From Synechocystis sp. PCC 6803 substr. PCC-P (GTDB taxonomy: Bacteria > Cyanobacteriota > Cyanobacteriia > Cyanobacteriales > Microcystaceae), in the NCBI RefSeq assembly GCF_000284455.1, contig NC_017039.1:3450001-3482000 (forward strand): a DNA stretch of 32,000 bases, given 5' to 3'. Of this stretch, positions 1-32,000 are shown piece after piece (the stretch's first letter is position 1; each line of letters begins with the position of its first letter). The notes beneath the pieces were generated by a model that saw nothing but the letters and a program-made list of their open reading frames with translations, did no database searches and had not been told where the DNA came from. Both the position numbers and the translations under genes were made by a program.

Positions 1-1
1 C

Positions 2-1069
2 CACATTGCCGAAACCCTGACTAAATTAGAAATTCCCCACACCCCAGGCATTGCCAAAACCGGGATTATGGCGACGGTTGACAGCGGTAAGCCGGGACCT
101 GTGCTGGCCATCCGAGCCGATATGGATGCTCTGCCGGTAACGGAAGAAAATGAAGTAGATTACCGTTCCCTCCACCCCGGTAAAATGCACGCCTGTGGCC
201 ACGACGGTCACACGGCGATCGCCTTAGGCACCGCGCAATATTTAGCGGCCCATCGGGATAGTTTTCGGGGCCAGGTAAAATTCTTTTTTCAGCCAGCGGA
301 GGAAGGCCCTGGTGGTGCCAAGCCCATGATTGAAGCGGGGGTGCTGGAAAATCCGGCGGTGGATGCCATTGTCGGTTTACATTTGTGGAATGACCTACCT
401 GTGGGCACGGTGGGCATCAAGCCGGGGCCAGTAATGGCGGCGGTGGAACACTTTGAATGTCAACTGTTCGGCCAAGGAGGCCACGGAGCCATGCCCCACC
501 AAACCGTGGATACCCTGGTGATCAGTGCCCAAATTGTCATGGCTTTGCAAGGTATTGTGGCCCGCAATTTAAATCCCCTCCAGTCTGCTGTGGTTACTGT
601 GGGACAGTTGCAGTCCGGCACTGCTTTTAACGTCATCCCCGACAGCGCCTATTTCCGGGGCACAGTGCGCTACTTTGACCCCAGTTTTGCTGGTTATTTT
701 GCCCAACGCATTGAGGAAATTATCAAGGGCATTTGCCAGAGTCACGGGGCTAATTACCAATTTACCTACGAAAATATTTATCCCCCCGTGGTTAACGATC
801 GCCGTTTGGCGGATTTGGTGCGATCGGCGGCGGCGGATGTATTACTCACCGATGACCATCTCCAACCGGATTACCAAACCCTAGCAGGGGAAGATATGTC
901 ATTTTTTCTCCAGGCAGTGCCAGGTTGTTACTTCTTCCTAGGGTCTGCCAATGGGGATCTTGGTTTGGCCTATCCCCACCACCATCCCCGCTTCAATTTT
1001 GACGAGGCTGTGTTGCCAGTGGGGGTAGAGCTATTTGTCCGTTGCGTGGAAAGGTTCTGCAATGCCTAG
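2..1069 (+). CDS. M20-family amidohydrolase (N-acyl-L-amino acid amidohydrolase / hippurate hydrolase-like), 5' end cut by window edge
   Basis: The frame of ORF 68..1069 stays open back to nt 2 (HIAETLTKLEIPHTPGIAKTGI precedes the first Met), so the start lies upstream of the window. Family-typical metal-ligand motifs are present: MHACGHDGH, FQPAEEGPGGA, GGHGAMPH. TAG stop at 1067-1069. Confidence 0.85.
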   Translation, partial: HIAETLTKLEIPHTPGIAKTGIMATVDSGKPGPVLAIRADMDALPVTEENEVDYRSLHPGKMHACGHDGHTAIALGTAQYLAAHRDSFRGQVKFFFQPAEEGPGGAKPMIEAGVLENPAVDAIVGLHLWNDLPVGTVGIKPGPVMAAVEHFECQLFGQGGHGAMPHQTVDTLVISAQIVMALQGIVARNLNPLQSAVVTVGQLQSGTAFNVIPDSAYFRGTVRYFDPSFAGYFAQRIEEIIKGICQSHGANYQFTYENIYPPVVNDRRLADLVRSAAADVLLTDDHLQPDYQTLAGEDMSFFLQAVPGCYFFLGSANGDLGLAYPHHHPRFNFDEAVLPVGVELFVRCVERFCNA

Positions 1070-2688
1070 AAGCTGAAGGTGGTACGAATTACCCCCATTA
1101 CCAGGGTGCCATTGGCGTTGTTGTAGTCCGCATTGGGTACCACCACAATACCGGGGGTAATGGAAAGATTGTCACTCACTGCCCACTGGAAAAAGCCTTC
1201 TAGGTGCAAGGAACTGTCAATGTCAGTGGTGGCAATGTCATCGGGGAAGACAATGGAACTACTGCTCACCCAGGGTTGCATACCCACAATAATCCCCGCC
1301 ATATTCCCTTCCTTGATAATGTCGGGGAAAGCCAGGGTCACAGCCCAATTCCAAATATCTAAACTTCCTCTACCAATGCTGGCATCCGCCAGATCTATAG
1401 ATTTGAGGGTGCGGGCCTTAGTAAGGCCTCCCCAACCCCCTAGGACAAAATGGTCGCTCAACTGCCAAGAAAAAGCGGCCCCATAGGCGTTGTGGGAAGT
1501 TTTGGCCGCTTCCCCAAAGGTGGTTTCCGTAAAGTAGCGAAAATTAGAGCGTTGGCTACCGGTGCTAGTGTCCAAGGTGTTATAGCCATAGCTATAGGTT
1601 AAAGCTACGGTCAGATTATCGCTGAAATCATAGTTTACCTGGGCGATCGTGCCAAAACTGCCGTTAAATAATCCTTCTCCCTGGGAAGGATCATTGCCAG
1701 CGGGGGCCAGGTAACCAAGGCTAAGTTGTAATTTATCCCAGGTGCCCTGGAGGGCCGCCCCGGTACCTTCCCCCAAGAAATAGATCGGGCTACGGGTGCC
1801 AAAGGTAGTCAATGCTCCAAAGGCTCCATCCCCGTCTAAAACATTGACTGTATTGGTGAAATCGTCGAAAGCGCCCCCGGCCCCCATGGCCCACAGACGA
1901 ATATTTTCCGTGGCAGGAAAAGTATAGTACAAAACACTATTGCTGAGGTTGCCATCTTCCGGTTCCGTTGCCCCTAACACTGGCTGGAAAGTACCGGCAA
2001 TGGGGCCATAGTCTTCTAAATTGCCACTGGATAGGCGAATGAACAGATCGTCATCTCCCCGAAAGCTAGTATTGAGCTCCAAACGGGTGCGGTAACCCAA
2101 GGTGGTGTTTCTGGTAATTGATTCAGTGCCATTATTTTTGTCGCCGCTGACAATGCCACTCAGGGCCGTCACCACCTGTCCACTTAATTTGGTGGTGGTG
2201 GAAAATTGATGGTCTTCCAGGTAAGCTGTGCGGACTTCCAAATTATCAACCCGGGCCCCCAGGGCGGCCAATTCCCCCTGAAACTCCTGGGCTAAGCGCT
2301 TCAACTTATCAACGTCTTCCCGTAAAACCGCTACGTTCTCCTGGATTAACCGCTCCATGACGTTCATGCAGGCATTTAGTCCCGCAGCAAATTCCCAACG
2401 GGATAGGGCTCCATCGCCGCGAAAAGTGCGGTCAGGATAACCAACAATGCAACCGTAGCGCTCCACTAAACTTTTGAGTGCTTCGTAGGCCCAGGCGGTG
2501 GGCTGCACATCCCTAAGCTCCGACACGGAAGTGATCTGTCCCATGGGGTTGGAGTCCATCTCTTCCACGGATTGACCGAACTGCAAAGGTTCAATTTTGC
2601 CCCCTGGTTCGGCTAAAGCTTCCCCCCCTCCCCCGGCGATCGCCATCAGGGCACCCAAACCCCACACTAGTGACAGTTTTCTTAACAT
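1066..2688 (-). CDS. Outer-membrane porin, SLH domain + coiled coil + OprB-type beta-barrel (cyanobacterial major OMP family)
   Basis: Signal peptide MLRKLSLVWGLGALMAIAGGGGEALA. SLH-like segment LRDVQPTAWAYEALKSLVERYGCIVGYPDRTFRGDGALSRWEFAAGL. Then a coiled coil and alternating beta-strand sequence ending in the aromatic terminus TTFSF. The track start at 2700 is GTG. I prefer ATG 2688 because GAGGA lies 5 nt upstream. Confidence 0.85.
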   Translation of the reverse strand: MLRKLSLVWGLGALMAIAGGGGEALAEPGGKIEPLQFGQSVEEMDSNPMGQITSVSELRDVQPTAWAYEALKSLVERYGCIVGYPDRTFRGDGALSRWEFAAGLNACMNVMERLIQENVAVLREDVDKLKRLAQEFQGELAALGARVDNLEVRTAYLEDHQFSTTTKLSGQVVTALSGIVSGDKNNGTESITRNTTLGYRTRLELNTSFRGDDDLFIRLSSGNLEDYGPIAGTFQPVLGATEPEDGNLSNSVLYYTFPATENIRLWAMGAGGAFDDFTNTVNVLDGDGAFGALTTFGTRSPIYFLGEGTGAALQGTWDKLQLSLGYLAPAGNDPSQGEGLFNGSFGTIAQVNYDFSDNLTVALTYSYGYNTLDTSTGSQRSNFRYFTETTFGEAAKTSHNAYGAAFSWQLSDHFVLGGWGGLTKARTLKSIDLADASIGRGSLDIWNWAVTLAFPDIIKEGNMAGIIVGMQPWVSSSSIVFPDDIATTDIDSSLHLEGFFQWAVSDNLSITPGIVVVPNADYNNANGTLVMGVIRTTFSF

Positions 2689-2797
2689 AGGAGTCCTCAC
2701 ACCCTAGGAATTAGCCAACAAATTATCGAGAATATAGGCAACAGCCAAGGGAAAAACAATGCCCTTCCTCCCCATGGCCATCACGGGCAAACTTCTA

Positions 2798-2816
2798 AAT
2801 AATGATAATCATTATC
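2798..2816. promoter_or_regulatory. Fur box (AATAATGATAATCATTATC), 18/19 match to the classical GATAATGATAATCATTATC consensus
   Basis: Read directly from the sequence. It contains the perfect 17-bp palindrome ATGATAAT-C-ATTATCAT (2802-2818). It lies about 110 nt upstream of the porin ATG (2688), in the spacer after the preceding minus-strand gene. Confidence 0.6.
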
Positions 2817-2881
2817 ATAGCATGGGCTTTTCTGGAATTTTTTAGATAGATGGTTTCACCAAGCCGATTACTTCCTAATCC

Positions 2882-3598
2882 TTACTGGCCAAGCTCTAAC
2901 CACTCTTCCGCCCGTACATTAGCCACCAACGTAAACTGATCACCACCTAGGGGCTTAACCACATAGGCCATGCCCTGGGGATCGGGATAAATTCCAGTTG
3001 CCGCCTCAAATAGATCGTCATGGCCAACAACAACATTATTAGTTCCAGGGGCAGGAATTTCGGTTAAAAATGGCATTAACAACGCTTTCATTTGGGCAAT
3101 TTGTTCTGGGCTATAGTCTTCCGCTTTGGGAAAATTAAGGTCGCCATTTTTTTCGTATCGTCCAAAGGCTAAATCCGCTGTTTGCCAGGCTCGACAATAT
3201 TGACTGGAAAAAACTTTGTCGTAGGGAATGGCGTATTTTTTGAATGCTTCACCGATCGCCTTGGCCTGTTGCCAACCGACCTCGCTTAAAGTCCTTTGGG
3301 TGGCGCAGTTACCCATTTCCGCTGTGACTTGGTCAGCATAATCCTTTTCTGTTTGGCCATGGCGAATGTAAATGACATACCCTCCCTGACGTAATGCTTC
3401 TAGCAAATCTTTCTTATTTAACTTGTCCTGAAAATCACGGTTAGCCTGTTCTCCTGGGGTCATTTCTTGCGCCGCAACCTTGGCTAGCTCTAGGTTTAGA
3501 CCGCTAATTAAGCTGGGATTATTGGGGGAAAAGGAAACTTCCATGGATTGCACCCACAACATAACCCCAAATAATAGCAACCGGTTAGCCCATTTCAT
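2882..3598 (-). CDS. Secreted histidine phosphatase family protein (phosphoglycerate-mutase-like fold)
   Basis: Catalytic RHG motif in YVIYIRHGQTE and a second His in VVVGHDDLF. N-terminal signal-like segment MKWANRLLLFGVMLWVQS. The track start at 3604 is TTG. ATG 3598 is preceded by AAGGAG at 7-nt spacing. Confidence 0.75.
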   Translation of the reverse strand: MKWANRLLLFGVMLWVQSMEVSFSPNNPSLISGLNLELAKVAAQEMTPGEQANRDFQDKLNKKDLLEALRQGGYVIYIRHGQTEKDYADQVTAEMGNCATQRTLSEVGWQQAKAIGEAFKKYAIPYDKVFSSQYCRAWQTADLAFGRYEKNGDLNFPKAEDYSPEQIAQMKALLMPFLTEIPAPGTNNVVVGHDDLFEAATGIYPDPQGMAYVVKPLGGDQFTLVANVRAEEWLELGQ

Positions 3599-4102
3599 CA
3601 GCAAGCTCCTTAATAAAAATAATTTTCATTTAATCCCGGCAATTATCCTAGGGCTAAATAGGAGTTACTGTCAATAGACGAAAAAATGAACGGGTGAAAT
3701 GCCCCTAGCAACCGAAGGCTTCAGTCCGCACCTTTTGAAGATTGACCAACGGCGATCGGACAACTTCAGGCAGGCAGGGGGCATTATTTGAATATTGCAA
3801 ACATCGTCTTTTGCTCTATGGTTTTAATTTGCCCAGACCATGAAAAGCGAACTGGGGCAGATTGAAGAGGATTATAAAAAGAGAAAAAATTTGGCTCGTG
3901 GGGAAAATTCCATCCAAAGAAAGCCTCCAAAGTAGAGATCCCAGGCGGAAAAGCCGCTGTTGAGTGGAGGTCAATAAAACTTAATGAATTTTTTTAAAGC
4001 TAAAAGCCATTTTCCTCGCAAAACGTCCCCCCGTGCGTAAAATGGGGACTAAAGTTTTGTCACGTCCCTGACGAAATTCTTTAATAGGAGAACTCAATAC
4101 CA

Positions 4103-4576
4103 ATGGCTGAATCTAACCAAGTTGTACAAGCCTATAACGGCGATCCTTTTGTGGGGCATCTTTCCACCCCCATTTCCGACTCCGCTTTCACCCGCACTTT
4201 TATCGGCAATTTGCCCGCCTATCGCAAAGGCCTTTCCCCCATCCTCAGAGGTTTGGAAGTGGGCATGGCCCACGGTTACTTCTTGATTGGCCCCTGGACC
4301 CTGCTGGGCCCGCTGCGGGATTCTGAGTACCAGTACATTGGTGGTCTGATCGGAGCTTTGGCTTTGATCCTGGTGGCTACCGCTGCTCTTAGTAGCTATG
4401 GACTGGTTACCTTCCAAGGGGAACAGGGTTCCGGCGACACTCTGCAAACAGCCGATGGTTGGAGCCAATTTGCTGCTGGCTTTTTTGTGGGTGGCATGGG
4501 AGGTGCCTTTGTGGCTTACTTCCTGTTGGAAAACCTCAGCGTTGTGGATGGGATTTTCCGGGGTCTATTTAACTAA
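4103..4576 (+). CDS. psaL: Photosystem I subunit XI (PsaL)
   Basis: 157-aa product recognised as PsaL: AYNGDPFVGHLSTPISDSAFTRTFIGNLPAYRKGLSPILRGLEVGMAHGYFLIGPW plus C-terminal transmembrane helices. AGGAG lies upstream and psaI follows, as in cyanobacterial psaL-psaI operons. Confidence 0.95.
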   Translation: MAESNQVVQAYNGDPFVGHLSTPISDSAFTRTFIGNLPAYRKGLSPILRGLEVGMAHGYFLIGPWTLLGPLRDSEYQYIGGLIGALALILVATAALSSYGLVTFQGEQGSGDTLQTADGWSQFAAGFFVGGMGGAFVAYFLLENLSVVDGIFRGLFN

Positions 4577-4666
4577 ATAACCTTATAACCTTTAAACTGT
4601 TTCAATTTTGCCGTTGCCACGACGGCCTGAGCTTACAATCATCCAATTAATAAGGAGTATTAACTA

Positions 4667-4789
4667 ATGGACGGTTCCTACGCTGCATCTTACCTGCCTT
4701 GGATTTTGATTCCTATGGTGGGTTGGTTATTTCCCGCTGTGACCATGGGGTTGCTTTTCATTCACATTGAGAGTGAAGGCGAAGGTTAG
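4667..4789 (+). CDS. psaI: Photosystem I subunit VIII (PsaI), 40 aa, below the ORF-track length cut-off
   Basis: Hand translation: ATG 4667 ... TAG 4787-4789 gives [40 protein letters not shown]. This is a single transmembrane helix typical of PsaI. AAGGAG lies 9 nt upstream and the gene sits 90 nt after psaL. Confidence 0.9.
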
Positions 4790-4897
4790 GCTGGAAAGGT
4801 TTGAAGACTAATGGTCTTTTAATTGAAAATGTCTAACCATCTTTGGGTGGGTCAGGATTCCTCCGTTATGCGGGGGATTGGACATTTTGATTTGTTA

Positions 4898-4925
4898 CTC
4901 CGCCAGCGGGTGGGGTATTTTTTTT
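4898..4925 (+). terminator. Candidate intrinsic terminator of psaL-psaI
   Basis: Stem CTCCGCC / GGGTGGG (7 bp including two G-U pairs) with loop AGCG, followed by TA and a run of 8 T (4918-4925). It lies inside the TTG-extended N-terminus of the murG track ORF. This argues that murG starts at ATG 4974. Confidence 0.45.
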
Positions 4926-4973
4926 GTGGGCTTATCAAAGGCTTGTGTAGTTTTTAACGGATATTTGGGCAAG

Positions 4974-6041
4974 ATGACTGAACCGATTCGTTTACTAATT
5001 GCCGCCAGTGGCACGGGGGGGCATCTTTTTCCGGCTTTGGCCCTGGCCCAGCAGTTGCCGGACTATGAAATTATCTGGTTGGGGGTGCCCGATCGCCTGG
5101 AGACGACCTTGGTACCCCGGCAATATCCTTTGCAAACGATCCCGGTGGAAGGTTTCCAGGGACGGCCCAGCTTAAAAACAATCAAGATTGGCTGGAATTT
5201 ATTACGGTCAGTATTCACGGTTAGAAAACTGATTAAGAGCAAAAAAATTAATGCTGTGGCGACCACAGGGGGTTATATTGCCGCTCCGGCCATTGTGGCA
5301 GCTAAATTATGCAACATTCCGGTAATTTTCCACGAATCTAACTTTATTCCCGGTAAAGTAACCACTTGGTTGGGCCGTTGGTGCGACACAGTGGCGATCG
5401 GTTTCCGGGGCACAGCCAAATATCTGCCCAATTGTGCAACGGTTTGGATTAGCACCCCCGTGCGGGAGCAATTTCGTCAGCCCCAGTCTTTGGATTTGCC
5501 CATTCCCCCAAACAGAAGCTTAATTGTGGTGGCAGGAGGTTCTCAGGGAGCAGTGACAGTCAATCAACAAGTTCGTAGTTGTGTGCCTGCTTGGGTAAAT
5601 GCGGGGGCCTTTATTGTCCATTTGACCGGCAAGAACGATCCGGAAGCGGCCACCTTTAGCCATGACCATTATTTATCCCTGGAATTTTTCGATAATATGG
5701 CGGCCCTGTTGCAAAAGGCGGATTTAGCCATTAGCAGAGCCGGAGCGGGCACCCTAACCGAATTGGCTGTCACCCAGACCCCCTCCATTTTAATTCCCTA
5801 TCCCTTTGCGGCGGAAAATCATCAGATGTATAACGCCCAGGTGTTTGTTGATGCCGGGGCCGCCCTAATGTTTGCCCAAAAATCCCTGACGGCGGAACAG
5901 TTGGAACAAGCTGGGCTAGACCTGCTCCAGAGTCCAGAAAATTTGGCTACCATGGCCAAAGCTGCTGGCACATTGGCTGACCTCGATAGTGCAGAACAGT
6001 TAGCGGCGATCGTCCGGGCATCAGTGGAAAAATCCCGCTGA
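4974..6041 (+). CDS. murG: UDP-N-acetylglucosamine--N-acetylmuramyl-(pentapeptide) pyrophosphoryl-undecaprenol GlcNAc transferase (MurG)
   Basis: N-terminal G-loop LLIAASGTGGHLFPALALA and C-terminal AGAGTLTELA / PYPFAAENHQMYNA motifs of the GT28 MurG family. The track start 4878 is TTG with a non-homologous leader, so I used ATG 4974 (MTEPIRLLIAASG). Confidence 0.9.
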   Translation: MTEPIRLLIAASGTGGHLFPALALAQQLPDYEIIWLGVPDRLETTLVPRQYPLQTIPVEGFQGRPSLKTIKIGWNLLRSVFTVRKLIKSKKINAVATTGGYIAAPAIVAAKLCNIPVIFHESNFIPGKVTTWLGRWCDTVAIGFRGTAKYLPNCATVWISTPVREQFRQPQSLDLPIPPNRSLIVVAGGSQGAVTVNQQVRSCVPAWVNAGAFIVHLTGKNDPEAATFSHDHYLSLEFFDNMAALLQKADLAISRAGAGTLTELAVTQTPSILIPYPFAAENHQMYNAQVFVDAGAALMFAQKSLTAEQLEQAGLDLLQSPENLATMAKAAGTLADLDSAEQLAAIVRASVEKSR

Positions 6042-6424
6042 CATTGACCCAGCCTGCTGCAACGTAGTCACTGGGTTCATCCAAAAGACTGTTGTAAAAT
6101 CCAACCTAATTTTCCCCAAGCTTGGGGGAAACTCGGGAAAGGTTTCCTAGTCAGTCGATTTAAGGGCAAACCCGAACTTTGCCAACACCTCCCAAATCAA
6201 GATAAAACTTGATCACTATTTTTAGTTTGTGAATCTATGGGAAAAACAATGCCAGCTCCGTTTCCCTGCCCCAACTAAGCAGAGGATAATTAAACACCAA
6301 TCTAGGGAAAATAGTCCTGGGTAAGCAGTCATTCCTAACCAAGTGAGTTACATTGAATAACCTAGGTAAGTAAATAAACTCACTCAAAAATTTCCGGATC
6401 CTATCCCCGTCTTCGCTCCCCACT

Positions 6425-7252
6425 ATGACTACGACAGAATTAACGGCGGCCACCCTAACTCAACTTCAGCAAGAAATTAATCGGTTACAACGGGAAAATG
6501 ATGATCTCCACATTGCCTTGACCACGATCGCCGAACATGGGGACATGATCGAGTCATTGCTGAATGAAACCAATGTCAAGCTCAGAAGCGAAATCCTGGA
6601 ACGACAGCGGGCAGAGGCGAAGTTACAAAATATTCTCAGTTTAATTTCCCGGGAAAAGGAAGACCTAGAAATTATTGTGGAAACCATCATGCAACATGGG
6701 GACGTGGTGGATGCCCAATGGCGACAAAAACTAGGGGAAACCGCAGAGTTACTTAACCTCGATAGCCTCACCCAGGTTTCCAACCGCCGCCATTTTGACC
6801 TCCATCTGGCCCAACAATGGGAACGGGCCATGGATAGCCAAGAGGCGATCGCCCTGATTTTATGTGATATCGACCATTTCAAACAATTCAACGACTTCTA
6901 CGGCCACCTCAGTGGGGATGACTGTTTGCGGCGCATTGCCAAAACCCTCAGTGCCACCCTCCGCAACCCGTTTGATCTTTTTGCTCGCTACGGTGGTGAA
7001 GAATTTGGTGTAATTTTGCCCCAGGTGACCAGTGAAGCTGCCCAGCAGATTGCTAAACGGATGCAGGCCTCTCTGACAATGCTAGAAATTCCCCATCACC
7101 ATTCCCCCACTAGCGAATTCGTCACCATGTCCTTTGGCATCGGTCGCCTGTATCCCCAGCCGGGACAACTCCCCCTAGACCTAATTGCCCAAGCGGACGA
7201 AAATCTTTACAAGGCGAAACGCCAGGGCCGGAACTGCATTTTCGGCCATTGA
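6425..7252 (+). CDS. Diguanylate cyclase (GGDEF domain) with N-terminal coiled coil carrying two HGD-motif repeats
   Basis: GGDEF domain LTQVSNRRHFDLHL ... LCDIDHFKQFNDFYGHLSGDDCL ... ARYGGEEFGVILP ... ADENLYKAKRQGRN, with an intact GGEEF active site. The I-site position reads RNPFD rather than RxxD. Confidence 0.85.
   Translation: MTTTELTAATLTQLQQEINRLQRENDDLHIALTTIAEHGDMIESLLNETNVKLRSEILERQRAEAKLQNILSLISREKEDLEIIVETIMQHGDVVDAQWRQKLGETAELLNLDSLTQVSNRRHFDLHLAQQWERAMDSQEAIALILCDIDHFKQFNDFYGHLSGDDCLRRIAKTLSATLRNPFDLFARYGGEEFGVILPQVTSEAAQQIAKRMQASLTMLEIPHHHSPTSEFVTMSFGIGRLYPQPGQLPLDLIAQADENLYKAKRQGRNCIFGH
6845..6852. repeat. HIP1 octamer GCGATCGC (last copy before a 4.9-kb gap)
   Basis: Read directly from the sequence. 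Confidence 0.95.
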
Positions 7253-7294
7253 TTTTTCGAATAAACCAAGTGAGCTAGTCCCATAGACATAACC

Positions 7295-7894
7295 ATGAGC
7301 ACTGACCAAACCAACGTCAGACAATGGGGAGAGTTCCTCGATCCCATTCCCCCCAGCGACGAATTTCTGACCCTAAACTTTTCCCTCGACCGGGTAAATC
7401 GTTTACAACGCTGGCGCAACTATGGCCTGTCAGCAGACTTTTTGGGGGACTACTTTGCCACCTTTTTTCCCGGCAACGGAGCAGACGACGGCCTTAGTCA
7501 GCGGGACACCATCAAAGGCTCCGTCAGTTATATTGCCAACGAATTGTTGGAAAACGCCGTTAAATACAGCACCACCGACCATGATTGTCCCATCACCATT
7601 ACTCTCCATCTCTACGACCATAAATTAATTTTTGAGACCAGTAATATTTCTCCCCTGCCAACCACCATTGACTATGAGAATTTCATCAAAGTGCTATTAG
7701 AGGCAGATCCGCTGGAGCTATACATGGAACGACTAGAAAAATCCGCCCTGGAAGATTGCGAAGCGTCCCAGATCGGCTTGTTGACTATGATTAACGATTA
7801 CCAAGCTCAGTTTGGTTGGCGATTTGTCCCGGTTTCCGGTTCCGAGGATTTGATCAAAGTTACGGTGATGACTCACTTGGGTGTCGAAATTTGA
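7295..7894 (+). CDS. GHKL/HATPase_c-like protein (RsbW/SpoIIAB-like anti-sigma kinase fold, degenerate ATP-lid)
   Basis: N-box-like IANELLENAVKYS and G2-like ASQIGLLTMIND. The position where a DxGxG G1 box is expected reads ETSNISPLP. The gene starts 42 nt after the GGDEF gene. I believe RefSeq names a family after this locus (slr1658); I know of no biochemical function. Confidence 0.6.
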   Translation: MSTDQTNVRQWGEFLDPIPPSDEFLTLNFSLDRVNRLQRWRNYGLSADFLGDYFATFFPGNGADDGLSQRDTIKGSVSYIANELLENAVKYSTTDHDCPITITLHLYDHKLIFETSNISPLPTTIDYENFIKVLLEADPLELYMERLEKSALEDCEASQIGLLTMINDYQAQFGWRFVPVSGSEDLIKVTVMTHLGVEI

Positions 7895-7956
7895 GCAGTG
7901 GTAGCTAAGAAAAAATTATTCTCCCCAAATCCCTAATTTTATTGCGACCTATTCCC

Positions 7957-8298
7957 ATGGAAATAACCACTGAAGACTATCGGATTTACTTTGAAGAGGC
8001 CAACAAGACCCTTTACTTTCGGGGCTTTTTGCGGTTGGAAGGCATGAAGGAATATCAGCCCATTATGAACACCATGCTGGAGATTTTGTCTGATTGTAGT
8101 GAGCTGATCATTAACTTAGAGGGGTTAGAATTTCTCAATAGTTCCGGCATCAGCATGCTGTCTATGTTTGTGATGAAGGTGCGGGGTAAGGAAGACACCA
8201 GCCTAGTTTTTAAGGGTTCTAAAAACATTCTCTGGCAAATGAAATCCTTGAGAAACCTCCAACGACTGATGCCTGATTTAACCTTGGAATTCGTCTAA
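7957..8298 (+). CDS. STAS-like protein (anti-sigma-factor-antagonist fold)
   Basis: INLEGLEFLNSSGISMLSMFV matches the STAS pattern (L..v.fiDSSGl..L), with Ser at the phospho-acceptor position (codons 8140-8145). The track start 7942 is TTG, so I used ATG 7957. The gene starts 62 nt after the GHKL-like gene. Confidence 0.6.
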   Translation: MEITTEDYRIYFEEANKTLYFRGFLRLEGMKEYQPIMNTMLEILSDCSELIINLEGLEFLNSSGISMLSMFVMKVRGKEDTSLVFKGSKNILWQMKSLRNLQRLMPDLTLEFV

Positions 8299-8487
8299 AA
8301 TTCTCGATGGGAAACGTGGCTAGGTTAATATTCCCTCTCTTGATCTACTGGTGTTGGGAATGGCAAGCCATCGGACAATTTTCCCCCTCTTGGTTGTGGT
8401 TGACCCAAAGCTCACCCCAGGTTTTTACCGGCTGAAATAGTTCTGCCAAAGCTAGACTAGGAAACTCCACCTTCTCAATTTCTCCCT

Positions 8488-9066
8488 ATGGCCCGCAGAC
8501 CCCCACCCCGTTACACTCCTCCTCCCCGTCCCAGCTATGATCGGGATTATGGGCCCCCGCCGGGAAAAGCCCCTGGTAAGTTCAGCCTGGGGGCCATCAA
8601 CTATGGCACGATCGCCTTATTAGCGGGAATTTTTGTTTTGGGCATTGGGGTAGGCATTGGTTTTAGTTCCACCGCTAGCTTTAGTCCGGAAAATGTGGCT
8701 TCCAGGGAAGTGATTGACCGCAGTGCCCCCAACGCTGAAGTGTGTGTACAGTTTGGCTCCAGCGCCATTGTCACCGATATGCGGGTGTTTGTGACCCTGA
8801 ATCCCTTTAATGTATTTGTCACCCAACCAGTGATGCAACCGGGCTGTGTGTTGCGCCGCAATAACTGGAGCATTTTAGAGCGGGAAAAATTGGTGGACAG
8901 CCGTCAGGTCAATGATTGCAAAAATCGGATGAATACCTTTGGTTTCACCGGGCCTCTGGAAGGTAATCCTCGCATTGATTGTATTTACCAAAATGAAGCG
9001 GCTGGGAATTTATTCACCAATCAACCGGGGGCAGTGGGGCCCAGGCCAGCTACGGATAAGTTTTAG
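8488..9066 (+). CDS. Conserved cyanobacterial membrane-anchored protein of unknown function (possibly DUF3172 family)
   Basis: Pro-rich N-terminus (RRPPPRYTPPPRPSYDRDYGPPPGKAPG), one transmembrane helix (GTIALLAGIFVLGIGVGIGF), then a Cys-containing soluble domain (VCVQFGSSAIVTDMRVFVTLNPFNVFVTQPVMQPGCVLRRNNW). The family assignment is from memory only. Confidence 0.6.
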   Translation: MARRPPPRYTPPPRPSYDRDYGPPPGKAPGKFSLGAINYGTIALLAGIFVLGIGVGIGFSSTASFSPENVASREVIDRSAPNAEVCVQFGSSAIVTDMRVFVTLNPFNVFVTQPVMQPGCVLRRNNWSILEREKLVDSRQVNDCKNRMNTFGFTGPLEGNPRIDCIYQNEAAGNLFTNQPGAVGPRPATDKF

Positions 9067-9526
9067 CTCCTGGATCCGTTTGAAGAGTTGTCCTAGGTTA
9101 TGGGGCCAATCGGGACTTTGCCGACATTCTTGCATTTCAAGTGTGGACCACCACTTCAACTTGATCCCGCAGGACAATTCCCCCCTGGACTGCTTGCTGA
9201 ACTATAGGTAAAAGCTGATCGATTTTCCCACGGCGATCGATAAAGGCGGGCACTATTGCCAGCCAAAATTTGTTTTGGTCGCTCCCTTGGGTTTTCCATT
9301 CCCGGTGGATCTGCCCACTGGATTACATGGAGGATTAGGACCCTGGCATCATTCCGCCGGCAATAATGCCTTGGGGCGAGATTGCACTGCTCTTAGAACT
9401 GCCTGTATCGTGGCTTTAGCAGAATTGACATTGGTTGTTTTTGCTGCAGAAAAAGTTAAGCTAAATTTGCCAGAAGATTATTAATAAGAGTTAGTAAATT
9501 TGCCAAACAATCTAATTAATCAAAAT

Positions 9527-9985
9527 TTATCGATGGAGATTATCACCCCCTTCTTGTAAATGAGAACGCCGTAAATCTAGCCATTGTTGTAGAATAATTT
9601 CCGCCGCTTGTTGATCAATTAAACCCTTGTCATAACTAGAAAATCTTTTCCGCGCTTTTAACTGATTTTCCGCTTCTACTGAACTTAACCGTTCATCCAT
9701 ATACTCCAACGGCAAGTGTAACTGCTCCGCCACCCGTCGCGCAAATTTTTGCACCTGTTTAGCTTGAGAACCAATCTCTCCAGCCATGGTGTAGGGTAAT
9801 CCCACCACCAACAGATTAACATTCCTTTCTTCCACCAATTGCTTAATCTGAGCAATGTCTTGATCGTAGGAACTGCGGACAATGGTGGTAATGCCAGTGG
9901 CAATCAAACCAGTGCCGTCACAGCCCGCCACCCCGATACGTTTTCGCCCCACATCTAAGCCCAGGGCCGCTACTTTTTTGCTCAT
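9527..9985 (-). CDS. ruvX: YqgF/RuvX putative pre-16S rRNA nuclease (Holliday-junction-resolvase-like)
   Basis: N-terminal ALGLDVGRKRIGVAGCD and LLVVGLPYTMAGEIGSQA motifs of the YqgF family. 152 aa with an ATG start. Confidence 0.9.
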   Translation of the reverse strand: MSKKVAALGLDVGRKRIGVAGCDGTGLIATGITTIVRSSYDQDIAQIKQLVEERNVNLLVVGLPYTMAGEIGSQAKQVQKFARRVAEQLHLPLEYMDERLSSVEAENQLKARKRFSSYDKGLIDQQAAEIILQQWLDLRRSHLQEGGDNLHR

Positions 9986-10040
9986 AACTACATGATTAAC
10001 TGTGAAAAATCTCCCCTTAACTTAGGTGAAATTTTAGCTT

Positions 10041-10059
10041 TAGAGAGGGTCTGAAAAGT
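10041..10059. repeat. 19-bp direct repeat TAGAGAGGGTCTGAAAAGT, copy 1
   Basis: Exact match to 10199-10217. Both copies lie in the ppx/ruvX spacer. Confidence 0.9.
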
Positions 10060-10129
10060 GCAAAGCTAGGTATTCATCCTTCCAAATCCTCCCACTAAAG
10101 CTCCGGCTTAAAAAGGAGGTCTTTTGTAA

Positions 10130-10170
10130 CAGTTCTCCCCTTCCCAAGGGGGGTAGGGGGGATTAAACAG
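10130..10170. repeat. C-run/G-run hairpin element (CAGTTCTCCCCTTCCCAAGGGGGGTAGGGGGGATTAAACAG)
   Basis: Related by eye to 20968-21012: same CAGTT...AAACAG ends and same GGGGGGT(A/C)AGGGGGG core. A simpler relative is at 6111-6131. Confidence 0.7.
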
Positions 10171-10198
10171 CCACAACTCAAATTTTTAAACACTTTCC

Positions 10199-10217
10199 TA
10201 GAGAGGGTCTGAAAAGT
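10199..10217. repeat. 19-bp direct repeat TAGAGAGGGTCTGAAAAGT, copy 2
   Basis: Exact match to 10041-10059. Confidence 0.9.
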
Positions 10218-10310
10218 CTAAATTCTCCCTGTACATCTCATCATACTGGGAAATTTTGAATTGAATTCCCTACATAATTGAGGGACCAGGGGAGGTATTT
10301 TAAATTTTTC

Positions 10311-11933
10311 TTAACCCTGACGAGATTTGAGCAAAATTGCTAGAGTTGCTACTACTTTAGTATTAAATTCTTCTTCAAAAACAACTTTTTTATAATCTAA
10401 ATTCCATAGTTCCAAGGCACAGTCATCGTCGGGATCTTTGGGGGTAATGTGCAAATGTAACTGCCGTTTATCTTGATCATAACGACAATCAAAGCTTTCA
10501 ATGGCTCCCACTTGGCGACGGTCCAAGGCCACCGCTAAGCGTAGCAAAGAACTTAATTGCCGCACCGCTAAACGGTGGGGTTCAGATAATTTAATGTAAT
10601 CATCGTGGCGTTTTTTCGGCTTACTACGGCGATGGTAACGGGCAATATTGGCAATTAGTTCTAGCTCAATTTCTGTGTAACCTAGCAGTTCCGCATTACG
10701 AATTAAATAATAGGAATGTTTATGGTGGGCGGAGTGGCTGACATAAGTACCACAATTATGCAAAATTGCGGCGGCCCAGAGCCATTCCCGTTCCGTTTCC
10801 CCCCAGTCGTGTAAAACTCCCCGCAGTTGATCGAAAAAGCTGGTGGCAAATTGGGCGACCCTTTCCCCAAAACCGAGATCCACTTGGTATTTGCGGGCGA
10901 TTTTTAGCACTCCCCGTTGACGAATTTCTCCCTGGAAACGCATCCGGTCTTGGATTAGCCCATGGGTGAGCATCCAATCGACGATCATGCCTTCCCGCAA
11001 CGCCCGCTCACAGATGGTGATGCTATCCAATTCCAGCATGGTCATGGCTTCGAGTAGAATCACTGCCCCCGGCAAAATAATTTCCGCCCGGCGATCGGAC
11101 AGGCCCGCCACTTCAAACCGTTCTTGGCAGTTGAGACCAGCCAATTTTTTGACCCATTCCTCCACATCTTTTTGGCTAATGCTGTAACCCTGAATGGGAT
11201 TGGGAACCTCTTTTTGTTTTTGTAAAGCGGTCATGGTGGCTAGGGTTTCAATGGTGCCGGAAGTCCCCACCATTTGAGCTTTTTCCCCTCCCTTGAGCCG
11301 TTGTTTAATCTCATCCACTGGGCGCTCCAGCATGCCCCGCACATAGGCCCGCAACACGGCCAATTCGGTGGCATCAATGGGATCGCTGTGGACAAAGTCT
11401 TGGGTGAGCCGCACCGCCCCTACTTTGGTACTGCTTAAAAACCGCACGTCCCGGCGATCGGCCAAAATTAGCTCCGTAGAACCGCCACCAATGTCGATCA
11501 TCACATGGGGTACTTCATGGAAATCCATGCAGGAAAATACCCCCAGGTAAATTCGTCGGGCTTCCTCTGGGCCAGAAATTAAATCCACCGTTAGCCCCAC
11601 TTCCGTTTGCACCCGGGTAAGAAAATCTTGGCCATTTTTGGCTTCCCTAGTGGCACTGGTGGCCACAGCGATAATGTTTTCCACTTCCAAACCCTTGGCC
11701 AATTCCACACAACGTTTCAAAGCGGCGATCGCCCGATTCATGGCCGCTGGAGTGAGGTTATTAGATTGGGGGTCCCGATCGCCTAGGCGGACAGTATCTT
11801 TTTCCCGAGCCACAATAGTAAAGGTGGCCAGAACTGGATCAATGCGGACAATGACCATGTGAACGGAATTGGTTCCAATGTCGATGGCCGCCAACATACA
11901 GGGGTCAACAATCTGGGCAGAGGAAGGAGCCAT
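10311..11933 (-). CDS. ppx: Exopolyphosphatase (Ppx/GppA family with C-terminal HD domain)
   Basis: AAIDIGTNSVHMVI and IDIGGGSTELI ASKHA-fold phosphate loops. HD-type segment AAILHNCGTYVSHSAHHKHSYYLI. 540 aa with an ATG start. Confidence 0.9.
   Translation of the reverse strand: MAPSSAQIVDPCMLAAIDIGTNSVHMVIVRIDPVLATFTIVAREKDTVRLGDRDPQSNNLTPAAMNRAIAALKRCVELAKGLEVENIIAVATSATREAKNGQDFLTRVQTEVGLTVDLISGPEEARRIYLGVFSCMDFHEVPHVMIDIGGGSTELILADRRDVRFLSSTKVGAVRLTQDFVHSDPIDATELAVLRAYVRGMLERPVDEIKQRLKGGEKAQMVGTSGTIETLATMTALQKQKEVPNPIQGYSISQKDVEEWVKKLAGLNCQERFEVAGLSDRRAEIILPGAVILLEAMTMLELDSITICERALREGMIVDWMLTHGLIQDRMRFQGEIRQRGVLKIARKYQVDLGFGERVAQFATSFFDQLRGVLHDWGETEREWLWAAAILHNCGTYVSHSAHHKHSYYLIRNAELLGYTEIELELIANIARYHRRSKPKKRHDDYIKLSEPHRLAVRQLSSLLRLAVALDRRQVGAIESFDCRYDQDKRQLHLHITPKDPDDDCALELWNLDYKKVVFEEEFNTKVVATLAILLKSRQG
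11725..11732. repeat. HIP1 octamer GCGATCGC
   Basis: Read directly from the sequence. Confidence 0.95.
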
Positions 11934-12422
11934 GGGTTAACACTCTCAAGGGGACAGGAACGGGGGAGTTAGGGTCAAAACTCTACCAACCAGCCTAGGG
12001 CCAATTAACCGTCCCTAACTTAACTTTCCCATTGTCCATTGTTATCAACCCCTCGCAAAGCAACACTGAGGAGAAAATTTGCTCAAACATTTCAGTAGGG
12101 AGAAATATCATCAATATCCCATTGATTTGATGCGGATGAAAACACTGGAGTACTGAGTTCGCAAAAATTTCACCGTGCCACCTGGGGGCCATAATCCCTC
12201 GGGCCATGGGAGCAGCGGAACCTGTTAAGGTTTGAATGCTACAAAATACTTTTAGTAGCCATCTTCTAGGGCTGACAAAAGCTGACAATCCTGTTAAAGT
12301 CTCTGTAAAAAACTGTGCAGTCCCAATTTAAGCCTGATATCAAAGCCAGGGACGCAAATATCTCCTCCCCACTCTGACTAGCTACTTTGTAGCCTTCCAC
12401 GCCGACCTGTTCACCACCGGAG

Positions 12423-14387
12423 ATGCCCAGGGCCATGTTAAGTTGCCGTTATACCCTGCAATTGGCGTTGTGCTTTTGCTTACCATTGGGGCTAGTAAAT
12501 CAGGCTTTGGCCACAGGTTTGGGTACCTTTACTTCTAAGGTGCCAGTAGTAATTGAGCAAGAAGAGAAAGATTTAACCCTAGACCCAGATACCGAAGAGA
12601 TAAAGGCGATCGCCGCCAAAGAATTTTTCCTTAGCCAAGGACAAGTTCCCACCCCTCCCCTACAACCACTGCCATCGGAAGACGATATTCAGGTCCCCCC
12701 TACTAGTCCTCCATTGGAACTAGGGCCAGAGTCCTCCCCTCCCAGCGCCGAAGAAGCGGTGGACACCTGTGGTTATAGACCATCTGCTCCTACCAACATA
12801 ACGCCCATACCTCTGTTACAAGGGTCGGTGGATGGCACTCCCCTCCGGGTGAACCTACTGGGCATGACGGTATTTTCCCCGAAGGAGTTGTTAGCTTTAC
12901 CAGCCCTACAACCTTGGCAAACTGATCCCCCCAGCGGCACTGCTCCCCTCATCATTGATACGAATTTGACGGCGGCGGAATTTGAAGTTTTATACCAAGG
13001 CATAGTAGAGGGCATTACCCAGCTATACATCAATCAGGGTTACATTACTTCCCAGGCGATCGCCAAACCCATTGAACCTGTTAAAAATGGTGAGTTTTTG
13101 GAACAACCAATCCAGGTGGTGGAAGGGCAGGTGGAGTCGATCCAAGTACGGGGTCGGGGTCGTTTGCGCCCAGCTTACATTTGCGACCGGGTAGCTCGGG
13201 GAGTTCATAGTCCCATCAATGTGGGTCAGTTGGAGGAAAGTCTACGGCTGTTGCAAATTAATCCCATGCTGGAAAAGGTGCAAGCTAGCCTTTTGCCCAC
13301 CGGAAAAGTTGGGCTGAGCAATTTATCTGTCACGGTGGAGGAAGCTTTCCCCTTCAGTGCCAATCTCAGTTTTGATAACTATTCCCCCATCAGTTTGGGA
13401 AGTGAGCGGATCGGCCTTAGCTTGGACTATAAAAATCTCACCGGCCTTGGCGATCGCCTGTCGGGGAGCTATTACGTTTCCACCACTGGGGGTTTGGACA
13501 TCCTCGATTTTAACTATCAGGTTCCCCTTAATCCCACCGATGGCACTCTCAATCTACGTTTTGTGCCCACCTGGACTAGAATCACCCAGTCCCCCTTCGA
13601 CGTTTTTGATATCACCGGCAGCAACCCCCTCTACGAAATCAGTTATCGCCAACCCCTCTGGACTTCTTTAACAGATGAATTTGCCCTTAGTTTTGGTTTC
13701 CGTTACCAAGACGGTCGCACCCTAGGGCTAAATCGTCCCGATTTGACCAATTTCAGCCGCACCAGCGTGTTTCAGTTTGGCCAGGACTACACCCTGCGCG
13801 ACCCCAATGGGCTATGGTTTTTCCGCTCCCAAATGAACCTGGGCACAGGACTATTTGATGCCACCACCAATCCCGATCCTCTACCCAGCGGCAAATTTTT
13901 TAGTTGGTTGGGACAAGCCCAGCGGCTGCAAAGACTGGATGATAATAACCTGCTCATTGTGCAGGCAGATTTACAACTCACCCCCGATAGTTTGCTACCG
14001 GATTATCTGTTCATCATCGGCGGTGGGCAGTCCCTGCGGGGCTATCGACAAAATGCCCGCTCCGCTGACAATGGCGTTCGTCTCTCGGTGGAAAATCGCA
14101 TCACCTTGGCCAGGGATGGAGATAATAAATCTGTGTTTGAACTCGCTCCCTTTGTGGATTTTGGCGCAGTGTGGAACAGTGCCGGCAACCCCACCCAATT
14201 GCCGCCCAATTCTGTGCTGGTGGGGCCTGGATTGGGCCTTATTTGGCGGGATATTTTGGGTATGACCGGTTTGAGCTTCCGGTTTGACTATGGCATTCCC
14301 GTGATCAAATTGGATAACCTGACCGGCAATTGGCAAAATGACGGCCTATACTTCCAGCTCAATTACCGCCCTCCCTTTGGCAAGTAA
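12423..14387 (+). CDS. ShlB/FhaC/HecB-type two-partner-secretion transporter (TpsB, Omp85 superfamily)
   Basis: Signal peptide, Pro-rich linker, and POTRA-like segments (LRVNLLGMTVFSPKELL; IQVVEGQVESIQVRG). C-terminal beta-barrel with IIGGGQSLRGYRQN and a terminal LYFQLNYRPPFGK. ATG 12435 is an alternative start. Confidence 0.8.
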   Translation: MPRAMLSCRYTLQLALCFCLPLGLVNQALATGLGTFTSKVPVVIEQEEKDLTLDPDTEEIKAIAAKEFFLSQGQVPTPPLQPLPSEDDIQVPPTSPPLELGPESSPPSAEEAVDTCGYRPSAPTNITPIPLLQGSVDGTPLRVNLLGMTVFSPKELLALPALQPWQTDPPSGTAPLIIDTNLTAAEFEVLYQGIVEGITQLYINQGYITSQAIAKPIEPVKNGEFLEQPIQVVEGQVESIQVRGRGRLRPAYICDRVARGVHSPINVGQLEESLRLLQINPMLEKVQASLLPTGKVGLSNLSVTVEEAFPFSANLSFDNYSPISLGSERIGLSLDYKNLTGLGDRLSGSYYVSTTGGLDILDFNYQVPLNPTDGTLNLRFVPTWTRITQSPFDVFDITGSNPLYEISYRQPLWTSLTDEFALSFGFRYQDGRTLGLNRPDLTNFSRTSVFQFGQDYTLRDPNGLWFFRSQMNLGTGLFDATTNPDPLPSGKFFSWLGQAQRLQRLDDNNLLIVQADLQLTPDSLLPDYLFIIGGGQSLRGYRQNARSADNGVRLSVENRITLARDGDNKSVFELAPFVDFGAVWNSAGNPTQLPPNSVLVGPGLGLIWRDILGMTGLSFRFDYGIPVIKLDNLTGNWQNDGLYFQLNYRPPFGK

Positions 14388-14524
14388 CTGAGAGAGGGAG
14401 TTTGGGGAACGCCGTGGTTTTTCCCATTTTTCAGAGATGTCCATTTAGAGTTGTCCTCCCTTGCCGGTGCTTTAGCGGGTCAACTTAACCAGAGCGTTCC
14501 AACCAATCAGTTGTTGAAAACCAC

Positions 14525-15340
14525 CTACTCAATGGTGATTGTGGTGGGGGAACTATTGTTACTGCTACCGCTGCCGTTGTTCTGATTATTGTCCTGTTGA
14601 TGACTGCGGCGATATTCCCGATAAAGGCGATCGCGCCATTCAAAAAATGCACTGTAGGCACTGTTATCCGCCAAGCCAGGAATGCCCTTACCCTTCAACT
14701 CCTGGGCAATGTTTAAGTAATTTCCGCCGGGGATTTTGATCACCATACTCAATGCCGCCACCGTTAAATCTGCCAACGTTGGGCGATCGCCAATTAGGTA
14801 GGGCTGATGTTGCAGAATCAGAGTTAAAGCCTCCAAGTCCTGATGCAAGCCCCGCATGGCTTCCTTGACCGCATCACCACCAAAACCAACGCCACTGCCC
14901 AATAGGTCTAACATAGCCGGGGGTACTGCACTGACTAAATTTTTGAAAATGCCTGGGGTTTGTTTGGGCAAAATAGAAGCCCGCAGACCAGGATTTTGGT
15001 TCAACGCCCCCACCATGGCAACCCGACCCTTCAGACCAATGGATTCGTCGGCCCATTCTTCCATCAGCAAGCATTGTCCCCGTTGCACCGGATCGTGGGG
15101 TAAAAGGGAATTTTCGGGGTATTTACGGTCTAGGTAGAGGGCAATTTCCGTCGAATCTGCAATGACAATGTCCCCATCCTTGAGCACTGGAACCTTTGTT
15201 TGTCCAGAAAGACGGAGCAAATCGAGCTGACCAACCCCCGGCACCACTTCCACTGTCCGATAATCCAACCCTTTAAAGTCGAGAATCAGGCGGACTTTTT
15301 CCGAATATTGGGACAGTTCAAACTGATGAAGCTCAAGCAT
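14525..15340 (-). CDS. Glutathione S-transferase family protein with low-complexity C-terminal tail
   Basis: Thioredoxin-like N-domain (LELHQFELSQYSEKVRLILDFKGLDYRTVEV ... KVPVLKDGDIVIADSTEIALYLDRKYP) and a helical C-domain. The tail is QQDNNQNNGSGSSNNSSPTTITIE. Confidence 0.85.
   Translation of the reverse strand: MLELHQFELSQYSEKVRLILDFKGLDYRTVEVVPGVGQLDLLRLSGQTKVPVLKDGDIVIADSTEIALYLDRKYPENSLLPHDPVQRGQCLLMEEWADESIGLKGRVAMVGALNQNPGLRASILPKQTPGIFKNLVSAVPPAMLDLLGSGVGFGGDAVKEAMRGLHQDLEALTLILQHQPYLIGDRPTLADLTVAALSMVIKIPGGNYLNIAQELKGKGIPGLADNSAYSAFFEWRDRLYREYRRSHQQDNNQNNGSGSSNNSSPTTITIE
14783..14790. repeat. HIP1 octamer GCGATCGC (last copy before the channel gene)
   Basis: Read directly from the sequence. 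Confidence 0.95.
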
Positions 15341-15516
15341 GGTAGGAATTTTAGCAGTGGGTGTACAATCGAAGGCAAACTTTGTTTAAAGTCCAACATA
15401 ACATGACTCTCTCCCTCCCTGGAGCAACCTAGTCTCAGCCAGCCATTACACACAGAATAAATTTCAAACTTACTAATAGTTTTTGTCCTTAATTTTTGAT
15501 CATCAGCAAGACTTTT

Positions 15517-17529
15517 ATGGACTATTTTTTAGTTTGTGGGTTAGGGTATCTGGGACAACATTGCGTTGTTGCGCTGAAAAAATTTGGCGTTAAGGTAATT
15601 GCCATTGAAAAACAGCCACCGCCCCAGTGGGAAATTAAAAATTTAGACCATTACCTAGACCGATTAATTATTGGCGACTGTAGTCAAGCTAATATTTTAC
15701 TCCAGTTGCCTATTAGTCAAATTCGAGCTGCTTTAATTGTTACCACAGTCGAAAAAATTAATCTTGAAACAGCCATAACCATTCGTACTTTAAATGCTAA
15801 TACCCGTTTAGTTGTCAGAAGTGTACGGGATAATCTTAATTTTTTATTGAGTAACGAATTAGGGAATTTTATTGCCTATGAACCCAAACATTTGCCAGCC
15901 AATGCTTATGCCCTTTCTGCCCTGGGCAAAGAAACCATTAGTCTGCTCAATTTAGGAGGGATAAAAATCAGAATCAATCGCTTGCAAGTTCCCGGTTATC
16001 ACCATTGGCTCAGCTACAGTTGTGTGGATGAAATTAATAATCGTCACCGCCGTATTCTCAGCCACGATCGGCAGGGCGACTCTCCGTCCCAATCCATTGA
16101 GTTTCACTGCTGGCATCCAGAAGCAAAAATTCAGCCCCAGGATACGATTATTTACGTGGAAACAGAGGATAATTATTCCCTTAACAAGGGCTATGGCATT
16201 AATCCAAATAGAAAAAAGATTAGTCTAAATTTTCTATATTATCGCAGTTTGATACAGACCAAAATTAGTGACTGGGTCAAAAATTTTTGGGGGCTAAGCC
16301 TTAAGCAGCAGGTGGCGAGGGTTGCTATTATCTATGGCTTGGTAGTGTTTCTGCTTTTAATTACGGGAACGGTATTATTCCGCTTCTTTTACCCCGGCAC
16401 CACCTTGGTTTCTTCCTTTTACGTCACTGCTATTTTACTCTTAGGCGGTTACTCTGACCTGTTCGACTCCTTTGAACCCATATCAACTTTGCCGGAATGG
16501 TTACAGTTATTTAGCCTGGCTCTCACTGTTACCGGCACTGCCTTTGTCGGAGTTTTATACGCCCTATTAACCCAGGCTTTATTATCATCTAAATTTCAAT
16601 TTTATAATAAACGTCCCCCTATTCCCGAAGCTGACCATGTGGTGGTTATTGGCTTAGGTAAGTTAGGTCAAGAAATTACCAAGAAATTGCGGGAATTAAA
16701 AATTAATGTGTTGGGATTAACTTTTAATCCTATTACTAGCCAGTCAGATTTTTTAGATCTTCCCTTAATTTATGGCCATAATTTAGTCGATAGTTTACAG
16801 TTAGCTAACTTAGAAACCGCCAGTAGTGTCATTGTGGTCACCGATGACGACATTGTTAATATTGAAACGGCGTTACTGACTCAAAAAATTAATCCCCATT
16901 GTCAATTAGTAATTCGCACCAATGGCGATACCTTAACCAAAAATCTAGGACGATTATTACCAGAAGCAATTATTATTGATCCCTATGTAGCAGCGGCGGA
17001 AGTGTTTACAGGGGCAGCCTTTGGCGAAAACATTCTCGGTTTATCCTGTTGGCAAGAACAGACGGTTTTAGTCACCCAATATTATATTGAAGAACAGGAT
17101 ACGCTCCAGGGTTTATCAATTGCAGAGGTGGCCTATGGTTATGGAGTAGTGCCAATAATTTATCAAGATAAATCCGAAGATGAAGCGATTTTTTTGCCCT
17201 CGGAAGACCGATCATTAATGCCTGGAAATTTGCTAATTGTTCTAGCAACAATGGCAGGTTTACAATCGATTGAAGCAGGTGATTTAAAGCCCAAGCAATG
17301 GAAACTTAAAATTATTAAAGCTAGTTCTAAAATGTCTGTTTTCGACGGCATTAGCGCCATCGCTCGCATTGCGGGTTGTTCCTTAAAAATCGCAACGGAA
17401 ACAATGAATAACTTACCGGCAACTTTACCCGTTAAAATGTACCATCACCAGGCGACAAAACTTAAAAAAGTGCTCCAGCAAAATCAAATTGAAAGTGTAA
17501 TTGAACAAAGTTTGGCACCAATTTCCTAA
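15517..17529 (+). CDS. Two-TM cation-channel-like protein with two TrkA-N/RCK domains, a TrkA-C domain and an L7/L12-CTD-like tail
   Basis: Rossmann motifs FLVCGLGYLGQHCV and VVVIGLGKLGQEI. Pore-like block IIYGLVVFLLLITG...SSFYVTAILLLGGYSDLF...LQLFSLALTVTGTAFVGVLYALL. RCK_C-like LQGLSIAEVAYGYGVVPIIY. The track start 15496 is TTG, so I used ATG 15517 immediately before the first GxGxxG. Confidence 0.7.
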   Translation: MDYFLVCGLGYLGQHCVVALKKFGVKVIAIEKQPPPQWEIKNLDHYLDRLIIGDCSQANILLQLPISQIRAALIVTTVEKINLETAITIRTLNANTRLVVRSVRDNLNFLLSNELGNFIAYEPKHLPANAYALSALGKETISLLNLGGIKIRINRLQVPGYHHWLSYSCVDEINNRHRRILSHDRQGDSPSQSIEFHCWHPEAKIQPQDTIIYVETEDNYSLNKGYGINPNRKKISLNFLYYRSLIQTKISDWVKNFWGLSLKQQVARVAIIYGLVVFLLLITGTVLFRFFYPGTTLVSSFYVTAILLLGGYSDLFDSFEPISTLPEWLQLFSLALTVTGTAFVGVLYALLTQALLSSKFQFYNKRPPIPEADHVVVIGLGKLGQEITKKLRELKINVLGLTFNPITSQSDFLDLPLIYGHNLVDSLQLANLETASSVIVVTDDDIVNIETALLTQKINPHCQLVIRTNGDTLTKNLGRLLPEAIIIDPYVAAAEVFTGAAFGENILGLSCWQEQTVLVTQYYIEEQDTLQGLSIAEVAYGYGVVPIIYQDKSEDEAIFLPSEDRSLMPGNLLIVLATMAGLQSIEAGDLKPKQWKLKIIKASSKMSVFDGISAIARIAGCSLKIATETMNNLPATLPVKMYHHQATKLKKVLQQNQIESVIEQSLAPIS

Positions 17530-17608
17530 TTAGTAGTAATTCTCTTTCTTTTCCTGACAAAATTGCCGTAAAATACTGATGGCAATAGTTTCTTTATTAT
17601 TCCCAACG

Positions 17609-17616
17609 GCGATCGC
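17609..17616. repeat. HIP1 octamer GCGATCGC (first copy after the channel gene)
   Basis: Read directly from the sequence. Confidence 0.95.
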
Positions 17617-17646
17617 CTGACTTTAGTTTCCCTCTAACCTGATCCC

Positions 17647-18486
17647 ATGGCCCTTAGCTTTAGTAAATACCACGGTCTCGGCAACGACTTTATTTTGGTG
17701 GATAACCGCCAAAGTACGGAACCCTGCTTAACCCCAGACCAAGCCCAACAGTTGTGCGATCGCCATTTTGGCATTGGGGCGGACGGGGTGATTTTTGCTT
17801 TGCCGGGGCAGGGGGGAACGGACTACACCATGCGGATTTTTAATTCCGACGGTTCGGAGCCGGAAATGTGCGGCAATGGCATCCGTTGTTTGGCCAAGTT
17901 TTTGGCAGACCTAGAAGGGGTGGAGGAAAAGACCTATCGCATCCACACGTTGGCGGGGGTAATTACGCCCCAACTGTTGGCCGACGGCCAGGTCAAAGTA
18001 GATATGGGGGAACCCCAATTATTGGCGGAGCTTATTCCCACCACCCTAGCGCCAGCGGGGGAAAAAGTGGTGGATCTGCCCTTGGCCGTAGCGGGGCAAA
18101 CCTGGGCGGTGACCTGTGTGAGCATGGGTAATCCCCACTGTTTGACCTTTGTGGATGATGTGGACAGCCTCAACCTGACTGAGATTGGTCCTTTGTTTGA
18201 GCATCACCCCCAATTTTCCCAACGTACTAATACGGAGTTTATCCAGGTTTTAGGAAGCGATCGCCTGAAAATGCGGGTCTGGGAACGGGGAGCGGGTATT
18301 ACTCTAGCTTGTGGAACAGGGGCCTGTGCCACAGTGGTGGCGGCAGTATTGACCGGCCGGGGCGATCGCCGTTGCACGGTGGAATTACCCGGTGGCAACT
18401 TGGAAATTGAATGGTCTGCCCAGGACAATCGGCTTTATATGACGGGGCCAGCCCAGAGAGTCTTCAGCGGCCAGGCGGAGATTTGA
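17647..18486 (+). CDS. dapF: Diaminopimelate epimerase
   Basis: [15 protein letters not shown] and both catalytic Cys motifs: [16 protein letters not shown] and [16 protein letters not shown]. Confidence 0.95.
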
Positions 18487-18696
18487 ACAAAAATACTCTT
18501 GTTTTACTTTCTTAAGGAATGTTGCCAATGGGAAAGAGATAAAGACATTGAGCAACGTAAACCCATTTCCAGCTACTGCATGGATGGTGGGCGGCTAATC
18601 TGTTCAACTAAGGGACGGCCATGCCCTAGAATTTGATGGACATCTTTTCAGCCCAACACCGCTATTTTTCCACCCCATAACTAGTTAATCAGCTCG

Positions 18697-19854
18697 ATGA
18701 ACATCCCCATCCTTGACCTTAAGCCCCAGTACCAAAGGATCAAAGCCGAAATTCAACAGGCGGTGAATGGTGTCTTGGAATCGGGACAATTCATTTTGGG
18801 CAAAACCGTTGCAGATTTTGAGCAAGCCGCCGCCGATTATCTGGGGGTGAAATATGCCATTGGGGTTAATTCCGGCACCGATGCCCTGATGATTGGCCTA
18901 AGGGCATTGGGCATTGGCCCGGGGGACGAAGTAATTACCACCCCCTTTTCCTTTTTTGCCACGGCGGAATCCATTAGTAATGTGGGGGCTAAACCGGTTT
19001 TTGTAGATGTGGCGATCACCGATTTTAACCTTGATCCCGACAAAATCAAGGCGGCCATCACCCCCCGCACCAAGGCGATTATGCCAGTGCATTTATTCGG
19101 TCAGCCGGCAGCCATGGCCCAAATTAAAGCCCTTGCCGATGCCCATGGTTTGAAAATTATTGAAGATTGTGCCCAGTCCTTTGGGGCTATCTATGCCGGT
19201 GATTGCTTGGGTTGTGACCAGGGCTGTGATGACCAAGTTAGACAAGCCCTAGTGGGTCAATACACTGGGGCCATGGGGGATGTGGGCGCATTTTCCTTTT
19301 TTCCCACTAAAAATCTGGGAGCCTATGGTGACGGTGGTTTGATCACCACTAACGATCCGGCGATCGCCGATTTGGCCCGCTGTCTGAGGGTGCATGGTTC
19401 TAAACAACGCTATCAAAACGAAATGCTGGGCTATAACTCCCGCTTAGATGCGTTGCAAGCGGCCATTTTGAACGTCAAACTATCCCATTTAAAGGAATGG
19501 AGCCTGGGCCGTCGTCGGGTGGCTCAGACCTATAATGATCTGTTCCAAGGGGTGGAAGGCATTATTACCCCCACCATCACTGCTGGCCATGTGTTTCACC
19601 AATACACCCTGCGGATTTTGAACGGTCAAAGGGACGCCCTCGCTAACGCAATGCAAGGCATGGGGATTAGTACCATGATCTATTACCCTGTGCCCCAGGA
19701 TCAATTGCCGGTGTACCGGGGTCAGTATGCCCCCAACCCCATCAGCGATCGCCTGGCCACGGAGGTGTTGAGTTTACCCATCTGGCCGGAAATGGAAACC
19801 GAAACGGTGCAAACGGTGGCTGAAAAAATTAGCCAGGTTTTACCTAGTTTGTAA
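18697..19854 (+). CDS. DegT/DnrJ/EryC1/StrS-family PLP-dependent sugar aminotransferase
   Basis: GVNSGTDALMIGLRALGIGPGDEVITTPFSFFAT and the PLP-lysine motif FSFFPTKNLGAYGDGG. It carries a Cys-rich insertion (see findings). Confidence 0.9.
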   Translation: MNIPILDLKPQYQRIKAEIQQAVNGVLESGQFILGKTVADFEQAAADYLGVKYAIGVNSGTDALMIGLRALGIGPGDEVITTPFSFFATAESISNVGAKPVFVDVAITDFNLDPDKIKAAITPRTKAIMPVHLFGQPAAMAQIKALADAHGLKIIEDCAQSFGAIYAGDCLGCDQGCDDQVRQALVGQYTGAMGDVGAFSFFPTKNLGAYGDGGLITTNDPAIADLARCLRVHGSKQRYQNEMLGYNSRLDALQAAILNVKLSHLKEWSLGRRRVAQTYNDLFQGVEGIITPTITAGHVFHQYTLRILNGQRDALANAMQGMGISTMIYYPVPQDQLPVYRGQYAPNPISDRLATEVLSLPIWPEMETETVQTVAEKISQVLPSL

Positions 19855-19877
19855 ACTTCTCCCACCATCAATCATCT

Positions 19878-20129
19878 ATGCCCATGGAAGCCGGACAACA
19901 ATTCCTCACCCCCGCTGAGTCCCACGCTGTTGATGGGGCCCTGCTCAGTCAGTCGGAAAAGTTTCTCACCCGCCTCACCATTTCTTCCTTCCGGCTTTTG
20001 CAAACCATTGCGGCGGAGGAACAATTGGCGATCGCCGACCTCACCCCGGAAATTATCATTGCTTGGTTTGAAAAGGATGCCAAAAGGAAACGGGAGCAGG
20101 GGACAGAAAAACCTGTGCTGGATTGGTAG
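19878..20129 (+). CDS. Small hypothetical protein (83 aa)
   Basis: Protein-like composition. The overlapping 19930..20160 frame is R/S/P-rich and looks non-coding. The gene starts 23 nt after the aminotransferase stop. I recognise no motif. Confidence 0.45.
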   Translation: MPMEAGQQFLTPAESHAVDGALLSQSEKFLTRLTISSFRLLQTIAAEEQLAIADLTPEIIIAWFEKDAKRKREQGTEKPVLDW

Positions 20130-20156
20130 GGTTCAAATCTGTTTCGTCAAAATAAG

Positions 20157-20843
20157 TTAGGTTAGGTACCCTTCCCTTAACCCGGCGATCGCCGCTGAGG
20201 TTCTGTCCCTGGCGTTGAGTTTACGCATAATGGTCTGCACATATTCCCGCACCGTGGAGCTGGCGAGATGTAATTCCTGGCCAATTTCGCTATTGGTTTT
20301 GCCTTCCGCCACTAACCTTAAAATGGCCACTTCCCGCTGGGTCAATTCATCCTTCTGAGATTTGCGATAATCGGCGATCGCCTCAAGGCGACTGTCAATG
20401 TAAGTTCTGCCCTGGAGTAGACATTCCACCGCCAAATTAATTTCCCCATTACCCAAACTAGATTCTAAAAAGATGGCATCGGCTCCGTACTGCTGGGCTT
20501 CTTCCACAATGGCCGCATGGTCATTCAACAGCAATAGTAAACACTGCGGCGATCGGGCATGGGCTTTGAGTTGTTTCAGCAGGTCTAAACCGGAACCATC
20601 CTCTAACCGTTGGCAAATGACCACCACCAATGGCTCTGGCTGTTGTTCAAAGTAGGTTAGGGCTTCGCTTTGTAGGGTAAAAATTTTGACTTTCTTTTTG
20701 TTTGGTCGTTGAGAGGAAATGCGGGCGACGGATACGGCAAACAAACGGGGATACAGGCAGGCAATGACGTTAAAGTGATTCACCAAAAGCTGAAACAGGT
20801 CATACCTGGCATTAAAAACGAGGGAATCGGGGTCAAATTCCAT
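20157..20843 (-). CDS. LuxR/NarL-type DNA-binding protein with degenerate (pseudo-)receiver domain
   Basis: C-terminal GerE/LuxR HTH LTQREVAILRLVAEGKTNSEIGQELHLASSTVREYVQTIMRKL. The N-terminal region aligns to a receiver fold, but the conserved DD, D, T and K positions read NA, C, N and E. Confidence 0.8.
   Translation of the reverse strand: MEFDPDSLVFNARYDLFQLLVNHFNVIACLYPRLFAVSVARISSQRPNKKKVKIFTLQSEALTYFEQQPEPLVVVICQRLEDGSGLDLLKQLKAHARSPQCLLLLLNDHAAIVEEAQQYGADAIFLESSLGNGEINLAVECLLQGRTYIDSRLEAIADYRKSQKDELTQREVAILRLVAEGKTNSEIGQELHLASSTVREYVQTIMRKLNARDRTSAAIAGLREGYLT
20374..20381. repeat. HIP1 octamer GCGATCGC (last copy before a 5.9-kb gap)
   Basis: Read directly from the sequence. Confidence 0.95.
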
Positions 20844-20967
20844 GGATGGTTAGGTAACGGCGGGGTTTTGATGCCAAAAGTTCTTTCCCCGTGACAAAGT
20901 GGGACGCTAGGGAGACATTCCCTAATCCTGGCACAAGAATGTTGACTTGTTGTTGGGGACTTTCACT

Positions 20968-21012
20968 CAGTTTCCCCCCAAATTTGGGGGGTCAGGGGGG
21001 CTTTTAAAACAG
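20968..21012. repeat. C-run/G-run hairpin element (CAGTTTCCCCCCAAATTTGGGGGGTCAGGGGGGCTTTTAAAACAG)
   Basis: Contains the palindrome CCCCCCAAATTTGGGGGG. It is a second copy of the element at 10130-10170. Confidence 0.7.
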
Positions 21013-21105
21013 GCTGTTAACTGATTGCCTAATTATGTCCCCTGGCAGGATTACGGTCTGACTAAGGTATAACTAGAGTGTAGAGTGCCCTGTCAGATTG
21101 GCTAA

Positions 21106-21348
21106 ATGCAAATAAAAACAGCAATTTCCCTTCCAGATTCGGTTTTTCATGAGGCAGAGGCCCTCGCTCAGCAATTGGGTTTGTCCCGTAGTGAGCTTTA
21201 TACAAATGCGCTGAAGGCCCACTTGGAGAAGTATAGAAGGGGAGAAATTTTGCAGAGGCTGAATCAAGTTTATGCCGAAGAAACTTCTGCTCTAGATCCA
21301 ATTATGGCCGGGATGCAATTTTTGTCTCTGCCCTCCGAGGACTGGTAA
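21106..21348 (+). CDS. Ribbon-helix-helix (CopG/MazE-like) antitoxin
   Basis: MQIKTAISLPDSVFHEAEALAQQLGLSRSELYTNALKAHL is a typical RHH N-terminus. The stop overlaps the start of the toxin remnant (TAATG). Confidence 0.7.
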   Translation: MQIKTAISLPDSVFHEAEALAQQLGLSRSELYTNALKAHLEKYRRGEILQRLNQVYAEETSALDPIMAGMQFLSLPSEDW

Positions 21349-21425
21349 TGTATCGGGGCGAAATTTGGTGGGCGGATCTGCCTAATCCCGTCGGCTCAGA
21401 AACGGGTTATCCCCATGAAACTTGA
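21348..21425 (+). pseudogene. MazF/PemK-type toxin remnant (first ~21 residues only)
   Basis: Hand translation MYRGEIWWADLPNPVGSETGYPHET-stop. RGEIWWADL.P..GSE.GY is the canonical MazF/PemK N-terminus. Homology stops where the DUF433 ORF begins (about 21410). Confidence 0.6.
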
Positions 21426-21706
21426 ACGGATCACCATCAACCCCAATCAAATGAATGGTCAACCCTGTATTCGGGGACAACGTTTGACAGTGAAAAGGGT
21501 AATCGATTTACTTGCTACCTATCCAGACCGCCATGAACTAACTCTACCAGGAATTTCCAGAGTTGGAAGAGGAGGATATTCAACAGGCTTTGGCCTATGT
21601 TTCAGCTTGTTGGGAAGATGCTCGTCGGGCCTCAAACTCTAAAATATCTGTGGCCAACGATTCTACCGTTTCACATTTGAACAGTTCGTCCCGCGTTTTT
21701 AAATAA
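21415..21706 (+). pseudogene. DUF433-family antitoxin-like gene with a +1 frameshift
   Basis: N-terminal ITINPNQMNGQPCIRGQRLTVKRVIDLLATYPDRHEL is DUF433-like. The expected continuation LYQEFPELEEEDIQQALAYVSA is in the +1 frame from 21542. One extra A near 21540-21541 would explain the shift. Confidence 0.55.
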
Positions 21707-21828
21707 TCTCCCTGATCTGATTGCCATCGGGAAAGCAATAGAGCCAGTTTTGATGGGGGAAGTTTCTGTTCCAGAATTAGTAAGGCTTCTTCTACCACAT
21801 CTTGTTCCTTGGGGATCTTGAGATTCAT
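21595..21828 (-). CDS. Small partner protein of the PIN gene (putative antitoxin, 77 aa)
   Basis: ATG overlaps the PIN stop (ATGA, 21825-21828). The motif SRWQSDQGDYLKTRDELFKCETVESL resembles small proteins I have seen downstream of cyanobacterial PIN genes (from memory only). Confidence 0.55.
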   Translation of the reverse strand: MNLKIPKEQDVVEEALLILEQKLPPSKLALLLSRWQSDQGDYLKTRDELFKCETVESLATDILEFEARRASSQQAET

Positions 21829-22262
21829 CGCTCTCCCTCTGTTAATAATAAAATGAAGCTTACTGGATTTAGGGCTTTGACTTTTCCATGATAACGACGG
21901 AGCAATCGATCATCACAGGCTAAAAAATAATCACATCCACCCTTTTCTGCGCTGGCCATGTGCAAGGCATCAATGGATTTCACTCCCATTTGCTCTAAGG
22001 ATTGCCCCCTAGCCACAATCTCTTCATCCATGGGCACATAGGCTTTGGCTAGGGCTAAACACTGCTGTACCCAACGTTGTCTTGGCGGATAGGGATTTTT
22101 CTGAGCTTCAAACTCTAAGACTGCCGAGTTGAGAAATTCGACCTCTTCTGTTTCCACCAGTTGCAAAATCATCCTCAGAGCTTGGGTCTTTAAGGCAATC
22201 CTTGCCTGGGTTTGATCGTCAAAAACCCGATTCAACACGCTGGTGTCTAGATAAAGTTTCAC
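21825..22262 (-). CDS. PIN-domain protein (VapC-like toxin)
   Basis: MKLYLDTSVLNRVFDD (first acidic residue of the PIN fold), later SIDALHMASA and FLACDDRL. GTG start at 22262. Confidence 0.8.
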   Translation of the reverse strand: MKLYLDTSVLNRVFDDQTQARIALKTQALRMILQLVETEEVEFLNSAVLEFEAQKNPYPPRQRWVQQCLALAKAYVPMDEEIVARGQSLEQMGVKSIDALHMASAEKGGCDYFLACDDRLLRRYHGKVKALNPVSFILLLTEGER

Positions 22263-22443
22263 GGTATGGACTTTTAAACGTTGGTCAATATTCTAAGCGT
22301 CAACATCCCGAAGAGGAATAAGGACAGTAACCAGAGCTTGATTAACACAACTTCACAATCACCCTCTCAAGAAACTATTCAGAATTGACGTAAACAGCTT
22401 TCTTTTTCAGGAAAACCCTATCTTGATCTAGATACACAACAGT

Positions 22444-22459
22444 TGTGATCTGGGTCACA
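22444..22459. promoter_or_regulatory. cAMP receptor protein (SYCRP1-type) site TGTGATCTGGGTCACA
   Basis: Perfect TGTGA-N6-TCACA palindrome read directly, about 245 nt upstream of the ATG at 22703. In Synechocystis the corresponding gene (slr1667) is a described SYCRP1 target. Confidence 0.8.
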
Positions 22460-22702
22460 ACCATTGAGTGATTAGGGACAATACATTTCTCGATTTGTGT
22501 GGTTTTTGTTACAAAAAATCGTATTTCTACGGAGCAGTAAAAAATTCAAATTTAGTGAAAGTCCAGTATTAGTGCCAATACGCACAAATTGTCATTTCCC
22601 TACAATAAAGAAGTAAAGAAAAAAACAACATTCATTTCCCAAGACCGACGAGCGATACATCGAGTTACCACCCACGAGGCCACGGGAAGGAGGCGACAAA
22701 TT

Positions 22703-23239
22703 ATGTTCACTAAATTCAATCAAGTTCTTCTAGCTTCTGGTTTAGTTCTGACTTCCCTAGTCGGTTTTGGCTCTTCCGCTTTTGCTGAAGGTGCTAATGT
22801 ATTTGCTAATAATCCTGAGATGGAGACTTTGACTTGGTCCCCCTCCAAAGAGACTGAAGGGAAGGCTATTGTTCTTACTAACAACGGGGAATTAACGTTG
22901 ACTTCTATCGGAAATGTCAACGTCAAATCTAACAGTTATTTGGGTTTTACTGTGTCAGTGAGTTCGGCTAATGGAGTTACGGCAAGTGCGGCTGGGGGAG
23001 TGCTTAAACATCCGGATGCTGGCGATACCATTATCTACACTATCAACTATAACGGGTCAGATAAAACACTTGCTGCTGGTGTAGGAGATATGGAAACTCC
23101 ATCGGCTGACATACCAGATTGTTCTGATGCTACTGGTTGTGACCGCGATGTTAAAATTGCAATCGCAGAAGAGCAAGTTGTTAGTAAGCCTGCTGGTACT
23201 TATTCAGATACCCTTACTTTCACATTGACAAATAAATAG
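22703..23239 (+). CDS. cccS: Secreted fimbrial-subunit-like protein (chaperone-usher/SCPU-like C-terminal strand), CRP-regulated
   Basis: GGAAGGAGG SD lies 9 nt before ATG 22703. Signal peptide MFTKFNQVLLASGLVLTSLVGFGSSAFA. C-terminal PAGTYSDTLTFTLTNK is typical of pilin donor/acceptor strands. The track start 22589 is a TTG extension. The symbol comes from my recollection of slr1667. Confidence 0.7.
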   Translation: MFTKFNQVLLASGLVLTSLVGFGSSAFAEGANVFANNPEMETLTWSPSKETEGKAIVLTNNGELTLTSIGNVNVKSNSYLGFTVSVSSANGVTASAAGGVLKHPDAGDTIIYTINYNGSDKTLAAGVGDMETPSADIPDCSDATGCDRDVKIAIAEEQVVSKPAGTYSDTLTFTLTNK

Positions 23240-23354
23240 TTAAATTAAGGGAATTGGCGTTCGCACGAAGTTTAGCTAAGCTGAAATGTTGTCGGACGCC
23301 TACTTTTATCGGAGGGTAGTTGTAGTGAGGATTTCTTATCAACGTTCTAGTCAG

Positions 23355-24128
23355 ATGTCTGCCCTACCTGCTCTTGCGTGTAGCTTGCTAGGAAGTATTG
23401 TTTTCAATCTGACACTACCGACAAGGGTAGACGCTTCTCCCTCTTTCCAATTATCCCCTATGGAAATGAGATTAAGCCCCGTCGGGGGCGGAGCAAGCCG
23501 CTCATTCCTGCTCCAAAGCACTGGCACCCAGCCCGTAGCCGTTCAACTTAGTGTTGCTGGCCGGAAGATGTCTATAGATGGAGTGGAGGAACTACCTATA
23601 GAAGAGGAAAATTTTGTTCTTTATCCCCCCCAGGTGATTCTCAGGCCCAATCAAGTGCAGGCAGTAAGGGTTGTTTGGGTAGGCAATCCCACTCCGGCGC
23701 AGGAACTCCCTTATAGGATTATTGCCGAACAAGTGCCCATTGATGATCTTCAGCCAACAGTTGATATGCCGACCGACCGTAGAGTTGCTGACATCAAGGT
23801 TCTATTTAGGTATGTGGGCACGATCTATGTTACCCCTCCTAATGCCTCTCCCAAAGTGTTTCTAGAAGGTGCCGAGCCCTCAACTACAGAAGATGGTTCC
23901 CAGAAGTTAGTACTTAATTTCGAGAATCAAGGAACTGCCCATCAACTACTCAGGGGTTTGACAGTCAATCTGACTTCAGAGGGAAAAACTGTCACTTTAA
24001 GTGGGGATGAACAACTGAAAGGGGTCATTGGGGAGAACATACTAGCCGGCAATAAACGCCGTTTTGTTTTGCCCTGGCCCAAAGAATTGCCTGTTGGCCC
24101 TGTTACCGCCACCTTTACCACCAATTAA
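23355..24128 (+). CDS. cccP: Periplasmic pilus chaperone-like protein (PapD/CsuC-like Ig folds)
   Basis: Signal peptide MSALPALACSLLGSIVFNLTLPTRVDA. Then FQLSPMEMRL...SFLLQSTGTQPVAVQLSV...FVLYPPQVILRPNQVQAVRVVW...ELPYRIIAEQVP follows the chaperone pattern. The symbol comes from my recollection of slr1668. Confidence 0.75.
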   Translation: MSALPALACSLLGSIVFNLTLPTRVDASPSFQLSPMEMRLSPVGGGASRSFLLQSTGTQPVAVQLSVAGRKMSIDGVEELPIEEENFVLYPPQVILRPNQVQAVRVVWVGNPTPAQELPYRIIAEQVPIDDLQPTVDMPTDRRVADIKVLFRYVGTIYVTPPNASPKVFLEGAEPSTTEDGSQKLVLNFENQGTAHQLLRGLTVNLTSEGKTVTLSGDEQLKGVIGENILAGNKRRFVLPWPKELPVGPVTATFTTN

Positions 24129-24194
24129 TTGCTAGCCGATCGCCGGGAGAGAGTGCGTATGGAGCATCCCTAGCTTCGGCTCGGAGGTATCACC

Positions 24195-24398
24195 ATGCGC
24201 CTATTTATTTTTTCCCTTAGTCTGGCAATTACCTTGAGTCCTAGCTTGGCCATGGCCGAAAAAGTCAATACCACTGTGGTTATCCCCAAGCCAGCCAAAA
24301 GTCTGGTGCTCAAACCCAACGCCACCGAAGGGTTTGCCCAAACTTTGCGGGAACCTAGGGCCCCAGCCGCTTCATCCGGGCCCAGAGCCAGCAAATAG
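24195..24398 (+). CDS. Possible small secreted protein (67 aa), third gene of the fimbrial operon
   Basis: GGAGG lies 7 nt before the ATG. Signal peptide MRLFIFSLSLAITLSPSLAMA. It lies upstream of the candidate terminator at 24440. I recognise no homology, and an 88-aa ORF on the opposite strand competes with it. Confidence 0.4.
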   Translation: MRLFIFSLSLAITLSPSLAMAEKVNTTVVIPKPAKSLVLKPNATEGFAQTLREPRAPAASSGPRASK

Positions 24399-24439
24399 AT
24401 TTCGCCTCCAGCGATCACCTTCCGGGGGAAAGGCATCGA

Positions 24440-24467
24440 TTCCGCCCCTCCTTCGGAAGCCTTTTTT
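24440..24467 (+). terminator. Candidate intrinsic terminator after the fimbrial operon
   Basis: Stem TTCCG / CGGAA (24440-24444 / 24454-24458) with a 9-nt C-rich loop, then GCC and six T (24462-24467). Confidence 0.4.
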
Positions 24468-24526
24468 GTAAAATAGGAATCAATGGATCATGTCCCGTCA
24501 AATTCTTCTTTTGCTTAGGTTGCCCC

Positions 24527-24760
24527 ATGACCACTATCATCGACAATGACCTTGAAGCAATCCTGACAAAGATTGACAGCCGGTTGGAGCGCATAGAGTC
24601 TGACCTGACTACCATCAAAGTTTCCCAAGCCAGAGTAGAAGAAAAACTAAATTCCCTAGACGACAGAGTGGGAAAACTGGAAGACAGTCAAAACCGCCAA
24701 ATTTGGACTTTTAATTATCGCTATTACCGGAGCTACGGCCGCCGGCGTCATCAAGTTTAG
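24527..24760 (+). CDS. XhlA-like coiled-coil protein, apparently frameshifted before its membrane anchor
   Basis: LEAILTKIDSRLERIESDLTTIKVSQARVEEKLNSLDDRVGKLEDSQ is a coiled coil. The in-frame tail is basic nonsense (FNYRYYRSYGRRRHQV). The +1 frame from 24708 encodes LLIIAITGATAAGVIKFSFFPNP-stop (24777-24779). Confidence 0.5.
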   Translation: MTTIIDNDLEAILTKIDSRLERIESDLTTIKVSQARVEEKLNSLDDRVGKLEDSQNRQIWTFNYRYYRSYGRRRHQV

Positions 24761-24775
24761 CTTTTTCCCCAATCC

Positions 24776-25678
24776 CTAATATAAATTAGCCAAAAACTGT
24801 TCCAAATCCGCCATGGTGGTGAAATCCAGCAATGCCTCCCCAAGCTCCTCCAACTGAGGCACAGCAAGCTCCCTAATTTGGCCAATCTGCTCATTAGATA
24901 ATTCCCCCAGCCGCCTAGTTAACAGCCGCACGATCAAATTAGCCTCCCCCTCCTGACGACCTTCCTCAAGTCCCTCCTGAATACCTTCTTGACGACCTTC
25001 TTCAAGTCCTCTTTGGCGACCTTCCTCAAGTCCCTCCTGAATTATCTCTTGATAGAACAGAGACTTGGTAATGTCCATTTGTTTCAGATCCAGCATTTGC
25101 ATAATGATCTCCTTGGTTAAGTCAGGGAACTTGTTGGCCAGTATAGTCTCAATCAAACTGAGCCGCCGTTGAAACTCATTGTCAGTCGGTGCTGATCTTA
25201 ATAACCCCTTGCTCAGTTCCAGGGTTTTATTTTTGTCCGCAACCAAAAGTTGCAACAAAGCTAAATTAGGGCTTGATGCCTCCCCTGTCCTCAAATCACT
25301 TAGGTAAAGTCTAGTCACCCGCTGGGCCAACAAATCCCGATAGGGCAAATCATTCCCCAATCGTTGCTCCCGGCTCTGCAAAATCATTAGTCCCCGCCAG
25401 TCACGGCTAACCCTGTACTGGTAAAGGTAAACGAATAGCTGCGCAAAATAACGTCCATAAAATTGCTCATCCGCCTGCATTTGGGCTTCAGCAAAAATTA
25501 TGGGCACTAGGGGATCCTCCGACACCGGCATAAACACCCCGTCCAGGCGAAACTCTTTTTCCTTCACCACCGGGGCACTGTAAACAAACTCCCACTCCGG
25601 CTCAATGCCTGGCACCAACTCCGCCATCATCCCCGGCTGGGATAAAAATAACTCGTAAAACCATTTGTCTGTTTTCAT
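24776..25678 (-). CDS. Rpn-family (PD-(D/E)XK) recombination-promoting nuclease / putative transposase-like protein with DUF4351-like C-terminus
   Basis: MKTDKWFYELFLSQPGMMAELVPGI ... EFRLDGVFMP ... IIFAEAQMQADEQFYGRYF matches the cyanobacterial Rpn/YhgA-like pattern. It has a repetitive EEGRQ(E/R)G linker and the tail LIVRLLTRRLGELSNEQIGQIRELAVPQLEELGEALLDF. The track start 25750 is TTG, so I used ATG 25678. Confidence 0.7.
   Translation of the reverse strand: MKTDKWFYELFLSQPGMMAELVPGIEPEWEFVYSAPVVKEKEFRLDGVFMPVSEDPLVPIIFAEAQMQADEQFYGRYFAQLFVYLYQYRVSRDWRGLMILQSREQRLGNDLPYRDLLAQRVTRLYLSDLRTGEASSPNLALLQLLVADKNKTLELSKGLLRSAPTDNEFQRRLSLIETILANKFPDLTKEIIMQMLDLKQMDITKSLFYQEIIQEGLEEGRQRGLEEGRQEGIQEGLEEGRQEGEANLIVRLLTRRLGELSNEQIGQIRELAVPQLEELGEALLDFTTMADLEQFLANLY
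24955..25045. repeat. In-gene tandem repeat encoding the (L/I)(E/Q)EGLEEGRQ(E/R)G linker
   Basis: CGACCTTCCTCAAGTCCCTCCTGAAT occurs exactly at 24957-24982 and at 25017-25042, with a degenerate copy between them. Confidence 0.85.
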
Positions 25679-25862
25679 CCTTTGAATTTTAGCCTGGGAA
25701 TAGGCAATTTCAGGAAAAGCCCTATGCAATACTAATTTACCGCAATACAAATATTTGTGTTAGGACAGTTCGCCTTTGTAGTTCCCATCATAAGCCTCCT
25801 CCTGGAAGGCTTTTTCCAGAACAGTAATAAGCAATTGTAACTAAAAGGCATTGTCCTATTGG

Positions 25863-26327
25863 TCACCCATTGGGCGGAACACGGAAAATCATACTGATGT
25901 GTTCTATACCGTGGTCATCATAGGGATCACCAACCTTTGTAAAACCAAATTCTGCATAAAACTCGGTAAGGTGAGCCTGGGCTGAAATCTGCAGATCTAA
26001 GTTTGGATACTCCCGCAAGCTTTTCTGGATGCAGGCTGCGACAATCTTCCTGCCAGCGCCCATTCCCCTTATTGCTTTACTTGTGAGCACCCGACCGAAA
26101 GATGGTTCCGGGTATCTGGTATTGGGAAAATTCAGTCGTGCGTAGGCCACTAATTGTTGATCATTGGTGCGACCAAACAGGTGCCATGATTGTTTATCCA
26201 ACCCGTCAGCGTCTAGATATAAACATCCCTGCTCTACCACAAACACTTCCTGCCGTAGGGCAAGCATTTCGTGCATTGCTTCCCCAGAAATATCATTAAA
26301 CCGTTGCCAAGACCAATTAATTTCCAC
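25863..26327 (-). CDS. GNAT-family N-acetyltransferase, ElaA-like
   Basis: LALRQEVFVVEQGCLYLDADGLD resembles the E. coli ElaA N-terminus. Acetyl-CoA loop RGMGAGRKIV. GTG start at 26327. Confidence 0.85.
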   Translation of the reverse strand: MEINWSWQRFNDISGEAMHEMLALRQEVFVVEQGCLYLDADGLDKQSWHLFGRTNDQQLVAYARLNFPNTRYPEPSFGRVLTSKAIRGMGAGRKIVAACIQKSLREYPNLDLQISAQAHLTEFYAEFGFTKVGDPYDDHGIEHISMIFRVPPNG

Positions 26328-26328
26328 G

Positions 26329-26336
26329 GCGATCGC
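26329..26336. repeat. HIP1 octamer GCGATCGC (first copy after the 5.9-kb gap)
   Basis: Read directly from the sequence. Confidence 0.95.
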
Positions 26337-26472
26337 CTTTTTTCCATATTGGCAATTATTAACCTAATTTTTTTCCCAAAAGCTGTCGCAATACTGGGAA
26401 ATTTTGAGTTAATTGTCCCCCAACTTGGTGAGCCAGGGGACTTTTTAAACAATTTTTAGGATTGGAGAGCAA

Positions 26473-28785
26473 TTAAGTCGCAGGCGTTTCCACCTGTACT
26501 TCATCCAACGGTTGGGGTTGGGTGGGTTGTTGAAAAATGCCCCAGATGGCCTGGCCAACGCCATAGAGTAACACTATTGCCCCCACAGCAAAGATCAAGT
26601 CGCCGGGAATCCGCAACCAAACAGTGCCCTGCATCCAACTGGAACCAATTACCTCCGCACTGCGGGCGTACCAAGTGCCATGGTTAATGGATTGCATCAG
26701 TTGATAGAAGCCATTGGGAATCAGCCCCGTGACTAGCATGGTTACTAAGCCGCCATTGATCCACCAGAAAGCAAAGTTAAATTTCTTTTCATTCCAGAAT
26801 TGGTCGGGGGTAATTTCCCGCAGGGCAAACAGCATCAAGGCGATCGCCAGGGAACCGTAAACGCCGAAGAGGGCAGAATGGGCATGGATGGGGGTGGTGT
26901 TAATGCCCTGGGAATAGTAGAGGACAATGGGGGGATTGATCAGGAAACCAAAAACCCCTGCCCCCACTAGGTTCCAGACACAGGTGGCAATGAAAAATTT
27001 CAGCGGCATACGGTAAAAACCTTGGGCTTCCTGGGAGAGTTTGAGGGATTTGACCACTTCAAAACCAATTAGGGTCAAAGGAACCACTTCCAGAGCGGAA
27101 GCCACCGCTCCCATGGCGGCGATAAATACCGGAGTCCCAGCAAAATAGAGATGATGGAGAGTACCAATCACCCCGCTACCCAGGTACAAAATGGTGGTCA
27201 AATAGGTTGCGCGCAGGGCCGCAGAGCGTTTCAAGAAACCTAATTCACTACATAGATAGGCGATCGCCACCGTGGCAAACACTTCAAAAAAGCCTTCCAC
27301 CCAGAGATGGACTACCCACCAACGCCAATATTCCGCCACACTGATGGGGGTGTGATTGGTGTACATTAACCCGGATGCATAGAACAGGGGAATGGTGATG
27401 GCACTGTAGAGGAAAAAGTGATTTAGGCCGGTTTTGTTCCCCTCCGCTTTCAGGGCTGGTCGCAGGGCTCGGAACATTAGCCAGAGCCAGAAAACCATGC
27501 CGCCGATGAGCAGTAATTGCCAGAGCCGACCCAATTCCACATATTCATAGCCTTGGTGACCGAACCAAAAACTCTGATCGTTGCCCAGGTAACCTTGGAT
27601 GCCGAACCAGGCCCCGACGAGGGAACCAACGACGACGAGGGTTAAAGCTGCTAAAAGTATGCCATTGCCGATCGCCTGGCCCTTGGGTTCATGTTTGCCA
27701 AAGCGAGGGGCAAAATATAATCCCGCCGCTAACCAACAGGTGGCGATCCAAAATACTGCCAATTGTAAATGCCAGGTGCGGGAAGCCGCATAGGGTAAAT
27801 ATTGCTGGAGGGGAATGCCGTAAAATCCTTCCCCTTCCACAGCGTAATGGGCTGTCACCATCCCCATTAATAGCTGGACTCCAAATAAAGCCATGGCCAC
27901 CCCAAAAAACAGAGTGGTTATCCTTTGGCTCGGAGTGGCTAGACGGAGGGCTGGTCGTTCTGCCACTGCCTGCACTTCTTCCGCATCTTCTTGGGTTAAA
28001 TACACAAATAGGAACAAGGCGATCGCCGCAATCAGGACAATCACCGACACAATGGACCAGACAATAAATTGACCAGGGGCTTGGTTGCCAATCAGATCAT
28101 CGTGGGGCCAGTTGGCTGTATAGGACAGGGGAGAATTGGGGCGATTAGCCGCCGCAGTCCAAGCAGTCCAGGCAAAAAAGGCCGTCACGTCATGGCGATC
28201 GCCAGCTTCTGGGAACCAATCCCTCGGAATGGAGTGAATAGCTGAGCCGTTCAGCAAAAGAGCTTGATAATCATCAAAAACCTGAGCTAAACCCTGGGTT
28301 TGGGCATTGGTTAGGCTTAAAATCCCCGTTTCTGGATCGTAACGGTTAGGTTTAAACTCCTGTTTCACTTCTGCCTGGAGTTGGGCCTGTGCCACTGGTG
28401 GCAATGCTTCCAAATCCGTTTGGCTAAAATTTGCATCGCCATCGTAGAGCACACCGGCCGTAGCCAGCCCCCAACGGTGCAACACATCCGCCGTCCAATC
28501 GGGAGCAAGGTAACTGCCATGGCCCCACACACTACCAATATGTTGTCCCCCCCGGGCCAGGTAAGTTGCTTGGCCCCGTTGCACTTCTGCTTGGGTCATA
28601 ACGATCTCCTGTTGGGGAGAAACCATCGTGACGGGAATGGGGGGAGCATTTTTATAGATAGCAGCCCCTGCCCCCAGGAGCACAGAAAAAGTAACTACGC
28701 AAACCAGTACCAACCAGGCAGGCAGTCCGAAGGATTTAGTCCGGGGTGGTGTGGCGATCGGGAGATCAAAGGTTGAATTTGCCAT
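26473..28785 (-). CDS. norB: Quinol-dependent nitric oxide reductase (single-subunit qNOR, NorB with fused NorC-like N-terminal domain)
   Basis: About 770 aa. One N-terminal transmembrane helix plus a periplasmic domain without CxxCH, then a 12-TM heme-copper-oxidase-like core with HLWVEGFFEVF, GTLHHLYFAG and HAHSALFGVYG ligand motifs. The track start 28791 is TTG, so I used ATG 28785. Confidence 0.9.
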   Translation of the reverse strand: MANSTFDLPIATPPRTKSFGLPAWLVLVCVVTFSVLLGAGAAIYKNAPPIPVTMVSPQQEIVMTQAEVQRGQATYLARGGQHIGSVWGHGSYLAPDWTADVLHRWGLATAGVLYDGDANFSQTDLEALPPVAQAQLQAEVKQEFKPNRYDPETGILSLTNAQTQGLAQVFDDYQALLLNGSAIHSIPRDWFPEAGDRHDVTAFFAWTAWTAAANRPNSPLSYTANWPHDDLIGNQAPGQFIVWSIVSVIVLIAAIALFLFVYLTQEDAEEVQAVAERPALRLATPSQRITTLFFGVAMALFGVQLLMGMVTAHYAVEGEGFYGIPLQQYLPYAASRTWHLQLAVFWIATCWLAAGLYFAPRFGKHEPKGQAIGNGILLAALTLVVVGSLVGAWFGIQGYLGNDQSFWFGHQGYEYVELGRLWQLLLIGGMVFWLWLMFRALRPALKAEGNKTGLNHFFLYSAITIPLFYASGLMYTNHTPISVAEYWRWWVVHLWVEGFFEVFATVAIAYLCSELGFLKRSAALRATYLTTILYLGSGVIGTLHHLYFAGTPVFIAAMGAVASALEVVPLTLIGFEVVKSLKLSQEAQGFYRMPLKFFIATCVWNLVGAGVFGFLINPPIVLYYSQGINTTPIHAHSALFGVYGSLAIALMLFALREITPDQFWNEKKFNFAFWWINGGLVTMLVTGLIPNGFYQLMQSINHGTWYARSAEVIGSSWMQGTVWLRIPGDLIFAVGAIVLLYGVGQAIWGIFQQPTQPQPLDEVQVETPAT

Positions 28786-28907
28786 ACACAAAGAATGAAA
28801 AAATGGCGATTAATTAACAATTCTTTAGAAATAAATTTCCACTGATTCGGTAGATTCATTCCTGTTTTAATTGCTTTTACTTTAGATGAGTTATCCTTAT
28901 TTTTTCC

Positions 28908-28921
28908 TTGACTTAAGTCAA
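28908..28921. promoter_or_regulatory. FNR/Dnr/NnrR-type box TTGACTTAAGTCAA
   Basis: Perfect 14-bp palindrome TTGAC-N4-GTCAA in the norB / Crp-family divergent spacer, centred about 130 nt upstream of the norB ATG. On the norB strand a TAAAGT -10-like hexamer (28879-28884) lies about 30 nt from the box centre, which fits class II geometry. Confidence 0.55.
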
Positions 28922-29211
28922 AAATAACCTTGAGAAAATCTAAAGTTTTTAGGAGTCAGAAGCTGATATTTATGGATTCTAACCCTAGACCTAGGGGCAT
29001 AGGCACAAACCGGAAGAGCCATCAATGCTGGCAACGGCAACGGTTTCCCAAAACTCATTTGACTAAAATTAGCCATGGCCAAGAAAATTTACGCCATCTG
29101 TTACCCTAGTCAATAGTACTGACAAATTTAGTGAATATTATGGTCACGACAAAAACCCGAGAAGTTATTAAAAATCATTAAAAATTATTAAGCTCTTAAT
29201 TCCTAAATCCC

Positions 29212-29928
29212 ATGACTGTTGCTCCGGATCTGGCCCTTTGGCTTAGTAAAACCCTGATGTTTCAGAATATTGATTCCCATCACCTGGAAATGATCACGGC
29301 GATCGCCCAGGTCAAAAGCTATGGCAAGGGGGATGTGGTTTTCAAAGAGGGGGATAAACCGAAGGGATTTTTCATTGTCCGATCCGGGCGGGTCAAGATT
29401 TATAAAATTGCGCCAGGGGGAAAGGAGCAAATTTTGCGAATTTTTCATCGAGGAGAACATTTTGCTGAAATAGCAGTGTTTGATAATCTTCCTTTTCCAG
29501 CTTCAGCGGCCACTTTGGACCAGGCAGAAATGATTTTTTTCCCACGTTCTCCTTTTTTAGAAATGTTAGCCCAGCATCCCACCCTGGCTTTGAATATGTT
29601 GTCCAGCCTATCTCGCCATCTGCGCCATTTAACCGCTGTAATCGAAGAATTATCCTTCAAAGATGTGCCCCAACGGTTAGCTAGCTATCTGCTCCGGCTA
29701 GGGGGAGTGGACACTGGAACGGTGGAGGTATTATCTCTATGGGTGACTTTGGATTTACCCAAAAGCCAACTGGCCGCCCAATTAGGAACTATTCCCGCCA
29801 CCCTTTCTAGAGCTTTCTACCAATTAAAAAATGAAGATTTAATTGCCGTCAAGGGAGCCGAGATCCAATTATTAGACTGCGATCGTCTGCGGGCTTTGGC
29901 CAAACGAGGAGATGGAATGAAAAATTGA
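29212..29928 (+). CDS. Crp/Fnr-family transcription regulator (cNMP-binding-like sensor + HTH), no FNR Cys cluster
   Basis: Beta-roll FKEGDKPKGFFIVRSGRVKIYKIAPGGKEQILRIFHRGEHFAEIAVF. C-terminal HTH SQLAAQLGTIPATLSRAFYQLKNEDLI. The N-terminus has no Cys residues. Confidence 0.9.
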   Translation: MTVAPDLALWLSKTLMFQNIDSHHLEMITAIAQVKSYGKGDVVFKEGDKPKGFFIVRSGRVKIYKIAPGGKEQILRIFHRGEHFAEIAVFDNLPFPASAATLDQAEMIFFPRSPFLEMLAQHPTLALNMLSSLSRHLRHLTAVIEELSFKDVPQRLASYLLRLGGVDTGTVEVLSLWVTLDLPKSQLAAQLGTIPATLSRAFYQLKNEDLIAVKGAEIQLLDCDRLRALAKRGDGMKN

Positions 29929-30115
29929 AGCGTTTACTCCTCCGTTATCAGTGTCTTAATTTATTGGGAGCAATGGTAGGGATGGCGATTCTCAATAAGT
30001 GGTCTGCTATGTCTATCGTCAATGATTATTTGTAATTGCAAACAAATTTGATTATCTTCAATGATGCTAATTTTAAACTTAAAGCTTTGTAGTTATTCGG
30101 AAGTTAAATAGGGTT

Positions 30116-31234
30116 TTAATCTAAAGAAATCCAATGACCATTTAGCCTTTGCACAATTGCTGTTGCCTCTTCATAACTTTTAGCGATCGCCCAAGTATGG
30201 TGGGTTTTGCCATTACTTTCCCGCAGATAAATTTGATTGGGTAACAGGGGATGGTCAGCGGTGGTACGGAGATAATCTTTGTTCAATTTGCTATGGAATT
30301 GGGAATAGATGGACGTATCCCAGGGTATTCCCCGGTCCCAACCCGGCACCACCAAAGGATTAGCTCCCAATAAAATTTGGCACGGCACTAACATGGGGCC
30401 TTTATAAATAGCATAGGCGATCGGCATACAGGTATTAATTGCTAAGGTGACTAATTCACCATATTTATGCATTAATGATTGTTGCCAATATTGGGTAATT
30501 AAGGTGAAATCTAACCCCGCACTTCCCCTAGTATCTAAGAGTTTATTGAACTTTTCATATTCCGTTCGCACAGTGGTGATTTCCCGTTGCCAAGCATATT
30601 CCAATGGACTTTGACCAAAAACTATCTTGCCTGCTTTGAGTAATTTCCATTTTTCACCAATTTTTAAAACGTCCAATTTTGCCGGTGCTTGTAGAGTAAA
30701 TTGATAATTCTTCCCTGGGTTTTCATTAGTTGCTTTAAATAGTTTGGCGAAGCTAGCCAGGGAACTAAAATGGCTAAAGGATTCGGGACGAGGAAATAGA
30801 TAAAATCCTTGGTTTTTGAGTTGCATTACCCAAAAGTTACCAACATTATTTTTTTCTAGAACATCTTCTTGGTCAATTAACAGAGAAACCCGCTGACAAT
30901 AAACTTCTAATATTTGGGGAGTTTCGTGATAAATGTCAATAATTTTACTGATGGGTAAATCTAATAGAGGAGGGGGTTGTTCAACTATTAAATGGGGATA
31001 GGCATCGGCGGGAAAGGCAGTGGGTCGGCTAACTACAGTCTCAATTTGACTGATTTTTTGTTTAAGGACTTCTATTTCTTTGATTAAGTCAGCATTACTC
31101 TGGGTCTGAACTTCATTATTTTTTTGTGCTTGAAAAAATCGTAGGGCCGCAAACTCCTGTTGTAACTTAAGTTGATTTTTTTCCAACTGAATCAGCTTAG
31201 CTTGATTTAATTTATCCGGTTGATTGCCAGCCAT
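30116..31234 (-). CDS. Hypothetical protein: N-terminal coiled coil, central domain shared with the upstream gene, unknown C-terminal domain
   Basis: 372-aa ORF with an ATG start, 32 nt after the upstream gene stop. Coiled coil KLIQLEKNQLKLQQEFAAL...IKEIEVLKQKISQIE. I recognise no family. Confidence 0.6.
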   Translation of the reverse strand: MAGNQPDKLNQAKLIQLEKNQLKLQQEFAALRFFQAQKNNEVQTQSNADLIKEIEVLKQKISQIETVVSRPTAFPADAYPHLIVEQPPPLLDLPISKIIDIYHETPQILEVYCQRVSLLIDQEDVLEKNNVGNFWVMQLKNQGFYLFPRPESFSHFSSLASFAKLFKATNENPGKNYQFTLQAPAKLDVLKIGEKWKLLKAGKIVFGQSPLEYAWQREITTVRTEYEKFNKLLDTRGSAGLDFTLITQYWQQSLMHKYGELVTLAINTCMPIAYAIYKGPMLVPCQILLGANPLVVPGWDRGIPWDTSIYSQFHSKLNKDYLRTTADHPLLPNQIYLRESNGKTHHTWAIAKSYEEATAIVQRLNGHWISLD

Positions 31235-31266
31235 GTTGTTTAATTTATCTCTTACTGTTAATGATT

Positions 31267-32000
31267 TTAATTAAACACGCCTTTTTCGACTATTTGCCAA
31301 CGGCGATCGCCGACTAGGAGAAGTTTAGCGGGCTTGACTAGGTTAGGGTTTTGTAAATTGCCATAGCTGTCAAAAAAGGAACTGTTAGTCAGTAGTCTTT
31401 GCCAGCGGCTGAGCATTAGATTCGGAATTAACCAAATTTCTTCCCCAATGGTAAAGGCCAAATAGGAAGCTTGGCTCCTTTCTCCTTCTTCAAATTCCTG
31501 GCGATCGCCAAGACTAAGATTGCCTGCCTTGCCATGGATAACACTTTCTGTGGGCTTAAGGTATTGGAACTGGGATTGATCATCAAAAAAATTCTTATTG
31601 CCCTGGTTAAAATTAGTGATGCAATATTCTAAGCTGAGGCCAAAAGATTGGGTTGATTTTTCGGTATTTTCTACTTCTACTAAGGCATCTATAGCTTGTT
31701 CTTCATTGCTTATTGCATGGCCTTTGGCATCGATACAATTATTTTCTAAAAAATAATTATAAACATCTGCCTCGATAATCGAATCTGGTGTATTCGGTTG
31801 ATTTTCACCTGGTAAAACAATATCAGTTTGGGTAACATTAATAACTTTGCGTTTTGCACCCCTAGTAAGCCTAGAAGCGGTAATTTTTTTTAAAGTTTTG
31901 CTTCCCATTTGTTGGAGAGATTTATTTTTACTAGGCTTAGTTGAAAAAGCATTCAACAAGTCAACTGCCAACTTGCCGACGACGATACTCAAACCTATGG
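31267..32000 (-). CDS. Hypothetical protein, 5' end probably beyond window edge
   Basis: The frame is open to nt 32000, and the track M at 31992 is a TTG. The C-terminal ~75 aa resemble the central domain of the downstream gene. Confidence 0.55.
   Translation of the reverse strand, partial: IGLSIVVGKLAVDLLNAFSTKPSKNKSLQQMGSKTLKKITASRLTRGAKRKVINVTQTDIVLPGENQPNTPDSIIEADVYNYFLENNCIDAKGHAISNEEQAIDALVEVENTEKSTQSFGLSLEYCITNFNQGNKNFFDDQSQFQYLKPTESVIHGKAGNLSLGDRQEFEEGERSQASYLAFTIGEEIWLIPNLMLSRWQRLLTNSSFFDSYGNLQNPNLVKPAKLLLVGDRRWQIVEKGVFN

Follow-up and report, generated by a model that had tools for sequence, protein, structure and literature searches.

Partner switches that act upon diguanylate cyclases have been published as SiaABCD, HsbR/HsbA/HsbD and BgrRSTUWV (PMC7278518, PMC7647112, PMC8457831). 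The SiaABCD system of Pseudomonas aeruginosa is made up of a membrane sensor-PP2C, a kinase (SiaB), a STAS-like phosphoprotein (SiaC) and a stalk-GGDEF cyclase; SiaC activates the cyclase SiaD, whose stalk carries two tandem SiaC-binding motifs, and the phosphopeptide of SiaC is LLYLNT68SSIK (PMC7647112). In HptB-HsbR-HsbA-HsbD, also of P. aeruginosa, the STAS antagonist HsbA controls the cyclase HsbD by phosphorylation state (PMC7647112). BgrRSTUWV is described as a Sinorhizobium meliloti partner switch controlling a diguanylate cyclase (Baena et al. 2019, Environ Microbiol, pmid 30963697). According to the papers that cite this work, whether BgrV is phosphorylated is determined by BgrU and BgrW, and BgrV in turn governs the cyclase BgrR (PMC7647112, PMC8457831, PMC13438883), of which it is described as a repressor.

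The locus examined here, slr1657-slr1658-slr1659 of Synechocystis sp. PCC 6803, had been thought to be without a characterised precedent; the three systems above are such precedents, and for one of its genes, slr1658, a disruption has been reported (Zer et al. 2018; cited by PMC7555055 and PMC6525291). According to these two citing papers, pgr5 mRNA in the slr1658 disruption rose about 1000-fold, constitutively and independent of condition. Recovery from iron starvation is also reported to be impaired, and PMC6525291 states that no details are known of the signalling chain behind the phenotype. The pgr5 effect is transcriptional and has no established link to c-di-GMP, which counts against the explanation favoured below.

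Results

Gene arrangement at the locus

The window, i.e., the whole stretch of DNA that was analysed (32 kb, positions 3,450,001 to 3,482,000 of NC_017039.1), includes the following features, with positions counted from its first nucleotide.

6425..7252 (+), slr1657, predicted diguanylate cyclase, 275 aa; from the Pfam GGDEF match and motif positions
6452..6745 (+), Slr1657 N-terminal domain (roughly residues 10-107), with two tandem DLxIxLxTxxEHGDxIE copies; proposed docking site
7226..7247 (+), terminator-like hairpin and T-rich tail lying over the end of slr1657; of doubtful significance
7295..7894 (+), slr1658, atypical GHKL (RsbW/SpoIIAB-like) protein, 199 aa; from NCBIfam, AF2 and Foldseek
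7957..8298 (+), slr1659, STAS-fold switch protein, 113 aa; from NCBIfam, AF2 and Foldseek

The three genes lie on the same strand with gaps of 42 nt (slr1657-slr1658) and 62 nt (slr1658-slr1659), exactly as the initial annotation had given them. An alternative in-frame TTG start for slr1659 at 7942 would yield a 118 aa protein; the ATG at 7957 was favoured because the homologues are mostly 113-115 aa long. Scanning the region for promoters and terminators gave a result no better than that for shuffled sequence, with four terminator-like sites observed compared to 4.5 expected from the shuffles, and no Rfam RNA family matched within the window. A known defence system was ruled out, as PADLOC returned no match.

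Slr1658, a GHKL-type protein with an altered G1 box

Slr1658 scored above the cut-offs of two curated NCBIfam models, both named after it and with cut-offs set for the whole protein: the slr1658 superfamily (NF047703; 207.1 bits, E 1.5e-61, cut-off 100) and the slr1658 family (NF052618, slr1658_cyano; 230.3 bits, E 1.4e-68, cut-off 200). Checking the two small proteins against Pfam, as had been proposed, left both beneath threshold, but the relationship emerged by fold search. For Slr1658 the HATPase_c match reached 13.9 bits (E 0.078; gathering threshold 26.4) and covered only the N-box region, and a PDB sequence profile search with the Slr1658 alignment returned zero matches even at E 10. 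The AF2 model (pLDDT 87.5), when searched with Foldseek, gave UsfX first, then SpoIIAB and RsbW, as its best matches (E 8e-5 to 2e-3); at a probability of at least 0.9, every match was either an anti-sigma kinase or the CA domain of a histidine kinase, with target-normalised TM-scores of 0.5-0.62. Alignment by hhalign placed the N-box, F-box and G2 box of Slr1658 upon those of histidine-kinase CA domains. The modelled structure thereby supports a GHKL (Bergerat) fold of the SpoIIAB/RsbW/UsfX anti-sigma-kinase type, the likeness to RsbW and SpoIIAB having been proposed already from the letters of the sequence.

The N-box, ANELLENAVKY, spans residues 81-91 (N82-E83-L-L-E86-N87-A-V-K90); NELLEN87AVK was invariant among 44 sequences and aligned to the histidine-kinase N-box with its Mg-binding Asn. 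A G2-like stretch, SQIGLLT, is present at 158-164 (S158-x-x-G161-L-L-T164), having a single Gly as opposed to GxGL; the full SGLGxLT box occurs in fused Slr1658-like proteins and in rhizobial members. The G1 box DxGxG, in which the Asp contacts adenine, is missing and replaced by ETSNISP; the aligned position is an invariant Asn117, with no glycines. These three readings of the boxes agree with the initial annotation. A further difference from SpoIIAB and RsbW is an additional N-terminal segment of about 70 residues that includes the invariant RWxNYGLSADFLGDYFxxFFPG.

An absent G1 box could denote a dead kinase. This candidate was down-weighted: the same Asn is found family-wide, including in the rhizobial W protein, and a dedicated PP2C is conserved. 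As the Asp-to-Asn change spans the whole family, it is no sign of a dead kinase. We found no published demonstration of ATP binding by the Slr1658 family; that its members bind ATP and act as Ser kinases is what we infer from the conservation of PP2C, from the invariance of the Ser in Slr1659, and from the role published for BgrW.

Separately, the limited-proteolysis pattern of Slr1658 is altered by cAMP. The change hints that the pocket with Asn in place of Asp may sense a cyclic nucleotide as feedback.

Slr1659, a STAS-type protein with an invariant Ser

Slr1659 scored 143.4 bits (E 3e-42) against the slr1659 superfamily model (NF047705), above the cut-off of 100. It fell below those of Pfam STAS (18.1 bits, cut-off 22.6) and TIGR00377 (25.6 bits, cut-off 53.45), the latter being matched weakly by 43 of 43 homologues, and a PDB sequence profile search with its alignment gave no more than marginal STAS matches. 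The AF2 model (pLDDT 93.6) was matched first by SiaC (7e6g_F, TM 0.71; 6kko_D, 0.73; query-normalised) and thereafter by 4qtp, RsfB, RsbV and SpoIIAA, with query-normalised TM-scores ranging overall from 0.59 to 0.73. A STAS fold, closest to that of SiaC, is thus supported for the modelled protein.

The invariant motif of the family, LEFLNSSGISMLSM, includes FLNSSGISML at residue 59, and LNSSG is invariant from cyanobacteria through rhizobia. Ser62 (113-aa numbering), also invariant, occupies the phospho-acceptor position, with the AF2 helix 62-75 starting at it, and is the candidate phospho-acceptor of Slr1659. The STAS-like character and the Ser at the acceptor position, both noted for this protein by the initial annotation, held up.

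Slr1657 and its N-terminal repeats

Residues 111-270 of Slr1657 matched Pfam GGDEF (E 1.7e-56), and an intact GGEEF begins at residue 190, in keeping with the earlier reading; by sequence, the protein is a predicted diguanylate cyclase. At the I-site it reads RNPFD-LFAR-YGGEEF, with Asn where the Arg of RxxD was expected, and no RxxD was found five residues upstream of GGDEF; in the family consensus, RxxD...RYGGEEF, the RxxD is kept.

The region preceding GGDEF had been taken for just a coiled coil. It is instead a conserved domain of two repeats, about 53 residues apart and each with a Gly-bearing EHGD turn; its two halves aligned with one another (E 9e-8), and no Pfam family matched it. A word-indexed search with the 110-residue domain had given a single match, and carriers were gathered by exhaustive phmmer. 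Among the 103 library representatives so obtained the domain was accompanied by GGDEF in 71, by HisKA/HATPase_c in 16 and by Guanylate_cyc in 10, such that its fusion partners are GGDEF, a PAS-class III cyclase, or a histidine kinase. This range of enzymes suggests that the EHGD repeats may serve generally to couple partner switches to enzymes that act as dimers.

Conservation of the neighbourhood

We examined 80 genomes (one locus each) with a Slr1658 homologue. A Slr1659 homologue lay directly downstream in 77 of the 80, with a median gap of 56 nt, and a protein bearing the Slr1657 N-domain, at its N-terminus, was detected by HMM near the pair in 62 loci. A closely related sensor-PP2C phosphatase lay near the pair in 50 genomes. 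PP2C (48 loci of 80) was the only recurrent neighbour family besides the N-domain enzymes, and sensor-PP2C, Slr1658, Slr1659 and the N-domain protein occurred all together in 41 loci. No sigma factor, other transcription factor or DNA-binding protein recurred beside the pair in the 80 loci, in agreement with the absence of a sigma factor remarked upon at the outset. The pair is present in at least 564 species genomes.

Gene fusions also join these parts. Single-chain fusions of the N-domain, GGDEF and a Slr1658-like domain were found as nine cluster representatives, one of which is followed by a Slr1659 homologue that is 45% identical and by a SpoIIE phosphatase. At locus L073, PP2C is fused to a Slr1658-like domain, which recalls HsbR, where PP2C and kinase domains are on one chain; in that same system HsbA acts on the FlgM/sigma-28 branch as well.

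No PP2C was detected by HMM in the 32-kb window, nor beside the trio in three related genomes. The usual module is one of four or five genes, including a sensor-PP2C, and the Synechocystis form is reduced. The partner-switching-like module described by the initial annotation was right in substance and had missed this usual sensor-PP2C part. As PP2C is absent near the trio, the switch may work differently in the Synechocystis clade. In three other genomes of this clade (four with PCC 6803) the trio is kept as a block with differing flanking genes. The gene arrangement is far from chance.

Comparison with the Bgr, Sia and classical switches

Relatives in these families were found in Sinorhizobium, whose pSymB carries a six-gene operon coding for a GGDEF-EAL protein, a small protein, a methyltransferase, a HAMP-PP2C, a W-like and a V-like protein. 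Judging by its layout, this operon, for which the record has no locus tags, is probably bgrRSTUWV. Of its last two proteins, the first (185 aa) reached 160.7 bits with the slr1658 superfamily model and the second (112 aa) 137.1 bits with that of slr1659 (cut-off 100 for each), and so they belong to the same NCBIfam superfamilies as the Synechocystis pair. Common to both pairs are the NELxENAVK N-box, an Asn at the G1 position, a box resembling G2, and LEFLNSSGI; the W protein is only 25-28% identical to the Slr1658 type. Both modules include a GGDEF protein, as the published or the proposed output, whereas the HAMP-PP2C is found within the pSymB operon only, the Synechocystis module having no adjacent PP2C. 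The pSymB operon has in addition a degenerate W/V-like pair and the methyltransferase, which the Synechocystis module lacks. The rhizobial cyclase, unlike Slr1657, is a GGDEF-EAL protein with another N-terminus and no EHGD repeats; therefore, the docking site cannot be transferred from Bgr.

SiaABCD has the same logic and the same parts as most of the cyanobacterial modules, the four parts occurring together in 41 of the 80 loci and, for want of a PP2C, not in the window. SiaC is the top fold match of Slr1659, with an LN(T/S)S acceptor motif in both, and the two repeats of Slr1657 parallel the pair of motifs by which the SiaD stalk binds SiaC; however, the stalk helix of SiaD is continuous, unlike the repeats with their EHGD turns. 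Among the named NCBIfam families, SiaA comes closest to the cyanobacterial PP2C proteins and SiaB to Slr1658. None of the module proteins reached a Sia family threshold: the PP2C proteins scored 41-64 bits against the SiaA model (700); SiaB_fam_kinase was matched weakly by 23 of 44 Slr1658 homologues (best 24.5 bits, E 7.9e-5, cut-off 85), and SiaB was not in the top 50 Foldseek matches of Slr1658; the Slr1659 family gave at best E 0.025 with SiaC, far under the cut-off, and Slr1659 had no match to the model of DUF1987, to which SiaC belongs; Slr1657 scored 144 bits against the SiaD model (290), over the GGDEF domain alone.

The classical switches, SpoIIAB/SpoIIAA, RsbW/RsbV and UsfX/RsfB (Mycobacterium), pair GHKL with STAS folds as in Slr1658 with Slr1659. 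The Ser of Slr1659 is at the position of SpoIIAA S58 and RsbV S56, and Slr1658 retains the Glu and Asn of the N-box. In contrast to these systems, the pair has no recurrent sigma factor beside it in the 80 loci, and the acceptor motif is NSSG compared to the classical DS(S/T)G.

Discussion

We consider it probable that Slr1657, Slr1658 and Slr1659 are the Synechocystis copy of a partner switch of the Bgr/Sia type, with a diguanylate cyclase, not a sigma factor, as its output. This reading draws on the results given above for the modelled folds, the shared families, the motifs, the synteny and the fused genes; from them we infer that Slr1658 is a kinase, which residue accepts the phosphate, that Slr1659 docks on the repeats, and that the cyclase is affected. 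Slr1658 would bind Slr1659, a STAS-fold phosphoprotein, and phosphorylate it within the invariant LNSSG, on the first of the two Ser residues. A sensor-linked PP2C/SpoIIE phosphatase, with its gene beside the module in most cyanobacteria, would dephosphorylate Slr1659; the Synechocystis phosphatase would be encoded elsewhere or lost. Unphosphorylated Slr1659 would dock on the two EHGD repeats of the Slr1657 N-terminal domain, and docking would alter the dimerisation of Slr1657 and thereby change c-di-GMP synthesis, up or down; the precedents diverge with respect to sign, as SiaC activates SiaD whereas BgrV is described as repressing BgrR. Further observations count against this explanation, namely that DxGxG is wholly missing from Slr1658, that no PP2C was found near the trio, that the rhizobial cyclase has no EHGD domain, that the pSymB operon is equated with bgr by its architecture, and that Slr1658 and Slr1659 are only weakly linked by sequence to SiaB and SiaC.

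The classical topology, which we regard as unlikely, would have Slr1658 itself hold the N-terminal domain of Slr1657, as RsbW holds its sigma factor, with Slr1659 being a mere antagonist that removes Slr1658, and with Slr1658 perhaps a pseudokinase, in which case a ligand or a different kinase would drive the switch. The in-chain fusions of Slr1658-like domains to N-domain-GGDEF would suit such contact, as would the invariant N-terminal extension of Slr1658, its missing G1 box, and the effect of cAMP on its limited proteolysis. UsfX, the best fold match of Slr1658, is reported not to phosphorylate its antagonists. In Moorella, the RsbT-like kinase MtT binds to a diguanylate cyclase and attenuates it (PMC7647112). 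Nevertheless, in both Sia and Bgr it is the STAS-like protein that is described as acting on the cyclase; the rhizobial W protein, which likewise has Asn at G1, is described as the kinase that partners BgrU; and a genuine cycle of phosphorylation is suggested by the conserved PP2C together with the invariant Ser of Slr1659.

Still more improbable, in our estimation, is that the pair forms a true anti-sigma or anti-activator system whose target transcription factor is encoded elsewhere, with Slr1657 no more than a neighbour or side branch. The rise in pgr5 mRNA upon slr1658 disruption (PMC7555055, PMC6525291) would be expected if an anti-activator had been lost, and the nearest folds of the pair are those of anti-sigma kinases and their antagonists. 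Against it, the recurrent neighbours in the 80 loci were PP2C and the N-domain enzymes and not a sigma factor or DNA-binding protein, fusions to GGDEF exist, the trio moves as a block, and the same superfamilies are found in a rhizobial operon headed by a GGDEF-EAL gene. That the Synechocystis module is a decaying remnant, its PP2C lost and its switch no longer working, would fit the want of a PP2C, both within the window and next to the trio in related genomes, and the deviant I-site of Slr1657, but is very improbable given that all family-invariant residues are intact in Slr1658 and in Slr1659, that the trio proteins are conserved at 56-84% identity within the clade, and that the phenotype of slr1658 disruption is strong.

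To return to the partner switch with a cyclase output, in other cyanobacteria one switch probably serves two outputs, via the docking domain on a PAS-class III cyclase or a histidine kinase whose gene adjoins the pair. As a more tentative extension, which we hold possible and somewhat short of even, the EHGD domain would be a portable docking module, with one phospho-switch (sensor-PP2C, Slr1658, Slr1659) acting jointly on several dimeric signalling enzymes, whether diguanylate cyclase, PAS-class III adenylate/guanylate cyclase or histidine kinase; if true, c-di-GMP, cAMP/cGMP and phosphorelay outputs would be coupled to a single input.

The trio most likely turns a c-di-GMP-making enzyme on or off. 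The switch is of a kind known from Sinorhizobium and Pseudomonas, here cut down; what is new is a docking domain, apparently portable, by which it seems to be linked to other signalling enzymes as well. With Slr1658 placed in a Bgr/Sia-type switch with Slr1659 and Slr1657, the slr1658 phenotype becomes a question of epistasis and biochemistry, and the model predicts c-di-GMP to be the missing link to the pgr5 phenotype. The Slr1658 family would also be a natural case in which to ask if ATP can still be used by a GHKL pocket that lacks the G1 Asp and glycines.

Results

Gene neighbourhood of the slr1657-slr1659 trio

We examined the trio together with its neighbours, and the following features were placed in the window:

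4103-4576, psaL
~4971-6041, murG
6425-7252, + strand, slr1657 (ORF1), 275 aa; complete GGDEF domain (Pfam E 1.7e-56), GGEEF at residue 190
7295-7894, + strand, slr1658 (ORF2), 199 aa; ANELLENAVKY at residues 81-91
from ATG 7957, + strand, slr1659 (ORF3), 113 aa; FLNSSGISML at residue 59
8488-9066, same strand, 3' of the trio, DUF3172 gene, then ruvX and ppx/gppA

NCBIfam labels ORF2 "slr1658 family protein" and ORF3 "slr1659 superfamily regulator", which identifies the three ORFs as Synechocystis Slr1657, Slr1658 and Slr1659. The initial annotation had reported three same-strand ORFs with gaps of 42 nt (ORF1/ORF2) and 62 nt (ORF2/ORF3), the GGEEF site, an N-box and FLNSSGISML, and each of these elements was confirmed; ATG 7957 is the best start for ORF3 because homologues are mostly 113-115 aa. 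The mechanical murG ORF spans 4878-6041 from a TTG at 4878, a start that is probably spurious because the glycosyltransferase-28 domains begin near ATG 4971. A GC-rich hairpin with a T-rich tail (7226-7247) overlaps the slr1657 3' end and could attenuate read-through into slr1658; the region holds no more of such hairpin/T-tail sites than shuffled sequence does.

The scan, with one genome per species, found a Slr1658 relative in at least 564 genomes, and the best 80 loci, nearly all cyanobacterial, were analysed (57 with full flanks).

Table. Components near Slr1658 homologues (best 80 loci; full-flank loci)
Slr1659 homologue immediately 3' of Slr1658, median gap 56 nt: 77/80; 55/57
Protein with the Slr1657 N-terminal domain, within 5 kb: 62/80; 45/57
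One specific PP2C/SpoIIE subfamily, within 5 kb: 50/80; 38/57
All four components together: 41/80; 33/57

Synteny of the pair extends to other genomes, with the Slr1659 homologue directly 3' of Slr1658 in 77 of these 80 loci. Of the 50 loci with the PP2C, 38 have it upstream in the same orientation, and its sensor part is variable (HAMP, Cache, CHASE, PAS, periplasmic-binding domain or receiver domain). The usual gene order is sensor-PP2C, N-domain-GGDEF, Slr1658, Slr1659, N-domain-PAS-cyclase. Clustering of all other neighbours in the best 80 loci gave no second recurrent family, and in particular no recurring sigma factor or DNA-binding protein. Only the GGDEF-Slr1658-Slr1659 block remains in Synechocystis PCC 6803, PCC 6714, LKSZ1 and a fourth relative; its surroundings differ in each of the four genomes, and none has a PP2C beside it. 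Compared with the full module of four to five genes, the Synechocystis trio is a reduced version, a point that the initial annotation missed.

PCC 6714 and a third relative likewise have a DUF3172 gene 3' of the trio in the same orientation (L086 7062-7682; L088 7220-7825), but LKSZ1 and the other cyanobacteria compared do not; this adjacency is probably lineage synteny, not a module component. The MAG JBBQKH01 holds two paralogous modules (L013, L069) with different layouts, one with GGDEF upstream and PAS-cyclase downstream, the other with PP2C upstream and GGDEF downstream.

Slr1658 and Slr1659

Pfam places neither small protein (Slr1658, HATPase_c E 0.078 only; Slr1659, STAS 18.1 bits against a cut-off of 22.6). 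The alignment-based AlphaFold model of Slr1658 (pLDDT 87.5) has confident fold matches only to the anti-sigma kinases UsfX (8ih8), SpoIIAB (1tid/1th8/1l0o) and RsbW (6m37), followed by histidine-kinase catalytic domains. When the Slr1658 profile was aligned to canonical histidine-kinase CA domains from related loci, NELLENAVKY mapped to the N-box, YQxFIQ to the F-box and SxxGLLT to G2; the Asp position of G1 (DxGxG) is occupied by the invariant Asn117 and there are no glycines, in agreement with the earlier reading that the N-box is present and G1 absent. About 70 extra N-terminal residues include the family's best-conserved segment, RWxNYGLSADFLGDYFxxFFPG; this extension (residues 1-68, window 7295-7500) has no counterpart in SpoIIAB or RsbW. 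In a cAMP limited-proteolysis screen, Slr1658 was among only ten Synechocystis proteins with a changed pattern (bioRxiv 10.1101/2022.03.15.483797). Class III cyclases are encoded in many of the modules, and we therefore take this as a lead, no more, to nucleotide feedback or sensing through the altered GHKL pocket.

The Slr1659 model (pLDDT 93.6) has a STAS fold; its top matches are P. aeruginosa SiaC from the SiaC-SiaD and SiaB-SiaC complexes (TM-score 0.71-0.73, query-length normalised), followed by the antagonists 4qtp, RsfB, RsbV and SpoIIAA. The motif LEFLNSSGISMLSM is invariant among 43 homologues, and its first Ser, the predicted acceptor, begins helix 2 at the position of SpoIIAA S58. 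The SiaC phosphopeptide is LLYLN-T68-SSIK (PMC7647112), with the same unusual Asn preceding the acceptor residue.

The repeat domain of Slr1657 and gene fusions

Residues ~10-107 of Slr1657 hold two copies of DLxIxLxTxxEHGDxIE, each predicted to lie in helical surroundings; one half aligns to the other (E 9e-8), and the domain has no Pfam family match. A single copy is present in some relatives, three copies in others. Exhaustive phmmer over 1.84 billion representative proteins found 140 with this domain. Among the 103 representatives long enough to judge, its C-terminal partner is GGDEF in 71, HisKA/HATPase_c in 16 (a receiver domain is also present in 12 of these) and a class III cyclase domain in 10, usually after PAS. 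EHGD-repeat proteins of the latter two types lie directly 3' of Slr1659 in many loci. The class III nucleotide cyclases of many related modules bear the same proposed docking domain as Slr1657. The product-inhibition site of Slr1657 (residues 180-184, window 6962-6976) is RNPFD (RxxxD) and the family consensus keeps RxxD; judged from these residues, c-di-GMP may fail to feed back on the Synechocystis enzyme.

Nine representatives (P0246, P0268, P0287, P0288, P0302, P0318, P0350, P0360, P0368) join the N-domain, GGDEF and a Slr1658-like domain in a single chain. In one case (L081 6001-9382), where the gene context seems not to be that of a cyanobacterium, genes for a Slr1659 homologue (45% identity) and a SpoIIE phosphatase come after the fusion. 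A 1837-aa ORF from a MAG carrying the label Chloroflexaceae (L073 75-5588, + strand) joins a module-type PP2C (1408-1626) directly to a Slr1658-like domain (1642-1831), and a Slr1659 homologue comes next. Taken together, fusions and synteny link cyclase and switch physically and point to the repeat domain as what they have in common.

Rhizobial relatives

Slr1658 matched 66 plasmid records by tblastn, 65 of them rhizobial megaplasmids and one a cyanobacterial Kovacikia plasmid. The match in S. meliloti pSymB (L084) sits in a six-gene, same-strand operon:

gene 1, GGDEF-EAL protein
gene 2, 2811-3371, 186 aa, Slr1658-like, N-box Asn lost
gene 3, 3368-4546, 392 aa, N-terminal Slr1659-like (STAS-like) domain and SAM methyltransferase
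gene 4, HAMP-PP2C
gene 5, 185 aa, 160.7 bits on the slr1658 superfamily model (cut-off 100)
gene 6, 112 aa, 137.1 bits on the slr1659 superfamily model (cut-off 100)

Genes 2 and 3 represent the pair once more, in degenerate form. The operon has the bgrRSTUWV architecture, and is tentatively equated with bgr on that architecture and on bgrR being SMb20447. Slr1658 and the rhizobial W protein share the N-box and the Asn at G1, so that the missing G1 is a whole-family trait and not local decay; W has a full G2 box where Slr1658 has SxxGLLT. The V protein carries LEFLNSSGI (compare FLNSSGISML), and the rhizobial cyclase, unlike Slr1657, is without EHGD repeats.

Discussion

A phosphorylation-driven partner switch is the best-supported reading of the trio. 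Slr1658 would bind Slr1659 and phosphorylate it, a sensor-PP2C would undo the phosphorylation, and unphosphorylated Slr1659 would dock onto the tandem repeats of Slr1657 and alter the GGDEF dimer state. The initial annotation had the folds and the logic of the switch right, and was also correct that a sigma factor is absent; its claim that there was no precedent was mistaken, as the diguanylate-cyclase partner switches SiaABCD, HsbR/HsbA/HsbD and BgrRSTUWV were already published (PMC7278518, PMC7647112, PMC8457831). Phosphorylation of SiaC-T68 is set by the kinase SiaB and the PP2C SiaA, and unphosphorylated SiaC binds two conserved motifs in the SiaD stalk, converting an inactive pentamer to an active dimer (PMC7278518, PMC8457831). 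The docking step proposed here is suggested by this parallel (two motifs, same acceptor context) together with co-occurrence and the fusions. Likeness between Sia and module proteins is at the fold or weak profile level only: the SiaB family model is matched by 23 of 44 Slr1658 homologues (best E 7.9e-5), SiaC by 3 of 43 Slr1659 homologues, and SiaA is the best named match of the module PP2C proteins. BgrRSTUWV of Sinorhizobium meliloti is described in PMC7647112 and PMC8457831 as a partner switch on a diguanylate cyclase, with BgrV termed a BgrR repressor in PMC13438883; the Sia and Bgr precedents differ in sign, so that Slr1657 may be either activated or inhibited by the switch.

The main rival to docking by Slr1659 is the classical topology, where Slr1658 would hold the cyclase and Slr1659 release it; this topology would accommodate the in-chain fusions, the unusual nucleotide pocket of Slr1658 and the precedent of MtT-MtG in Moorella. 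A third reading, that Slr1658/Slr1659 target some transcription factor, draws on the slr1658-disruption phenotype (pgr5 mRNA up about 1000-fold in all conditions and poorer iron-starvation recovery; PMC7555055, PMC6525291) but has no gene-context support.

The cyanobacterial branch, and an EHGD-repeat domain common to three output-enzyme classes, appear to be undescribed within the literature searched. The main value of the partner-switch reading is that the unexplained Slr1658 regulatory pathway becomes testable.
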